Origin: a virus
Taxonomy: Duplodnaviria; Caudoviricetes
IMG/VR virus record: IMGVR_UViG_3300037780_000034
Span: 64,001 to 128,000 of that record
DNA length: 64,000 nucleotides
Reading direction: 5' to 3' (one strand)
Below are positions 1-64,000 of this stretch, in pieces (position 1 is the first letter of the stretch; every line of letters starts with the position of its first letter). The translations under genes and the position numbers were made by a program. Under the pieces are notes generated by a model. That model was not told the origin of the DNA and ran no database searches. It saw nothing but the letters and a program-made list of their open reading frames with translations.

Positions 1-155
1 TCTGTAATAATAGCTGCTATATTATAAATACTTTATTATAGGAACAAAATATGAAACCAGCTATATATAAAAAAATTGTATGGACTAAAAAAGATGGGAA
101 ACTGTCTAAAAAATTTATATGTCATTGTTCCAGTAAAAATAAAGGATAATTTATT

Positions 156-620
156 ATGAATTTGTTTGAAGCTGCTAAAAAAAACAAAACAGACATTCCA
201 ACTGCTATATCAAAATTATTGAAAAGATATTTTTCAATAGAACTGGAACCGGATGATGTTCGTAGCTCAATTAAAAATATGTCTCTTGTTGATATCATTG
301 AATTAGATAATGCCATATCGTCAAAAGATATAGATAGAATTGAAGATATTTTAAAATCTGACATAAAGTTAGAGTATACTATGCCAAATAGAGGACAACT
401 TATTTCAAAGGCAAGTGAAACTCCAAAACCAAATAAAGTATCATCTGAAATCAAAACTACAGACACAACTGATTCAAATAACAAGGATACGAATAACAAA
501 GATACAGACAGTTCAACTTCCATAAGTTCTATGGGACCAAGTGAATTAAAAAATCAAAAAGAAATAGATGATGCAACCGCAGAAATCGAAAAATTAAAAA
601 AAATTGCTGGTGTAAAATGA
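156..620 (+). CDS. hypothetical protein, possibly virion-associated
   Basis: 154-aa ORF with phage-like codon usage; overlaps the next ORF by ATGA. Confidence 0.6.
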   Translation: MNLFEAAKKNKTDIPTAISKLLKRYFSIELEPDDVRSSIKNMSLVDIIELDNAISSKDIDRIEDILKSDIKLEYTMPNRGQLISKASETPKPNKVSSEIKTTDTTDSNNKDTNNKDTDSSTSISSMGPSELKNQKEIDDATAEIEKLKKIAGVK

Positions 621-832
621 AATCTATACTTTTAAGCGGCGGGATAAATGTTTTTTTGAATAACGAAGAATGGGATTTGTTAGAAGCAAACAAAGATAAA
701 CCAATATATAGAAAAAAATTAAAAGAACGAGAAGCATTGATAGCAGAAAGATTACATAAACGTGGTATTTTGAAAATAAAAAGAGAAAATAACGAGATAT
801 ATTATAAAATAAACAAAAATGGATTTATATAA
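617..832 (+). CDS. hypothetical protein
   Basis: 71-aa ORF coupled to its neighbours. Confidence 0.55.
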   Translation: MKSILLSGGINVFLNNEEWDLLEANKDKPIYRKKLKEREALIAERLHKRGILKIKRENNEIYYKINKNGFI

Positions 833-1328
833 TATGAAATTAAGTATGTCTGAACTTAGCAAGAATTTTGAAAAAGTAGTAAATGATACTATTAATGATT
901 TAGTGTCAGAAAGTTTTTACAATTATGATGCAAAGCTTGCGTTGTCATCAGGCAAAATATCAGATAATGTTATAAAGGTAGAAAATTTTATTATAAGATT
1001 AAAAAAAGAAGACATACATGGAACTGATAAAATATTTTACGATATATATGACGAAAAACATAATAAGCTAATTGCCAAAAATATATCTCTTTTTATAACT
1101 GTTTTATATATTATAAAAAACTATAAAAATAACACATTTTGCACTGAATTACAAAATATTATTAATTTAGATAAATCTTACAAAATAAAATTTTGTGATG
1201 TTGCATTTCAAAAAAGAATGATTAAAGAAACGTTAAACAAAGAAAAACGTGAAATATATAACGCAAAGTATAATGGCAACATAGATGCACTTGGTCGTAT
1301 AAAATCACAAATAATAAAAATAACATAA
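819..1328 (+). CDS. hypothetical protein
   Basis: 169-aa ORF in a coupled operon. Confidence 0.55.
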   Translation: MDLYNMKLSMSELSKNFEKVVNDTINDLVSESFYNYDAKLALSSGKISDNVIKVENFIIRLKKEDIHGTDKIFYDIYDEKHNKLIAKNISLFITVLYIIKNYKNNTFCTELQNIINLDKSYKIKFCDVAFQKRMIKETLNKEKREIYNAKYNGNIDALGRIKSQIIKIT

Positions 1329-1348
1329 ATAAAAGTATAAAACTTATT

Positions 1349-2107
1349 ATGGAGATAAAATCAATGTTTTTAAAAGAATTTGATACAAACAAAGAAAAAT
1401 TTAACAAAATACAAACATACCTAAAAGAAAATTTTAAGTTTGAAATTGCAACTGAAAAGCTTAATGAAATTAAAGCTGACAGACTAATAGAACGTTCAGA
1501 GAATAGATTAAAAACAGTTAATCAAAAAACAAATCCAAAAGAATACACCAAACTAAAGTTGGTTTCAGAAGGATTAAAATTATGGAAACTAACTGAACAA
1601 GAAGAAGATTCTGGGGATATGGATGAAGCAAGAATAATTTTATCTGCCGAAGAAATAACTACAAAATTACAAGATATGGTTGAAAAAATTGCAGAACTTC
1701 AAGTTCAAAAACTAATTCCAATTGTTGATAAGATGAAAGAAGAATTAGGACCAAATGAAGCCGCACGTTTTAATCAAATAGCAGATTCTTCATTAGCAGA
1801 ATTATTAAACATAGCTAAGTCAACAAAAGATAAAATTTCTACTGCAATAGTTCAAGTTTCAAGTGGAACTACTTCAATGGATCAAGATATGGGAATGCAA
1901 CAGTCACAAGGATTAGATTCTCTTGATGATATGGGCGATGATGGATTTGATGGTGATGATGCAGTTTCTGGTGATATAGGTCCAGAAGGTAGAAAAATGA
2001 AAGGTGAAAGCATAGATTTTGAAGATGCACTTTTATTACTAAAAGAAGCAACAAAAGATGGCAAAATTTCAAGAAAAGATTTTAATAAAATAATTGGCAA
2101 GAAATAA
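1349..2107 (+). CDS. hypothetical helical/acidic protein
   Basis: 252-aa ORF with an acidic low-complexity C-terminal linker. Confidence 0.6.
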   Translation: MEIKSMFLKEFDTNKEKFNKIQTYLKENFKFEIATEKLNEIKADRLIERSENRLKTVNQKTNPKEYTKLKLVSEGLKLWKLTEQEEDSGDMDEARIILSAEEITTKLQDMVEKIAELQVQKLIPIVDKMKEELGPNEAARFNQIADSSLAELLNIAKSTKDKISTAIVQVSSGTTSMDQDMGMQQSQGLDSLDDMGDDGFDGDDAVSGDIGPEGRKMKGESIDFEDALLLLKEATKDGKISRKDFNKIIGKK

Positions 2108-2490
2108 TGAGACTATATCAACTACTTGAAAAAGATATATATACTACTGATTTAGAAGATGATATAGTAAACTTACTAACTATATCATCTTCTAAAGGAT
2201 ATAACAAAGTAAAAACATCAAAACTAGTAAAAGATTTAAGAAATCTAGGATATGATGTAACCCCAAAAACTATTCAATCTTTATTAAATGATTTAGACAT
2301 AATCACAAGTGCAGATGATAATTTTATAGAAATATCTACTGACATTCCAGATGAGGGAGACTCTGATTTTTCTGGAATTGATGATTTAGATATAGAAACA
2401 AATACATCGTTTGACATACAAGACACAGATGAACCAGACGAAATTGATCGCGCTGCACAACGTCAGGCTGCAAAGGACATTGCAAAATGA
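2107..2490 (+). CDS. acidic hypothetical protein
   Basis: 127 aa; MRLYQLLE N-terminus of the kind seen on jumbo-phage head proteins. Confidence 0.55.
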   Translation: MRLYQLLEKDIYTTDLEDDIVNLLTISSSKGYNKVKTSKLVKDLRNLGYDVTPKTIQSLLNDLDIITSADDNFIEISTDIPDEGDSDFSGIDDLDIETNTSFDIQDTDEPDEIDRAAQRQAAKDIAK

Positions 2491-2804
2491 TTCCAACATT
2501 AAATTCCGAAACTGCAAATATAATATCAAAATATGACTTGACTGTATTTGATGAAATAACAGCTATTTCAAGAACTATATTAACTCAAAGCTTAGGTGGA
2601 AATGTTAGTGCTGTAATAAGCACAGGAACAACTATGACAACTACTACTTTATACTATGAAGTATGGAATAATATAACAGAAAATAGAAAAGTGTCAGAAC
2701 AACTAGACTCAATAATAAAATATTTTGAAAAAATAGGATATCATATTATTATAAGATTAAATACTTCAACATCAAACACTATAATTTGGGAAGTTAATTG
2801 GTAA
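2487..2804 (+). CDS. hypothetical protein
   Basis: 105-aa ORF, ATGA overlap. Confidence 0.55.
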   Translation: MIPTLNSETANIISKYDLTVFDEITAISRTILTQSLGGNVSAVISTGTTMTTTTLYYEVWNNITENRKVSEQLDSIIKYFEKIGYHIIIRLNTSTSNTIIWEVNW

Positions 2805-2811
2805 AAACTTC

Positions 2812-2840
2812 TTGACAAACTAACAATGTTATGATACTAT
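2812..2840 (+). promoter_or_regulatory. sigma70-type promoter
   Basis: TTGACA-17nt-TACTAT with TG extension, just upstream of the exonuclease gene. Confidence 0.6.
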
Positions 2841-2846
2841 TGTAAA

Positions 2847-3533
2847 ATGATAAAAATTAACAACAAATACAATTATACTCAATTTTCAAGAGAAGATTCG
2901 GACAATGGTAGATTATACCTTGTTAACGAAACAAAGTTGCCAAGTGTAACGACTATACTAAGTAAGACAAAACCTGCTGAATCTGTTAAAAAGTTAAATG
3001 AATGGAAACAAAGAGTTGGAATACAAGAAGCAAAAAAGATTACAAAAGAAGCATCTGACGTAGGAACTCTGGTTCATAATATTTTAGAAGCTTGGATATT
3101 AAACAAAGAATTTCCTATAGGAAATAATTTAATACATAAACAAGCAAAAAATATGGCAGACATTATAAAAAAAAATATTGAAAACGATATTACTGAAGTA
3201 TGGGGAAGTGAAGTTAGCCTATATTATCCAGATTTATATGCAGGAACTTCAGATTTAATAGGATTATGGAAAAATGTTCCTACGATAATGGACTTCAAAC
3301 AAACAAATAAACCCAAACAACGTGAATGGATTGGAGATTATTTTTTGCAACTTGCTGCATACGCAGAAGCACATAATGTATTATATGATACTGACATAAA
3401 TCAAGGAGTGGTATTTATGTGTTCCAGAGAAGGAGAATTTCAAAAATTTGAAGTATCTGGTGCTGAATTTGAATATTGGAAAAATGAGTGGGCAAATAGA
3501 ATTAATAAATATTACAATATAAGTGAGATATAA
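2847..3533 (+). CDS. PD-(D/E)XK exonuclease (phage/MGME1-like)
   Basis: LPSVTTIL, GTLVH and YAGTSDLIG...IMDFKQT...QLAAY motifs. Confidence 0.85.
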   Translation: MIKINNKYNYTQFSREDSDNGRLYLVNETKLPSVTTILSKTKPAESVKKLNEWKQRVGIQEAKKITKEASDVGTLVHNILEAWILNKEFPIGNNLIHKQAKNMADIIKKNIENDITEVWGSEVSLYYPDLYAGTSDLIGLWKNVPTIMDFKQTNKPKQREWIGDYFLQLAAYAEAHNVLYDTDINQGVVFMCSREGEFQKFEVSGAEFEYWKNEWANRINKYYNISEI

Positions 3534-4233
3534 TATGACTGATACTTTAATAGCAAAAGTTCAATTAAGAAATGGAAACATTGCAGACTTACCGATTTTA
3601 TCAGAAGCTGAACTTGCATATGCAACTGACCAAACCCGACTATTTGTAGGAAATTTAGAATATACAATCGGAACAGGTAATGGTGTATTAACTACATTTA
3701 ATATACCATCTACAAGCAATGTTCCTATTCCAGCTACAAATACTGAATTTATTAAGTTTTATGTTAATGGTGTAGAAAGAAGTGACGTTGTAGTAGGTGG
3801 AACAACTGTGACATTTTCAGTTGCACCAGCAGATACTACCACTATAACTATGAAATATAATTCAGAAATAAAATTATTAAATTCTTCAATAAATCCAAAT
3901 TCATTGCTTTTAAGTGCTTCTGTTACTGTAGACTTTCAAGATACTGGATTTGCGATAGATGCAAATATATATGACACGGTTTTTATAAATTATAGTATAA
4001 AAATGCTTGATGGGTCTGATAACATAACTGGATATAGAATAGGAACTATTAAAGCAATAGTTGATCTAGAAGGGGATGACTATATTCTTGATGACTCCTA
4101 CACATCTTTTAACAATGATAACTCTGTTTTATTTGACGGTAGAATACAAGATGGAATATTTTACTTAACATATAAAAATAGTTCTTCATCATCTGCAACA
4201 CTTAAATATAAATTTGAAACATGGAAGATGTAA
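3523..4233 (+). CDS. virion structural protein (tail/baseplate-like)
   Basis: N-terminal LPILSEAELAYATDQTRLFVG motif typical of tail-fibre/baseplate N-termini; beta-rich T/S/V composition. Confidence 0.55.
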   Translation: MRYNMTDTLIAKVQLRNGNIADLPILSEAELAYATDQTRLFVGNLEYTIGTGNGVLTTFNIPSTSNVPIPATNTEFIKFYVNGVERSDVVVGGTTVTFSVAPADTTTITMKYNSEIKLLNSSINPNSLLLSASVTVDFQDTGFAIDANIYDTVFINYSIKMLDGSDNITGYRIGTIKAIVDLEGDDYILDDSYTSFNNDNSVLFDGRIQDGIFYLTYKNSSSSSATLKYKFETWKM

Positions 4234-4703
4234 CATTCTATAAAGAAATCTGGTTAAAGCCTCCACACGAACGTCTCAAAATAATAAGAAAAATTAGAAA
4301 ACAATATAATTTTGTCAATGAACAAAAACTTGTTTCTGATGTTTGGGATTTATGGAAAACTTGTCCAGAAAAAAGTAAAATAGTTGATCCATATGACGTA
4401 AAGTCTTGGTTAACATTGTGGGAAATAATTTCTATAGGAGAAATATGTAAATATTCCAGTGCGTTAGCAGCTTCATATATGATCCATTATATGAATCCTT
4501 CTATAAAAATTGTTATATGTAGAGTTTATGATAAAATACAAAATGATATATACATTACATCATTAATTAATGATACTTATATTATACTACCACATAATCA
4601 AGAGGTTCAGCTATGGGATTCTATAAAAGAAAATATAAAAATACAAGAAGTATGGAATATTTCAGAAGTAATAGACATAGTTAACCATCAAATAACAACA
4701 TAA
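4221..4703 (+). CDS. hypothetical protein
   Basis: 160-aa ORF overlapping the upstream gene. Confidence 0.55.
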   Translation: MEDVTFYKEIWLKPPHERLKIIRKIRKQYNFVNEQKLVSDVWDLWKTCPEKSKIVDPYDVKSWLTLWEIISIGEICKYSSALAASYMIHYMNPSIKIVICRVYDKIQNDIYITSLINDTYIILPHNQEVQLWDSIKENIKIQEVWNISEVIDIVNHQITT

Positions 4704-4710
4704 TTAAATA

Positions 4711-4735
4711 ATGCAGCTTATATATTAAGTTGCAT
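4711..4735 (+). terminator. stem-loop between operons (terminator or leader hairpin)
   Basis: ATGCAGCTTA-TATAT-TAAGTTGCAT, 10 bp with one G:U, followed by a T-rich run. Confidence 0.45.
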
Positions 4736-4761
4736 ATATATTTTTATTTTTTAAATAGAAA

Positions 4762-6009
4762 GTGAAAAAGATGATAAAATATGTAATTAAAAGAAATGGA
4801 TCAACTGAACCATTTAATCGTGAAAAGATTACTGCTGCTGTTCAAAAAGCTATGAAATCAATAAACATAAAAAGTAAAACATTAGGCATAGAAATAACTG
4901 ATGAAGTATTAGAAAGATTTAAAGAAACTGACGAAACTGTTGTGGTTGATACTATACATAAAACTGTAGAAAATGTTATTATGGATATGGGACTACATAA
5001 TTTGGCAAGAGAATACATTGTTTATCGTGTTTCTAATATGCCAGACATATTTAGAAAAAGAACAAATTTAAAACCATATGAGTATCCACAATTAATAGAA
5101 TATTTAGATGCAATTCGCCATTCATATTGGGTACACAGTGAGTTTAATTATTCTTCTGATGTTCAAGATATGAAAGTAAGAATGAAACCAGAAGAAGCAG
5201 AAATAGTTAAAAAAGCTATGTTGGCTATTGCTCAAATAGAAGTTCAAGTAAAAACATTTTGGGCAAAAATAGGCGATAAGATGCCAAAACCAGAAGTTCA
5301 AGCAGTAGGTATTACTTTTGGAGAAAGCGAAGTAAGACATGCAGATGCATATTCAAATCTTTTAGAAATTATGGGATTGAATGAAGAATTTAAAACATTA
5401 GTAGATGTGCCTGCTATCAAAAAAAGAATAGAATATCTTGAACAATCTATTCAAACCCCAGTAGATAATAAAGATTATTTTTATAAAGTAATTTTATTCT
5501 CAATGTTTGTAGAAAACGTATCACTTTTTTCTCAGTTTTTGATAATGATGGCATTTAACAAACATAAAAATCTTCTTAAAGGTATATCAAATGCAGTAGA
5601 AGCAACCTCAAAAGAAGAAGATGTTCACGCAAGATTTGGATTTGAACTGGTTAATATAATAAAACAAGAAAATCCAAGCTGGTGGGATAAAGAAACTATA
5701 GCGAATGTGAACCGTCTATGTAAAGATGCATATAAGGCAGAATCTGCTATAGTTGATTGGATTTATGGCGAATATGATTTAGACTTTTTGCCAAAAGAAA
5801 CTGTGAAAGAATTTTTAAAACACAGATTTAATCAATCATTAAAATCAATAGGATTAAAGTCCTTATATGAAGTTGATGAAAAAGCCATTAAAGATACTGA
5901 ATGGTTTGTTGAAGAAATATTAAGCACAAAAAATATAGACTTCTTTGTAAAAAGAAGCACCGCATATAGTAAAAAAACAAAATCATTTTCAGAAGATGAT
6001 TTATTTTAA
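4762..6009 (+). CDS. nrdB: class Ia ribonucleotide reductase beta subunit with N-terminal ATP-cone
   Basis: N-term VIKRNGSTEPFNREKI...AREYIVYR (ATP-cone), then a ferritin-like R2 core (ESEVRHADAY, FLIMMAF, KEEDVHARFG) and C-terminal DFF; real start probably ATG 4771. Confidence 0.9.
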   Translation: MKKMIKYVIKRNGSTEPFNREKITAAVQKAMKSINIKSKTLGIEITDEVLERFKETDETVVVDTIHKTVENVIMDMGLHNLAREYIVYRVSNMPDIFRKRTNLKPYEYPQLIEYLDAIRHSYWVHSEFNYSSDVQDMKVRMKPEEAEIVKKAMLAIAQIEVQVKTFWAKIGDKMPKPEVQAVGITFGESEVRHADAYSNLLEIMGLNEEFKTLVDVPAIKKRIEYLEQSIQTPVDNKDYFYKVILFSMFVENVSLFSQFLIMMAFNKHKNLLKGISNAVEATSKEEDVHARFGFELVNIIKQENPSWWDKETIANVNRLCKDAYKAESAIVDWIYGEYDLDFLPKETVKEFLKHRFNQSLKSIGLKSLYEVDEKAIKDTEWFVEEILSTKNIDFFVKRSTAYSKKTKSFSEDDLF

Positions 6010-6026
6010 TAAAGGAGAACACACTA

Positions 6027-7679
6027 ATGTCATTTGAATGGCTAAACGAAGAGTCACGAAAATTCCTTTCACGAGGATATTTAAAACAAGGACAAACCCC
6101 AGAAGAAAGAGTTAGAGAGATTGCAGATACCGCAGAAGCACATCTTAATATTCCGGGGTTTTCTGATAAATTTTATGAATATATGAGCAGAGGTTATTAT
6201 TCTCTTGCCTCGCCTGTATGGTCAAATTATGGAAATAAAAGAGGTCTTCCAGTTTCATGTTTCGGATCATTTATCTCTGACAGTATGGAAGAAATAATGT
6301 ATAGTCACGGCGAAAACGGTATGCTTATGAAAAATGGCGGCGGCACATCTGGCTATTTTGGTGATTTAAGAGAACGTGGCGCACCCATTAAAGATAACGG
6401 AGAGTCTTCAGGTGCTGTTCACTTTATGGAACTATTTGATACTCTTGCTTCTATAGTATCACAAGGTTCTGTAAGACGTGGATTCTTTTCTGCATATTTG
6501 CCTATAGATCATCCAGATGCAGAAGAATTTCTTGATATTGCAACCGAGGGTCATCCTATTCAAGGCTTGACAACTGGTATCACAGTTAGTGATGCATTTT
6601 TAGAAAAAATGATTTCAGGTGATGCTAAGTCAAGAAAGATATGGGCAAAAGTTCTACAAAGACGTTCTGAAATTGGATTTCCTTACATTTTGTTTAGTGA
6701 CAACGTAAACAATCAAAAACCAGACGTTTATAAAGATTTAAAGATGGAGATATATGCTTCAAACATGTGCAGTGAAATAGCATTGCCTTCTTCACAAGAA
6801 GAAACATTTACTTGTGTATTATCTTCTATAAATCTTCTTCATTGGGATGAAATTGTAAAAACAGATGCAATTGAGACTATGGTTTACTTTTTAGACACTG
6901 TTGTTACTGAATTTATAAACAAAACAGAAGGAAAAAAGTATTTTGAAAGAGCAAACCAATTTGCTAAAAGACATAGAGCATTGGGTATGGGTGTGCTAGG
7001 ATGGCATTCATATCTTCAATCAAATATGATTTCATTTGAAAGCAAAGATGCATCAAAAAGAAATTTGGAAATATCAAAAACTTTAAACAAAAGAGCATAT
7101 GAAGCTTCTAAAAAATTAGCTGATATGTTTGGAGAACCAGAGTTACTAAAAGGGTATGGTCGTCGTAATACAACTTTATTAGCTATTGCTCCTACAAAAT
7201 CAAGTAGCTTTATATTGGGTCAAGTTTCTCAATCTATTGAGCCAGAATTTTCAAATTGCTATGTAAAAGATTTAGCAAAAACTAAAGTTACAATAAAAAA
7301 TCCATATTTAGATAAACTACTAACCGAAAAAGGATATAATACTCCAGACACTTGGGATAGTATTAAAAATATGGATGGTTCTGTTCAACATCTTTCTTTC
7401 TTGACAGATGAAGAAAAAGCTGTATTTAAAACTTTTGCAGAAATAAATCCATATACTATAGTTGATCAGGCTGGAATAAGACAGCAATATATTGATCAGG
7501 CTCAAAGTTTAAATCTTATGTTAGACCCAGATACTACAGTAAAAGAAATTAATGCATTGTATATTCACGCTTGGGAAATGGGCGTAAAAAGTTTGTATTA
7601 TAGTTTTTCTATGTCAAAGGCACAAGCACTTACTAGAAAAAAAGTAAATAGTTCAGATTGTGCAGCGTGTGAGGCATAA
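6027..7679 (+). CDS. nrdA: class Ia ribonucleotide reductase alpha subunit, no ATP-cone
   Basis: PVSCF, SNMCSEI, AIAPTKSSS, KSLYY and C-terminal CAACEA motifs; 550 aa. Confidence 0.92.
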   Translation: MSFEWLNEESRKFLSRGYLKQGQTPEERVREIADTAEAHLNIPGFSDKFYEYMSRGYYSLASPVWSNYGNKRGLPVSCFGSFISDSMEEIMYSHGENGMLMKNGGGTSGYFGDLRERGAPIKDNGESSGAVHFMELFDTLASIVSQGSVRRGFFSAYLPIDHPDAEEFLDIATEGHPIQGLTTGITVSDAFLEKMISGDAKSRKIWAKVLQRRSEIGFPYILFSDNVNNQKPDVYKDLKMEIYASNMCSEIALPSSQEETFTCVLSSINLLHWDEIVKTDAIETMVYFLDTVVTEFINKTEGKKYFERANQFAKRHRALGMGVLGWHSYLQSNMISFESKDASKRNLEISKTLNKRAYEASKKLADMFGEPELLKGYGRRNTTLLAIAPTKSSSFILGQVSQSIEPEFSNCYVKDLAKTKVTIKNPYLDKLLTEKGYNTPDTWDSIKNMDGSVQHLSFLTDEEKAVFKTFAEINPYTIVDQAGIRQQYIDQAQSLNLMLDPDTTVKEINALYIHAWEMGVKSLYYSFSMSKAQALTRKKVNSSDCAACEA

Positions 7680-7937
7680 ATGAACAATACTAAAACAATA
7701 GTTTGGTCAAAAGATGATTGTATTTTTTGTGTAAAAGCAAAAAGGTTTTTAACAAGTAAAAACATACATTTTGAAGAAAGAAATGTTTCATCTGATGAAT
7801 GGACAAAGGAACAGCTTCTAAAAGCTGTTCCTAATGCAAAAACTTTACCACAAATATTTTTATATGGAGAATATATTGGTGGTTATGACGACTTATTAAA
7901 ATATGCCGAAGATCACGGTATGTATTCAAATTTTTAG
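7680..7937 (+). CDS. grx: glutaredoxin
   Basis: CIFC active site, TLPQIF, IGGYDDL. Confidence 0.9.
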   Translation: MNNTKTIVWSKDDCIFCVKAKRFLTSKNIHFEERNVSSDEWTKEQLLKAVPNAKTLPQIFLYGEYIGGYDDLLKYAEDHGMYSNF

Positions 7938-7945
7938 AGGGAAAT

Positions 7946-8266
7946 ATGATTGTAAATAAAACAAATGTTATGGAAGTAGTTGCCATTAAGCTAACAAGTG
8001 GCGAAGAAATTGTTGGTTCTTTTTTAGAAGAAAATAGCAACACCATAAAATTAAGAAAACCATTAGCACTTGCAATGACACAGCAAGGACCAGCACTTGC
8101 GCCATTTTTTATGACAGGTGATATCAATAAAGATAGTATGGAAATAGAATTTAATAAAAATACAGTTATCGCTATGACAAAACCACATAAACAATTTAAA
8201 GATGTTTATACACAGTCAACCAGTGGAATAACAATAGCTGAGAATTCAAGTAATTTTAAAATGTAA
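7946..8266 (+). CDS. small beta-barrel (Sm-like) conserved phage protein
   Basis: IKLTSGEEIVG...LRKP pattern. Confidence 0.45.
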   Translation: MIVNKTNVMEVVAIKLTSGEEIVGSFLEENSNTIKLRKPLALAMTQQGPALAPFFMTGDINKDSMEIEFNKNTVIAMTKPHKQFKDVYTQSTSGITIAENSSNFKM

Positions 8267-8272
8267 TAAAAA

Positions 8273-8280
8273 TATAAATA
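8273..8280 (+). promoter_or_regulatory. T4-type late promoter
   Basis: TATAAATA immediately upstream of the PAAR gene. Confidence 0.6.
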
Positions 8281-8285
8281 CACAT

Positions 8286-8582
8286 ATGCCACAAGTTCAT
8301 AGAGATACAGATTCAAGAGCGTGCGGAGCCTCTACAAGTGTAACAGGACAAAGTTCTGTTTATGTTAATAATTTACGTGTAAGTGTGCAAGGCGACCCAA
8401 ACACACACGGGGGCGGAAGTTTAGATGCAAGTGTCAATGATGGAACTGTTTTTGTTGAAAATAAATTAATGGTTTTGTTAGGAAGTTCTGCATCGCCTGA
8501 TTTATTGTGTCCGCCACTTGGAGGCGCACATTGCGCCCCTAGTGCAACAGGCGGAAGCCCAAATGTTTTTGCGTGTGATTAA
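8286..8582 (+). CDS. PAAR-like baseplate spike tip protein (T4 gp5.4-like)
   Basis: MPQVHRDTDSRACG...VYVNNL...GSPNVF with repeated PAAR-like segments. Confidence 0.85.
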   Translation: MPQVHRDTDSRACGASTSVTGQSSVYVNNLRVSVQGDPNTHGGGSLDASVNDGTVFVENKLMVLLGSSASPDLLCPPLGGAHCAPSATGGSPNVFACD

Positions 8583-8591
8583 GGATTTTAA

Positions 8592-10109
8592 ATGTCAAAA
8601 ATTATACCATTAGAAGGACTACAGCGTGTTAACGATTATTTGGATACACGACATTATTCTAATATAGAAATAGATAAAAATTTGGATTCTGTAGGAAACA
8701 TCGTTATTTCAGCGGGATTTGATTTCTCTTTCAGAGAAGTATTATGTTCATTGTTAGCTGGTCAAGGATTAAAGTTACCAAATATACAAATATGTTTAAG
8801 TTTAAATTTAAAAGCATTACTAAGTCCGGTTTTTGGTGCACTTGGAAAAATACAAGCTGCATTAACTACTGCATTGACTCAACTAAATGATGCTTTTAAT
8901 TCTTTTCTTGAACATACTGGAATACAAAATGTTTTAAATCGTGTAAACAATGTTATATCAGAAATTGCAGGAATAGCAAATATGATTAATTTTTGTGGTA
9001 AGCCAATTGTTCCAATTCCAATTCCACTTTCACTAGAAAATAGCTTACAATCGTTCTTGGGAAAAGGAATGGATATTGCTAATAAGATAGGTTCTATAAT
9101 ACCTTCTGAAATAGGAGGTTGTTTAGATGGTGGAGGGTTTAACGGATCAATATTTAATGGTGGATTACTTTATGATATCTGGCAAGATTATGATAGAGTG
9201 ATTGCAGGAACATTAACCGAATTAGAATTAGATAATTATGTTACCAGAATAAATCAAATATCACGAGAAATTCAAGAATTAATAGATGACGAAAATAATA
9301 CATCAAGTATAGTAGATATCGGTGGAAGTCAGTTTGAAGGTTCAACTGGTGAGTTAAATACTAAAATAGGTGTTTTACATAATCCAAATGAATTAGGAAT
9401 GAGTGGAAACATATCAATAGCAGCAGGTTTAAGAAATGCATATAATCAACTAGCAGGTTATCCTGTAGTAGACAGTGATGGAAATGTATACGAAAATATT
9501 TTTAAACTGTTTCTTGAAGATGATATGATTGATTTACTTAAAAGAAGAGCAGTTCCAAATAAACGAATAACAAGACAAGAGCCAATATATAACTATTGTG
9601 GACAAATAGTTGGATATAATACTATAGAGGTAAGAGAAGGTGATGAAGAAAGAAGCAGAGGCGATGTTCCAGTAGCATCAACTGCACCAGGATCACTAAA
9701 AGATAATAATTTAACAATAGAATCTCTTACCACGCCATTAGATACTACAAGAACACTTTTTGATGATTTTGTTACAACTAAAGATTCTTCTACTATAGAA
9801 ATATTTAAAGGTATTAATATAAACGTCCCAACTAACAAAACTTGGTTCTTTACATTAAATGTATTAGGTAGAAGAACAGATTCAGATATAGTAGAAAATA
9901 TTGCTAAAAAATTAGAAGGAGTTGCGTTCAATACGAATGGAACAACAACGGTATCACCAAACCAAATATCAGAAACTATATTTGTGAATGATTCTACTAA
10001 TTATAACATAACTATCACTGGTGAAGGGTCTAATATAAAATTTTTCATATCCGGAATTCCAGACAAACAATATAACTGGACTTTCAAGTTTTCATATATA
10101 GAATCTTGA
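8592..10109 (+). CDS. putative virion structural protein
   Basis: 505 aa, co-transcribed with the PAAR gene behind the late promoter. Confidence 0.5.
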   Translation: MSKIIPLEGLQRVNDYLDTRHYSNIEIDKNLDSVGNIVISAGFDFSFREVLCSLLAGQGLKLPNIQICLSLNLKALLSPVFGALGKIQAALTTALTQLNDAFNSFLEHTGIQNVLNRVNNVISEIAGIANMINFCGKPIVPIPIPLSLENSLQSFLGKGMDIANKIGSIIPSEIGGCLDGGGFNGSIFNGGLLYDIWQDYDRVIAGTLTELELDNYVTRINQISREIQELIDDENNTSSIVDIGGSQFEGSTGELNTKIGVLHNPNELGMSGNISIAAGLRNAYNQLAGYPVVDSDGNVYENIFKLFLEDDMIDLLKRRAVPNKRITRQEPIYNYCGQIVGYNTIEVREGDEERSRGDVPVASTAPGSLKDNNLTIESLTTPLDTTRTLFDDFVTTKDSSTIEIFKGININVPTNKTWFFTLNVLGRRTDSDIVENIAKKLEGVAFNTNGTTTVSPNQISETIFVNDSTNYNITITGEGSNIKFFISGIPDKQYNWTFKFSYIES

Positions 10110-10165
10110 CATTAGCTATCACATATGTTATTATACATAACAATATAGTGATAAATGGTAGAAAA

Positions 10166-10933
10166 ATGGAAGAAAGAAAACTTACATACAAAGAATATTT
10201 AATAGAAAAGAAAAAGTTAGAACCAACTTATGCAGAAAAAATCGTTTCTTATTATAAAGATTCATTTACTCATTGTATTTTGACAACAGACATTTTGACA
10301 AAATATAGAAAACAACTATTAGATTTAATAACTGAAAAAGCTTTTTTATCAGAAGACGGTGTTTTAATAAAAACGCCAGACCAAATCGCCAAAGAAAAAG
10401 AAGAAGAAAAAAATGTATTTGGATTTACTTTGGTAAAGTCTCCAACTGATTCAATTGGTTTTATTAATTTTTCTATTGTTCAATATGAACACGATACATT
10501 AGTAGACAGTTATTGTGAAAAATATAGAACTAATTTGTTTGATTTTTACAATTTTATGAATGGTGAGTTTTCAACAAGACCAGATAATTATAAAAAACAT
10601 AAATTATTTTTGTCTGATAATACTACAAAGCAAAATGATAGAACTAATTTAATTTTAAAAGAAATTATATATTCATATGCATATAAATCAAATAAAATTT
10701 ATACAGGACTTTTTAGTTGGAATGACAATCTTGTTATTTGTTCATTAAAATCTTCGTTGGAAACCAATCCCGTTATTCCTTTGATTGACAGTTTAATTGA
10801 TAAAAATAAATTAACCGCCAGAGTTATTAAAAAATCAGAAACAAAAGTATTAACAACCCTATCTGGTTCTAATATTTTGTGTATTTCTCCAAGTGGATGG
10901 GTAATTGAAGCTAAGGATATAGTAATATGTTAA
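10166..10933 (+). CDS. hypothetical protein
   Basis: ORF track 10106-10933; likely start ATG 10166 (MEERKLTYKEYLIE). Confidence 0.55.
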   Translation: MEERKLTYKEYLIEKKKLEPTYAEKIVSYYKDSFTHCILTTDILTKYRKQLLDLITEKAFLSEDGVLIKTPDQIAKEKEEEKNVFGFTLVKSPTDSIGFINFSIVQYEHDTLVDSYCEKYRTNLFDFYNFMNGEFSTRPDNYKKHKLFLSDNTTKQNDRTNLILKEIIYSYAYKSNKIYTGLFSWNDNLVICSLKSSLETNPVIPLIDSLIDKNKLTARVIKKSETKVLTTLSGSNILCISPSGWVIEAKDIVIC

Positions 10934-12552
10934 TTTTTGCTTTTTGGACATTATTTGTTGCACTTGGAATAAGCGTTGTTGCAGCATATTATAGTATTGT
11001 TGGCCTCACTGCAATATTTGCAACCTCAGTTATTCCTATTATAATTATGGGAACAGTTCTTGAAGTTGCAAAAATAACAACTGCGGTATGGCTTCATATG
11101 AATTGGAAAACAGCAAACAACTTAATTAAAACATATCTAACAACTGCAACTGTAGTTCTTATGTTAATCACGAGTATGGGAATTTTTGGATTTTTAAGTA
11201 AAGCACATATTGAGCAAACTTCTGTAGGTGGAGAATATCAAGCAGTTATTTCTCAGTTAGAAAATAATATTCTTATAGAAGAAGAAAAAATAAAAAGAAA
11301 TTCAGAACAAATAGATTTTTTATTAAGCAATTCGTTAAATCGTGAAACTCAGTTACAACAACAAATAGATAATGAACAGGAAAGAATTGAAAGAATACTC
11401 ACAAGAATTCAACCTCTTATTGAAGAACAAGAAAGAATAATTACTAATTCTGATAATGTAAAACAACAACGAATAGCACCAATTCAACAACTAATTACAG
11501 AAAATAGAGAAGAAATTAAAAATTTATCAGAAGAATTATTACAAATTAATAATAGTGATAAATCACAATTATTGTTGACATTATCACAACAGCTAAACAA
11601 TAACACTGACGCATTAGAAAGTATCAATGATAAATTATTGAGCCTTGAACAATTAGTAGATCAAAGAGATAGACAAAGTATTACAGAATTACAATCTATC
11701 ATAGGAATAAACGAAACAAATATAGATGGAATCTATGGACCAAATACTGAAAGAATTTATAATCTATATGTTTCTGAATTAAACAATGAAATAGAAAAAA
11801 TAAAAGAAAACATTGAAAGTATACAACTACAAATTACTAATACACAAGCAGATTTAACACAAGAAAATAACAGAAAGACTTTTATAAATAATCGTATAGA
11901 CCAATTGAATGTTAATATACTTGAAAATACTAATCAAATTGATGAGTTATTATCACAACCAACTGCTCAATCAGCAAATGCAATATCACAAATAGCCGAA
12001 ATTAGACAGACTGCACAATCAGAAATTGACGTTATAAATTCTACTATTGTAGAACTAAGGCAACAAATTTCTAATATATCCGGTGTAGTAGATAATGAAA
12101 GAATATCCGAGTTAGAAACACAAATAGAAAAGTCAAGAGAACAAATTTTGTTGTTGACTTCTGAAATTTTTAGTGTAGAATCACAGATAAGATTGTTAGA
12201 ATCAGAAGTAGGACCAATAAAATATATTGCAGAAATAATTTATCAAAATAGTAATGATAGTGAAATACTAGAAAAATCAGTTAGATTTGTAATTTTACTA
12301 CTTGTATTTGTATTTGACCCTCTTGCAATAATATTAGTGATTGCAGCTATTTCAACAATAGAAAAGAATAGAGTAATACCAAAAAAACCAATTATTAGAA
12401 GAAAAAGAAAAAAGAAAGAAATGCCAATATTACCCGAAAAATCAATATCTGAACCTGATAATGCTGAAACAAAACCTTCTAAGAATGAAAAAAATAACTC
12501 AGACATAAACATGGTTATAAAAACAAAAAGGAACCCACCAAATGTCCAATAA
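10927..12552 (+). CDS. membrane-anchored coiled-coil protein with a peptidoglycan-binding-like motif
   Basis: about 3 N-terminal and 1 C-terminal hydrophobic helices, long Q/E/N/I heptads, LQSIIG...IDGIYGPNTE motif. Confidence 0.65.
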   Translation: MLIFAFWTLFVALGISVVAAYYSIVGLTAIFATSVIPIIIMGTVLEVAKITTAVWLHMNWKTANNLIKTYLTTATVVLMLITSMGIFGFLSKAHIEQTSVGGEYQAVISQLENNILIEEEKIKRNSEQIDFLLSNSLNRETQLQQQIDNEQERIERILTRIQPLIEEQERIITNSDNVKQQRIAPIQQLITENREEIKNLSEELLQINNSDKSQLLLTLSQQLNNNTDALESINDKLLSLEQLVDQRDRQSITELQSIIGINETNIDGIYGPNTERIYNLYVSELNNEIEKIKENIESIQLQITNTQADLTQENNRKTFINNRIDQLNVNILENTNQIDELLSQPTAQSANAISQIAEIRQTAQSEIDVINSTIVELRQQISNISGVVDNERISELETQIEKSREQILLLTSEIFSVESQIRLLESEVGPIKYIAEIIYQNSNDSEILEKSVRFVILLLVFVFDPLAIILVIAAISTIEKNRVIPKKPIIRRKRKKKEMPILPEKSISEPDNAETKPSKNEKNNSDINMVIKTKRNPPNVQ

Positions 12553-12985
12553 TACGTATCACATAACGCCACCAAATTTGATTATGGTAGAAGAAGGAAT
12601 AACTGTATTATTATTGGGTTTTGAACATTCTTCTATATTAAAAATAGAAGAAATATTTGAAAAACAAGTATATGAAGCAGACTTGTTATTTTATTATTCG
12701 GAAAGCAAAATTGATACCGAAACACTTGGATGGGCCAATGCTGTTGCACAAAACTCAGATTTTATTATAATAAATTTAGATAATATAACTCCGTTAGAGT
12801 TAGCAATAGCAGAAGAAAATTTGTTTGACGAAGACGAAGATAGTAAAAAAGTAATAGAATACACAGATATAGGATCAACTAATCCTTTGGTTCTCTATAA
12901 ATTAAATATGGGTGACGTAGTAGTTAAGTCAATGGATGGACTTAACGATTTTATAGAATATGCTTTACAAGATGGAGAAGAATGA
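12542..12985 (+). CDS. hypothetical protein
   Basis: 147-aa acidic ORF. Confidence 0.55.
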   Translation: MSNNTYHITPPNLIMVEEGITVLLLGFEHSSILKIEEIFEKQVYEADLLFYYSESKIDTETLGWANAVAQNSDFIIINLDNITPLELAIAEENLFDEDEDSKKVIEYTDIGSTNPLVLYKLNMGDVVVKSMDGLNDFIEYALQDGEE

Positions 12986-13213
12986 ATGAAGCAAAATAAT
13001 GAATTTTCCTTAAAGGGAACAAAAATAGAAGTAAGAAATAATGATGTCAGTGGCGCTATGCGAAAACTAAAAAAGATAGTAACCACTGAGGGAATATTAA
13101 AAGAGTATCGTGATCGTCAATTTTATACTCCACCAAGTGAAAAACGTAGACTCAAAAAAGCTGCTGCAATTCGTAGATATAAAAAAGAAAAATCAAAACT
13201 AAATGATCTTTAA
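12986..13213 (+). CDS. rpsU: ribosomal protein bS21
   Basis: AMRKLKK...GILKEYRDRQFYTPPSEKRR...AAIRR. Confidence 0.85.
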   Translation: MKQNNEFSLKGTKIEVRNNDVSGAMRKLKKIVTTEGILKEYRDRQFYTPPSEKRRLKKAAAIRRYKKEKSKLNDL

Positions 13214-13227
13214 TATAGAGATAAAAT

Positions 13228-14325
13228 ATGCTTACAACAAATAATCCTAAGTTAGATTTTAATTCTGTTCTAATTGAACCTATTCCTAGTAATATTTCAA
13301 GTAGAAAAGATGTAAGTTTAAAAAAATATTTGCAATTTAGAAATGGTCAAACTTATGAAGGCATTCCGATAATGGCTGCTAACATGGACGGAGTTGGAAC
13401 GTTTGATATGGCAAAAACACTCTCTGTTATGGGAATGTTTACTTGTTTATCAAAAACATACGACGAAGCCGATCTTGTATCATTTTTTAAAGATGCAGAA
13501 ACCCATATAACTGAAAATGTTGCATATTCTACTGGTATTTCTAATTCAGATTTTAACAAGTTTGAATCAGTATATAGTGAAGTTGGAACAAAAATAAAAT
13601 ACTTATGCATTGATGTTGCAAATGGATATCTTTCTGTTTTTGTAGATTTTATAAAGAAAATACGAACACTTTATCCACAATTAGTTATCATTGCAGGTAA
13701 TGTTGTAACTCCTGAAATGACTGAAATTCTTGCAAAAGCAGGAGCAGATTTTATAAAAATTGGAATCGGCAGTGGTTCTGCATGCACGACTAGAATAAAA
13801 ACAGGTATAGGGTTTCCTCAACTATCTGCTATACTTGAATGTGCAGATATTGCTGATAGTATGGGATCATTTATTATTTCAGATGGTGGATGCACTTGTC
13901 CTGGTGATATTTCTAAGGCATTTGTCGCTGGTGCGGATTTTGTAATGTTAGGTGGAATGTTAGCTGGTCATGATGAAGGCGGTGGCAAAGTTATTACGAA
14001 ATTTTATGAAAGTGATGAATATGACAGTGAATATGTTCATGAACGTATCAAAAAAACTGAAGTGAAAAAATTTGTTCAATTCTACGGAATGAGTTCAAAA
14101 TCTGCCAATGATAAACACTTTGGTGGTTTAAAAGAATACCGAACGTCAGAAGGGCGTGAGGTTCTTGTTCCTTATCGTGGTAAGGTTCAAGATACTGTGC
14201 AAGATATTCTTGGCGGTATAAGAAGCACTTGCACATATTGCAATTCTGCAAATTTGCAAGAATTGTATGAAAATGCTAGATTTATACGAGTAACACAACA
14301 GTATAATAATGTGTTTTCAAATTAA
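13228..14325 (+). CDS. guaC: GMP reductase
   Basis: IMAANMDGVGTF, CIDVANGY, KIGIGSGSACTTR, SDGGCTCPGD, FYGMSS, YRTSEG. Confidence 0.93.
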   Translation: MLTTNNPKLDFNSVLIEPIPSNISSRKDVSLKKYLQFRNGQTYEGIPIMAANMDGVGTFDMAKTLSVMGMFTCLSKTYDEADLVSFFKDAETHITENVAYSTGISNSDFNKFESVYSEVGTKIKYLCIDVANGYLSVFVDFIKKIRTLYPQLVIIAGNVVTPEMTEILAKAGADFIKIGIGSGSACTTRIKTGIGFPQLSAILECADIADSMGSFIISDGGCTCPGDISKAFVAGADFVMLGGMLAGHDEGGGKVITKFYESDEYDSEYVHERIKKTEVKKFVQFYGMSSKSANDKHFGGLKEYRTSEGREVLVPYRGKVQDTVQDILGGIRSTCTYCNSANLQELYENARFIRVTQQYNNVFSN

Positions 14326-14335
14326 TAAATACAGA

Positions 14336-14392
14336 TGAGTGCCATAATGGACTCAATAATTAATCTTGCTTTAATAAAGGAGAAAATAAATG
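14336..14392 (+). promoter_or_regulatory. ROSE-like RNA thermometer 5' UTR of hsp20
   Basis: hairpin TGAGT..ACTCA (14336-14355), then UCUU-G-CUUU/AAAG-GAGA stem (14364-14383) that sequesters the SD with a bulged G. Confidence 0.6.
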
Positions 14393-14845
14393 ACAAGAAT
14401 AACTACTTTTGATTTACCACAACTTGCTAGGTCTTCTGTTGGATTTGAGAGAATGTTTGATGAAATAAATCGTCAATTTGAAAATTCAAAATCTAATGGA
14501 TATCCTCCATATAACGTGGTTGAACTTGAAGAAGATCAGTGGATTATCAGTCTTGCAGTTGCCGGATTTGGAATTGATGACTTTGATATAACACTTGACA
14601 GAAATGTGTTAACGGTAGAAGGAACTTCCAAAAAGAACGACGAAGATGTTAAATATCTTCATAAAGGAATTGGAAGTCGTAATTTCCGCAGACAGTTTAC
14701 CTTAGCAGAACACATTGAAGTAGAAAATGCAAATCTTGATTTGGGAATTTTAAATATTCATCTGAAACGTAATGTTCCAGAAGAAATGCAACCTAAAAAG
14801 ATTTCCATAATAGCTCCTGTTAGTTTAGAAAATAATAGAGACTAA
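14390..14845 (+). CDS. hsp20: small heat shock protein Hsp20 (IbpA-like)
   Basis: GFERMF, YPPYNV, AVAGF, YLHKGIGSRNFRRQFTLAE, GILNIHL. Confidence 0.93.
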   Translation: MTRITTFDLPQLARSSVGFERMFDEINRQFENSKSNGYPPYNVVELEEDQWIISLAVAGFGIDDFDITLDRNVLTVEGTSKKNDEDVKYLHKGIGSRNFRRQFTLAEHIEVENANLDLGILNIHLKRNVPEEMQPKKISIIAPVSLENNRD

Positions 14846-14860
14846 ACTATTATTATCCGT

Positions 14861-14894
14861 ATCATAGGGAGATTATAATCTCCCTATGATTTTA
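14861..14894 (+). terminator. intrinsic terminator
   Basis: perfect 30-nt palindrome ATCATAGGGAGATTATAATCTCCCTATGAT followed by T run. Confidence 0.8.
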
Positions 14895-14925
14895 TTATAT
14901 CAAACAATTTATTATAGGTTTAAAA

Positions 14926-15252
14926 ATGCCAGAAATGCAAGAAATACTAGAACATATACGAGAAGGAAAAAAACAATCAAAAAAAGTAAATTTTTCTGAT
15001 ATCAAAAAATGGAATGTTATATTTTATAATGATAACAAAACAACAATGGAATTTGTCATTTCTGTATTAGTTGAAATATTTAATCATACAGAAACTAAAG
15101 CAAAAGAATTAACTTTTAAAATTCACGAAGATGGTAGTGCTATAGTAGGTCAATACATATATGAAATTGCAGAACAAAAAGCATCTGAAACACTAACATT
15201 TGCATCTATGAATTCGTATCCATTAAAAGTAAATATCGAAAAAGATGAGTAA
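14926..15252 (+). CDS. clpS: ATP-dependent Clp protease adaptor ClpS
   Basis: VIFYNDNKTTMEFVISVL...IHEDGSAIVG...EIAEQK. Confidence 0.88.
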   Translation: MPEMQEILEHIREGKKQSKKVNFSDIKKWNVIFYNDNKTTMEFVISVLVEIFNHTETKAKELTFKIHEDGSAIVGQYIYEIAEQKASETLTFASMNSYPLKVNIEKDE

Positions 15253-15332
15253 CACAAGCTATTCGTTTTATGCATACCGACTCTTCCTAAAACACATTTG
15301 TTTTTGATGAAAATCTATGATAAGTATATGAT

Positions 15333-15699
15333 GTGAACAAAGAAAACAATAGGAGATTCTTTATGTTTGGTTATATACTAAGATTTTTTCGTAACAGTAA
15401 GTCATTAAAAGATGCAGACTTGCAAAGATTTGCTAGAAATGAATTTAAAAAAGATGCAGAATATGCATATTACTGGATGAAAAAAAATAAAACAATATTT
15501 ATGTCATATGGAGATATTAGAAATGTATAATGCGATGAAAACAAAAATTTCAAATATAATAGAGATAATATACTATCATCTAGAAATAATGAGTTATGCA
15601 CGATCCATTTCTATGTTATATGATATGGGATATCCAGACCTTGCAAAGAAAGCTTTTGAAAATTTAAAAGAGTTCCAAAAGCAATACAACAAAGGTTGA
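15333..15699 (+). CDS. two small hypothetical proteins (15333-15530, 15508-15699)
   Basis: overlapping short ORFs, no motif recognised. Confidence 0.4.
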
Positions 15700-16358
15700 C
15701 ACTAACGCATCGTTCTGCTATATCCACAGATGTAAGTCTAATAGGATATAGCAGAATGATCAATGTCCAAGGAAAACTGCCGAAAGAATTGGTAATCGCT
15801 TGTAGCGGCGGCCCTGACAGTATGGCAATCGTTGATTTCCTAAAACGTAAGCACAAAGTTATGCTACAATTTGTTCATCATATGACAGATACAAGTGATG
15901 AAGCATTTGACTTGCTTAAAAAATATGGAAAAGACCATAATATTGATGTTTTCGTAGACTATATTGATCCCGATGTTCCAAAAGGTGTTAGCCAAGAAGA
16001 ACATTGGCGTAATCAACGATATGATGTATTCTTTAAATATAAAAGTCATCCCGTAATTACTGGTCATCATCTTGATGATTGTGTGGAAACTTGGATTTGG
16101 AGTTCTATGCACGGTATGGGAAAAATTATTCCATATCGTAACAACAATGTTATTCGTCCGTTTCGCACAACTCGTAAAACTGATTTTGTAAACTGGTGTG
16201 ATCGTAACAATGTGCCTTATATGATTGATAAATCAAACAATGATCAAAAGTATATGAGGAATTATATTCGCCATACAGTTCTTCCTAACGTATTGCATAT
16301 TAATCCAGGAATTCATAAGACTATCAAAAAGAAAATTATCAATGAAGATATTTGTTAA
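15696..16358 (+). CDS. tilS: tRNA(Ile)-lysidine synthetase, minimal PP-loop domain only
   Basis: ACSGGPDSM, EEHWRNQRY, TGHHLDDCVET, IRP, DKSN...RNYIRH; likely start ATG 15756. Confidence 0.82.
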   Translation: MTLTHRSAISTDVSLIGYSRMINVQGKLPKELVIACSGGPDSMAIVDFLKRKHKVMLQFVHHMTDTSDEAFDLLKKYGKDHNIDVFVDYIDPDVPKGVSQEEHWRNQRYDVFFKYKSHPVITGHHLDDCVETWIWSSMHGMGKIIPYRNNNVIRPFRTTRKTDFVNWCDRNNVPYMIDKSNNDQKYMRNYIRHTVLPNVLHINPGIHKTIKKKIINEDIC

Positions 16359-16376
16359 ATACTCCTAAACAGGAGA

Positions 16377-16964
16377 TTGACAATGACACATTATGTTTTT
16401 ATTCACGGAGCAAATTCCAGTGGAAATAGTTTTAATTATACATTATCACAATTAGAATTAAACAAAAAAGATTATACCCTTGTAAAATATAAAAGTTCTG
16501 ATGGATTTTATTTTAATTTAGAGCAAATGGCTGATAAAATAAAAGATAAAAAGAATATACTTGTAGTAGGGCATAGCTTGGGCGGATTATATGCATTGCA
16601 TTTGACAAAATTAGTAAATGTAGTATCCGGAATAAGTATATCAACCCCGTTCAATGGAAGTTCACTTGCAGATTGGGCAAAGTTTATGATGCCAAATTAT
16701 CAATTATGGCACGATATTGGCACAAACAGTCATCCAGTTGTTATGGGAAAAGAAATAAATCTTGAAATTCCGTGGACACAAATAGTTTCTACAAAAGGAA
16801 GGGTTCCTTGGATTGTTCCAGACAACGATGGTGTAGTCACTATTAGAAGTCAAAAATCAAGAAAAGATATGAATTTTTTAGAATTGCCTTATAACCATTA
16901 TGAAATTATGTGTGTTCCACAAACAGTAGAAGTTATAAAAAGTCATAAAAATATGATGGATTGA
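16377..16964 (+). CDS. alpha/beta hydrolase
   Basis: FIHGA, GHSLGG nucleophile elbow, NDGVV, NHYE. Confidence 0.85.
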   Translation: MTMTHYVFIHGANSSGNSFNYTLSQLELNKKDYTLVKYKSSDGFYFNLEQMADKIKDKKNILVVGHSLGGLYALHLTKLVNVVSGISISTPFNGSSLADWAKFMMPNYQLWHDIGTNSHPVVMGKEINLEIPWTQIVSTKGRVPWIVPDNDGVVTIRSQKSRKDMNFLELPYNHYEIMCVPQTVEVIKSHKNMMD

Positions 16965-16989
16965 CAAGATATAGTCAATGTGATATACC
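16961..16989 (+). promoter_or_regulatory. sigma70-type promoter
   Basis: TTGACA-17nt-(TG)TATACC. Confidence 0.5.
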
Positions 16990-17012
16990 TTGATAAAACA
17001 AGGAGTATCACA

Positions 17013-17468
17013 ATGAAAAAGGGCGAATCACTTTCAACTGCAATTCATATTGCAACTAATGCACATCACGGGCAGTTTGATAAAGGCGGAAAGCCTTATA
17101 TTCTTCATTGTTTCCGTGTAATGAACTATCTTGACACCGATGATGAAGAATTGCAATGTATTGCACTTTTGCACGATGTTGCAGAAGATACAAAAACAAC
17201 TTTTCAAGATATGCTTGATAGTGGTATGTCTAAACGTATTGTTGATGCAGTAAAATTGTTAACAAAGATGCCCGGTCAAACATACGAAGAATATAAAACC
17301 GGAGTTCTTTCAAATATTGATGCTATGCTTGTAAAAAAAGCAGATTTGACTGATAATTCCGATATACGGCGACTAAAAGGAATTACAGAGCGTGATATTG
17401 AAAGAACTGCAAAATATCATCGGTTCTATCTTGAGATTGAATCCAAAATGAGAGAGAAAAATGTATAA
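17013..17468 (+). CDS. RelA/SpoT-type HD-domain hydrolase (small alarmone hydrolase/Mesh1-like)
   Basis: AHHGQFDKGGKPYILH, LLHDVAEDT, VKKADLTDN; SD AGGAG before ATG 17013. Confidence 0.8.
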   Translation: MKKGESLSTAIHIATNAHHGQFDKGGKPYILHCFRVMNYLDTDDEELQCIALLHDVAEDTKTTFQDMLDSGMSKRIVDAVKLLTKMPGQTYEEYKTGVLSNIDAMLVKKADLTDNSDIRRLKGITERDIERTAKYHRFYLEIESKMREKNV

Positions 17469-18633
17469 AAATATTAAAAAGTTTGATCCCATTTATAAAC
17501 GTGATTCCAGTGGGTCAACACGAATGTGGTCTATGCAAATCGGTTATACCGATACATCTGCATCACATCGTGTTGTATCCGGTGTATTAAATGGTAAGAT
17601 GGTAACAAGTGAATGGAAAGCGTGTAATCCAAAAAATATCGGAAAATCAAACGAGACAACTGCTTTGCAACAAGCAGAATCAGAAGTATCTTCATTGTAT
17701 ACAAAAAAGTTAGAGACCGGATATTTCAAAAATGTCAAAGAAATAGATGAGTTTGCAAAAACAAAACCTATGCTGGCATCACAACACGAAAATCATACTT
17801 ATGATTTTAAAAATAATATGTATTATTCTCAGCCAAAGATTGATGGTATCAGGTGCATTGCACGAAAAGATGGTCTATGGACAAGAACAGGTAAAGAAAT
17901 TGTTTCTATCCCTCACATTGGTAAAGAACTTAAAAATTTCTTTGAAAAATATCCGGATGCAATAATTGACGGAGAATTATACAACCACGATCTTAAAGAC
18001 GATTTTAATAAAATCACTTCTCTTGTTCGTAAAACAAAACCAAAACAATATGATTATGTAGAAACACAAAAACTTGTTCAATATCATATTTATGATATGG
18101 TCAATATGCCAGAAAAAGAAAAAACATTTTATGGAAAAAATCCATTTTTTAGTGATAGAATTTCGTGGCTAAAAGATGAATTGCTAAATTCATTTTCTGT
18201 AAACGATACCTTTATTAAATTTGTTCCTACACTTGCAGTGTATGATATGGAACAACTTGATAAATTATATGGTGAATATCTTGAATATGGATACGAAGGC
18301 CAAATGATACGCATAAACGCAGTTTATCAAGAAGATAAACGTTCTAAATATCTTATAAAACGAAAAGAGTTTTTAAGTGAAGAATTTCCAGTTTTAGAAA
18401 TGACAGAAGGACAAGGAAATTGGGCTGGACATATAAAGCAGCTTGTTCTACAATTGCCAGATGAAAGGAAGTTTGGAGCAGGAATTCGCGGGACACAAGA
18501 AGTTCTTAGCAATTTATACAAAAATGGAAAAAAACCGGATTGGGCAACAGTAAGATACTTTACGCCTACACCAGATGGTATACCTCGTTTCCCAGTAGTG
18601 GTTGATTGGGGATATGGAACTCGTAACGATTGA
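17461..18633 (+). CDS. lig: ATP-dependent DNA ligase
   Basis: QPKIDGIR (motif I), IDGELY, YHIYD, EGQMIR, KRK; OB-fold C-terminus. Confidence 0.9.
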   Translation: MYKNIKKFDPIYKRDSSGSTRMWSMQIGYTDTSASHRVVSGVLNGKMVTSEWKACNPKNIGKSNETTALQQAESEVSSLYTKKLETGYFKNVKEIDEFAKTKPMLASQHENHTYDFKNNMYYSQPKIDGIRCIARKDGLWTRTGKEIVSIPHIGKELKNFFEKYPDAIIDGELYNHDLKDDFNKITSLVRKTKPKQYDYVETQKLVQYHIYDMVNMPEKEKTFYGKNPFFSDRISWLKDELLNSFSVNDTFIKFVPTLAVYDMEQLDKLYGEYLEYGYEGQMIRINAVYQEDKRSKYLIKRKEFLSEEFPVLEMTEGQGNWAGHIKQLVLQLPDERKFGAGIRGTQEVLSNLYKNGKKPDWATVRYFTPTPDGIPRFPVVVDWGYGTRND

Positions 18634-18656
18634 TAACATAATATAGGAATATAGTT

Positions 18657-19040
18657 ATGAAATTATTAAACTTTTTTAAAAATATTACTAAATCTCTTTT
18701 TTCAAAATATGCAGTTTACACATATAATACAAGAGGAACAACATTTTATGTTGGTTGTTATAAATATAGAGGAAAATGGTATGGAATTGACAGAAAAATT
18801 CCCGATATTGAAGAAGAACTATTAACAAATAACAATATAAATTCTGTTACGAATAAAGTATATTCAGATAATTTTTTATGGAGAATTGACTTTAATATTA
18901 CTCCAGCCACCGGAGATAGAATACATGAATATTGCACAGTTAACAACAAAGAAGATGCCAAGTTTGCTATAAAAAAGCATAAAGATATACAAAACTTTTT
19001 AAAGAGTAAAAATGTTAAGCCAACAGTAGAATACTGTTGA
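18657..19040 (+). CDS. hypothetical protein
   Basis: 127-aa ORF with SD. Confidence 0.5.
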   Translation: MKLLNFFKNITKSLFSKYAVYTYNTRGTTFYVGCYKYRGKWYGIDRKIPDIEEELLTNNNINSVTNKVYSDNFLWRIDFNITPATGDRIHEYCTVNNKEDAKFAIKKHKDIQNFLKSKNVKPTVEYC

Positions 19041-19065
19041 CACTGTATACTGATTATGTCATAGT
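19037..19065 (+). promoter_or_regulatory. sigma70-type promoter
   Basis: TTGACA-17nt-CATAGT; GATTC at 19067-19071. Confidence 0.6.
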
Positions 19066-19091
19066 GGATTCACCACAGTAAGGAACATTCT

Positions 19092-19682
19092 ATGAACTAT
19101 TGTTTTCCACAAATTCGCACAATTGATGATGTCCTTCCTTATATAAAAGGACGTGAAGAATTTGTTGTTGCTGAACGTGAGTTTGGCACAGTGATAAACT
19201 ATATGGTATCAATGCCAGACACGTTTGATATGAAGGGACCAGATGATTTAGGCGGGGCTATTCGTCGTGAATGTCGTGGAATTAAGTTCTATCCTGACGG
19301 AACTATTGCTTCTCGTGTTTTTCATAAATTTTTCAATATTGGAGAACGTGAAGAAACACAAATTCATAAAATTGATTTAACGTTACAACACACACTTATG
19401 GACAAACGTGATGGAAGTATGATACACCCGATGATGGTAAATGGGTATATTCGCTGGATGACAAAAATGGGTTTATCAGATGTAGCATTGCAAGCAGAAA
19501 AATATATCAATACCACAAACAACTATAATCCTTTTGCTGCTTGGTGTATTGAAAGCGGATTAACTCCAATTTTTGAATATACTGGTCCAAATAACCGAAT
19601 TGTTGTTTCTTATGAAAAAGAAGAATTAGTTCTACTTGCAGTTCGTGACAACATTACTGGAGAATATCTTGATGTTACTTGA
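19092..19682 (+). CDS. T4 Rnl1-type RNA ligase, N-terminal part
   Basis: RECRGIKF, FHKFFNIGE, KRDGSMI (motif I), FEYTGPNNRIV (III), LAVRDNITGEY (IIIa). Confidence 0.85.
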   Translation: MNYCFPQIRTIDDVLPYIKGREEFVVAEREFGTVINYMVSMPDTFDMKGPDDLGGAIRRECRGIKFYPDGTIASRVFHKFFNIGEREETQIHKIDLTLQHTLMDKRDGSMIHPMMVNGYIRWMTKMGLSDVALQAEKYINTTNNYNPFAAWCIESGLTPIFEYTGPNNRIVVSYEKEELVLLAVRDNITGEYLDVT

Positions 19683-20232
19683 TAAAATAAAAGAATATAA
19701 TATTCCTGTAGTAGAAACTCATCAAGCGTTTGATGACATTCATTCTCTTATAGAACATACAAAACATCTTAAAAATGCAGAAGGATTTATCATTTCGTTT
19801 CCTAATGGTCATAAACTTAAGATCAAAGCTGACGAATATGTAAGAATTCATAAAACAAAAGATATGATCCAGTTTGATCGTAACATAGTTGACTTGATCA
19901 TCAATGAAAATATTGATGATGTTATTCCTATGTTGCCAGAAACTGATGTAAATCGTATTCGTGATTTTGAAAAACGATTCTGGAAAGCATTTCTTGATAC
20001 TGAGAAAAAGTTGTATGGATTATATCGTGAAGCCGGAACATCGTATGATTATGATAAAAAACGTATTGCGACTGAATACATTCCGAAATATATAAAAGAC
20101 AAAACATATAGTTCATTTATATTCAGTCAAATAGATGGAAAAGATTTGCGCAATATGTTGCTAAAACATATTGAAAAAAACATAACAACTAACGTTAAAT
20201 GGGACCAATGCGCAAAATGGTTAGGAATGTAA
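19672..20232 (+). CDS. T4 Rnl1-type RNA ligase, C-terminal part
   Basis: AEGFII (motif IV), KLKIKADEY (V) plus helical C-domain; GGAGA 8 nt before ATG 19672; +1 frame relative to the N-part. Confidence 0.8.
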   Translation: MLLDKIKEYNIPVVETHQAFDDIHSLIEHTKHLKNAEGFIISFPNGHKLKIKADEYVRIHKTKDMIQFDRNIVDLIINENIDDVIPMLPETDVNRIRDFEKRFWKAFLDTEKKLYGLYREAGTSYDYDKKRIATEYIPKYIKDKTYSSFIFSQIDGKDLRNMLLKHIEKNITTNVKWDQCAKWLGM

Positions 20233-21108
20233 ATGTTTAAATATATTAAGTCTTTATTTGTTAAACAACCAAAAAAAGAAAAAAAATTTATTGTTACCTT
20301 TAAAGGACAAATTTTTTTTACAGGTAATTCTAAAGAAAAATTGGAAAAACAAATATATAATGCATTCTTAATTCATACCAATTCACATACCATACCTGTA
20401 TTGAATAATAGCTATAAATTATCAGAAAGATACAAATTATTTAGAAGTTACTTCAAAATAACAGAAGTATGCACAACTTGTGGACATAAATCAGGATATT
20501 GTGGACAATGCTAAGAACTGTAAAATATGAAGATAAATTTGTTCAAGGAAAACTTGTTCAAAATGAGAATGTGTTTTGCTCTTGTTCCGATGGATACATC
20601 AGTATAGATAGGTGTGACTGCGAATCTGGTTGGGCAAAACGTGCAACAGTTGACCACAAGGGAACATTGTATACTGGCGAATTGGTTCCAATTGTTGTCA
20701 AAAACCCAAGTTTCACTGTTTCCGTAGTAAAAGAAAATGAGGATGGATCATGTGAAATAGAAATAGAAATGGATGACTTTTCCAGCAACTTTTTCCACAA
20801 AGAGTCAACTCGTTTTAATATGAGTCTAGAAGATTATATTGTTTCACTGCTTGCGAAACAATCTAAATTTATATAATAACAAAATATGTCGCTATAAAAA
20901 GGAGAATAATGTGACACATCTGCAATATAAAATTACAATTAATTCTGGGTTAGATCATAACGAAGAACCACAAATCTCGTTTAGTATGGACGAAGATACT
21001 CATACTTTTTTAGAAACAATGTCAACTGACAATAATATTACTGTAGGAGAGCTTGTAGCTAGTTTTCTTATGGGTGCAAAATTTACTACGGCTTCTTATG
21101 TAAACTAA
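20233..21108 (+). CDS. three small hypothetical proteins (20233-20514, 20499-20876, 20839-21108)
   Basis: tiled + strand ORFs; the second has Cys pairs. Confidence 0.45.
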
Positions 21109-21117
21109 AAATTGTTC

Positions 21118-21146
21118 TTGACAAACGAATCAATATGATCTAATAT
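21118..21146 (+). promoter_or_regulatory. sigma70-type promoter with GANTC in the spacer
   Basis: TTGACA-17nt-TAATAT; GAATC at 21127-21131. Confidence 0.7.
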
Positions 21147-21208
21147 AACAACTTGAATGATAACAGCAAACCAAACAAAACATCATTCTGACAAATAGGA
21201 GAAATAAT

Positions 21209-22636
21209 ATGTCAGCACTATTCAAAGCAGTAAACCGTGAAACTACAGTAACCGAAAATGGTATGGCAACACTTGAATCAAGTCTGGATTCAGTTGTTGA
21301 CCTTTTCTTTAAAATCGGTGCAAGCCGTGGAAAATTTGATGCACTAAAAAATACATTAAGTGCTGCATTTGCAACAGACCCTGAAATGACTGTTCGCGTT
21401 CTTCTTTGGTCTCGTGATGTTCGCGGCGGTGCCGGTGAACGAAAGCTATTCCGTGATGCTATACTATTTGGTTTCCAAATTGGTGCACTCACGAAAGAAC
21501 AAGGTGATCGCATTGTATCAAAAGTCCCAGAACTTGGGCGTTTTGATGATCTTTATGCATTCATCGGAACACCAAGTGAAAATGCAGCAATTGAACTTTT
21601 TGCTGGTGCACTTCGTTCTGGAAACGGTCTAGCTGCTAAGTGGAGTGATCGTAAAGGTATGAATGCAGTAAAAATGCGCAAAGCAATGGGTCTAACTCCA
21701 AAACAATATCGTAAGCTTGTTGTAAACAACACAAACGTTGTGGAACAACTTATGTGTGCAAAAAGCTGGAATTCTATTGAATTTGACAAGCTACCTAGTG
21801 TTGCTGCATCACGGTATCAAAAAGCTTTTTGGAAAAATGCAAACGAATCATATTCCAAATATGTAGAAAGCCTTAAAAAAGGTGAAGCAAAAATCAATGC
21901 TGGTGCGGTGTATCCATATGATATTGTCAAAAGCCTAAATTATGGCGATAAAGATGTTGCAAACCAACAGTGGAATTCACTTCCTGACTATATGGAAGGA
22001 ACAGAAAATCGCGGTATTCTACCTGTAGTTGATGTAAGTGCAAGTATGACTGTTCCAGCAGGAGGATATGGTTCAGGATCAAGTGTAACTTGTCTTGATG
22101 TTGCTGTGTCACTTGGACTTTACCTAAGTGAACGCAATCGTGGTATATTCAAAGATCAGTTTATTACTTTTAGTAATAATCCACAAATGCATAAACTTTC
22201 CGGAAATCTTTATCAACGGTATACACAACTTCGTCGTGCAGATTGGCAAATGTCAACTGACCTTGAAAAAGTATTCAAAGTTGTTCTTGATGCTGCAATC
22301 AATGGAAAGGTTGCTGAAAGTGATATGCCTGAAACAATTCTTATTCTTTCTGATATGCAATTTAATAGTGCAGTATCATCGCGTTATGGACGTAGCAACC
22401 CAACATCTTTTGAAATGATCAGTGATATATACAAAAATGCTGGTTATAAAATGCCAAACGTAGTTTACTGGAACATTAATTCAAAAAGTGGTGTTCCTGT
22501 TGAATTTGACCAAAGTGGAACGGCTCTTGTAAGCGGATTCTCGCCTTCAATTATGAAGTCTATAATTCGTGCAGAAAATGTCACTCCTGTTGATGTTATG
22601 AAGCAAACAATTATGGACAGTCGCTACGATTGGTAA
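21209..22636 (+). CDS. TROVE/vWA (Ro60-like, DUF2828-type) protein
   Basis: TENG, RDVRGGAGERK, GRFDDL, AAKW, and a vWA MIDAS segment VVDVSASM...ILSDMQF...YWN. Confidence 0.8.
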   Translation: MSALFKAVNRETTVTENGMATLESSLDSVVDLFFKIGASRGKFDALKNTLSAAFATDPEMTVRVLLWSRDVRGGAGERKLFRDAILFGFQIGALTKEQGDRIVSKVPELGRFDDLYAFIGTPSENAAIELFAGALRSGNGLAAKWSDRKGMNAVKMRKAMGLTPKQYRKLVVNNTNVVEQLMCAKSWNSIEFDKLPSVAASRYQKAFWKNANESYSKYVESLKKGEAKINAGAVYPYDIVKSLNYGDKDVANQQWNSLPDYMEGTENRGILPVVDVSASMTVPAGGYGSGSSVTCLDVAVSLGLYLSERNRGIFKDQFITFSNNPQMHKLSGNLYQRYTQLRRADWQMSTDLEKVFKVVLDAAINGKVAESDMPETILILSDMQFNSAVSSRYGRSNPTSFEMISDIYKNAGYKMPNVVYWNINSKSGVPVEFDQSGTALVSGFSPSIMKSIIRAENVTPVDVMKQTIMDSRYDW

Positions 22637-22654
22637 CATAATCTCTTTAAACTT

Positions 22655-22681
22655 AAAAAGAGCAGAAATGCTCTTTTTTTA
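22655..22681 (+). terminator. intrinsic terminator
   Basis: AAAAAGAGCA-GAAA-TGCTCTTTTT plus T run. Confidence 0.85.
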
Positions 22682-22703
22682 TTTCTCAAAAAATGAAAGT
22701 TAA

Positions 22704-23276
22704 ATGATAATAATGAGTGAAACACCTAAAATAAATACAGAATATAACTCAGAAAATTTAGAATCTTTTTTAAATAATTTTTATAAAGACCCAAGTGAAA
22801 AATATGTAGCATTATTTGAAAGTATGCATAACCTATGCAAGGAAAATGGATGGGGAGAACCCTTCTCTTATGCCAGAAGTAGAGAAATCCATATGGCTTG
22901 TATCCTTGGAAACACTCTTGCTGACACCTATAGCGGTGCAGATGCCTATGATGAAGATGGTCCTTGTGAATACAAATCTACCATTTCAAACAAGATAAAT
23001 GCAACATATAACGGAATATCAGTTCAACCTTCTTGGGATGAACAAATAAAATATTTAAAAGAAGAAAAAATAGGAAAATATAAAAATCACTACTATGCCA
23101 GATATAATGGCAGTTCTATAGAAGAAATATGGAAATTAACTGCTGATGACGTAATTAGTATTGTAGAAGAACCATTGAAAAAACAATATCATAATAAAAG
23201 TAATAAAAAAGACCCAAGATTGGGCATAAATATTAGTGAAGGAAAAATAAAACAATATGGCAAAAGAATCTTATGA
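22704..23276 (+). CDS. putative PD-(D/E)XK restriction-like endonuclease
   Basis: E...GADAYD...EYKST catalytic-like pattern; overlaps the MTase gene. Confidence 0.55.
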   Translation: MIIMSETPKINTEYNSENLESFLNNFYKDPSEKYVALFESMHNLCKENGWGEPFSYARSREIHMACILGNTLADTYSGADAYDEDGPCEYKSTISNKINATYNGISVQPSWDEQIKYLKEEKIGKYKNHYYARYNGSSIEEIWKLTADDVISIVEEPLKKQYHNKSNKKDPRLGINISEGKIKQYGKRIL

Positions 23277-24216
23277 AAGTAAACTTATAAACGGAGATTT
23301 TTTAAAAGAAATATATCAAGTAGAAGATAATATAGTAGACCTATTACTTACAGATTTGCCATATAACATAAGTGAAAAAGGAGCAAACCCAGAATGGTTT
23401 GTAACTGATGAAAAAACTGGCGAAAAAATAAACAAAAACGGAATTCATAATCAACAGTTTGATGATAAATTTGAAGAAAAATGGGATTCTTTGTCCGAAG
23501 ACGATTTCATAAAAAATCTACAAATATGGGCAAATACGTGGTATCCAAAACTAAGAAATGGTGGTTCTTTTGCTATATTCATTAGTGATCGTTATATTTC
23601 GCATTTATGGTCAGCTATGGAAAAGGCTGGATTTGAACCAAAACGAATATGGACTTGGAAAAAGCCAGCAGCAGTTCCTTTTAATAGAAAAGTGAATCCA
23701 GTAAGCGGTTGTGAATATATTTTGTGGGGAATAAAACCAAACGGTAAAAGAACATTTAATTCAGATTGTCCACAAGAAAATATAGTAGCAAGATATAGTA
23801 TGGCTGATAAATTAAGTTCTATACTATATAAAAAATTAAAAGATGATACAGAAATGAATTTAGATAAATGTTTCTTAGAAGCATTAGTTGATGCCAAAAA
23901 AGTTTATGAAAATTTAAAAAGAACAAACGATATAGAACATTGTGTAATTCCAAACACAATAACATATAGTGGCGGTCTAGGAAAAGATAAAATCCATCCT
24001 ACTCAAAAGCCAGAAGAAGTATTAGAATATTTTATAGAATTATTGACCAACAAAAACGATATAGTATTAGATACTTTTGCTGGAAGCGGAAGCACAGGTA
24101 TGGCGTGTAAAAAATTAGATAGAAAATATATTTTAATAGAAAAAGACAATAATATGTTTAAAAAAATGAGCGCCAGATTTGAAGAAAATCCACTATTAAA
24201 GAATTTATTTGAATAA
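23257..24216 (+). CDS. beta-class N6A/N4C DNA methyltransferase
   Basis: TDLPYN (motif IV) N-terminal; HPTQKP and VLDTFAGSGSTG (motif I) C-terminal. Confidence 0.9.
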   Translation: MAKESYESKLINGDFLKEIYQVEDNIVDLLLTDLPYNISEKGANPEWFVTDEKTGEKINKNGIHNQQFDDKFEEKWDSLSEDDFIKNLQIWANTWYPKLRNGGSFAIFISDRYISHLWSAMEKAGFEPKRIWTWKKPAAVPFNRKVNPVSGCEYILWGIKPNGKRTFNSDCPQENIVARYSMADKLSSILYKKLKDDTEMNLDKCFLEALVDAKKVYENLKRTNDIEHCVIPNTITYSGGLGKDKIHPTQKPEEVLEYFIELLTNKNDIVLDTFAGSGSTGMACKKLDRKYILIEKDNNMFKKMSARFEENPLLKNLFE

Positions 24217-24266
24217 ACTATACACTTAAATAATAAATATCTTTATAGTAAAATATGGAGATATTT

Positions 24267-24767
24267 ATGAAAACATTTAAAGAATATTTAAAAGAACAAG
24301 AATTACCAGAAGAAATAAAATATGTTGCAATAATTTGCGATCAATCTACCCAAACAAAACTCATAAATTATTGTATTAAAAATAACTTTAATTTAGAAAA
24401 ATCATATGATGACGAACAGCAATCACCAGAAGATTTTGAATTTCACGTTACTATATTTTTTACAAATTCTCTGCATAAGATTGAAAATAAAGAAGAACAG
24501 TTAAATGATGTAATTTCAGCTAATCCAATTAAATTAGAAGTATTTGGTCAAAATAAAGATGTTCCTGTATTAAAAGTTGAAGGCGATGGAATATCAAAGT
24601 TGAGAAAATACTTTGAAAAAACATATAATATGACTGATGAGTGGCCAGACTTTAAACCACATATATCATTGAGTTATGATAGAAAACCATATAACGTTGA
24701 CGAAATAGAACTACCAGATTTCCCCATATACTTTGATAAGTTAGTAATAAGAAGCGGGGAAGAATAA
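24267..24767 (+). CDS. 2H phosphodiesterase, Acb1/T4 gp57B-like
   Basis: two HxT/S motifs (FHVTIFF, KPHISLSY) with Acb1-like spacing; GGAG SD before ATG 24267; AATAAATA at 24232-24239. Confidence 0.75.
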   Translation: MKTFKEYLKEQELPEEIKYVAIICDQSTQTKLINYCIKNNFNLEKSYDDEQQSPEDFEFHVTIFFTNSLHKIENKEEQLNDVISANPIKLEVFGQNKDVPVLKVEGDGISKLRKYFEKTYNMTDEWPDFKPHISLSYDRKPYNVDEIELPDFPIYFDKLVIRSGEE

Positions 24768-25301
24768 ATGTCAAAATTAGGAAAAACAGAATATCCAAGA
24801 AGTAAAAATGAATTTTATCCAACACCAATTTCTGCATTAGAACCATTAGTTTTACATTTAGAACAGAATATTACATATTGTGAACCTTGTGCAGGAGCAA
24901 ACGATTTAGTAAAAAATCTTGCAATTTTAAGACCTGATATTAAATGTAGTATATCATTTGACATTGATCCAAGGGATAATAATATTATAAAAAAATCTGC
25001 AACAGACATAGAAAAAAGTGAAATAGATAATATAGATTATTTTATAACAAATCCTCCATTTAAGTGGGAAATGTTTGATCCAATAACAACTCATTTAATT
25101 TCATTAAAACCTACTTGGTTATTAATTCCTTCAGATTTTATGCATAATAAAAGAATGGGACCATATATGAAAAAATGCTCCAAGGTGGTGTCTGTTGGAA
25201 GAGTAAAATGGTTTTCTGATAGTAAAGCCACAAGCACTGATAATTTTTGTTGGTATCTTTTTCAAAATGAATTGACAGAAACACGTTTCTACGGAAGATA
25301 A
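24768..25301 (+). CDS. small phage N6-adenine DNA methyltransferase
   Basis: NEFYPTP, EPCAGAN (SAM-binding), ITNPPF. Confidence 0.82.
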   Translation: MSKLGKTEYPRSKNEFYPTPISALEPLVLHLEQNITYCEPCAGANDLVKNLAILRPDIKCSISFDIDPRDNNIIKKSATDIEKSEIDNIDYFITNPPFKWEMFDPITTHLISLKPTWLLIPSDFMHNKRMGPYMKKCSKVVSVGRVKWFSDSKATSTDNFCWYLFQNELTETRFYGR

Positions 25302-25304
25302 CAG

Positions 25305-25333
25305 TTGATACGAATCGTTTGATATGCTATGGT
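25305..25333 (+). promoter_or_regulatory. sigma70-type promoter with GANTC
   Basis: TTGATA-17nt-TATGGT; GAATC at 25312-25316. Confidence 0.6.
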
Positions 25334-25810
25334 ATTGAAAAGTATACTTTCAACTACCAAGGAATTCATATGATGAGTCTGAAAAATAAAATATTATGCA
25401 ATATTGGACAACACAGATATGTATCTGTGTTAAGAACATATGATATATTCACAACACGATGGAAAGATACTGGTGAAACTACATATTGGCATGTTCATTT
25501 TTTAAAATGTAAACATTGTGGAACACGAAAGTTTGTCACTAATTATGATAGTCTAATCATACACCCTGGGATTGATTATGTAAAACACAAATGGATTGAA
25601 AACAATATTATTCCAGATTATGTTAAAAATCCAGAAAAATATTCTAAATCAAATAAACAATCTCCATCATCAAAGGAACCAGAAAATTCATTTACAAAAG
25701 ATAACAAAATAAACAAATTATTGATTAAAGCACTTGATACAAGTAGTGAGAACGAAGCAGAAAACTGTTTTAAAATGGCAAGAAAGGCATACCAAAATGC
25801 TAAAGGTTAA
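25319..25810 (+). CDS. hypothetical protein with a C-terminal DUF2786-like helix pair
   Basis: KINKLLIKALDTSSENEAENCFKMARK; internal CKHC; true start probably near 25370. Confidence 0.5.
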   Translation: MICYGIEKYTFNYQGIHMMSLKNKILCNIGQHRYVSVLRTYDIFTTRWKDTGETTYWHVHFLKCKHCGTRKFVTNYDSLIIHPGIDYVKHKWIENNIIPDYVKNPEKYSKSNKQSPSSKEPENSFTKDNKINKLLIKALDTSSENEAENCFKMARKAYQNAKG

Positions 25811-26294
25811 GTTGCATAAATCTTGGAAAACCTATTTCAATGACAGTGATATGGATAAGATACGCGATGCTATTAAATATTCTATAAAATATCACAAAAT
25901 TGGCGAAATAAATCATACTGTTGAATTTTATTTTGTAGATGAAATTACTTCTTCAAGAAGTCTAGGTATGAATGAATTTACGGCTGGACAATTTCATTTT
26001 GGATCAGATACCAAAAGTCATATTAAAATAAAAAGTAATCGTAATATAGTAGGAATAATTATTACTATTTTTCACGAAATTACACATTTAAAACAATACT
26101 TGAAAAAAGAATTGATCAATACAGAATTTGGAATAGTTTGGAAAGGCAATACTGTTCCAAATACTGTTGATTACTATGACAAACCATACGAAGTAGATGC
26201 ACGTTCTCACGAAATAAAAATATATATAAAATGGATGCTGACAAGAGATTTCAATTTTGTTAGAAATCTGTTTAATAAAATATGGTTTAAATAA
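25794..26294 (+). CDS. zincin-like metallopeptidase
   Basis: IFHEITHLKQY and PYEVDAR. Confidence 0.7.
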   Translation, partial: KMLKVKLHKSWKTYFNDSDMDKIRDAIKYSIKYHKIGEINHTVEFYFVDEITSSRSLGMNEFTAGQFHFGSDTKSHIKIKSNRNIVGIIITIFHEITHLKQYLKKELINTEFGIVWKGNTVPNTVDYYDKPYEVDARSHEIKIYIKWMLTRDFNFVRNLFNKIWFK

Positions 26295-27289
26295 TATGCT
26301 TGAAAGAATTTTTTTAGCACTACTAATAGGTTTTTTATTAGGAATTTACTTAACTCCTAAATCTTCTTACGCTATTTGTGAAAACAATTACAAATCAAAA
26401 TCACAAATACTTGAGTGTGTATGGAACTTGGAAAATGAATAGCACAATATCAAAGCTTATAACTTTGTCTATAAGTAGCTGCACGTGCTTAACCAAAAGC
26501 CCGTTACCATCATACCACAGCATAGATTGTAAATATCGGATAACATTAGAAGTAATATCAGAAGTTGAAAACTTAATTGCAGTGAACGAAACACTAACAA
26601 AACAACTGTTGTTGGTAACAAATGAGAATAAACAAAATGTGCAACCATAATTTATACTGGGAATATAGCGATAATAGTCATATATCGGTCATATACAATA
26701 ATAAAAATTTTGCAAATTTTGAAATTTTAAATGATCAAGATTTAACTTATTTTAAAAAATGGTTTAATAACTTTTCTTCCGATATAAAAGAAAATCGAAT
26801 TAATTCTATAGATATATTTAAAAATTTACCAGATGGCAAGGTTATTCCTTAATGATCAAACGAATTAAAAAATATATAGAACAAGTCAAAGAAAAAAGAT
26901 TTCTAAAAAAACACAATGTAAAAAGTTGGGAGCAATATCATAGGGTATATGATCCTGATATTAATAAAAATGAAATGATAGTTGAAAACTATTATCACGG
27001 ATATGACACTGTGATTATAATGTCAAAATATGAAAATGTAGGAGACATATTTGGAATATATCCTAAAGTTGCCAATATAGAAAAATGGTGCAAAGAAAAT
27101 GCTAATTACAAATATAGAATTGATCTTAGTCCAATATTTTATGCAAATGGAAAGCTTTCTTTCATTGACAATTGGGGAGTTGAAGAAATAATATTGGCAT
27201 TTAAAAATAACGAAGATTTTTTATTATTCATGTTAACATATGACGGAATTGAACTAAAAGGAAGAACCGATGTGGTCAAAATTAATTGA
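26257..27289 (+). CDS. four small hypothetical proteins (26257-26442, 26378-26650, 26622-26852, 26852-27289)
   Basis: tiled short ORFs; exact starts uncertain. Confidence 0.4.
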
Positions 27290-27878
27290 AACTCCAATTG
27301 GCTATTATGCTGAAAACATTATGCGCAGGAACAATTGTGGATACCATAACTGGGATCATATCATAGCAATGTTCAATTATCTTGAAGAAAACAATTATCC
27401 ATACGATATAGATTTGGATGCTGCAATTCTTTATCACGATAGTGTATATGATAATCAACCAGATAAAGAAATTCGTTCTAGCGAATTGTTTTATGATTAC
27501 TGCAAAATGTATCCAGATAGATTTGCCATAACTCATCAAAACACGGTTCATCTACTTATTATGGAAACCATTGACCACAGTATCAAAAAAGGTTCTGATG
27601 AAGTTAGTCGCGCAATTATACGAGCAGATTTGCACGGATTGGCAGATGGTGAAACTACTTTTATGAATTATCATAAAATTATGAATGAAAGTATACAATT
27701 ATACAATATTGATAGAAAAACTTTTGCAACCAATAATATAGAATTTATGATAAGTTTACAAGGGCGTATATCTTATAATATTATTAATGATCATAAAAAC
27801 TACGAACATTTTTGGCAAAATGTATTAAAAGGTATTGATGATACCATTACTATGTCACAAATAATATTAAGAGAATAA
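27270..27878 (+). CDS. HD-domain metal-dependent phosphohydrolase
   Basis: YHNWDHI, AILYHDSVYD, RADL. Confidence 0.8.
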   Translation: MWSKLIETPIGYYAENIMRRNNCGYHNWDHIIAMFNYLEENNYPYDIDLDAAILYHDSVYDNQPDKEIRSSELFYDYCKMYPDRFAITHQNTVHLLIMETIDHSIKKGSDEVSRAIIRADLHGLADGETTFMNYHKIMNESIQLYNIDRKTFATNNIEFMISLQGRISYNIINDHKNYEHFWQNVLKGIDDTITMSQIILRE

Positions 27879-28237
27879 TAGAAAGGAAACATTATGAAAA
27901 CACTCATTGAACTCGGACGTGAAGTAGGCTATACCCCAGCACAAGTAAGAAACATCGTAAGAAAAGAAAAATTGTTTTTGGAAATATTAGAATGCGAAAC
28001 CGTAGAAGATGTAAAAATTCTACTTATGCATTGGGTTGATCAAGGAAAAATAAAATGAAATTAAGTGAACTTATACAGAATCTGCAAAAATTGCAAGAAC
28101 GCGATGGTGATGTAGAATTTGAGTTTGATTGGGATATAGGGACTGCTCCCATAGATCAAAAAGATATTCGTTTGACATTTGATTCATATTCAGAATCATA
28201 CTTTTTGTCTTTTCATCCAATTTGATAGGATATCAAT

Positions 28238-29038
28238 ATGAATAAAAATTCTGATGAATTCGGTAATCGTATGAAGTTTTTTGAACGAGCATACACCGAT
28301 GTTCGTATCCCTATTAATGTGCCTCTTTGTGTTCGTATTGATGGAAAAGGTTTTAGTAAATTTACCAAAGGATTTACAAAACCTTTTGACAGCCATTTAA
28401 CACAGGCAATGATTGATACAACTAAGCATTTGGTAAAAGAAACAAATGCAAATATTGGGTATACACAATCAGATGAAATTACTCTAATATGGTTTCAACG
28501 AAGTGAAAAGCAAAATGAACATATTTTTGGAGGAAAAGTATCAAAGATAAATTCTATACTTGCAAGTATGGCATCAGCAGCTTTTAACCATTATATTGAA
28601 AAATATTCTCCAATTTTGTATGCGGGAAAAGGGTTGGCTTACTTTGATTGTCGTGCTTGGAGTGTTCCAAATGATGTTGAAGCAAGTAACGTTTTACTAT
28701 GGCGTATTCAAGATGCAAAGAAAAATAGCATATCAAGCTTATATCGTTGGACTCTTGGATATAGCACTATGCACGGGTTAAGTGGAACCCAAATGATTGA
28801 AAAATTAAAATCAAGTGGAACAGATTGGGAAAAACTATCTGCAACATATCGTTATGGTGTTTGTGTTCGTCGTAAACCTCGTATGGTTGAACTGGATAGT
28901 GAAACATTGGCAAAGATTCCAGTTGACAAACAACCTGAAAATGCTATGGTAATGAGAAATGAATACGTAGAAGAACGTGCAGATAAATTTGCTGAACGTA
29001 GTTTGAAATCTCGTGTAACCTATATAAAAGGATACTAA
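28238..29038 (+). CDS. thg1: tRNA(His) guanylyltransferase / Thg1-like protein
   Basis: RIDGKGFSKFT, YTQSDEITL, SKINS, FDCR, WRIQDAKKNSI. Confidence 0.9.
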   Translation: MNKNSDEFGNRMKFFERAYTDVRIPINVPLCVRIDGKGFSKFTKGFTKPFDSHLTQAMIDTTKHLVKETNANIGYTQSDEITLIWFQRSEKQNEHIFGGKVSKINSILASMASAAFNHYIEKYSPILYAGKGLAYFDCRAWSVPNDVEASNVLLWRIQDAKKNSISSLYRWTLGYSTMHGLSGTQMIEKLKSSGTDWEKLSATYRYGVCVRRKPRMVELDSETLAKIPVDKQPENAMVMRNEYVEERADKFAERSLKSRVTYIKGY

Positions 29039-29040
29039 CA

Positions 29041-29433
29041 ATGACTATTACTGAAAAACTAGATAGAATTCGCCGCCGTGTTCTTAACGGTTCTGCAATG
29101 GTAAACCAATATCGCTCCAGTTGGGGTGATAAATATTCTTTCAAAGAACTTGATATGGCTCTATCAAATAAAAAAGGATTTGGTTGGGAAGAAATTGAAT
29201 TGATTACCCAAAATGATTTGAAAACTGTTGATCGTCAAACTCTTTATAATTATGGGTTTGGAAATTGGGATGATAAACTAATTCTTATTCCTCTTTGGTT
29301 GGTAAATTTTATGGATCAAACAGAAGAAGTAGTTTCTATTATGGACAAAAAATCCACACTTGCCGATTGCGATAAAGACGTTCGTGGTGGATGTCTTGCA
29401 TATGGATTTTATTTGGAGAATGAAAATGGTTGA
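29041..29433 (+). CDS. hypothetical protein
   Basis: 130-aa ORF whose 3' end is duplicated at 29919. Confidence 0.55.
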   Translation: MTITEKLDRIRRRVLNGSAMVNQYRSSWGDKYSFKELDMALSNKKGFGWEEIELITQNDLKTVDRQTLYNYGFGNWDDKLILIPLWLVNFMDQTEEVVSIMDKKSTLADCDKDVRGGCLAYGFYLENENG

Positions 29434-29993
29434 ACCTGTAGAAATATTAAACACAACATATTGAGCGAATGATTAACCTTGGACAAGAAGTTTACGAACA
29501 CGTAAGCAATATGTACGGAGCACCATTGGGAGGACATTTAGCAGAATGACCGAGCCTTTAGAAGTACACAAAGACTTTAACGAAGCTGTTGTTGAGTTTT
29601 GGCATAGCGACGAAAACCGTCCTTTTGCTAAAATACACGCAGACGAATTAAGAGTCTATGAAGATAGAATAGAAGTTTATAGCAGGGACTATTCTTATCC
29701 TATTCTCGTAGTCCGAGAGTATGGCTGGTGGAGAGAAGCAGAATGAAAGTTAATATTAAACCACAACAAATTATTCCTGCTAGTTACAGTATTCGTTTCG
29801 ATGAAGACCGTGATTATGCTGGATACATTGTTCAAACACAACCGTATGAAGATCGGTTGAGACCCGACATTGAATCTTGGTTAAACACAAACGCTATAGG
29901 TTAGAGTGTAAATTTTGATCGTGGTGGATGTCTTGCATATGGATTTTATTTGGAGAATGAAAATGGTTGAACCTGTAGAAATAGTAAACACAA
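29382..29993. repeat. direct repeat: 65 nt exact (75 nt with 1 mismatch) at 29382-29456 and 29919-29993
   Basis: TCGTGGTGGATGTCTTGCATATGG...GAACCTGTAGAAATA occurs twice, 537 nt apart. Confidence 0.9.
29546..29746 (+). CDS. hypothetical protein inside the repeat-flanked insert
   Basis: 66-aa ORF, SD-like GGAGGA upstream. Confidence 0.5.
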   Translation: MTEPLEVHKDFNEAVVEFWHSDENRPFAKIHADELRVYEDRIEVYSRDYSYPILVVREYGWWREAE

Positions 29994-30448
29994 AGTATCT
30001 TTCCAAAGACGGTAAGATGTATGACACCTATGAAAAAGCAGAAACTGCCGACAAAGAATTTGAGCAAAAAAACAGCTTTGATCCTGCAAAGGAAGTTGCC
30101 AGATTGGAAAAAATGACCGAAATTAATTTTTCACGAATTCAGAAACAAATTGACAATGGAAAAGATGCGTTTCCTTCATTCTGGATGACTGAACAAAAGT
30201 ATGGGCAAGACTATTACATGTGTAGCAATTTTTCAGATATGGAAGAAATGGGATGGTCTGCATTTCTTATGTGGTATGACTATTATATTTGTCACGACGA
30301 TGAAACCGTTTCTGTTGTAGAAGCAATTAAATTAACAGAAAACAAAAAAGCAGCACTTGCATTTGTTCTAGATCGTGTTTCACAGGGTTACGAGTATGAA
30401 AGACTGGAAAAAATCGCAATGATAAGATTTGGTGATAAAAATGGATAA
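29963..30448 (+). CDS. hypothetical protein
   Basis: starts MVEPVEI at ATG 29963 with a GGAGA SD. Confidence 0.55.
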   Translation: MVEPVEIVNTKYLSKDGKMYDTYEKAETADKEFEQKNSFDPAKEVARLEKMTEINFSRIQKQIDNGKDAFPSFWMTEQKYGQDYYMCSNFSDMEEMGWSAFLMWYDYYICHDDETVSVVEAIKLTENKKAALAFVLDRVSQGYEYERLEKIAMIRFGDKNG

Positions 30449-30615
30449 AGATCAAATTATTGAATGGCTTTATGATAATCTTACATTAGAATCTAAAACA
30501 ATATATGATTCTTATGGTAATACAACGGGCTGTGAAATTAAGATTGAGATTTACCATAACAAAGAAAACCTAACATTAACACAAACTGAAATATATTTTA
30601 ATTAAAGAATAATAC

Positions 30616-31609
30616 ATCAACTAAAGGAGCTTTAGTATGAAAAAAATTTATCTTTGCGGACCAACCCTATACTCTGATATTCATATCGGGAACGCTAGAA
30701 GTATGGTTCTGTTTGATGTAATTTCAGAATATTATCGTAGAACAGAAGGCGTCATTTATATTAGAAATATTACTGATGTAGATGATAAAATCATATCTTT
30801 AGCAGGAGAACAACACCCCGCAGAATGGGTTAATGAAAATACATTAAAATCATTCGTTGATGCAAAAAAATTTCTTAGTCTAAAAGACCCAGATTACGAA
30901 CCTCGTGCATCAAACTTTATTGATGATATGATTTTGTATATACAAAATTTAGAAAAAAAGGGTTATACGTTTTCTCTTGAAGACGGTATATATCTTGATA
31001 TTACTAAAGTAGATTATCCTACAAAAATTTCAAATCGTCCTGTTGGATCAAAACAAGATTCATTTGCTATTTGGAAATTTACAGATGTTGGATATACTTG
31101 GGATAGTCCGTGGGGCAAAGGTCGCCCTGGCTGGCATACCGAATGTGCAGTAATGATTGATAAATTATTAGGAAAAGTAGATTTACATGGTGGAGGAAAT
31201 GATTTACTATTCCCACATCACGAAAATGAAAATATTCAATGCCGGTGCACTAATGGTCACGATATTTCTGTTAATTGGCTACACGTAGGATTTGTAAAAG
31301 TCAATAATGAAAAAATGTCTAAAAGTGCAGGAAATGTTATAACAGTAAAACAATTGGAAAAAGATTGGAGTAGTGAAGCAATTCGTGTATTTTTGTTGAT
31401 GGCTTCTTATTCTAAGCCTATTGATTTTACTATGGCAAGAATGAAGGAAGCCGAAACTATATCAATTAGAAGACCAGAAGCTGCTTGGTTGACAACAGAA
31501 GAATGGTCTGATAAAATGCTAAAAAAGTTAGAAAACAACTTCGATACCAGACTGTAGAAAAGTGACAGAACAAAATAAACACAAAATCAACTAAAGGAGT
31601 TTTAGGATG
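30616..31609. repeat. 24-nt direct repeat of the ribosome-binding region flanking the CysRS-like gene
   Basis: ATCAACTAAAGGAGCTTTAGTATG (30616) vs ATCAACTAAAGGAGTTTTAGGATG (31586), 22/24 identical. Confidence 0.8.
30637..31557 (+). CDS. cysteinyl-tRNA synthetase catalytic core lacking the anticodon-binding domain
   Basis: CGPT, HIGNAR, RNITDVDDKI, GRPGWHTEC, HGGGNDLLFPHHENE, KMSKS; ends at 306 aa just after LENNFDT. Confidence 0.85.
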   Translation: MKKIYLCGPTLYSDIHIGNARSMVLFDVISEYYRRTEGVIYIRNITDVDDKIISLAGEQHPAEWVNENTLKSFVDAKKFLSLKDPDYEPRASNFIDDMILYIQNLEKKGYTFSLEDGIYLDITKVDYPTKISNRPVGSKQDSFAIWKFTDVGYTWDSPWGKGRPGWHTECAVMIDKLLGKVDLHGGGNDLLFPHHENENIQCRCTNGHDISVNWLHVGFVKVNNEKMSKSAGNVITVKQLEKDWSSEAIRVFLLMASYSKPIDFTMARMKEAETISIRRPEAAWLTTEEWSDKMLKKLENNFDTRL

Positions 31610-32224
31610 GAAATTATTAACGAAGTAATTACATATTTCTCAGGAACTTGGGGAATGGTAGAATTAGCAGGAACTATTTTTAGTTTAATCTGCGTATATC
31701 TTGCAACAAAACATAATCAATGGACTTGGTTCTTTGGTGCATTGGGAGTCATTCTATTTGGTGCACTGTTTTATGAGTATAAACTGTATAGTGATGCAGT
31801 ATTGCAAATTTTATTCTTTTTACCCTTACAGGTTTGGGGATTTATGAAATGGCGCGATCTTGCAAATGAATCTGCAAATGATACCGTAACATTGTCACTA
31901 CAACCAAAAACAATAGCCATTATTATAGGATCAATACTTACATTAACTTTGATTAATGGATATGGTATGGCTACATACACAGATGCAAGTTTTCCATATG
32001 CAGATGCGTGGACTACTTGGTTAAGTGTATTTGCACAAATTCTAATGATCCGCAAATACTGGGAATCGTGGTCATTATGGATAATTATGGATGTCGCTGC
32101 GATTGGTATCTATTTTGCCAAAGGATTGTATGTAGTTTCAGGACTATATTTTATATTTCTTATCATTGCTACCATCGGACTATTTAAATGGTATCGTGAT
32201 TGGAAATCCCAACAAATTAATTAA
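31607..32224 (+). CDS. pnuC: nicotinamide riboside transporter PnuC
   Basis: multiple TM helices; LYSDAVLQ, FPYADAWTT, RKYWESWSLWIIMDV. Confidence 0.9.
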   Translation: MEIINEVITYFSGTWGMVELAGTIFSLICVYLATKHNQWTWFFGALGVILFGALFYEYKLYSDAVLQILFFLPLQVWGFMKWRDLANESANDTVTLSLQPKTIAIIIGSILTLTLINGYGMATYTDASFPYADAWTTWLSVFAQILMIRKYWESWSLWIIMDVAAIGIYFAKGLYVVSGLYFIFLIIATIGLFKWYRDWKSQQIN

Positions 32225-32229
32225 AACCT

Positions 32230-32253
32230 AAGAGAGGGGTATACCCCTCTCTT
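32230..32253 (+). terminator. palindromic hairpin between pnuC and the endonuclease gene
   Basis: AAGAGAGGGGTATACCCCTCTCTT, perfect 24-nt palindrome. Confidence 0.7.
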
Positions 32254-32879
32254 TGATATATAAAGAGAAAGTTGAAATGTCTAAAAAAAGAAATAACTTG
32301 ACTAAAGAAGAATGTCAAGAAAAGGCACTGCTTTGCAAAACCAGAAGTGAATTTGAAAAAACATATAATTCACATTATAAAAAAGCAAAACGGGAAAATT
32401 GGTTAGATGACATATGTCCACATATGGAAATTTTATTAAATAACTGGACCAAAGAAGAATGTCAAGAGAAGGCACTTCTCTGCGAAAGCAGAAGTGAATT
32501 TAAAAAAACATATAATTCACATTATAACAAAGCATTACGAGAAAATTGGTTAGATGACATATGTCCACATATGACTACAATCGTATTAGTAGACACTGTA
32601 TATATTTGGAATACGCTTGAAAATCCACAATTGTGGAAAATTGGAATAAGTAATCACTATACTGTAGAAAACCGAATTAATAAAGTTGGTAAAGAAGGTA
32701 ACATAACTCCACATTCCAAATATTGGAAAGTATTTGAAGATGACAATGTTTATAGTATTGAAAAAGAATTGTTAAAATTAGGAGAACCATATCAATTTAC
32801 TACTCCGTTTGATGGACATACTGAATTTCGTCTATTGACTGCCGAAGAAGAACAGTATATGAAGTCACTGATTGCATAA
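32253..32879 (+). mobile_element. free-standing GIY-YIG-like (T5orf172-type) homing endonuclease with two N-terminal 49-aa repeats
   Basis: VYIW...WKIGIS...RI and FDGHTE; 127-nt repeats at 32300-32426 and 32447-32573; sits between pnuC and nadR; likely ATG 32277. Confidence 0.6.
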
Positions 32880-32893
32880 GGGGATGCTTAACA

Positions 32894-33928
32894 ATGGTTA
32901 AAATTGGAATCACTATCGGAAAATTCATGCCGCTTCATCGTGGGCATGAACTATTGATTGATTTTGGGTCTTCAATGGTAGACCTTCTTTATGTTCTTGT
33001 ATCAGGTAAAGAAACTGATACTATTCCCCTAACTACACGGTATAACTGGGTATGGGATTATGTCAATAAAAATAATCTACAAAATGTAGAAGTAATTTAT
33101 CACGTTGATAATTCACCTACACCAATTAATGTAGATGAACACGGAACTGTTCTTGATCCAGAATTCCAAGAATATTGGAAAACAGAATTCAATCGCGTCA
33201 CCAACGCAACGCATTTTATTTCTAGTGATATGTATGGAAAAACTATGGCAGACCTTCTTGGTATCAAGTGGTTGCCAGTTGATCCAACACGTGAAATGAT
33301 CAATATCAGTGCAACACTCATTCGTAATGATCCTGTGACACATTTTGAAATGATTTCTGATGTTGCAAAACCGCATTATGTTAAAAAAATTGCTATAGTT
33401 GGTCCTGAAAGCAGTGGTAAATCCACTATGGTTAGTGATCTTGCTGATTTCTTTGGAAGTGAAATTGTCAATGAATATGGTCGCACATTGTGTGAAGTAA
33501 AAAACAATAATCTTACAAAAGAAGATTTTTTAGATATTATGCGGGGCCAACAGGCACTTATTGATAGTGTTACAAAAAAAGCAACCTCACCTTTTGTATT
33601 CATTGATACAGAAGCATATACCACTTATCTGTTTTCCAAAATTTATCTTGGAGAATATGTAGAAGAAATTCTTGATTTTGCACACAAACAAGAAATTGAT
33701 CATTATATTGTTTTATCTCCTGACATAGATTGGGTAGATGATGGAACACGTATTATGTCAAGATACAAGGATAGAGAAACATTTTATAAAGAAACAATAA
33801 AACTACTTGATTCGCAAAATAAATCTTTTGATGTAGTAAATGACGAAGATTATCGTAAGCGGTTTTGGAATGGGGTTGATGCAGTTCGTTATGTTAAATC
33901 GTTTTTGACTCATCCATTGACAACCTAA
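32894..33928 (+). CDS. nadR: NadR-like bifunctional NMN adenylyltransferase / ribosylnicotinamide kinase (no HTH)
   Basis: GKFMPLHRGH, ISATLIR, VGPESSGKST, EYGR, FIDTE, DWVDDGTR. Confidence 0.9.
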   Translation: MVKIGITIGKFMPLHRGHELLIDFGSSMVDLLYVLVSGKETDTIPLTTRYNWVWDYVNKNNLQNVEVIYHVDNSPTPINVDEHGTVLDPEFQEYWKTEFNRVTNATHFISSDMYGKTMADLLGIKWLPVDPTREMINISATLIRNDPVTHFEMISDVAKPHYVKKIAIVGPESSGKSTMVSDLADFFGSEIVNEYGRTLCEVKNNNLTKEDFLDIMRGQQALIDSVTKKATSPFVFIDTEAYTTYLFSKIYLGEYVEEILDFAHKQEIDHYIVLSPDIDWVDDGTRIMSRYKDRETFYKETIKLLDSQNKSFDVVNDEDYRKRFWNGVDAVRYVKSFLTHPLTT

Positions 33929-33945
33929 AACGAATCGTATACGCT
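33917..33945 (+). promoter_or_regulatory. sigma70-type promoter with GANTC
   Basis: TTGACA-17nt-TACGCT; GAATC at 33932-33936. Confidence 0.6.
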
Positions 33946-33978
33946 AAATTAGACAACATATGTAGAAGGAAGTATAGA

Positions 33979-34971
33979 ATGGGTTGTTGGAACGGAACTT
34001 GCGGGCTTAGTGGTCTGCCAATTATTCACGGTGAAGAAATGTATGTTTTTCCGATTTTGGAATCATATCGGGATAGCTTCTGTTACGCTACTGCACTGTA
34101 TCGCCCTAGCGTAGTGCCATTTCGCGCAGAATACAATGACTATGGTGCTGGTGAAAACTGCAGTGGTCCTGCACTAGAATTTCTTATTGCAGGAATTCGT
34201 GAAAATTTAATAGAAATGGAAGTTGGCGAAAATAAATATCACGACATTGCGGTAAAACGTGAAGGTTTTGATGTTGATATGTTTTTTGAAACATGCCACG
34301 AAAAGCGGCTTCGTATGAACAATCCTTTAAAATCATATCCTGGTCAGAAAGAATATCGTGAAATGTTCTTCACGATGATTCGTAAAGATGTTGTTGATCG
34401 TCTGTGGAATGAGTGGTCATTTGATATGTGGAAGGGTTCGGATGGTGATGTTCCAGAAGGATTTGAAGGCGACAAATACTATATTAAAAACGTCACTTAT
34501 GCGAAACTTGCTGAATTGATTCCACACTACATGGAACAAATGGCTGGAAAAGATAGCCCATATAAAAAAGCATTGGAAGGCATTGATGATGAATCAAAAT
34601 TACTAATGAAAGAATATTTCGGACGATATGCTTTCTTTGAAGGTTATCGTGAACACATTCTTTCTGGTTACTTTGGTCATGCATTTGGTAGTAGTTATGC
34701 TAGTGGTGGCTTCACTTCTATTGGAAATATTAAAGATAAAATTCTCGATGAATACTTTGACGGTGACAAAGAAGTAGCATATGAACTAATGCGTGAAGCA
34801 CTAGTTGGTATCATGATTAACAGTTTTATGGAATCAACCCGTAAAATCTGGTTGCCTTCTATGCATCAAGGTTCTCAAAGCGAATGCTATGATGAATATC
34901 GTTTGATGAATAAAATCACTACTGATATTATGAATGCACGCGAAAAACAATACGATTGTGATGAAGAGTAA
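33979..34971 (+). CDS. hypothetical protein
   Basis: 330 aa; MGCWNGTCGLSGLPI N-terminal Cys motif. Confidence 0.65.
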   Translation: MGCWNGTCGLSGLPIIHGEEMYVFPILESYRDSFCYATALYRPSVVPFRAEYNDYGAGENCSGPALEFLIAGIRENLIEMEVGENKYHDIAVKREGFDVDMFFETCHEKRLRMNNPLKSYPGQKEYREMFFTMIRKDVVDRLWNEWSFDMWKGSDGDVPEGFEGDKYYIKNVTYAKLAELIPHYMEQMAGKDSPYKKALEGIDDESKLLMKEYFGRYAFFEGYREHILSGYFGHAFGSSYASGGFTSIGNIKDKILDEYFDGDKEVAYELMREALVGIMINSFMESTRKIWLPSMHQGSQSECYDEYRLMNKITTDIMNAREKQYDCDEE

Positions 34972-34988
34972 AAAAGGAAATTCATATT

Positions 34989-35474
34989 ATGAAACTTTAT
35001 ATTCCTGAAATTGGAGATCAATTTAAGTTAATAAATGATTGGACATTTGATCTATATAACGAGCAAAGAAATAAAAGTTTGTGGGATTTATATGAATGCG
35101 AAAATTCTCATAGCGTTTCGCTTCAACGTGTGGAAGAAAAAAATGCTAATGAAGAAATTAATAAAATTGCAAACAAGTATTATATATCAAATGGTTATAG
35201 GTATACCAGATATACTGAATGGGATCAGAATGATATAGATAGATATAATGAGCTTGATGACATTCGTAGAAAATTTACTTCATGTTTAGTTAAAATTCCA
35301 AAAGATTCCATTTTAAAGTTGGATCGTATTTTTATCCGAAAAGGAATGGATGATTGGAGTTCATTGACATTTTATCTAACTCATCATCCGGATATTTCTT
35401 TTAAAAAGAAGCCTAGATTTTGGGCAAAACTGCATGATTGTAACAATATAGAATTTGACCAAGTTTCTACTTGA
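34989..35474 (+). CDS. hypothetical protein
   Basis: 161 aa; YIPEIGD...LDRIFIRKG...SSLTF. Confidence 0.6.
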   Translation: MKLYIPEIGDQFKLINDWTFDLYNEQRNKSLWDLYECENSHSVSLQRVEEKNANEEINKIANKYYISNGYRYTRYTEWDQNDIDRYNELDDIRRKFTSCLVKIPKDSILKLDRIFIRKGMDDWSSLTFYLTHHPDISFKKKPRFWAKLHDCNNIEFDQVST

Positions 35475-35501
35475 CATTGTTATATGAATCCTGTATAAAT
35501 A
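35471..35501 (+). promoter_or_regulatory. sigma70-type promoter overlapping a TATAAATA late-type box
   Basis: TTGACA-17nt-(TG)TATAAA(TA); GAATC at 35486-35490. Confidence 0.7.
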
Positions 35502-35542
35502 TAAACACAGAACAAGAGTTCTTGTAATAGCAAAAGGAGTTT

Positions 35543-36580
35543 TTGCAAATGAATAAAAAATTTAATACATTGGTATTTTGTGGTAGATTTTCTCCATTTC
35601 ATCTTGGACATAAGGCTGTAGTTGATCGTGCACTAGAATTGGCAGATGAAGTCGTCATCGTAGTGGGGTCCAGCTTTCAAGCACGAAGCACAAAAAATCC
35701 CTTCACATTTGAAGAACGTAAAGATATGATCAAAGCATTGTATCCAAACGATAATGTTAAAATTGTAGGGGTGCAAGATTATCCATACGACGACAATGCT
35801 TGGGTCAGTGCAGTTCAACGAGCAGTTAACAGCGTAAAAACTGGAACAAATACTGGTCTTATTGGTCATTCTAAAGATCACAGTTCATATTATCTTAAAA
35901 TTTTTCCAGATTGGAGAAATCACGTTGAAGTTGGCAATGTGGATGGAATAAATGCAACAGATATCAGAGCAATGATTTTTGGCAAAAATGTTAATCCAAA
36001 AAATATTTCTAAAATGATGCCAGACAAATCATATGATGTTATGTCATTGAATCTTATCAAAAATGGAAAAATTGGAGGATGGTATGACCATATTTGTCAA
36101 GAATATTCAGAAATAATTAAATATCACGAGGATTGGGAAAATGCTCCATATCCGCCAACATTTGTTACAACTGATGCGGTTCTTACACAAAGTGGTTACA
36201 TTCTGCTTATCAAGCGTGGGAAATTTCCATTTAAAGGGTGTTGGGCACTTCCAGGCGGATACCTTGCAAAAGGACAATTCATTGTTGATAATATGATCAA
36301 GGAACTTCGTGAAGAAACTTGTGTAAAAGTTCCTTCAAAAGTGTTGAAAGGGTCTGTTAAAGATGTTCAAATTTTTGATCATCCTGACCGTGATCCACGT
36401 GGACGAACTATTACTCACGGATTTTTCATTGATCTTGGATACCCAGATGAAAAACTGCCAAAGGTAAAAAACGGGGATGATGCCGCACATGCAGAATGGG
36501 TTCATCTAAGTGAACTAAAAAGTGATATGTTTGCATTTGATCATTTTCATATAATAAATCGCTTTATTCCAGTATATTAA
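35543..36580 (+). CDS. bifunctional NMN adenylyltransferase / Nudix hydrolase (NadM-Nudix, KVP40 NatV-like)
   Basis: GRFSPFHLGH, NPFTFEER, INATDIR, WALPGG...RELREET Nudix box, RDPRGR, DDA. Confidence 0.92.
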   Translation: MQMNKKFNTLVFCGRFSPFHLGHKAVVDRALELADEVVIVVGSSFQARSTKNPFTFEERKDMIKALYPNDNVKIVGVQDYPYDDNAWVSAVQRAVNSVKTGTNTGLIGHSKDHSSYYLKIFPDWRNHVEVGNVDGINATDIRAMIFGKNVNPKNISKMMPDKSYDVMSLNLIKNGKIGGWYDHICQEYSEIIKYHEDWENAPYPPTFVTTDAVLTQSGYILLIKRGKFPFKGCWALPGGYLAKGQFIVDNMIKELREETCVKVPSKVLKGSVKDVQIFDHPDRDPRGRTITHGFFIDLGYPDEKLPKVKNGDDAAHAEWVHLSELKSDMFAFDHFHIINRFIPVY

Positions 36581-36667
36581 GGAAAGTCAGATGAATTATA
36601 AGCTATGTCATATAGAACAACGCGCTGATGGTCTATGGTATATTGTGAATCCAGATTGCAATAAATC

Positions 36668-38014
36668 GTGGAGACAAGGATACAAAACAAAAGGATGGGC
36701 TACCAGAACATTAAACTGGTTGGTAAAAAAATGACAATCACTATAATACAAATAGGCGAAAAAGAAATCAAGTGTGGCAAATGTTTGTCACACTTGAAAT
36801 ACAATCAGTTGGATGTCAAAGAATATGAAATAAACCACGATTATCTTGGAGACTTTGATACGATATATGGTATCAAGTGTCCTGTTTGCAGTAATATCGT
36901 AAAGGATAAATAAGATGGAACTACAGCGTATCTATTTTAAAGCAGAAAGCATTGTTGAAAGCGATATGTCTTGGGAAGAAAAATATGATCTGATTTTCAG
37001 TTCAGAGATTTCTCAAAAGGTGTGCAAACTTGCCCGTGGGTTTGATTACTATGATCCTGATACCACATACGAGGAAGATGTGATGGCATTCTTCAACAGT
37101 TTCAAAGAATATTTGTGGGGCTGATATGACTGTTAACGAATTAATTAAACAACTGAGTGATCACGATCCAAACATGGAAGTCTATGTGACCACGAAAAAA
37201 GAAAACTGCAATGATATTGTCAATGTAGATTATGAATTGTTTTCATGTCATGGTCGGTATCGTGGTGTTTATATTGAAATTAGGGAAGAATAATGAAAAT
37301 TCTATTATTTGCAGCAATAATCCTAGCCATTCCTAGTGTAGCACAAGCTGAATATAAATGTATGATTGAATCATCACATGGTCGTTCTCAGGTGCGGACT
37401 ATGGAATCGTTTGTTACATTAAAACAAGCAGAAAACACTGTAAAAAATTACGTGATTGAAAACCCACAACTTATAAATCGGAATAGTAATAGACGAACTG
37501 ATACTGCAAGCAGCCAGGAAGCATATTTGATATGCTTTGATGATGCAGGTGAAACAGTGTTATCAAAGTATTACAGGTCTGTTCCGAATTGCGAAGTGAG
37601 CAAATGGGATGGTAGTTTTGAATGTGAAGATTTTGTGATTGAATAAAAAATGATAAATTTATATCAAACTTGGAAAGATGATAAAGAAACCGAACCCAAG
37701 AAAAACAAAAATCATACAGAGCATAAGTGTATTTTTTTAGGTAATAACTAATGCCAACAATGATTGATAAAAAATGTAAACACTGTAGCAGTAATATCAC
37801 TGTTCGTCTTGCTGATCACAATCGTGGTTGGGGAAACTTTTGTAACAAAAGTTGTAAAGCAAAATATCAAGAAAAACGCAATGGACAACATGCTGCATAT
37901 CGGAATGGTCGTGGGGTTAGCAACTTGCATCCTGAGCGTTTGAAAGATTACACAGATAATTACGATGATAGTCATCCATTTTCTCCAGATGGATTAGGAC
38001 AATGGTTAGATTGA
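36668..38014 (+). CDS. small hypothetical proteins (36668-36913 Zn-ribbon, 36915-37124, 37293-37646 signal peptide, 37751-38014 Cys-rich)
   Basis: CGKC/CPVC and CKHC/CNKSC pairs; hydrophobic N-terminus in the 37293 ORF. Confidence 0.5.
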
Positions 38015-38044
38015 CATAATATCAATTTATTATAAGGATAAAAA

Positions 38045-38596
38045 ATGATTGAAAATGAAGTAAAATATGTATTATCATTAAATTCTTTTGATCATACCAG
38101 TATTATTAATAATTCTAAAATATTAGAAATAAAACAAGGTTATGATAAAAATGGTGCACGGTTCAGAAAACAAAACAACGAATACTTTTTTAATTATAAA
38201 ACTATTACAAAAGCAGGGGTTGACGAGTTTGAACTAAAAATTTCAAAAGAAGAGTTTGATCGTTGTTATGATACGTGTATAGAAAAGTTACACAAGAAAA
38301 GATACACACTAAAAGATCATTTTGGAAATACTTGGGATATAGATTTTTTTCTAAATGACGACAAATTATATTTTGCAATGGCAGAATGTGAAATGTTAAA
38401 TGAAAATCAAGAATTTCCAGAAAAAATAATAGATTTTGTTGATAAATTTTGTGTGTATGTTGTTCCAAGAAAACATACAAAAAAATATTCAAGCAGAAAA
38501 CTTTCAAATGTGGAATATGCAAAAACTGTGTTTGAAAAAATAGATGGATTAAATAAGGTTTTGGAAAACTCTTACAAATCTGCTAATGCTGCTTGA
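38045..38596 (+). CDS. CYTH-domain protein
   Basis: ENEVKY (ExExK), IKQGY, ARFRK, EFELKI, KKRY, WDIDFF, AECE. Confidence 0.8.
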   Translation: MIENEVKYVLSLNSFDHTSIINNSKILEIKQGYDKNGARFRKQNNEYFFNYKTITKAGVDEFELKISKEEFDRCYDTCIEKLHKKRYTLKDHFGNTWDIDFFLNDDKLYFAMAECEMLNENQEFPEKIIDFVDKFCVYVVPRKHTKKYSSRKLSNVEYAKTVFEKIDGLNKVLENSYKSANAA

Positions 38597-38621
38597 CAAT
38601 CACTATGAAGTAACGTATAGT
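38593..38621 (+). promoter_or_regulatory. sigma70-type promoter
   Basis: TTGACA-17nt-TATAGT. Confidence 0.7.
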
Positions 38622-38654
38622 GACGTATAAGAACCACAAAGCAAGGACAACACA

Positions 38655-38957
38655 ATGACTACTACAATTGTAAAAGAAGTATTTTCAGTATCTGAACAAG
38701 TAGAAAATGCTCGTTCTTTACAAGATGTTTTAACTCATTTAGTTACAGAAGTCGGTGAACTTGCACTTGAAATACAAATTTCAGAAGGAAAATCATATAA
38801 AAATAGTGGTTCAGATGGAATAGTAGGGGAAGCAATTGATGTAATCGTTTGTGCATTAGACATAATTAAATTACATAATCCAAAAATAAAAGAAGATTAT
38901 GATTTATATCCTACTGTGTTAAGAAAACTAAATAAATGGAAAGAAACGTGCAAATGA
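38655..38957 (+). CDS. MazG-like nucleotide pyrophosphohydrolase
   Basis: LVTEVGELA...GEAIDVIVCALD. Confidence 0.75.
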   Translation: MTTTIVKEVFSVSEQVENARSLQDVLTHLVTEVGELALEIQISEGKSYKNSGSDGIVGEAIDVIVCALDIIKLHNPKIKEDYDLYPTVLRKLNKWKETCK

Positions 38958-39096
38958 CCCACATTTATAAAGTTTTATGTTTTTTTGGATATCACAAAAT
39001 GTTATTTGGGTATGTTCATCCAACTTATCCAAATGGATGGTATGACAAATGTAAACATTGTGGATATAAAAGTGAACCATATGAGATAGAAGACCA

Positions 39097-39874
39097 ATGT
39101 TGACAACAGCCCAACTATATGATATGATGTCAAGAGAAATCACAAAACAAAGGATGAATAACATGTTCCCTGAATACGTAAATTATAAAACAGAAAATTC
39201 TGATAACAAACAAAATAAAAAATTCTGGATGATTACTGGCGATAGAAATTCACCAAAAGTTCGTCATTATAACTATGAAGATGCTCTTAGAGAAGCAAAT
39301 CGTCTTTCAAGAAATAATCCAGGAACTGAATATTTTATTTTGGAAGCTGTTGAAAAAATTACACTTCCTACTGGTGTAATTCGTGAAAAATTATAGGAAA
39401 TAAAATGAGTTATCGTAAAATTACAGTAGACGGAAAAGAATACGAATACAGTATTGGTCGCACACACGTAAAAATAAAAGGTGTTGGAGTTTGGCTAAAA
39501 GAAGAAGTAGGTGAAAACTTTGCTAAAATATGCGGTTGTGGTTGTGGTGAACCAGTAGATACAATTTATTCACAAGAAAAACTTACAGAACATGATTATA
39601 CAATACGTGTACATCCTAAACATATTGCAGAAAAAATTAGGAAAGAAGTATAATGGAAGCCGATGCAGACAATGAAGAATATAGTGAAGGTTCAGAAGCA
39701 CTTGAATTGCTAAAAGAACTATCACCAAATTATAAAGTCAAAGAAGTAACCCCAGATGAACTAAATAAAGAAGTAGCTGATGCTATCAAGCTACTTGGAG
39801 ATAATGAAATACTATGGGTAGAGCCTAACGGAAGTATTAATATCGAAAGCATAGATAAAAAACTACCCAACTAA
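39097..39874 (+). CDS. three small hypothetical proteins (39097-39396, 39405-39653, 39653-39874)
   Basis: tiled ORFs; the first has a HxxYEDAxxEAxRL pattern. Confidence 0.5.
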
Positions 39875-39903
39875 AACAAATCATCAATTATAGGAGTTAT
39901 AAG

Positions 39904-41349
39904 ATGAAAAATATACTACAACTACTAACGGCAATTACCCGCACCGACAGCTACAAGATGTCTCAGTGGGTCCAATATCCAAAAGATACTACTCATATCA
40001 GTTCATACATTGAAGCACGTGGTGGAGAACCAGAAAGTGTCTTTTTTGGTCTACAGGCTTTCATCAAAGAATATATGATGAATCCTATCACTATGGCAGA
40101 TATTGATTTTGCAGAACGTGTGATTACTGCTCACGGAGAACCTTTCAACCGCAAAGGTTGGGAAATCATTGTGAAAGAATACGGCGGAATGCTTCCAGTT
40201 GAAATTGAAGCAGTGCCAGAAGGCACCATTATGCCTACCAGCAACGTTCAAGTCCAACTTGTTAATACCGATCCACGACTATACTGGTTAACTTCCTACT
40301 TGGAAACCGCTATATTACGTGGTGTGTGGTATCCTTCAACGGTTGCAACAATGTCACGCAAGATGAAGAAAGTAATTGCAGAAGCACTTTATAAAACGAG
40401 TGATATTCCTGTAATGGATCAACTTTTTTTCAAACTACATGACTTTGGTGCACGTGGTGCAAGTTCTACTGAGACCGCAGTTCTTGGCGGTATGAGCCAC
40501 CTTGTAAACTTCATGGGAACGGATACCTTTGAAGGAATTATGGGAGCAATGACTTATTACAACAGTGATGTTTGTGGTTTTTCTATTCCAGCAAGTGAAC
40601 ATTCAACTATTACTAGTTGGGGCAGTGAAGGTGAAATTGAAGCGTTCAAGAACATGATTGAACAATTTGCTGGTGAAGGTAAAATCTTTGCGTGTGTAAG
40701 TGACAGTTATGACATTTATGCAGCAGCAGGGGAAAAATGGCCATCACTAAAAGAAGAACTTGTTGCAAAAGGTGGAACTCTTGTAGTTCGTCCTGACAGC
40801 GGTGATCCTTTGACTATGCCTATTGAAATCGTTAAGATTTTAATGGATAAGTTTGGTTACACTATTAACAGTAAGGGATACAAAGTTCTTCCGCCTTACA
40901 TTCGTGTTATCCAAGGTGACGGCATTGATCACACCAGTCTTCCTGTCATTGTTGAAAATATGATTGCAGAAGGTCTAAGCCTTGATAACCTTGCATTCGG
41001 TATGGGCGGTGGACTACTCCAAAAAGTTGACCGTGATACACTGAAATATGCTATGAAAGCAAGCGCGCGGCGCGATGCAAATGGTGTATGGCATGATGTA
41101 TTTAAAGACCCTATCACTGACAAAGGCAAAACTTCTAAGAAAGGCCGTTTGGGGTTGATTTACAATTGTGGATTAGGAAATTGTGGGTATCACACTGTTC
41201 CAAAAGAAGTTGCAGATGAAAAAGGAAATGTTCTACGTCCAATTTTCCGTAATGGTGAATTGCTTGTAGAAGATGACTTTGAAACCATTAGACAACGTGC
41301 GCAATTACGTGAGGAAGAATACATTCTTCAAGAAGTTGAACGGTATTAA
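39904..41349 (+). CDS. nadV: nicotinamide phosphoribosyltransferase
   Basis: TDSYK, FFGLQ, YPSTVAT, LHDFGARG, SIPASEHST, VSDSYD, RPDSGDP, IQGDG, FGMGGGLLQ, RDT, KDPITD. Confidence 0.95.
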   Translation: MKNILQLLTAITRTDSYKMSQWVQYPKDTTHISSYIEARGGEPESVFFGLQAFIKEYMMNPITMADIDFAERVITAHGEPFNRKGWEIIVKEYGGMLPVEIEAVPEGTIMPTSNVQVQLVNTDPRLYWLTSYLETAILRGVWYPSTVATMSRKMKKVIAEALYKTSDIPVMDQLFFKLHDFGARGASSTETAVLGGMSHLVNFMGTDTFEGIMGAMTYYNSDVCGFSIPASEHSTITSWGSEGEIEAFKNMIEQFAGEGKIFACVSDSYDIYAAAGEKWPSLKEELVAKGGTLVVRPDSGDPLTMPIEIVKILMDKFGYTINSKGYKVLPPYIRVIQGDGIDHTSLPVIVENMIAEGLSLDNLAFGMGGGLLQKVDRDTLKYAMKASARRDANGVWHDVFKDPITDKGKTSKKGRLGLIYNCGLGNCGYHTVPKEVADEKGNVLRPIFRNGELLVEDDFETIRQRAQLREEEYILQEVERY

Positions 41350-41359
41350 AATGAAGTAA

Positions 41360-41389
41360 GTGGGGCAGGGAAACTTGCCCCACATTTTA
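41360..41389 (+). terminator. intrinsic terminator
   Basis: GTGGGGCAGG-GAAA-CTTGCCCCAC followed by ATTTT. Confidence 0.8.
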
Positions 41390-41421
41390 TACCAAAATAA
41401 CAAAATATTGGATAAAATAAT

Positions 41422-42978
41422 TATGAAAATTGAAACTAAAGATTATTATTGGGAATGTGGTGACGGTTGTTGTAGTGAATACGCAACCATTCTTTTTATT
41501 GATGGAAAAGAAATAGAAGATCGTCGCTTTGGTGATACTCGTGACGCATATCGCTATGTGCTTGAAGAAATGTTAGGACACGAAATAGATTACATTTATG
41601 AGGATGAATAATAGTGGATTTAGAATTAGATAAAAAATTATGTGAAAAGTATCCAGAAATATTTGCGAATCGTCACAATAAAAATGAACCAATTGTTTGG
41701 GGATTCGAATGTCGTGATGGTTGGTTTATTCTTATAGATCGTTTATGTGGAATTATTCAAAACAGAATAAAATATAATCCAGAAACGCCTCAAGTAGTTG
41801 CTATACAAGTAAAAGAAAAGTTTGGAAGACTTCGTTTTTATTATAGTGGTGGTGATGATTACATAAGGGGAGCAGTAGATTTAGCAGAATATTGCAGTGG
41901 AAACATTTGTGAAAGCTGTGGAACAAAATCTATTGTGAAAGACAGAGAAGGATGGTATACTAGCATATGTGATGAATGCATTAAGGATATAAAATGAACA
42001 AAAATTTAAAAGCAGAAACTACTATTATGCTTCCTAAATGGATTGATAAAATTTTATGGAAATTTGGGGCAAATAAACGTAAGCGTATTCTGAAATTTTT
42101 TGGGTTTTGGACAGTTGAAGATGAACTTTTTGAAATTCTTTCAGAAGAAATTCGTCACGAGATTGATAATGAAATTTTAGAAAATATTTTACTATCAAAA
42201 AATACACAAGGAGATCATAATTCAGAAGATTATGTAAAATGGATGGCAGAAGTATGGAAAGCCAATGATGAACGAAATAAATTGTAATCATTGTGGAACA
42301 AAAATTAAGTTTATTGGGTATACTGGATATCCCATATATTATTTAGGTTCTGGTCCAGATAATCCTCAAGATGCAGAAGTATTTTTCTGTGGTCCTTACT
42401 GCTCCACGCATTACGTTATAAATAAAAAAGAAAAAAAGGAATAACATTGTTTGAAGTTGTGCATATACCAGAACAAAATTATATAAGTTTTTGGGAAATA
42501 AATTATAAATGTAAAGATTATATTCGCAAAGATAATAAAGGAAATATAAAATTATCCAAAGAAATGTATAGTTGGTTAAACGAAAATGTATCAAAATGGT
42601 CTGTTCATTTTGAATTTTATCACGAATACGATATATCAAAAATAATTATAAAATTTTCAAATGAAGAAGAAATGAACAGTTTTGTAGAAAAATGGAATTT
42701 AAATGACTAAACATATAATACACGTAAATCGTCAACATATCGCTATGAATGCAAAAGATGGAAAAAATCGTCCAGTATATACTATAAAATCTGGAAACAA
42801 AATAAGATATGCTCGTGAAGTTTTCATTGACGGGCCATCAAAACTGGTATATAATGGTAGTCAATTAAGTTGTGGTGCACGTGCTTGGATTACAACAGAT
42901 TCAGAAATCATTTTGATTGATGAAATGACATTTAAGGAAGCGAGAAATATTGATGAAATGGAATCCACAACAGGATAA
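41422..42978 (+). CDS. small hypothetical proteins (41422-41611, 41614-41997, 41994-42287, 42447-42710, 42703-42978)
   Basis: tiled ORFs; the 41614 ORF carries a phage-typical DGW...QVKEKFGRLRFY pattern. Confidence 0.5.
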
Positions 42979-44047
42979 TGCTTTAAAAGAAGTAGAAAAA
43001 TGGTTTAAAACAGAAAGTAAAGTAAAACCTATATTTAGAATTTTCGGATTTGCGGGGTCAGGTAAGTCAACTTTAGCCCGTCATTTTGCAGAACATATAA
43101 ATGGAACAGTGTGCTATGCCGCATATACTGGAAAAGCTGCTCTTGTAATGAGGAAAAATGGATGCGTTGGTGCATCTACCATACACAGATTAATTTATAA
43201 AGTAAATCAAGATTCAAAAGGTAATATATCTTTTTCATTAAATAGAGCAAGTGCATTAACGAAAGCATCATTGTTAATTATAGACGAATGCTCTATGGTA
43301 GATGAAAAAATTGCAAAAGACTTGCTTTCATTTAAAGTGCCAATACTTGTATTAGGAGACCCCGCACAGTTACCTCCCGTGAAAGGAGAAGGATATTTTA
43401 CTAACGAAGTTCCAGATGTTATGTTAACTGAAATTCATAGACAAGCTTCTGACAATCCTATTATTTTTCTTGCAAACAAAGTTCGCAATGGTGAAAAACT
43501 AAATTACGGTGACTATGGTGAAAGTAGAATCGTGTCTGAACTTGCAGATGAAATGATTTTTGAAGCTGATCAAGTGTTAGTAGGTAGAAATAATACAAGA
43601 GAAACTTTTAATTCATATGTAAGAAATACTTGTGGAATAAAAGACCTTTATCCCATAGAAAATGAAAAATTAATTTGTTTAAAGAATGATCATAACATTG
43701 GCATATACAATGGAGGCATGTTTACTGTAACGCAGAAATATAATAAAAATTATGATAGTGATTATTGTGTTTTAGGGGTATTAAATGATGATGAAGAATC
43801 ACATCCTTTATATGTAAATGTTCATAATAGTTTTTTTAATCCACTTTATAAAAAACCACATTGGGGTAAACTAAAAGATACACAGCAATTTACGTTTGGA
43901 TATACTATTACAGTAAACAAATCTCAAGGATCGCAATGGGAAAATTGCACAATTATAGATGAATCTTGGTGTTTTCGTGAAGATTGGAACAAATGGTTAT
44001 ATACTGCTATTACACGAGCATCCGAAAAGGTAACAATAATAAAATGA
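42950..44047 (+). CDS. SF1B (Dda/RecD-like) helicase
   Basis: GFAGSGKST, IIDECSMV, GDPAQLPPV, HRQ, TVNKSQGSQW, YTAITRA. Confidence 0.92.
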   Translation: MMKWNPQQDNALKEVEKWFKTESKVKPIFRIFGFAGSGKSTLARHFAEHINGTVCYAAYTGKAALVMRKNGCVGASTIHRLIYKVNQDSKGNISFSLNRASALTKASLLIIDECSMVDEKIAKDLLSFKVPILVLGDPAQLPPVKGEGYFTNEVPDVMLTEIHRQASDNPIIFLANKVRNGEKLNYGDYGESRIVSELADEMIFEADQVLVGRNNTRETFNSYVRNTCGIKDLYPIENEKLICLKNDHNIGIYNGGMFTVTQKYNKNYDSDYCVLGVLNDDEESHPLYVNVHNSFFNPLYKKPHWGKLKDTQQFTFGYTITVNKSQGSQWENCTIIDESWCFREDWNKWLYTAITRASEKVTIIK

Positions 44048-44319
44048 ATGAAACTGATATACAAAATATGGCAGATACTGTTAATACGTGGTTGCAAGAA
44101 GCACCAGAACGTGATAAAATGCTTTTTGTAAAATCTACTAAAAAAGAATTAATAGTATATCATAATACGCTTGGAAGAAAAATTAGAAATTATTTTGAAT
44201 TGTGGAAAAATGAATATACTCCAATTATAGAAAACGGGATAGATATCTCTGAAAATCATCCAGATCAAATAAGTATGAAAGTAATAGAAAAAGTATGGGA
44301 AATGAATAAAAATGAATAA
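44044..44319 (+). CDS. hypothetical protein
   Basis: YHNTLGRKIRN...HPD pattern; likely start ATG 44044. Confidence 0.5.
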   Translation: MNETDIQNMADTVNTWLQEAPERDKMLFVKSTKKELIVYHNTLGRKIRNYFELWKNEYTPIIENGIDISENHPDQISMKVIEKVWEMNKNE

Positions 44320-44821
44320 TGCAATTATTATGGCAGGAATTCCAGGTAGTGGTAAAAGCACCATTCGTGAAAAGTTTATTAAAAAACTTGATGATTTTGT
44401 TTTTATATACAGCACGGATGATTATATTGAAGATATAGCAAATATACAAGGATCATCTTATAATGATGTCTGGGATACTTATATTCGTGAAGCAACAGAA
44501 ATTCAAAATCAACGACTTGCTGATGAAATATCAAAAGGAACAGATGTTCTTTGGGATCAAACAAATGTTTCTGTTAAAAAAAGAAAATGGGCTATCTCTA
44601 AATTTCCAAAATATTACTCAATAAAATGTGTATGTATTGTTCCTCCACGTAATAAAGATGAAGAAAACGAGTTGTTTACCAGACTAGAAAATAGAAAAGG
44701 AAAACACATACCAAATCATATTATTGCAAATATGATTAATAGCTTTGCAATTCCTGAAAAAATTGAAGGTTTTGATGAAGTTATATTATATAATATATAC
44801 GGAGATAAGATAAATGAGTAG
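44312..44821 (+). CDS. P-loop polynucleotide kinase-like (AAA_33)
   Basis: MAGIPGSGKST, STDD, WDQTNVS..KR. Confidence 0.8.
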   Translation: MNNAIIMAGIPGSGKSTIREKFIKKLDDFVFIYSTDDYIEDIANIQGSSYNDVWDTYIREATEIQNQRLADEISKGTDVLWDQTNVSVKKRKWAISKFPKYYSIKCVCIVPPRNKDEENELFTRLENRKGKHIPNHIIANMINSFAIPEKIEGFDEVILYNIYGDKINE

Positions 44822-45383
44822 AGATATATGGGTTAGTAGTGATTTGCACTTGTTTCACAGTAATATTTTAACTTTTACAGATTCGGAAGGAAAAAAAGTT
44901 CGTCCAGAATTTTCTAATGTAAAAGAAATGAATGAACATATATTGGAAATGCATAATTCTGTTGTAAAGAAAGGAGATATTCATTATTGTTTAGGCGATG
45001 TATTCATCGGTGATCGTGAAGAATTTAAAAAGTTTTGGCCAAAGTTTAATGGCAGTAAACGTTTGATCGTGGGGAATCATGATCACATAAAATTTTTATC
45101 TACTGGTGGATTTTTTAATAAAATTCAAATGTGGCGTATGTTTCCTGAATTTGGGTTAATGTTTAGTCACGTTCCTTTGCATACTAGTTCTATGATGAGA
45201 CACGTAGACAAAACAAAAAGTTATGCAGAAGGATGCAAGGTTCTATACGGAATCCACGGACATATACATCAAAATAAAAGTCCAGAAGGCCCATATCGTA
45301 ATGTATCAATGGAGGTTATAAATTATACACCAGTTCACATTGAAGATTTAATACAAGAAGCAAAAAATTATTTTAAGGATTAA
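44814..45383 (+). CDS. calcineurin-like metallophosphoesterase
   Basis: SDLHLFH, LGDV, GNHD, SHVP, HGHIH. Confidence 0.9.
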   Translation: MSRDIWVSSDLHLFHSNILTFTDSEGKKVRPEFSNVKEMNEHILEMHNSVVKKGDIHYCLGDVFIGDREEFKKFWPKFNGSKRLIVGNHDHIKFLSTGGFFNKIQMWRMFPEFGLMFSHVPLHTSSMMRHVDKTKSYAEGCKVLYGIHGHIHQNKSPEGPYRNVSMEVINYTPVHIEDLIQEAKNYFKD

Positions 45384-45547
45384 TAATATGGAAATTATTT
45401 TACACTACGTGCTACCAAATATTTTATTATTTACCAGTATATACGCAATAGCTAAATTATGCGAATTCATTATGTGGGAAATGATTTTGTTTATTTCTGA
45501 TCCGTGTGATGATCATAAAATAGGAAGGTTCTTAGACAAAATAGGGG

Positions 45548-45576
45548 TTGACAACAGCACACAGCAGTGATACTTG
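45548..45576 (+). promoter_or_regulatory. sigma70-type promoter
   Basis: TTGACA-17nt-(TG)TACTTG. Confidence 0.5.
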
Positions 45577-45626
45577 TTTGGTAGTCAAGCAGACGTATCT
45601 ACCAACCCATCCTGAAAGGAAAACCA

Positions 45627-45815
45627 ATGGAAACTTTTGCAATCATCACAGTAGCAGTTATCGCCACGTTTTTTGTATTTGGTGCTTACAAAATGTTTAT
45701 GTTCTTCAAAAATGACAACTCGTATAATCGTTATGAATACAAGATTGTTGATGTAGACGGAAATCTGGTTGAAAAGGTGATTGATACCCACGACCCAGAA
45801 TACAAAGACAACTAA
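45627..45815 (+). CDS. small membrane protein, monocistronic
   Basis: N-terminal TM helix; own promoter, SD GAAAGGA and terminator. Confidence 0.6.
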   Translation: METFAIITVAVIATFFVFGAYKMFMFFKNDNSYNRYEYKIVDVDGNLVEKVIDTHDPEYKDN

Positions 45816-45825
45816 ATATGTCAAA

Positions 45826-45853
45826 AATAAGGGGCAGTATTGCCCCTTATTTA
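45826..45853 (+). terminator. intrinsic terminator
   Basis: AATAAGGGGCA-GTAT-TGCCCCTTATT. Confidence 0.8.
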
Positions 45854-45872
45854 ATTATGAAAGAAGCTCTAT

Positions 45873-46766
45873 ATGACAGATAGAAAATTAACTGATATTT
45901 TTGTTGTGCCACCAATAAGCGTATTAGATGTAAAGCAAAAATATTGGAAAGATAGAAGAAAAAAATGGTTAGAATTAGGAATTCAAAGTGAGTTGGGCAG
46001 AAATGAAAATTTGCTAAAACTTTCAGATTTAATGAGTAAAAAACAAAAATCAACATCTATTTTTGATCCCGTTCTTTGCGAAATAATGTATCTATGGTTT
46101 ACAACCGAAAATGATTATGTAATAGACCCATTCTGCGGTGGTTCTGTTAGAGGAATAATTGCTTCACAACTAAAAAGAAATTATGTAGGAATTGATATAC
46201 GCAAAGAACAGTTGGCGCATAATGAAGAACAAAGTAAAAAGTTATGTATCGGTCATATGCCACGATGGATAGAAGCAGATGGCATTACAAAAGAATTAGA
46301 TGAAAAATTTGATTTCTTTTTTACTTGTCCTCCATATTATGATTTAGAAAAATATTCAGATCAAGAAAATGATCTTTCAAATATGAATCCAAAAACATTT
46401 GAACGTCTATATGAAGATATAATAAGATACCATCTTTCAAATTTAAATGACAACAGATTTGCTGCAATTGTAGTAGGTGACGTTCGTGATAAAAACGGAT
46501 TTTATTTAAAATTTCCTCACAAAACTGTTGAAATATTTGAACGTGCAGGATTAAAACTTTATAACGATATGGTTATATTGCAAGAACCTGCTACTGCAGC
46601 AATGAGGTCATTTAACTATATGAACAGTAGTAGAAAAATTGCAAAATGTCATCAAAATGTTTTAATATTTGTAAAAGGTGACTCTATACAAGCAACGAGT
46701 CGCTTGCCGATTTTCAAAGAACATAAAGAAAATACAGTTTTCAATAATTTGTTTACTACATTGTAA
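45873..46766 (+). CDS. alpha-order N6A/N4C DNA methyltransferase
   Basis: SIFDPVLCE, IDPFCGGSVRG (motif I), FTCPPYYDLEKYS (motif IV). Confidence 0.85.
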   Translation: MTDRKLTDIFVVPPISVLDVKQKYWKDRRKKWLELGIQSELGRNENLLKLSDLMSKKQKSTSIFDPVLCEIMYLWFTTENDYVIDPFCGGSVRGIIASQLKRNYVGIDIRKEQLAHNEEQSKKLCIGHMPRWIEADGITKELDEKFDFFFTCPPYYDLEKYSDQENDLSNMNPKTFERLYEDIIRYHLSNLNDNRFAAIVVGDVRDKNGFYLKFPHKTVEIFERAGLKLYNDMVILQEPATAAMRSFNYMNSSRKIAKCHQNVLIFVKGDSIQATSRLPIFKEHKENTVFNNLFTTL

Positions 46767-46802
46767 ATATCTTAGTGTGTATTAAACACGTAGGAGTGAG
46801 CA

Positions 46803-48020
46803 ATGATAGATAAAAAGTATTTTAAAAATATTATTGATGAATATAAAAAAGATGGCAGATATCGTGTATTCAATAATGTAGTTCGTGAACAAGGTAATTT
46901 TCCCAAAAATATATGGTATGGCAGATATAATATAACTGAAATTGTAAATTGGTGTAGTAATGACTATTTGGGTATGGGTCAAAACAAATTTGTTATAGAT
47001 TCAATGCATACTGCACTCAATAAAACAGGAGCAGGGAGCGGAGGAACAAGAAACATTAGTGGAACTTCGCATTATCATATAACATTAGAAAAAGAACTTG
47101 CTTCATTACATAGAAAACAAAGTGCTTTACTTTTTTCTAGTGCATATGTTGCAAATGAATGGACCCTGATAACACTTGGAAATATAATACCAAATATAGT
47201 TTTTATAAGTGATAGTAAAAATCACGCAAGCTTAATACAAGGAATTCGCCATAGCAGATGCGAAAAACATATTTGGAAACACAATGATTTAACTCACTTA
47301 GAAGAATTACTACAAAAGACACAATCAGAGGGAAAAACCCCTTGCATAGTGTTTGAAAGTGTGTATAGTATGGATGGAGACATATCACCAATTGAATCCA
47401 TATGCGATCTTGCAGACAAATACGAAGCAATAACGTATATAGACGAAGTTCATGCTGTTGGATTATATGGTGATACCGGAGCGGGATACTTAGAAAAACT
47501 AAAGCTACAAGATAGAATTGATATAATAAATGGAACACTTGGGAAAGCATTTGGAGTCATAGGAGGATATATAGCAGGAGACGAAGAAATATTAGATGCA
47601 ATAAGATTAAAGTCAAGCGGATTTATATTTACAACAAGTTTACCTCCTGTTATATGTGCTGGTGCAATAGCTAGTATAAAATATTTAAAAGATCACAATG
47701 AATTAAGATTGGACCATCAAAGTAAGGTAAAACATTTTAAAAATATGCTACAAGATCAAAACATAGAAATACATAAAACAACAAGCACACATATAATACC
47801 AGTTATGATAAAAGATGCAAAACTATGTAAAGATATAAGTGACAGATTGTTAGAAAAACACGGAATTTACTCACAAGCAATACAATATCCAACAGTTTCA
47901 GTAGGACAAGAAAGATTAAGATTTATACCGACGCCATTACATACTGATACAATGTTGTTACAGTGCATAGAGGCTTTGGATGAATGTTTTCGGAATTTTA
48001 ACATAAACAGGAATGCGTAG
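46803..48020 (+). CDS. hemA: 5-aminolevulinate synthase (C4/Shemin pathway)
   Basis: [72 protein letters not shown]. Confidence 0.92.
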
Positions 48021-48155
48021 TATGAACGATTATGAACCAAATGACCAATTTCCACCTATAGAAGGAAATAATACAAGAATTGCAGGACCACTCATTTTTA
48101 TCTTCTCAATTGTAATTTTTGTTTTAGTTTTGATATTTTAGTAAAGGATTGGTAA

Positions 48156-48709
48156 ATGAAATTTACTACAACTGAAAACAAATCGTATAGACATAAAATC
48201 GGATATGTCCCAAAACCTTGGATTGAGTATACTTTCAAACCTTATGAAGAATATGAAGATATTTATAAAAGTTCAATCATAAAGTATTTTTACGATAATA
48301 TTAAGTTGTATGATTGGGATATATGTGGTGATGAAACTCACGATTTTGTATTTGAAGATGGAAAAGCATTTCGTCTTGAATATAGTTGGTGGAGTGAATG
48401 GTATCACGAAGATGATGAAAAAAATGGTCTGAAAGATGAATACAACATAACAGAAATATCAATAGAAGAAGCAACCGTTCCAGAAAAAAAGGTAGGAAGA
48501 AATTGGATATAAAATATGAGCCAACAGAAGGTTTAATTGTATCAATAGAAAATCTAAAAAAAGATTTTTTAAATGCAGAAACTACATATGATAAATACAA
48601 AGCTTTTGAAAAAGCAATAGAATGGATTAAATCAAGTGACGAAATAAAATGGTATTTGTCAGAAAAATACAAAGAAACACTAGTAAAGTTAGATAGATAT
48701 GAAAAATAG
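48156..48709 (+). CDS. two hypothetical proteins (48156-48512, 48503-48709)
   Basis: tiled ORFs. Confidence 0.5.
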
Positions 48710-49181
48710 AATATTTCTAGACCTTGATGGGGTAATGGCAGACTTTGAAGGTCATTTTCAAAGTTATTTTGGAACACGTCACGATTCATTTTCAGATTTT
48801 GAAATGTGGAGAAAGATAGAATCATATAAAACTTTTTTTCTTGATCTTCCTGTTATGGATGGTGCTTTAGAGTTTTTCGATAGTATCAAGCATCTTAATC
48901 CTATTATTCTTACAGCTTGTCCCAAAACAAGCTATAATGTGAGTGCAATACAAAAGAAACAATGGGTTAAAATGAATTTATCTAAAGATATTTTAATTCT
49001 TCCTGTTCTTGGTGGAAAAAATAAAGCATTATTTATGCAAAATCAAGGTGATATTCTGATTGATGATTTCAAAAAGAATTGCGATTCTTGGACGAATTAT
49101 GGAGGAAACGCAATCCTTCATAGTAATTTCGTTGATACAACAAAACAACTTACTAATTTAATGGAAAATAACGATGGGTAG
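48699..49181 (+). CDS. HAD-family 5'(3')-deoxyribonucleotidase
   Basis: FLDLDGVMADF, ILTA, QKKQW, LIDD. Confidence 0.85.
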   Translation: MKNRIFLDLDGVMADFEGHFQSYFGTRHDSFSDFEMWRKIESYKTFFLDLPVMDGALEFFDSIKHLNPIILTACPKTSYNVSAIQKKQWVKMNLSKDILILPVLGGKNKALFMQNQGDILIDDFKKNCDSWTNYGGNAILHSNFVDTTKQLTNLMENNDG

Positions 49182-50067
49182 AAATATTTTTGATGTAATA
49201 CAAGATAGAACATTGTGTCAACCGCCAAAATGGTTGCCACAAAATTTGCACTATTGTGTAATAACTGGATCGGTATCATATGCTGTTTCCAGCGATACAA
49301 GTGATATGGATGTCGTTGGATTTTGCATTCCTCCAAAAGAAATGATATTTCCGCATCTTCGTGGAGAAATTTTAGGATTTGGAACTCAAATTTCACGATT
49401 TGAAAATTGGCAGCAACATCATATTATTGATAAGTCTTCAAAACAAGAATATGATTTTAGTATATATTCTATTGTTAAATTCTTTCATCTTGCAATGGAA
49501 AATAATCCAAATATGGTTGATATTATTTTTACTCCGCAAAGGTGTGTATTATACTGTTCTCCGGTTGGACAGCTTGTTCGTGATAATAGAAAAATGTTTC
49601 TACATAAAGGTTCTTATCACAAGATGCGTGGATACTCCTATTCGCAATTACATAAAATAGGAACAAAAGCTAATTCTTCAAATCCAAAACGTCAAGAAAG
49701 CATTGAAAAATATGGGTATGATGTTAAATTTGGATACCACATTGTAAGACTTCTATTAGAAGCAGAACAAATTCTTATAGAACACGATCTGGATATAGAA
49801 AGAAATAGCGAAATATTAAAATCTATTCGTCGGGGAGAATGGTCTGAACAAAAACTTCGTAGTTGGTTTGACGAAAAAGAAAAACATCTTGAAGAACTTT
49901 ACATTAAAAGTGATTTAAGATCGTATCCAAATGAAGAAGAAATAAAACAATTATTATTGACTTGTTTGGAACAACATTACGGATCATTAGATAATGCAAT
50001 CAAACGAGAAGTTCCGGTAGAAAAACTAATTAACGAATTAAAATTAATTGTTGAAAAATACTCATAA
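49174..50067 (+). CDS. Pol-beta superfamily nucleotidyltransferase (RlaP/YcgL-like)
   Basis: GSVSYAVSSDTSDMD, NPNMVD, KFGYHIVRLL. Confidence 0.8.
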   Translation: MGRNIFDVIQDRTLCQPPKWLPQNLHYCVITGSVSYAVSSDTSDMDVVGFCIPPKEMIFPHLRGEILGFGTQISRFENWQQHHIIDKSSKQEYDFSIYSIVKFFHLAMENNPNMVDIIFTPQRCVLYCSPVGQLVRDNRKMFLHKGSYHKMRGYSYSQLHKIGTKANSSNPKRQESIEKYGYDVKFGYHIVRLLLEAEQILIEHDLDIERNSEILKSIRRGEWSEQKLRSWFDEKEKHLEELYIKSDLRSYPNEEEIKQLLLTCLEQHYGSLDNAIKREVPVEKLINELKLIVEKYS

Positions 50068-50071
50068 CTAC

Positions 50072-50110
50072 GTATTGACATTGTGACACTATGTGTTATA
50101 GTGTCAATAC
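50072..50110 (+). promoter_or_regulatory. sigma70-type promoter embedded in nested inverted repeats
   Basis: TTGACA(50075)-16nt-TATAGT; TGACACTAT/ATAGTGTCA and GTATTGACA/TGTCAATAC arms. Confidence 0.6.
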
Positions 50111-50134
50111 ACCAATTAGAAAAGAGATTTCATC

Positions 50135-50572
50135 ATGATAGAAAATATTTATGATTTTAAATATGACAAAAAATCAATATCAGCAATTATAAGTTCTATC
50201 AAAGTATTAGAACGAGAACTTGGTCCTATCGGTAAAGAAAAACTGATTAATATGTTGGATGCTTTTGATCCTGAATTGAAATTAGATATTTTGACGTTTT
50301 ACGTTATTGGTGAAAGCAGTTGTAAAATGGTTTTCAATATCGGCAAAAAAGCAAATACAAAAAGAGAAGATCGTAAAATCATCAATGCAATCAAAGAAGT
50401 TCGGTCAATTAGTGGACTTGGATTACGAGAAGCAAAAGATATTATTGATGAAGTTGAAAATAAAAATGGATTTGTAGAATTAAGAATAAATCGTGATTTT
50501 GATCATGATTATTCAATCGTTCACGATAATTTTATTAACTCAATGTATAAATGGGGTTATGAAGTTGTCTAA
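50135..50572 (+). CDS. protein with a ribosomal bL12 C-terminal-like domain
   Basis: KIINAIKEVRSISGLGLREAKDIIDE. Confidence 0.65.
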   Translation: MIENIYDFKYDKKSISAIISSIKVLERELGPIGKEKLINMLDAFDPELKLDILTFYVIGESSCKMVFNIGKKANTKREDRKIINAIKEVRSISGLGLREAKDIIDEVENKNGFVELRINRDFDHDYSIVHDNFINSMYKWGYEVV

Positions 50573-59069: not shown

Positions 59070-60266
59070 ATGAGGATTGGTCAAATACTAAAAGAAGCTA
59101 CCAGACCATATATTGAAAAAGTAGTTGATCCAGCATTGATGACATTTTCAGAATATTATAATTTGGTTAATCCACAAGATAAATTTCATCCATCTGATGC
59201 ATATGATGTAGATTTAAAAAAATTAAACGCATATGAATCTGTAGATGATTATCAGAACCTAATTAACACAATAACAATTAATAATATTGTTTTTGAAATA
59301 CGAGAAAAAGCAGATGATCGTTGGGACAAAAAATATGTAAAAACTGACCAAGATAATAATATAGTTCGTGATGAAAACGGATTAGCTACATATTTGAATG
59401 ATGAAGAAATAAAGATGATTATTCCTGCTGAAAAGCGATATGATTATGAATATGCTGCAATAAGAAAAGATACCAATGAAATTGTTGGTAAAACTGAAAA
59501 TGAGTGGGGAACTTTACTTATAATGGTTGCCCAAGAATACAGAAATTTTGGATTTGGAACATTATTGGTAAAATTAAAACGTCAGAGAAATCCTGAAAAA
59601 AGTAGTGGTGGGTTCACCCGGTCTGGTCTTAAGAATTTCAGAAGAGTTCATTCTCAAATGGTTCGGGATTATATGGAAAGCGGATTTTATTCTTATTTGG
59701 TAAAAAACGATGTTATAACTTCTGCTCGTGTAAAAGCCATTGTTGGTTCTATTTTGTCAAGACCATCAAAACAAAAGCAAAAAAACTTGGATACTACAAA
59801 TACAAGCGATTGGATAATAATGACTGATGAAGGAAGTTCATACGTCATTGTTTATGACAAAAAGCTTTATCAGTTTACAAAAGATGATATAGACTATAAT
59901 GATTATTGGATAGAAAAATTTATAATCGGTATGGTAGGCATAGGTGGAAGTGATAAATTTACTTATATTGATAGAAAATATGGTCCTGACAATGTAATTT
60001 CAAAGTCAATAGAAATTTTGATTAATGGAGAATATCCTAAACCAGTATACTTAGAAGAATCTGAATACAACTTAATACGAAACAAAAATATAAAATCTGA
60101 AAAAATAAATAAAAATAATAATGTTATGTATAAATGTTGGGTAAATTCTCCAACTGTAAATATAAAACAAATTTCTAATAAAGAAAAGAAAATAAGACAG
60201 AAATATGATGAATATGATGAATTAAGGTATCGTATTCACGAAATTGCAGAATCTCTTGCAAAGTAG
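59070..60266 (+). CDS. GNAT-motif protein, probably virion-associated
   Basis: VAQEYRNFGFGTLL (GNAT motif A); AATAAATA at 59038-59045; MRIGQILKE N-terminus. Confidence 0.55.
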   Translation: MRIGQILKEATRPYIEKVVDPALMTFSEYYNLVNPQDKFHPSDAYDVDLKKLNAYESVDDYQNLINTITINNIVFEIREKADDRWDKKYVKTDQDNNIVRDENGLATYLNDEEIKMIIPAEKRYDYEYAAIRKDTNEIVGKTENEWGTLLIMVAQEYRNFGFGTLLVKLKRQRNPEKSSGGFTRSGLKNFRRVHSQMVRDYMESGFYSYLVKNDVITSARVKAIVGSILSRPSKQKQKNLDTTNTSDWIIMTDEGSSYVIVYDKKLYQFTKDDIDYNDYWIEKFIIGMVGIGGSDKFTYIDRKYGPDNVISKSIEILINGEYPKPVYLEESEYNLIRNKNIKSEKINKNNNVMYKCWVNSPTVNIKQISNKEKKIRQKYDEYDELRYRIHEIAESLAK

Positions 60267-60295
60267 TTGACACTCATTTAACTGTTTGATACCAA
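60267..60295 (+). promoter_or_regulatory. sigma70-type promoter
   Basis: TTGACA-17nt-(TG)TACCAA. Confidence 0.5.
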
Positions 60296-60325
60296 AGCAA
60301 TCATTGCACAATGAAGGAGAAATAA

Positions 60326-60985
60326 TTGAATACTGATGAAATAATTAGTTCATCTTTACAAACATATATTGATGAAATTTATGATGGAGATATATATGAA
60401 CTTTTTGAAAATTACGAAGATATAGAGATAGCATATGAACTATGGGAAAATACCCAATCTGGTGAACTGAATCTAGTTGACATTGAAACAGAGATTCGCT
60501 ATCTTCGTAAGAACCAGATGCTTCACATAATAGAATGACGACAACGTAGCAAGGAGAAACTAAAATGTATATGATTTTTGCTGAAAACTACAATGGAGAT
60601 ATCATTCGTGCTATCACTTGGAATAAAGGAAAGATTGAAGGAATTCTTCATATGAAACTTGCTCTTAAAGAGAGCAAAAAGACTGCTTCAAAAATTTGGG
60701 CAGAAAAAATCAACAAACAAGAAACCACTGTTTAAGAAAGAAACATAAATGAACGGATACAGTTATACCTATTATTATGACACTGAAGAAGATGTTCGTA
60801 AAATTTTTCATACTGTGATTCACCCAGATGGAAGTCATCATAACATTCCTTGGAGTTCATATGAACATATGGATAGTGAAGATTTTAAATTGTGGGTTCA
60901 CTTGGGTATGCCACAAAGTCCACTAACCGGAAGCAATTTTAATAAGAAAAGTCTTATTGAATATCTAAACCAAGCAATGTCGTAA
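60326..60985 (+). CDS. small hypothetical proteins (60326-60538, 60749-60985)
   Basis: short ORFs with SD. Confidence 0.45.
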
Positions 60986-60999
60986 AGAGGGTTATCAAA

Positions 61000-62118
61000 A
61001 TGGGATACTATACTTTTTTGTTTTTTATTCCTGTAGTTGTGTGGATTTTGTTTTCAAAATTATATTTTAAAAATGAGTTCACATATAAAGAAATGATTGC
61101 ACAAAGTATAGTATCTCTTTTTGTAATTTTTTCTATATTTTCTTTTGGAAGCTATTCCCAAACATATGACACAAAACTTGTTAATGGCTTAGTAACTGAA
61201 CTTAACCAAAGAAAAGAAAATTGTCCTATGGGATGGAACGACTGGACTGACAATTTTTGCACAGAATATAGAACACGTACAGTTCCAGATGGACAAACTT
61301 GCACTACATCATCTAATGGAATTCGTAGTTGCACCACAAACTATAAAACACAGTATAATTACATATATAGTTGGGAACAACGTTATTTTGTAAAAACAGA
61401 TATCAATGATGGATATGAAATTAGCAGAATTGATCGTCAGGGTAAAGATATTCCTCCAAGATTTTCTGAAATAAATATAGGAGACCCAGTAACACATAGT
61501 ATTGCTTATACAAATTATATTCGTGGAGCGTATGATAGCTTATTTAATGAAAAATTGCCAAGTGATGTGTTACCACCACTTTCTTACCCAAAAGTTCGTG
61601 ATTACTATAAAGTAAATCGTCTTGTAGTATATGGAGTTGAATTTAGTCCTGCGGTTTTTAACGAATGGAATAATCAACTTTCTGCAATGAATTCTAACAT
61701 TAGAGAAACAAACGCAAACGTGATTATAGCAATTACTGGCGAAACACAGGAATTTGCCAATAGGTTGTCACAGGCGTGGGAAGCGCATAATATTAATGAT
61801 GTAATAGTATCAATAGGTATCAACAATAATCAAATAATTTGGGCAGATGTTCGTAGTTGGAGTTCTAATGAATTAGTAAATGTTTCAATTCGTGATGAAA
61901 TACTGAACCTAAATGAGTTAGATTATGTAAAAATAAACAAAATTATAAGTGAAAATATAGTTGCTCATTATAATCAAAAAGATATGAGCGAATTTGAATA
62001 TCTTGCTGATGATATTCCGCCTCCTACTTGGGCTATGATATTAGCATTTATCTTCTTGATGATTGCATCACCTATAATAACTATACTTCTATCTAAAAAT
62101 CAGATCAAATCTAAATAA
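61000..62118 (+). CDS. membrane protein with a periplasmic domain
   Basis: 2 N-terminal and 1 C-terminal TM helices; Cys-containing periplasmic segment. Confidence 0.65.
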   Translation: MGYYTFLFFIPVVVWILFSKLYFKNEFTYKEMIAQSIVSLFVIFSIFSFGSYSQTYDTKLVNGLVTELNQRKENCPMGWNDWTDNFCTEYRTRTVPDGQTCTTSSNGIRSCTTNYKTQYNYIYSWEQRYFVKTDINDGYEISRIDRQGKDIPPRFSEINIGDPVTHSIAYTNYIRGAYDSLFNEKLPSDVLPPLSYPKVRDYYKVNRLVVYGVEFSPAVFNEWNNQLSAMNSNIRETNANVIIAITGETQEFANRLSQAWEAHNINDVIVSIGINNNQIIWADVRSWSSNELVNVSIRDEILNLNELDYVKINKIISENIVAHYNQKDMSEFEYLADDIPPPTWAMILAFIFLMIASPIITILLSKNQIKSK

Positions 62119-62130
62119 AAGGAATTAAAA

Positions 62131-62688
62131 ATGAAAACTAAAAGTATTTTAGCAATTTCAAGTGCAATCGTTATCTTTGGAGCAGTTGCATTTTCGGCAG
62201 TAAGTTATATTTCTGCATATAATTTGGGAAATCGTCTTGAACAAAATATTGTAGCAACATACGAAAATAATCGTAACGTGCTTGCACAATATGGAAATCG
62301 TGTTTCTGAGGCTGCTCAAATCCCTGCAATGCAGCGTGATGATTTAACACAAGTTGTCACTGCTGCGCTGGAAGGACGTTATGGAGAAGATGGTTCACAA
62401 GCTGTATTTCAATGGATTCAAGAACAAAATCCACAAATAGATTCAACTGTATATGTTCAATTACAGAGAATTATTGAAGCTGGAAGGATTGAATTTGCCA
62501 ATGAACAAACTAAATTGGTAGATCAAAAACGAGTATATGAAACCGCACTTGGCTCATTTTGGAAAGGAACTTGGCTGAATATTTCTGGATATCCATCAAT
62601 AAACCTTGACGACTTTCAAATTGTATCCACCTCTCGTGCAAATGAAGCATTTGAATTTGGAATTGAAGAACCAATTCAGCTAAGGTAA
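62131..62688 (+). CDS. LemA-like membrane-anchored helical protein
   Basis: single N-terminal TM, helical body; adjacent to the membrane protein above. Confidence 0.5.
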   Translation: MKTKSILAISSAIVIFGAVAFSAVSYISAYNLGNRLEQNIVATYENNRNVLAQYGNRVSEAAQIPAMQRDDLTQVVTAALEGRYGEDGSQAVFQWIQEQNPQIDSTVYVQLQRIIEAGRIEFANEQTKLVDQKRVYETALGSFWKGTWLNISGYPSINLDDFQIVSTSRANEAFEFGIEEPIQLR

Positions 62689-62715
62689 TCCCATCTTCAA
62701 CAGAAAGGATTTTTT

Positions 62716-62931
62716 ATGCTGTTTGAAAAACAATATAATTTAATTGGTGGGCAGTATGTTACTGCCCACCCTGATTCAAATATGTCACTGAATAGTTTGT
62801 ATCCTTATTATAATGGTTATGATCTAATTGCAATAAAACCAAATGGAATATTGGTATATAAACGTAGAAATTTTGTCGTTAGATTGTTTCGCTATGTCAA
62901 ATTTATTATAAAAGGTAAAAGATATGCGTAA
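62716..62931 (+). CDS. hypothetical protein
   Basis: 71 aa ending YA-stop and overlapping the array start via ATGCGTAA. Confidence 0.5.
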   Translation: MLFEKQYNLIGGQYVTAHPDSNMSLNSLYPYYNGYDLIAIKPNGILVYKRRNFVVRLFRYVKFIIKGKRYA

Positions 62932-63271
62932 TGGACTCATTGAAGATTCAGATGGAACAAAATGGTGGTATATAAATGACAAACTTCATCGGAGTGATGG
63001 CCCTGCAGTTGAATATTCAGATGGAACAAAAAGTTGGTATATAAATGGCAAATGTCATCGGAGTGATGGCCCTGCTATTGAATATGCAGATGGAAGAAAA
63101 AGTTGGTGGATAAATGGCCAACGTCATCGGAGTGATGGCCCTGCCGTTGAATTTCCAGATGGAAGAAAAAGGTGGTATATAAATAATAAAGAATATTCTT
63201 TTACTGATTATTGCATTGAATTAAAATTATCAAAAGAACAAATATGTGAATTGGTATTACATTATGCGTAA
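62924..63271 (+). CDS. 23-aa repeat (HRxDGPAxE) protein, copy 1
   Basis: 3 repeats of KxWYINxKxHRSDGPAVEYxDG plus conserved C-cap. Confidence 0.85.
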   Translation: MRNGLIEDSDGTKWWYINDKLHRSDGPAVEYSDGTKSWYINGKCHRSDGPAIEYADGRKSWWINGQRHRSDGPAVEFPDGRKRWYINNKEYSFTDYCIELKLSKEQICELVLHYA

Positions 63272-63611
63272 TGGACTTGTTGAATATCCAAGTGGAACAA
63301 AGGAGTGGTATATAAATGACAAACGTCATCGTATTGATGGCCCTGCTGTTGAACGAGCAAATGGAACAAAGGAGTGGTATCAAAATGACAAACGTCATCG
63401 GAGTGATGGACCCGCTATTGAAGATTCAGATGGAATAAAAATGTGGTATATAAATGGCAAACGTCATCGGAGGGATGGACCCGCTATTGAAGATTCAGAT
63501 GGAATAAAAATGTGGTTTATAAATGGTAAAGAATATTCTTTTACTGATTATTGTATTAAATTAAATTTATCAAAAGAACAAATATGTGAATTGGTATTAC
63601 ATTATGCGTAA
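63264..63611 (+). CDS. 23-aa repeat protein, copy 2
   Basis: starts MRNGL at ATG 63264; 340-nt unit; same C-cap. Confidence 0.85.
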   Translation: MRNGLVEYPSGTKEWYINDKRHRIDGPAVERANGTKEWYQNDKRHRSDGPAIEDSDGIKMWYINGKRHRRDGPAIEDSDGIKMWFINGKEYSFTDYCIKLNLSKEQICELVLHYA

Positions 63612-64000
63612 TGGACTTGTTGAATTTCCAAGTGGAACCAAAATGTGGTATCATAATGACAAACTTCATCGGAGTGATGGCCCTGCCATTGAACAAACAG
63701 ATGGAAGAAAAAGGTGGTATCATAATGACAAACTTCATCGCATTGATGGCCCTGCTGTTGAATATGCAGATGGAACAAAAATGTGGTTTATAAATGACAA
63801 ACGTCATCGGAGTGATGGCCCTGCAGTTGAATATTCAGATGGAACAAAAAGTTGGTATATAAATGGCAAATGTCATCGGAGTGATGGCCCTGCTATTGAA
63901 TATGCAGATGGAAGAAAAAGTTGGTGGATAAATGGTGAAAAATATTCCTTTACTGACTATTGTATTGAATTAAAATTATCAAAAGAACAAATATGTGAAT
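63604..64000 (+). CDS. 23-aa repeat protein, copy 3 (4 repeats, runs off the window)
   Basis: open frame from ATG 63604 to the window end (MRNGLVEFPSG...SKEQICE); missing from the ORF track because there is no stop in the window. Confidence 0.85.
   Translation, partial: MRNGLVEFPSGTKMWYHNDKLHRSDGPAIEQTDGRKRWYHNDKLHRIDGPAVEYADGTKMWFINDKRHRSDGPAVEYSDGTKSWYINGKCHRSDGPAIEYADGRKSWWINGEKYSFTDYCIELKLSKEQICE

What the first reader, a model, noticed from the sequence alone, without database searches (positions are those of the whole stretch)
19092..20232. RNA ligase split into two overlapping ORFs between motifs IIIa and IV
Seen: motifs I-IIIa end at ...GEYLDVT-TGA (19682). Motifs IV, V and the C-domain are in the +1 frame, starting at ATG 19672, 8 nt after a GGAGA SD. 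The junction contains a CTTGAT..CTTGAT microrepeat. Inference: a natural two-subunit Rnl1, a programmed +1 shift, or an assembly indel. The well-placed SD and intact motifs in both halves favour a functional split, and the CCA enzyme in the same window is also split.
Basis: partly seen in the sequence, partly recalled or inferred. Interest (0 to 1): 0.6.

Follow-up and report, generated by a model that had tools for sequence, protein, structure and literature searches.

The report
Naturally split phage RNA ligase 1
This uncultured jumbo phage encodes its T4-type RNA ligase as two separately translated proteins cut inside the catalytic domain. Many related phages share the cut, and in them selfish homing-endonuclease genes sit at that point, so it is a new example of a known "genes-in-pieces" phenomenon and not a sequencing error or a frameshift.

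Summary
ORF1 (19092-19682, 196 aa) carries Rnl1 motifs I-IIIa. ORF2 (ATG 19672-20232, 186 aa) carries motifs IV and V and the C-terminal domain. ORF2 is in the +1 frame, overlaps ORF1 by 11 nt, and has a GGAGA 8 nt upstream.

The split is neither an assembly indel nor a programmed frameshift. More than 120 protein clusters (55-98% identity) stop at the same point. Of 160 related loci, 111 are intact and 35 are split, with 23 distinct junctions.

In the split loci the halves lie in all three relative frames. They are separated by -14 to +1145 nt. The larger gaps hold unrelated HNH or GIY-YIG homing endonuclease genes on the opposite strand.

Every split copy keeps the catalytic residues. Both halves are under purifying selection (dN/dS about 0.05-0.28). 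The cut maps to a surface loop between T4 Rnl1 residues about 194 and 200, inside the nucleotidyltransferase domain.

N- and C-half phylogenies disagree (AU p = 1e-5), so the junction is a recombination boundary. The window carries the endonuclease-free allele. The closest known cases are Aeh1 nrdA/mobE and the split gene 43 of T4-like phages. Ligase activity of the two-piece enzyme is inferred, not shown. The same scan earlier found a similar split in this genome's CCA enzyme.

The parts
19037..19065 (+). Sigma-70-like promoter candidate upstream of the N-half (TTGACA-17-CATAGT with TG). No promoter-like or terminator-like site lies between the halves.
   Evidence: This is a consensus match only; the count does not exceed the shuffles, so it is weak evidence.
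19092..19682 (+). Rnl1 N-half, 196 aa. It carries RECRG (T4 R54), motif I KRDGS (T4 K99, D101, G102), and motifs III/IIIa FEY...TGEY. The last three residues (DVT) are read out of frame from the first codons of the C-half.
   Evidence: (aligned to 2C5U residues 52-192).
19659..19663 (+). Shine-Dalgarno-like GGAGA for the C-half. It is embedded in the conserved Gly-Glu codons of TGEY and lies 8 nt before ATG 19672.
   Evidence: L088 has the same arrangement (GGGGAG).
19672..19682 (+). 11-nt start/stop overlap ATGTTACTTGA, consistent with translational coupling. This is the endonuclease-free ('empty') junction.
   Evidence: L088 has the homologous 14-nt overlap, with ATG 4 nt after the Tyr codon as in the window.
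19672..20232 (+). Rnl1 C-half, 186 aa. It carries a helix, motif IV (AEGFII; T4 E227, G228), motif V (KLKIK; T4 K240, K242) and the helical C-terminal domain.
   Evidence: phrog_562 200-369; 2C5U residues 213-367.
19668..19683 (+). CTTGAT-N4-CTTGAT microrepeat. Both copies encode Leu-Asp, one in each half. It is not conserved in relatives and is probably incidental.
   Evidence: L088 and L002 lack it at the junction. P0001 reads LNVT at this position.

Best explanation
This is a natural 'genes-in-pieces' T4-type RNA ligase 1. The gene is cut in a surface loop inside the nucleotidyltransferase domain, between motif IIIa and motif IV. The two pieces are co-transcribed and translated separately. 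The C-half initiates at ATG 19672 by coupling to termination of the N-half at TGA 19680-19682, and it uses the GGAGA formed by the conserved Gly-Glu codons as its ribosome-binding site. The two polypeptides are inferred to reassemble non-covalently. The N-half would supply the lysine nucleophile (motif I) and motifs III/IIIa. The C-half would supply the motif IV and V strands and the helical C-terminal domain. The cut site is a landing site for free-standing homing endonuclease genes. In related phages unrelated HNH or GIY-YIG genes sit there on the opposite strand, and each cassette brings a stop codon for the N-half and an SD plus ATG for the C-half. The window carries the endonuclease-free allele of the same junction. 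Because the two-piece enzyme works, there is no selection to restore a single reading frame. Shown here: the architecture, its conservation, the endonuclease association, purifying selection and recombination at the junction. Inferred: separate translation in vivo, heterodimer assembly and ligase activity.
For: (1): 237 hits in the short-length search. The best 120 (55-98% identity) are nearly all 190-237 aa and end 2-8 residues after the conserved GEY (alignment). P0001 (98% identity, from a different contig) has the same stop. (2): of 160 related loci, 111 are intact (372-417 aa) and 35 are split. There are 23 distinct junctions, with relative frames 0, +1 and +2 and gaps of -14, -11, +1, +2, 51, 293, 380 and 736-1145 nt. 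(3): the large gaps each hold one opposite-strand ORF of 221-333 aa matching phrog_655/phrog_12434 (HNH) or phrog_314/PF01541/NUMOD3 (GIY-YIG). Closely related ligases carry unrelated endonucleases (L084 vs L007, L096 vs L097). (4) Every C-half has its own ATG preceded by a purine-rich SD-like stretch. (5): RECRG, KxDGS and FE[YW] in the N-halves, and EGF and KxK in the C-halves, are kept in the split copies examined (two C-half motif matches, in L013 and L131, were checked by eye or not resolved). (6): Nei-Gojobori dN/dS between split copies is 0.05-0.12 for the N-half and 0.08-0.28 for the C-half (for example L096/L097: 0.116 and 0.140). (7): the cut maps between T4 Rnl1 residues about 194 and 200. 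In the AlphaFold model of the intact relative L018 (pLDDT 93.7; best PDB match 2C5U, E = 1e-19) it falls in the coil at 193-200, between a short strand and helix 201-209, with a local pLDDT dip. (8): there is one N-half and one C-half, and no intact paralogue, in the 318-kb record. (9): N-half and C-half trees disagree (AU p = 1e-5). Nucleotide identity peaks over the endonuclease cassette and its flanks, as expected for homing with co-conversion.
Against: There is no biochemical, proteomic or transcript evidence that the halves associate or ligate RNA. Unlike the Aeh1 NrdA case, no extra interaction peptides are visible, so assembly would rely only on the native intradomain interface. A low level of +1 frameshifting at ACT-TGA in this particular allele cannot be excluded from sequence alone. 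The order of events is not resolved: endonuclease insertion may have created the split, or an earlier split may have been colonised by endonucleases later. The window genome is a metagenome assembly and reads could not be inspected.
Confidence: 0.78

Rival explanations
1. Programmed +1 ribosomal frameshift at the ORF1 stop (ACT TGA T) yields a single full-length Rnl1 in this phage.
For: ORF2 is in the +1 frame and overlaps ORF1. An SD-like GGAGA lies upstream. L088 has the same overlap in the same +1 relation.
Against: Relatives with the same cut have the halves in frames 0, +1 and +2, and up to 1145 nt apart with an opposite-strand gene between them. Separate translation is therefore sufficient and general. 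The site is not slippery: tRNA-Thr on ACU would have to re-pair on CUU, and L088 has CAT TGA. The GGAGA lies 16 nt before the stop, not the roughly 3 nt seen in prfB. ORF2 has a well-placed ATG of its own.
Confidence: 0.05
2. Assembly or sequencing indel: the real gene is one ORF.
For: The window is a metagenome-assembled contig, and a single-base change would merge the frames.
Against: The same truncation point occurs in more than 120 protein clusters from JGI, ENA, Logan and NCBI assemblies, down to 55% identity. A 98%-identical copy on another contig also has it (P0001). So do 23 distinct junctions. The junction does not lie in a homopolymer run.
Confidence: 0.01
3. Decaying pseudogene: the ligase was inactivated by an endonuclease insertion and the pieces are drifting.
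For: Homing endonucleases can disrupt genes. T4 Rnl1 is dispensable in hosts that lack an anticodon nuclease (established knowledge).
Against: dN/dS is far below 1 in both halves at synonymous divergences of 0.5-1.4. All catalytic motifs are retained in 23 junction types. Both ORFs are full length in every locus where the contig allows a check.
Confidence: 0.04
4. The halves no longer work together. After the split they took on separate functions, for example one keeping only the tail-fibre attachment role known for T4 gp63.
For: T4 gp63 has two genetically separable activities (established knowledge). The N- and C-halves have discordant evolutionary histories.
Against: Motif I in the N-half and motifs IV/V in the C-half are all conserved, which makes sense only if one composite active site is maintained. 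The halves are always adjacent and on the same strand.
Confidence: 0.1

Closest known systems
Aeromonas phage Aeh1 nrdA-a / mobE / nrdA-b 'genes-in-pieces' ribonucleotide reductase (Friedrich et al. 2007 PNAS, cited in PMC2988022; Crona et al. 2011, PMC3045599)
   Same: A gene that is contiguous in relatives is cut inside a functionally critical region by a free-standing homing endonuclease gene. The two ORFs are translated separately and, in Aeh1, reassemble into an active enzyme.
   Different: The enzyme here is an RNA ligase, with the cut inside its nucleotidyltransferase core. The endonucleases lie on the opposite strand. Several unrelated endonucleases use the same site. The window allele has lost, or never had, the endonuclease. 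No cassette-derived interaction peptides are evident.
Split DNA polymerase gene 43 of T4-like Aeromonas phages: phage 25 with a seg endonuclease, phage 44RR with an endonuclease-free spacer (review PMC2988022)
   Same: One split site exists both as an endonuclease-occupied allele and as an endonuclease-free allele in related phages. The order of split and invasion is also ambiguous there.
   Different: The enzyme differs. Here the endonuclease-free allele has no spacer at all: the ORFs overlap by 11 nt.
T4 RNA ligase 1 (gp63; PDB 2C5U, 5TT6, 9DO4)
   Same: The fold and all catalytic motifs are the same. The N-half aligns to T4 residues 52-192 and the C-half to 213-367. The model of an intact relative matches 2C5U best.
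   Different: T4 Rnl1 and all cultured-phage homologues seen in INPHARED are single polypeptides. This one is two.
'Fractured genes' with split inteins and a free-standing endonuclease (Dassa et al. 2009, PMC2677866)
   Same: Two gene halves have a homing endonuclease gene between them in environmental phage-like DNA.
   Different: There are no intein halves. The lengths 196 + 186 aa add up to an intact Rnl1 (372-417 aa). The N-half ends 2-8 residues after the last conserved residue, so no protein splicing is possible.

Membership tests
Rnl1 (T4 RNA ligase 1 family) | Motif I KxDG with the lysine nucleophile, plus the upstream Arg (T4 R54) | tested here: met
   RECRG and KRDGS in the N-half align to T4 R54 and K99-D101-G102. 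PF09511 scores 84.5 bits against a cut-off of 28.3.
Rnl1 (T4 RNA ligase 1 family) | Motifs III/IIIa, IV (EG) and V (KxK) | tested here: met
   FEY...TGEY in the N-half aligns to T4 153-192. AEGFII and KLKIK in the C-half align to T4 E227-G228 and K240/K242.
Rnl1 (T4 RNA ligase 1 family) | Rnl1-specific helical C-terminal domain | tested here: met
   The C-half matches phrog_562 positions 200-369 (E = 2e-27) and 2C5U residues 213-367 (E = 9e-7). Pfam PF20819 scores only 17.2 bits, below its cut-off of 27.
Rnl1 (T4 RNA ligase 1 family) | Single polypeptide carrying the whole nucleotidyltransferase domain | tested here: not met
   There are two ORFs, and the split is conserved. This is the variant feature.
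Rnl1 (T4 RNA ligase 1 family) | ATP-dependent RNA end-joining activity | not testable with these tools
   Needs co-expression of the halves and adenylylation and ligation assays.
Homing-endonuclease 'genes-in-pieces' | The gene is contiguous in related genomes | tested here: met
   111 of 160 related loci are intact, at 372-417 aa. All cultured-phage hits examined are intact.
Homing-endonuclease 'genes-in-pieces' | A free-standing homing endonuclease gene lies between the halves | tested here: inconclusive
   It is absent in the window (11-nt overlap). It is present at the same site in relatives, as HNH (phrog_655/12434) and GIY-YIG (phrog_314) genes. The window is therefore read as the endonuclease-free allele.
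Homing-endonuclease 'genes-in-pieces' | Each half has its own translation signals and both are maintained by selection | tested here: met
   ATG preceded by an SD-like stretch before every C-half. dN/dS is 0.05-0.28. Motifs are kept.
Homing-endonuclease 'genes-in-pieces' | The halves reassemble into an active enzyme | not testable with these tools
   Needs biochemistry.
Split-intein 'fractured gene' | Intein N- and C-fragments flank the break | tested here: not met
   The N-half ends 2-8 residues after GEY and the C-half starts at the conserved helix. The summed length equals that of intact homologues.
Group I intron-interrupted phage gene | A self-splicing intron RNA lies between the exons | tested here: not met
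   No Rfam intron match in 10 split loci at E <= 1. The endonucleases lie on the opposite strand. In the window the ORFs overlap.
Programmed +1 frameshift (prfB type) | Conserved frame relation with a slippery codon at the stop and an SD about 3 nt upstream | tested here: not met
   Relative frames 0, +1 and +2 occur among homologous junctions. ACT TGA and CAT TGA are not slippery. The SD lies 16 nt before the stop.

The most novel reading that the evidence does not exclude
The cut turns Rnl1 into a two-module enzyme whose junction is a shared homing-endonuclease landing pad. Endonuclease-driven recombination there swaps whole C-halves (motifs IV/V plus the C-terminal domain, which in T4 confers tRNA-repair specificity) between phages. 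This would let the phages diversify RNA-repair specificity quickly against host anticodon nucleases. A composite active site built from two polypeptides without any added docking peptides would also be the first natural split inside the nucleotidyltransferase core of a covalent nucleotidyltransferase (ligase or capping enzyme superfamily).
Probability: 0.3. Interest if true: 0.65.

Novelty: new member of a known kind. Interest (0 to 1): 0.45.

Why it matters
The finding adds RNA ligase 1 to the short list of essential-type phage enzymes (NrdA, DNA polymerase, topoisomerase) that stay useful after a homing endonuclease cuts their gene in two. Here the cut passes through the catalytic nucleotidyltransferase fold itself. 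It gives a natural, evolution-tested split point for Rnl1, an enzyme widely used in RNA-seq library chemistry, that could guide engineered split ligases. Occupied and empty alleles, at least three unrelated endonuclease lineages and discordant N/C histories make this locus a clear natural example of endonucleases marking recombination boundaries in phage genomes (compare PMC10448857). For annotation, the two ORFs should be labelled as two subunits of one RNA ligase, not as a pseudogene or a frameshift.

Tried and rejected
- Megablast of the locus against INPHARED phages found no near-identical record.
- A single-protein pattern scan of IMG/VR found nothing. The alignment-based scan worked.
The DNA of the closest protein hits (P0001 98%, P0002 77%, P0003 72%) could therefore not be read. 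Their junction type is inferred only from the protein tails: LNVT and LNVTG imply the overlapping type.
- Rfam at E <= 1 on ten split loci found no group I or II intron, so the intron reading was rejected.
- The split-intein reading was rejected on lengths and alignment.
- The AU test on the full 95-row C-half set with the mixture model did not finish in four runs. A reduced 44-row LG+G4 test finished.
- A search of the phage record for PF08645 (PNK3P, the T4 Pnkp phosphatase domain) found nothing. No Pnkp partner was identified, but the record is only about 85% complete and other kinase/phosphatase families were not searched.
- Phrase searches for a split, fragmented or heterodimeric RNA ligase in 8.4 million papers found nothing. 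This is not proof of absence.
- The CTTGAT microrepeat was considered as a duplication footprint. Removing 10 nt would fuse the frames, but relatives with the same junction lack the repeat, so it is treated as incidental.

Full report
**1. The observation**

The window holds two overlapping ORFs on the + strand.
- ORF1 is 19092-19682 (196 aa) and ends ...TGEYLDVT then TGA.
- ORF2 starts at ATG 19672 and ends at 20232 (186 aa). It is in the +1 frame and overlaps ORF1 by 11 nt (ATGTTACTTGA).
- GGAGA (19659-19663) lies 8 nt before that ATG.
- CTTGAT occurs at 19668-19673 and again at 19678-19683.

ORF1 matches Pfam RNA_lig_T4_1 positions 1-152 of 227 (84.5 bits) and phrog_562 positions 52-194. 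ORF2 matches phrog_562 positions 200-369 of 377. The two ORFs are thus consecutive parts of one T4-type RNA ligase 1.

Against the T4 Rnl1 crystal-structure sequence (2C5U), ORF1 residues 59-194 align to T4 52-192 and ORF2 residues 22-175 align to T4 213-367.
- RECRG (T4 R54), KRDGS (K99, D101, G102) and FEY (E159) are in ORF1.
- AEGF (E227, G228) and KIK (K240, K242) are in ORF2.

The assignment of these T4 residues as catalytic rests on my knowledge of the published mutational work on T4 Rnl1.

The window is part of a 317,722-bp IMG/VR virus record (about 85% complete by CheckV). That record holds one N-half, one C-half and no intact paralogue.

**2. The split is real and old**

A search restricted to proteins of 107-343 aa gave 237 hits. 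The best 120 are 55-98% identical to ORF1. Nearly all are 190-237 aa long and end 2-8 residues after the conserved GEY. P0001 is 98% identical, comes from another contig and has the same stop.

I fetched 160 related loci from IMG/VR and public metagenomes and classified each by tblastn of both halves.
- 111 are intact (372-417 aa) and 35 are split. The other 14 are cut by contig ends.
- The split loci give 23 distinct junctions.
- With one exception (L131), all are cut at the same place.
- The C-half lies in relative frame 0, +1 or +2.
- The distance from N-half stop to C-half start is -14 or -11 nt (L088, window), +1 or +2 (L022, L135, L112), 51, 293 or 380 (no ORF), or 736-1145 nt.

These facts exclude an assembly indel. 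They also exclude frameshifting as the way these genes are expressed.

**3. What sits in the gap**

Each gap of 736 nt or more holds one ORF of 221-333 aa on the opposite strand.
- One group (L002/L082, L003, L084-L092, L006, L096, L097, L071) matches phrog_655 'homing endonuclease' and phrog_12434 'HNH endonuclease'. It has weak Pfam HNH and HTH_23 hits.
- A second group (L007, L095, L131) matches phrog_314 and Pfam GIY-YIG.
- L070 is a GIY-YIG-like protein with NUMOD3.

No group I intron was found by Rfam at E <= 1 in ten split loci. There is also no room for intein halves.

Every C-half has its own ATG preceded by a purine-rich SD-like stretch (GGAG, AGAGG, AGGA). In occupied alleles the last few codons and the stop of the N-half lie in the cassette, often antisense to the 3' end of the endonuclease gene. 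These tails vary in sequence and length.

**4. The window allele**

In the window and in L088 there is no cassette. The C-half ATG begins 4 nt after the Tyr codon of GEY. The N-half then simply runs out of frame over the first C-half codons until a TGA (window: CTT GAT GTT ACT TGA over ATG TTA CTT GAT).

The SD for the C-half is formed by the conserved Gly-Glu codons (GGAGA in the window, GGGGAG in L088). Compared with its sister L002/L082, the window differs by presence or absence of a block lying exactly between 'TAT CTx' and the ATG.

I read this as the endonuclease-free ('empty') allele of a homing site. Protein tails of P0001, P0002, P0010, P0032 and P0043 (..[ND]V..) suggest more such alleles.

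No promoter-like or terminator-like site separates the halves in the window. A promoter-like site lies at 19037-19065 (weak evidence).

**5. Evidence that both halves are kept by selection**

The split copies examined retain RECRG, KxDGS and FE[YW] in the N-half and EGF and KxK in the C-half (the automated C-half motif matches for L013 and L131 were imperfect).

Nei-Gojobori dN/dS between split copies is 0.05-0.12 for N-halves and 0.08-0.28 for C-halves, at dS of 0.5-1.4. For example, L096/L097 give 0.116 and 0.140. Some dS values are near saturation, so these figures are rough, but all are far below 1.

**6. Where the cut falls in the fold**

An AlphaFold2 model of the intact relative L018 was built from a 48-row alignment. 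It has mean pLDDT 93.7 and pTM 0.83. Its best PDB match is T4 Rnl1 2C5U (Foldseek E = 1e-19).

In the model the residues equivalent to the N-half tail and the C-half start bracket the coil 193-200. This coil lies between a two-residue strand (191-192) and helix 201-209. The 10-residue pLDDT block there drops to 88, between blocks of 98 and 95.

The motif IV and V strands (239-244, 247-252) and the helical domain (254-383) belong to the C-half. The cut is therefore in a loop, but inside the nucleotidyltransferase domain and not at the domain boundary. The active site must be composite across the two polypeptides. Non-covalent reassembly is an inference. No added docking peptides of the kind described for Aeh1 NrdA (PMC3045599) are visible.

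**7. History**

In the N-half tree (quick IQ-TREE) the window lies in a starred (96) clade of 13 loci, all split. A larger clade (support 91) holds 21 split loci plus the intact L018.
- L070 and L071 are split at the same site in the sister group.
- L007 and L095 group with intact genes.
- L131 is nested in an intact clade (98). It is cut about 20 residues further downstream by a GIY-YIG gene, so it is an independent event.
- The tree needs 6 changes of state, and starred branches force at least 3.

The C-half tree is discordant. Holding together the ten C-halves whose N-halves form the starred clade costs 335 log-likelihood units (AU p = 1e-5; reduced 44-row set, LG+G4).

Pairwise profiles show the same discordance.
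- L085 vs L089 are 85-91% identical across the endonuclease and its flanks but 47-64% in the distal C-half.
- L085 vs L088 are 98-99% identical in the 3' part of the N-half. The cassette is missing in L088, and the C-halves are 60-76% identical.
- L084 vs L007 carry unrelated endonucleases next to a C-half 5' region that is 90-95% identical.

This is the pattern expected for homing with co-conversion and for endonuclease turnover at one site. It fits the published view that nuclease genes mark boundaries of exchange between phages (PMC10448857).

Two points remain unresolved:
- whether the first split was made by an endonuclease insertion or by a mutation that endonucleases colonised later;
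- whether L018 is ancestral or a re-fusion.

**8. Comparison with what is known**

The closest precedents are Aeh1 nrdA-a/mobE/nrdA-b, T4 genes 39/60 with mobA, and gene 43 of Aeromonas phages. In the gene 43 case, phage 25 has a seg endonuclease and phage 44RR has an endonuclease-free spacer (PMC2988022; PMC3045599).

In INPHARED, all cultured-phage homologues I checked are single ORFs. For example, in Synechococcus phages B3 and B23 the two halves hit contiguously in one frame. Phrase searches of the paper library for a split, fragmented or heterodimeric RNA ligase found nothing.

Earlier notes of this scan on the same genome describe a CCA-adding enzyme split by a lost endonuclease cassette and a split-intein DNA polymerase. 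I confirmed the CCA split by Pfam. The RNA ligase is thus one of several endonuclease-fragmented genes in this phage.

**9. Verdict**

This is a new member (Rnl1) of a known kind (endonuclease-associated genes-in-pieces). Three features stand out:
- the cut lies inside the catalytic fold;
- occupied and empty alleles coexist;
- the halves exchange as modules between phages.

Activity of the two-piece enzyme remains to be shown.

Noticed in passing
window 57103-57450 and 57490-58542 (+): The CCA-adding enzyme is also in two ORFs, cut inside the PolyA_pol head domain. The first ORF matches profile positions 1-36. The second matches 86-126 plus the RNA-binding and HD domains.
   Followed up: partly
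L131:2501-3157 (N-half, 218 aa), GIY-YIG ORF 3117-3845 (-), C-half starting about 736 nt after the N-half stop: This is an independent split of Rnl1 about 20 residues downstream of the main site. It lies in a clade whose other members are all intact (support 98 in both trees) and has a phrog_314 GIY-YIG endonuclease in the gap.
   Followed up: partly
L018:2501-3655: An intact 385-aa Rnl1 nests inside the otherwise split clade. It has a unique linker (HEETQDYY) exactly at the split point. It is either the unsplit ancestor type or a secondary re-fusion after cassette loss.
   Followed up: partly
L083:204-794, then 766-1452 (-) and 1558-1950 (+): After this N-half come a GIY-YIG endonuclease gene and a further 130-aa ORF. 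No C-half is found within 1.5 kb before the contig ends. The insert may be larger, with two genes, or the C-half may have been lost.
   Followed up: no
L012:1737-2033 (293-nt spacer), L101 (51-nt spacer), L013:3107-3490 (380-nt spacer): These are ORF-less spacers between the halves. L101 looks like L012 with about 242 nt deleted, and the 22 nt before the ATG are identical. They may be decayed endonuclease cassettes at different stages of erosion.
   Followed up: no
window 17461-18633 (+) and 18657-19040 (+): An intact ATP-dependent DNA ligase (PF01068 + PF14743; phrog_114) lies about 460 nt upstream of the RNA ligase. Between them is a 127-aa ORF with no Pfam or PHROG match.
   Followed up: no
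whole phage record (G000): No match to PF08645 (the PNK3P phosphatase domain of T4 Pnkp) in the 318-kb record. The usual Rnl1 partner for tRNA repair was not identified. Other kinase and phosphatase families were not searched, and the record is about 85% complete.
   Followed up: partly

Follow-up and report, generated by a model that had tools for sequence, protein, structure and literature searches.

An Acb1-family phosphodiesterase gene behind a late-promoter-like box in a jumbo phage, with a T4-tag-like start typical of its enzyme family

The closest described relatives of the protein discussed here are the Acb1 enzymes of phage T4 (gp57B) and Erwinia phage FBB1 (PDB 7T26/7T27; Hobbs et al. 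2022, PMC9117128). Both carry a C-terminal lid (residues 145-152), whose Trp147 closes over cGAMP (PMC9117128). In T4, Acb1 was isolated as a soluble activity. It becomes apparent only after about 15 min of infection, which is also when CBASS sets in, late in the cycle (PMC9117128). In one preprint the gp21 protease is described as activating CBASS at 14 min and later (PMC12991175), and in another the prohead protease/scaffold is reported as the CBASS trigger (10.1101/2023.05.21.541620). A second T4 system concerns the internal proteins IPI, IPII and IPIII, whose capsid-targeting sequence (CTS) is removed by the gp21 prohead protease, according to Mullaney and Black 1996 as cited in PMC12991175. 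Finally, for fusions of 2H domains to MuF or portal proteins, Iyer et al. 2017 predicted packaging and a possible role in degrading defense nucleotides (PMC5512222, section 20). Therefore, head delivery of such an enzyme has already been published as a prediction.

We analyzed a stretch of 64,000 nucleotides (the window), which corresponds to bases 64001-128000 of a phage record of 317,722 bp (about 318 kb) with 31% G+C. The phage is a jumbo phage of the T4 superfamily and comes from a pond. Three sequencing runs are listed for the window DNA, all of pond or metagenome DNA. Megablast of window positions 22000-27000 against cultured phages gave no match. The genome contains a T4-type head module at 255.9-261.8 kb, running from portal to capsid and composed of a portal, a 71-aa protein, an acidic 293-aa protein, a Peptidase_S77 protease, a scaffold and a gp23-type capsid protein. 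The gp21-type prohead protease (Peptidase_S77, PF03420; genome positions 258870-259505) scores 73 bits and the gp23-type capsid protein (PF07068) 288 bits, so that the T4-like setting assumed in a first-pass annotation of the window was borne out by the presence of this protease. The gene under study, its signals and its upstream neighbor are the following (L069 is a relative, 75% identical, with the gene order of the window):

23257-24216, plus strand: upstream neighbor, N6/N4 DNA methylase (Pfam PF01555, E 7e-40), given as context; same order in L069.
24232-24239, plus strand: AATAAATA, T4-type late-promoter-like box, read directly, 27 nt 5' of the start codon.
24244-24249, plus strand: TATAGT, conserved -10-like hexamer directly after the late box, from comparison with L069 (TATAAT there).
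24257-24260, plus strand: GGAG ribosome-binding site, 6 nt 5' of the ATG; kept in L069.
24267-24767, plus strand: gene of the Acb1-family 2H phosphodiesterase, 166 aa plus stop (translation, Pfam, PHROGs, AF2).
24267-24296, plus strand: codons 1-10, MKTFKEYLKE, amphipathic leader ending in L-x-E (comparison with T4 leaders, AF2).
24297-24311, plus strand: codons 11-15, QELPE, linker from the leader to the Acb1 core (the structural alignment with FBB1 Acb1 starts at residue 16).
24444-24452, plus strand: first catalytic motif H60-V-T62 (HxT), read directly; aligns to the HTT motif of FBB1 Acb1.
24660-24668, plus strand: second catalytic motif H132-I-S134 (HxS), read directly; aligns to PHITLSY of T4 and FBB1 Acb1.

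The interval first marked for this gene, 24232-24767, runs exactly from the AATAAATA box through the stop codon (24765-24767). The ORF starting with MKTFKEYLKE, as proposed there, is real: its ATG at 24267 is preceded by the GGAG and it gives a 166-aa product. An alternative in-frame ATG lies four codons upstream, at 24255 (MEIF...), where its AT precedes the GGAG, and is unlikely as a start because there is no Shine-Dalgarno sequence before it. Between the methylase and Acb1 genes the spacer has diverged from that of L069 except for three conserved islands, namely AATAATAAATA, the TATA(G/A)T after it, and the GGAG. The TATAGT hexamer might serve as a second promoter element, or it might belong to the region where the transcript starts. 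A scan for sigma-70 promoters in 22600-25900 found 26, against 21.4 +/- 4.6 in shuffles, which is no excess.

The protein encoded by this gene is a genuine member of the Acb1 family, in agreement with the first-pass annotation, which had named it an Acb1-like 2H phosphodiesterase. It scores 45.2 bits with the Pfam Acb1 model (PF23474), whose gathering score is 27, residues 41-157 matching profile positions 18-130, and its match in PHROGs is phrog_755 (E 1.6e-23). The AF2 model (mean pLDDT 96.8) aligns with FBB1 Acb1 (7t26) at Z 15.4 and an rmsd of 2.4 A over 135 residues, within model residues 16-165 (VIA-align); the next structural matches are the phosphodiesterase of Burkholderia phage BCSR5 (Z 13.8) and then LigT and plant CPDase (Z about 10-11). 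An exhaustive HMMER search retrieved 321 relatives, 161 of them at E < 1e-10, and clustering at 50% identity gave 102 representatives, which also served as the AF2 alignment. H60 and H132 are invariant across these 102 homologs. The T4 catalytic tetrad H44, T46, H113 and T115 has its counterparts in H60-V-T62 and H132-I-S134, the second motif having Ser in place of Thr, as in most of the Acb1 clade of the window protein. Four nucleobase-stacking aromatics have been described in Acb1 (PMC9117128), and counterparts of three are present, placed by sequence alignment only: Y12, W74 and F107 correspond to Y19 (in strand 1), F93 and W126, the last lying six residues before H132, like F107 before H113. 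The C-terminal Trp lid is missing. The protein ends in RSGEE, five residues past the last strand, and a Trp in the C-terminal tail was found in none of the 94 clade members examined. Taken together, the profile score, the fold match and the catalytic histidines place the protein in the Acb1 family, and the missing lid places it in a lid-less branch, a large subfamily with putative substrates. We also considered that the N-terminal helix might substitute for the lid. This was rejected, since members with and without the N-terminal extension share the same short, Trp-free tails.

The missing Trp lid over cGAMP also bears on another function for this protein. Instead of an immune-signal nuclease, it could be a 2',3'-cyclic phosphodiesterase that heals RNA ends, or a different RNA-directed 2H enzyme, and so belong to an extensive toolkit of the phage for RNA/tRNA repair or conflict. 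The neighborhood is in line with such a role: an Rnl1-type RNA ligase is encoded 4.5 kb upstream of the Acb1 gene, and the gene of a Thg1-like tRNA-His guanylyltransferase lies 3.5 kb downstream, while the Pnkp-type phosphatase domain of T4 (PF08645) was not found in the 85%-complete record. In addition, PHROG and GenBank annotators have labeled the family 'RNA ligase'. However, the models for RNA-directed 2H enzymes stay below their Pfam cut-offs, at which Acb1 is accepted: 2_5_RNA_ligase2 reaches 22.6 against 27 and CPDase 16.9 against 21, and LigT_PEase has no match to the protein (models PF13563, PF07823 and PF02834). The structural match to Acb1 likewise exceeds those to LigT and CPDase by 4-5 Z units. 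In relatives, the gene travels with other partners. In phiM7-like phages and in several metagenomic contigs the partner is a PAAR spike gene, elsewhere it is a giant PARP-like gene; no RNA ligase next to the Acb1 gene was seen in the more distant relatives examined, and in L069, the closest one, the 4-kb flank ends short of the ligase position. With a 6-row alignment, the search for related loci yielded 12, most of them on short contigs. Solo 2H domains of this type in phages were also described as not associated with RNA ligases (Iyer et al. 2017, PMC5512222, section 20). A role in RNA repair is therefore improbable in our judgment.

The timing of expression was examined through the upstream box. 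Over the whole genome, 53 of the 113 plus-strand copies of NATAAATA lie 10-40 nt 5' of a called plus-strand start, most of them at 17-33 nt, where about 3.5 would be expected from the fraction of the genome lying in such positions. Genes found behind it include those of the large terminase, the portal, three proteins annotated as 'virion structural', three tail-fibre-like proteins and two homing endonucleases. Because of this positional constraint and of the terminase, portal, virion and tail-fibre genes behind it, we read NATAAATA as a T4-type late promoter, and it behaves as the late promoter of this phage. The late-type box pointed out in the first pass, AATAAATA, fits this genome-wide motif and is conserved in L069. 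The Acb1 gene is thus likely to be transcribed late, to judge from the motif, and read-through from upstream genes is possible. Its neighbors in the window are the DNA methylase, the Rnl1-like RNA ligase, the Thg1-like enzyme and a DUF2828/DUF7788 protein, whose domains indicate nucleic-acid enzymes and not structural genes. To that extent the gene may lie among early genes, as had been described; the upstream methylase gene also has a CATAAATA box.

The explanation that we favor, with confidence about evenly divided, is that of a late cytoplasmic Acb1 whose N-terminal helix is an inherited family trait. The gene would be transcribed at least partly from the T4-type late promoter, and the enzyme would work in the cytoplasm at a late stage of infection, where it would cleave cyclic oligonucleotide alarm signals when capsid assembly triggers CBASS-type defenses. 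The MKTFKEYLKE helix would have been inherited with the Acb1 clade and would resemble a CTS by chance, not being a demonstrated head-loading tag. The analysis establishes the family membership, the fold, the catalytic histidines, the promoter motif with its genome-wide behavior and the T4-like head machinery, while we infer the substrates, the late timing and the cytoplasmic site of action. Since both Acb1 activity and CBASS triggering are late in T4, late expression needs no packaging to explain it. The step from a late promoter to packaging, taken in the first-pass annotation, does not follow, because T4 Acb1 itself is late and CBASS is reported to be triggered by the prohead protease/scaffold. 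Points against this explanation are that the substrate specificity is a prediction and that the clade lacks the C-terminal Trp lid of T4 and FBB1 Acb1; the others concern the leader.

The start of the protein resembles those of the T4 internal proteins. In the T4 record, IPII and IPIII begin with MKTYQEFIAE/A (a slash marks the cut site or candidate cut site), which is the leader that had been given, correctly, in the first pass, and IPI begins with MKTFKEFTSTTTPVSTITE/A (MKTFKEF...ITE/A). MKTFKEYLKE has five of ten identities to the IPII/IPIII leader and six of seven to that of IPI. Among the 464 predicted ORFs of the genome it is the best match to the T4 leaders (BLOSUM62 score 33; runner-up 21), and no second leader of the MKTF type was found in all six frames of the genome. 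Its end, L8-K9-E10, is an LxE recognition motif of gp21, followed by Gln and not by Ala as in the T4 internal proteins. The starts of T4 gp67 and gp68 do not resemble this leader. It is possible, though we put it somewhat below an even chance, that MKTFKEYLKE is a working CTS. The enzyme, made late, would then enter the prohead with the scaffold core, be trimmed by the gp21-type protease behind Glu10 and be injected with the DNA, and immune cyclic nucleotides would be destroyed as soon as the next infection begins.

Several features of the genome are favorable to packaging. The T4-type head module supplies a portal, a small core protein, the Peptidase_S77 protease, a scaffold and the gp23-type capsid protein. 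Cut sites of the types LxE/S and IxE/A are present near the N-termini of the capsid protein (LME/S) and of the prohead protease (IVTE/A), and a small head-module protein begins with MNIIKEYYEAE. The genome also has tag-like starts of its own, such as MKINEIINE, MHIKEIITE/S, MRIGQILKE/A, MKIKQITE/A and MRKYLNIVE/A. An [LI]xE[ASG] site among residues 1-16 is enriched in late-box genes, 8 of 52 having one versus 7 of 262 others (p = 0.0009). The strict heptad Phi-x-E-Phi-Phi-x-E is found at four N-termini where 0.4 would be expected, a 10-fold enrichment; Acb1 is one of the four, and three of the four have late boxes. However, the Acb1 start departs from these tags. They follow the form M-[KR]-aliphatic-x-E-I (M-[KR]-Phi-x-E-Phi-Phi-x-E), mostly with A or S afterwards, and the Acb1 start fits it only with an extra Thr3, with aromatics in place of aliphatics and with Gln after the Glu.

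The AF2 models point in the same direction. Leader residues 4-10 are predicted as helical and residues 1-10 have a pLDDT of about 92, unlike those of a control tagged late protein (at genome position 298853), in which exactly residues 1-10 fall below pLDDT 50 (mean 33). An ordered leader on Acb1 against a disordered typical tag of this phage is suggestive only, because the alignments were 102 and 8 rows deep, respectively, and the contrast was read from pLDDT and not from coordinates. This difference in depth counts in turn against using the ordered helix as support for a cytoplasmic enzyme. The predicted complex of the prohead protease with Acb1 had a score of 0.00, which is not evidence either way.

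The survey of the Acb1 family shows that this kind of start is not a peculiarity of the window protein. An N-terminal extension of at least 10 aa is present in 71 of the 102 representatives, and 23 have none. The leader lies outside the solved Acb1 core, to which model residues 16-165 were aligned. The extension seems dispensable for the fold, as those 23 representatives indicate, and this fits an accessory signal, a point against the inherited-helix explanation. An aromatic-x-x-aromatic pattern occurs in 45 of the 71 extended representatives (e.g. MKTLKEFTAK, MLGFSEFLSV and MISFKDYLKE). About two thirds of the window protein's Acb1 clade have the F-x-x-F/Y segment, and T4 Acb1 has it weakly (MMEFKDF). 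T4-type Acb1 proteins of Acinetobacter, Vibrio, RB43-like and RB49-like phages have weaker starts (MKLSEV, MKLSTFLE, MKSFLEV and MTPFRES). In contrast to the aromatic pattern, a hydrophobic-x-E site before strand 1 was found in only 12 of the 102 representatives surveyed. The contigs of three distant homologs that bear the motif (P0055, P0085 and P0065) contain no head genes.

These results argue against the view, put forward in the first pass, of a tag added to one enzyme, since the segment is family-wide and mostly lacks the LxE site. What stands of the proposed T4-type CTS is that the start is the closest T4-leader match of the 464 ORFs. Packaging is plausible but unproven, because a T4-tag-like start is usual throughout the enzyme family. 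On the other side, two observations are awkward for a purely inherited structural helix. The leader that comes closest in the genome to a T4 CTS does end in LxE, and in the nearest subclade, where overall identity is only 40-50%, [LI]8-x-E10 is retained, with a variable linker of 5-9 residues behind it. Such retention is odd for a solvent-facing Glu.

Data on virions and on infection timing from other phages weigh against packaging. T4 Acb1, with its related start, is seen as soluble activity only from about 15 min (PMC9117128); this late onset argues against much injected enzyme in T4. The Acb1 of phage G was not found in the proteomic data of that phage (PMC12484599), which also counts against carriage in the head.

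Further evidence came from cultured phages. Those with homologs of the window protein are all positive for Peptidase_S77, and they include the Vibrio phages pv27, Va1 and phiTY18 (GenBank OR413349, MK387337 and MW451250). The Acb1 of these three Vibrio phages is canonical and lid-bearing (130 bits), with profile positions 1-142 covering residues 28-173. It stands behind a leader of 27 aa, M[KN]PKSFREHLNQTSTDFITE/AP, that is wholly outside the profile, begins from an ATG served by GGAG and is conserved through synonymous changes. This leader resembles that of T4 IPI, MKTFKEFTSTTTPVSTITE/A, and ends in ITE/A; its FKEYL core is identical in the leader of the window protein. A start of the form F-[KR]-E-[YFH]-L is shared with exactly three other pv27 ORFs. 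One, of 76 aa, is the protein whose gene directly precedes that of the prohead protease (MNFKEYLNKNDNLDE/A), and the other two begin with MKFKEYLNELSHTNDDSINE/A and MKQTFREFLEE/S. By these comparisons the Vibrio leader looks like a true IPI-type propeptide on Acb1. It supports packaging and, as an unmistakable added leader on an Acb1, counts against the cytoplasmic explanation. Thus, when Acb1 homologs were surveyed for CTS prefixes, as the first-pass annotation had suggested, a clear leader was obtained for the Vibrio phages, and the cleavage site was usually absent in the family at large. The Acb1 leader is even clearer in these three cultured phages than in the window.

Acb1 domains were also found fused to head proteins, another point in favor of packaging. 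There is a 672-aa protein with the order ChaB-Acb1 (118 bits)-DUF5824-Peptidase_S78_2, and among the best 150 family matches five are fusions to DUF2213/phrog_530 'head maturation protease'. Portals carry the domain as well, including the solved Pam3 portal at residues about 485-599 (HVTIAYS...HISLS, E 2.3e-5), whose structure paper does not mention it. However, the fusions can be read differently, as coupling the enzyme to the proteins that trigger CBASS and not as a means of injection. A broader proposal, which we regard as rather unlikely, is that Acb1 enzymes are routinely carried in heads, by CTS-type leaders in T4-superfamily phages and by portal or head-protease fusions elsewhere, Acb1 being an old member of the internal proteins. 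The jumbo phage and its relatives would then be examples of the leader type, with pv27, Va1 and phiTY18 as the clearest. The conserved F-x-E-F/Y start and the position of the T4 Acb1 gene (57B, beginning with MMEFKDFSTG), which directly adjoins ipI, would be marks of that old membership.

In the literature, searched in part of the journals, we found no paper on a CTS on Acb1 or on Acb1 in virions. The delivery mode had been presented as not known to be described, and this agrees with our search for the CTS-leader route, but not for head packaging as such, which was predicted for the 2H fusions (PMC5512222).

Internal proteins of the T4 type have jobs against other targets, GmrSD in the case of IPI* and RNA polymerase in that of Alt. 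With a leader that works as a tag, the cell would receive a ready-made anti-CBASS nuclease together with the DNA, the destruction of immune signals would join these jobs, and cyclic-nucleotide defenses could be disarmed ahead of all phage gene expression. Should the leader be just a structural helix, the protein would be an ordinary late-expressed Acb1 homolog in a large lid-less subfamily with putative substrates.

Compared with the Acb1 of T4 and FBB1, the window protein shares the 2H fold, two His-x-Thr/Ser motifs, the PF23474 match and the equivalents of Y12 (Y19), W74 (F93) and F107 (W126); it also comes from a phage of the T4 superfamily and is likely to be late, like T4 Acb1. The differences are an identity of about 23% over the core, HxS instead of HxT in the second motif, the lack of an equivalent of the lid and Trp147 (the protein ends in ...VIRSGEE) and a 15-aa N-terminal extension with a CTS-like sequence. 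Moreover, unlike the T4 gene, the window gene does not adjoin the gene of the 57A chaperone.

With the T4 CTS, the leader shares the form M-K-T-aromatic-x-E-aromatic-aliphatic-x-E with a terminal LxE, in a genome with a T4-type protease and scaffold, and behind a late-type promoter. However, the T4 leader is present on several internal proteins, whereas the MKTF form in this genome is unique to Acb1 and seems to be inherited with the enzyme family. The window leader, a candidate tag, has Gln and not Ala after the Glu and is modeled by AF2 as an ordered helix.

The 2H domains in fusions with MuF, portal or head-protease proteins, termed 'polyvalent' or head-packaged effectors (PMC5512222), belong to the same superfamily, and the same head-carried destruction of defense nucleotides has been proposed for them. 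They are covalently part of head proteins, while the window protein is not fused to any and would depend on a short tag that can be cleaved off; both are predictions. Finally, the Acb1 proteins of pv27, Va1 and phiTY18 share with the window protein the Acb1 family, the T4-superfamily setting, including an S77 protease, and the motif F-[KR]-E-[YH]-L near the N-terminus. Theirs are lid-bearing (130 bits) and have a clearly appended 27-aa leader that ends in ITE/A and is common to a head-module protein, while the leader in the window has 10 aa and a less typical cut site.

The Acb1 proteins of three cultured T4-superfamily Vibrio phages are canonical (130 bits, Pfam), and in all of them a 27-aa IPI-like leader ending in ITE/A (slash, cut site) precedes the enzyme. 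Their loci are:

L042:2411-2935 (record 121790-122314), Acb1 of Vibrio phage pv27
L078:211-744, Acb1 of Vibrio phage Va1
L079, Acb1 of Vibrio phage phiTY18

The F[KR]E[YFH]L start of these Acb1 proteins is also found on three further pv27 ORFs, one of which lies in the head module.

In the 317,722-bp record that contains the window (G000), about a dozen otherwise unrelated proteins begin with M-[KR]-Phi-x-E-I-Phi-x-E and have Ala or Ser as the next residue, and NATAAATA boxes, which resemble T4-type late promoters, precede most of their genes. Tag-like starts were located at G000:C1 positions 19568, 123070 (window 59070), 134690, 151569, 153476, 195164, 298853, 302571 and 304530. These proteins are candidate head-loaded cargo of the phage.

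Domains of the Acb1 or 2H type were also found fused to head proteins:

PDB 8hds_A, residues about 485-599, C-terminal Acb1-like 2H domain in the solved structure of the cyanophage Pam3 portal gp3
L016:1201-3216, also L017 (IMG/VR contigs), 672-aa fusion protein

Both His motifs (HVTIAYS and HISLS) are present in the Pam3 domain; the portal structure paper (PMC9942802) makes no mention of a phosphodiesterase. In the 672-aa protein, a full Acb1 domain (118 bits) is combined with ChaB, DUF5824 and a Peptidase_S78_2 head protease of the XkdF type. L018 is a portal protein that carries a 2H tail, and the homologs P0109, P0129, P0140, P0131 and P0149 are DUF2213/phrog_530 head-protease fusions.

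The neighbors of Acb1 and of a nearby RNA ligase in the window, and those of Acb1-like genes in relatives, include the following:

window 24768-25301, ORF with an NPPF motif, beginning 1 base past the Acb1 stop
window 19092-20232, Rnl1-type RNA ligase region (overlapping ORFs 19092-19682 and 19636-20232)
L001:3648-4495 (phiM7), L070:3693-4492 and L008-L013, Acb1-like gene adjoining PAAR
L041:10001-14652 and L043:2480-5432 (Ochrobactrum phage vB_OspM_OC), Acb1-like gene beside a PARP-like gene

The NPPF motif is typical of adenine methyltransferases; the ORF matched no Pfam family. With the PF01555 methylase upstream, methylase-like genes thus stand on either side of Acb1. A frameshift, a wrongly called start or the splitting of one gene may explain the two ligase ORFs. 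This Rnl1-like ligase is present, yet the Pnkp-type 3'-phosphatase domain (PF08645) was not found in the whole record, which is 85% complete. The Acb1-like start lies within a few bases of the stop of the PAAR (gp5.4-like) spike-tip gene in several metagenomic relatives as well as in phiM7-like phages; this spacing suggests co-transcription with a late structural gene. In two distant phages (L041 and L043), the adjoining gene encodes a giant PARP/ADP-ribosyltransferase-like protein (about 1400-1500 aa).

In phage T4, ipI directly adjoins acb1:

L006:3592-4411, acb1 (57B) locus of phage T4

The two proteins start alike (MMEFKDFSTG in Acb1, MKTFKEFTST in IPI), and this likeness between adjoining genes hints that the leader of IPI may have a common origin with the start of Acb1.

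Follow-up and report, generated by a model that had tools for sequence, protein, structure and literature searches.

The open reading frame (ORF) at positions 30637-31557 of the window encodes a real, conserved and apparently undescribed variant of cysteinyl-tRNA synthetase (CysRS), referred to here as mini-CysRS. About 14 distinct lineages have conserved this short form, which argues that it does a real job. Formation of Cys-AMP is strongly indicated by its sequence, the acceptor of the cysteine can be proposed weakly, and the benefit to the phage is speculative. The window is the whole stretch of DNA analysed, 64,000 nucleotides in length, and corresponds to positions 64001-128000 of a 317,722-base virus record (31% GC, 85% complete), a giant phage from a pond metagenome. 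The features of the region are as follows.

30616..30639, + strand: leader module (RBS to ATG), upstream copy, 22/24 nt identical to the downstream copy
30637..31557, + strand: mini-CysRS ORF of 306 aa, ATG to TAG, with Rossmann fold, shortened CP domain, stem-contact fold and 33-aa tail
30655..30699, + strand: C7 (Zn ligand), clade motif L11-S13-D14, HIGN and R21; C7, L11, S13, H16, G18, N19 and R21 are invariant in 14/14 clade members
31030..31074, + strand: point at which the CP1 loop is deleted (E. coli 160-173, with the 164-167 motif and R168); K175 and D180 are lost too
31132..31230, + strand: WHxEC, HGGG and FPHHENE, the cysteine/Zn pocket; W166, H167, C170, H184, H194, H195 and E198 are invariant in 14/14
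31312..31326, + strand: KMSKS ATP motif (residues 226-230), by alignment
31453..31554, + strand: C-terminal tail, all that is left of the beginning of the helical bundle, with its end at the DDLNT equivalent; best matches include Allorhizobium CysRS
31489..31517, + strand: putative sigma-70-like promoter (11/12, extended -10; consensus match only), inside the 3' end of the mini-CysRS gene and facing pnuC
31586..31609, + strand: leader module, downstream copy, serving pnuC; 22/24 nt match
31607..32224, + strand: pnuC, by profile matches; a neighbour whose functional link to mini-CysRS is only putative

Profile PF01406 covers residues 3-273 of mini-CysRS (E 7e-82), and the DALR_2 and CysS_C profiles do not match the ORF. 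The predicted structure has a pLDDT of 89.5 and a pTM of 0.88, and compares with CysRS structures at TM 0.84-0.87. The anatomy was read from an alignment of mini-CysRS with E. coli CysS and 212 full-length homologues, the clade residues being taken from 14 members. The Zn ligands C7, C170, H194 and E198 align with E. coli C28, C209, H234 and E238, HIGN occupies residues 16-19 and KMSKS residues 226-230, and every cysteine, Zn and ATP residue examined is retained; an earlier note on this DNA had correctly described the HIGH-like, KMSKS and Zn-ligand motifs as intact. The HIGN spelling is shared by 77% of the full-length homologues. Missing from mini-CysRS are the counterparts of E. coli residues 1-21, 160-173 and 355-461. 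The last of these ranges holds the anticodon readers R427, D436 and R439 (PMC13449415) and the second holds the CP1 motif, which recognises the first acceptor base pair 1:72 (PMC5389517); both known tRNA-reading modules are thus gone. The helical bundle is mostly gone, and the stem-contact fold is retained with a brief tail that reaches as far as the DDLNT motif (E. coli residue 354). The earlier note had placed the stop where the helical/anticodon domain should begin; the 306-aa product has no anticodon domain, but its end does not coincide exactly with the boundary, as the stem-contact fold and tail are kept. The note recognised the loss of tRNA-reading parts incompletely, having missed the absence of the CP1 loop; the lack of the N-terminal residues is a further refinement. 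Full-length enzymes have a median of 31 aa in the CP1 span, whereas every clade member has only 14-21 aa there. R42, the H224-GGG loop and the stem-contact residue R290 (E. coli numbering) are invariant in 14/14 clade members. Most or all of the clade members lack K175, D180, Y135 and R299, which 86-100% of full-length enzymes conserve, and H297 is mostly lost. A short CP1 loop is seemingly also present in a few full-length CysRS (P0190, P0162, P0176 and P0207); P0190 has a long branch in the one quick tree that puts it beside the short clade.

The earlier note had suggested looking for the same truncation, at dN/dS below 1, in other phages, and the truncation does recur. Homology searches yielded 14 cluster representatives of 281-323 aa with 43-78% identity to the query, which quick trees unite in a single clade (SH-aLRT 99) with a long stem, separate from the full-length viral CysRS. 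In each of the 11 distinct loci that were read the frame is closed, by TAA, TAG or TGA at about the same place, and two further clade members, known from proteins alone, are without even the tail. The dN/dS ratio (Nei-Gojobori) is 0.081 for L041/L043, 0.164 for L004/L044 and 0.064 for L006/L042; between the window and its nearest relatives it is 0.06-0.09, with dS near saturation. It is well below 1 in the tail as well. Judged by these ratios, the family is under purifying selection. The surroundings are phage-like where readable, with genes for DNA polymerase B, RecA and DnaB, ribonucleotide reductase, HNH, NADAR and Macro genes, and a tRNA array.

The family is rare and patchily distributed. 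The cultured phages of INPHARED gave no short form among the matches listed, the CysRS of Sinorhizobium phage Phosso being full-length, and motif scans of viral contigs found none. Two sets of motif matches were rejected as clade members: those from metagenomes belong to an unrelated CysRS group sharing the motif, and two from species genomes are full-length Mollicutes CysRS. A CysRS group found by motif scan (L019-L037) has HTNE in place of the Zn-ligand motif HENE, and QKMSRS in place of KMSKS. The core tree resolves no sister group for the short clade. Mini-CysRS was probably derived once from an alphaproteobacterial CysRS, and the matches of the tail alone give hints of a Rhizobiales-like donor. 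An alphaproteobacterial host of the phage is likely but unproven, since the best cultured-phage matches of the NMNAT-Nudix protein are roseobacter and Rhodobacter phages and the tRNA-His has A73. No paper on a phage mini-CysRS family was found in the library searched; reviews give only CysRS* and MshC as paralogues of CysRS (PMC9437257), and a jumbo-phage survey does not mention CysRS (PMC7824862).

Thg1, PnuC, NadR and NMNAT-Nudix genes lie around the ORF. ARAGORN identified 24 tRNA genes in the 317.7-kb genome, and no other synthetases were found in it with profiles PF00587, PF00749 and PF00579. The start of pnuC follows the mini-CysRS stop by 49 nt, and both this position directly upstream of pnuC and the bracketing by near-identical 24-nt RBS-to-ATG sequences had been described accurately in the earlier note. 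The 14-nt core of the leader repeat has only two occurrences in the 317.7-kb genome. The pnuC leader copy is identical over 28 nt to the nadM leader in L043, and the pnuC leader of L130 resembles the nadM leader of the window. From these matches, the flanking repeats are a reusable leader module placed before other genes and not a duplication specific to mini-CysRS. Five lineages have direct repeats on both sides of the gene: the window has the leader, L005, L006/L042 and L039 have promoter modules, and L004/L044 has a duplication of roughly 80 nt. Five other lineages are without any. In L130, a 150-kb record in which no CysRS was found, the order Thg1 to pnuC is syntenic, with two other small ORFs in the mini-CysRS slot. 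The idea of an inserted cassette therefore holds for the variable slot, but not for the repeat as its private border. Repeats and variable position are observed; the shuffling of genes at shared regulatory modules is inferred from them, and mini-CysRS may move between genome slots by recombination at such short promoter/leader modules. The putative promoter in the 3' end of the gene could drive pnuC independently, so that adjacency to NAD salvage need not mean common function. The letters of this promoter are also present in L043 and absent from L006 and L041. NMNAT-Nudix is the only recurring neighbour of mini-CysRS (3/11 loci). Between pnuC and nadR, at 32253-32879, lies a 208-aa ORF with a 147-bp tandem duplication and no match in Pfam. 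It is absent in relatives, one contig joining position 32124 to 32899 and pnuC adjoining nadR in L129, and looks like an optional insert of the homing-endonuclease type. A 62-nt direct repeat (95%) at 29400-29461 and 29937-29998, 537 nt apart, represents a duplicated gene start region.

The phage genome itself encodes a U73/GCA tRNA-Cys and Thg1, and its only U73 tRNAs are tRNA-Cys(GCA) and tRNA-Gly(UCC). In L006/L042 (78% identical) the mini-CysRS gene belongs to a tRNA array, where it lies between two tRNA-Met genes; a U73/GCA tRNA-Cys whose anticodon stem has 6 bp is 1.4 kb away. Such a location is seen in only one of the 11 distinct loci. The tRNA-Cys of the phage genome, at G000:C1:142274-142350 (L048:6275-6351), can be read with a C2-A71 mismatch or else with two extra linker bases, a TG expansion separating the acceptor and D stems, which may be slippage. 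The odd phage tRNA-Cys was considered as a tailored partner, an extra 1-2 nt near the D arm being present in both mini-CysRS phages; this is unsupported, as unusual tRNA-Cys (U2:A71, long variable arms) also occur in relatives without detected mini-CysRS. Such relatives, most of them fragments but including one complete genome, likewise carry tRNA-Cys, so that a private pair of tRNA-Cys and enzyme is at most putative. The genes with long variable arms are at L049:10545-10628 and L055:5801-5884. Amber recoding with cysteine was rejected, since position 73 of the genome's CUA tRNA is A and all three stops are in use at the ends of ORFs; TAG read-through would lengthen the mini-CysRS ORF by only 6 residues, and its homologues stop at TAA or TGA. 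CUA-anticodon tRNAs (here at G000:C1:138544-138617) recur in the related phages L132, L049 and L061, and TAG is still a stop in this genome. A tRNA with an anticodon-loop insert shaped like a tRNA half is found at G000:C1:136810-136930, L006:82-205 and L042:36-160, the structure being conserved through compensatory changes; in L006/L042 it lies about 300 nt upstream of the mini-CysRS gene.

On the features tested, mini-CysRS falls outside CysS, CysRS* and MshC. With CysS (TIGR00435; E. coli 1LI5/1U0B; PDB 8QHP, 3TQO) it shares the Rossmann fold, HIGH/KMSKS, the stem-contact fold and the Zn/cysteine pocket, in which C28, C209, H234, E238 and W205 are all present, and the nearest full-length CysRS are about 39-46% identical. 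It differs in lacking R427, D436 and R439, nearly all of the helical bundle, CP1 loop 160-173 and the N-terminal 21 residues, and its TIGR00435 score is 284 against a cut-off of 340. CysRS* of the Desulfobacterales (Mukai et al., PMC5389517) is likewise without the anticodon-binding domain and has an altered CP1 motif, but there the motif is substituted (MSGA to PTVS), whereas in mini-CysRS it is deleted. CysRS* also travels with selB* and an 8/4 tRNA-Cys(UCA) with A1:U72 (PMC5389517), and the phage genome (85% complete) gave no SelB match and no UCA tRNA; assignment to CysRS*, as described in print, was rejected on CP1 motif and partners. MshC (TIGR03447; PDB 3C8Z, 8HFM) is a CysRS paralogue of 414 aa that keeps Cys-AMP chemistry. 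Mini-CysRS matches it at E 8e-33, as against 4e-69 for CysRS, and scores 154.3 with TIGR03447 against a cut-off of 485.1; the mycothiol deacetylase PF02585 is absent in the phage genome and neighbours. The comparison with MshC drawn in the earlier note thus fails as membership and survives as a possible way of working. Glu-Q-RS (YadB) is a class I paralogue consisting of the catalytic domain only, without anticodon domain (PMC9437257); it belongs to another family, uses another amino acid and has the queuosine of tRNA-Asp as acceptor, so that it serves as an analogy only. By analogy, mini-CysRS may work like the anticodon-less CysRS* or like a catalytic-core paralogue such as Glu-Q-RS or MshC. 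Full-length phage CysRS (Phosso, 456 aa; IMG/VR loci L011-L014) are complete enzymes outside the short clade. In Phosso (L010:5932-9103) the neighbours of the full-length CysRS are an undetermined tRNA and a 250-aa protein that carries the annotation serine-tRNA synthetase; an RNA ligase and a peptidyl-tRNA hydrolase are close by.

The reading favoured here, held tentatively and somewhat more apt to be wrong than right, is that mini-CysRS charges U73-CCA tRNA ends without reading the anticodon. As an accessory phage enzyme it would bind cysteine at the Zn site and, as the invariant active site strongly suggests, make Cys-AMP from ATP; the cysteine may then be moved to the 3' end of U73-CCA acceptor arms, with anticodon and pair 1:72 unread. 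The likeliest substrate would be the tRNA-Cys that the phage encodes, or host tRNA-Cys whose anticodon arm is damaged or altered, and the benefit, speculatively, would be that Cys-tRNA is kept available while host tRNA or host CysRS is attacked in infection. This reading is supported by the invariance (14/14) of the cysteine, Zn and ATP residues, R42, the H224-GGG loop and R290, by dN/dS of 0.06-0.16, by the tRNA-array location in L006/L042 and by the genome's own U73/GCA tRNA-Cys and Thg1. The literature cuts both ways, hence the tentative grade. U73 alone gives cysteine identity to minihelices (PMC9976931), and an engineered CysRS minus the anticodon-binding domain charged UCA tRNA-Cys in vivo (PMC5389517); deletion of that domain alone, without a CP1 change, lowered the activity, and no activity of natural CysRS* was seen in E. 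coli (PMC5389517). Against charging, the clade is also without the CP1 motif for 1:72, K175, D180, Y135, R299 and mostly H297. Further, host CysRS could charge the phage tRNA-Cys because GCA is kept, and mischarging would be costly because tRNA-Gly also has U73. The isolated activation domain of E. coli CysRS was reportedly found by Zhang and Hou in 2005 to activate cysteine and to charge neither tRNA nor minihelix.

A non-tRNA acceptor is doubtful, though nearly as likely as U73 charging. Mini-CysRS would then be a Cys-AMP ligase for something other than a tRNA 3' end, whether a small molecule (as for MshC), a modified nucleoside (as for Glu-Q-RS) or a protein (as for EpmA), for use in host takeover or counter-defence. 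Such a phage-specific ligase might, with a chance that must be put as limited, act outside translation and pass cysteine to a new acceptor (a tRNA nucleoside, host protein or nucleotide metabolite), as a cysteine counterpart of Glu-Q-RS or EpmA; no description of this chemistry was found. The loss of both tRNA-reading modules in 14/14 members points this way, as does the CP region, which is the least conserved part of the core (majority share 0.52; P0282 lacks a further hairpin). Glu-Q-RS is similar in size and truncation point (PMC9437257). L11, S13, W64, V65, T69 and S92 are newly invariant across the clade in place of the usual residues, but may merely compensate structurally for the deleted parts. 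The recurrence of NMNAT-Nudix, the sole recurring neighbour, also speaks for this reading. Against it, across the 11 loci there is no recurring dedicated partner gene, an MshB-like deacetylase (PF02585) was not found in the genome, and one lineage lies in a tRNA array.

It is rather improbable that the useful output is side chemistry or interference: Ap4A-type nucleotides from uncoupled Cys-AMP, cysteine-persulfide, mischarging of tRNA-Gly, or a decoy that stands in for host CysRS against a defence toxin. An intact adenylation site without specificity modules and the restriction of U73 to tRNA-Cys and tRNA-Gly in the genome fit this, and synthetases can produce Ap4A (PMC9437257), but mischarging would harm phage translation too, and the second lysine of the KIIK motif is not conserved. 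That lysine is needed for persulfide synthesis, and host CysRS already has such side activities, which also counts against it. A split synthetase with the anticodon-binding half supplied in trans is very unlikely: although the genome record is only 85% complete, DALR_2, CysS_C and custom C-terminal profiles, whose controls scored E 1e-20 or better, match nothing in the 318-kb genome or within 6 kb of the 11 loci. The decaying fragment proposed in the earlier note, or an assembly error, is refuted despite the rarity and patchy distribution of the gene, by a monophyletic clade at 43-78% identity with dN/dS well below 1, tail included, by stops of all three kinds that fall at about the same place, and by a second-study contig that spans 30526-31739, the whole gene included, with zero differences. 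The stop is thus neither unique nor an error, and the other clade members are short as well.

Mini-CysRS is small, confidently folded in prediction and readily assayable, and is informative either way. If it charges tRNA, it would be a natural minimal class I synthetase with neither anticodon domain nor acceptor-stem loop. It would then put operational-code ideas directly to the test and might serve as a scaffold for inserting cysteine or selenocysteine independently of the anticodon. If it does not, phages would have evolved a new cysteine-transfer reaction.
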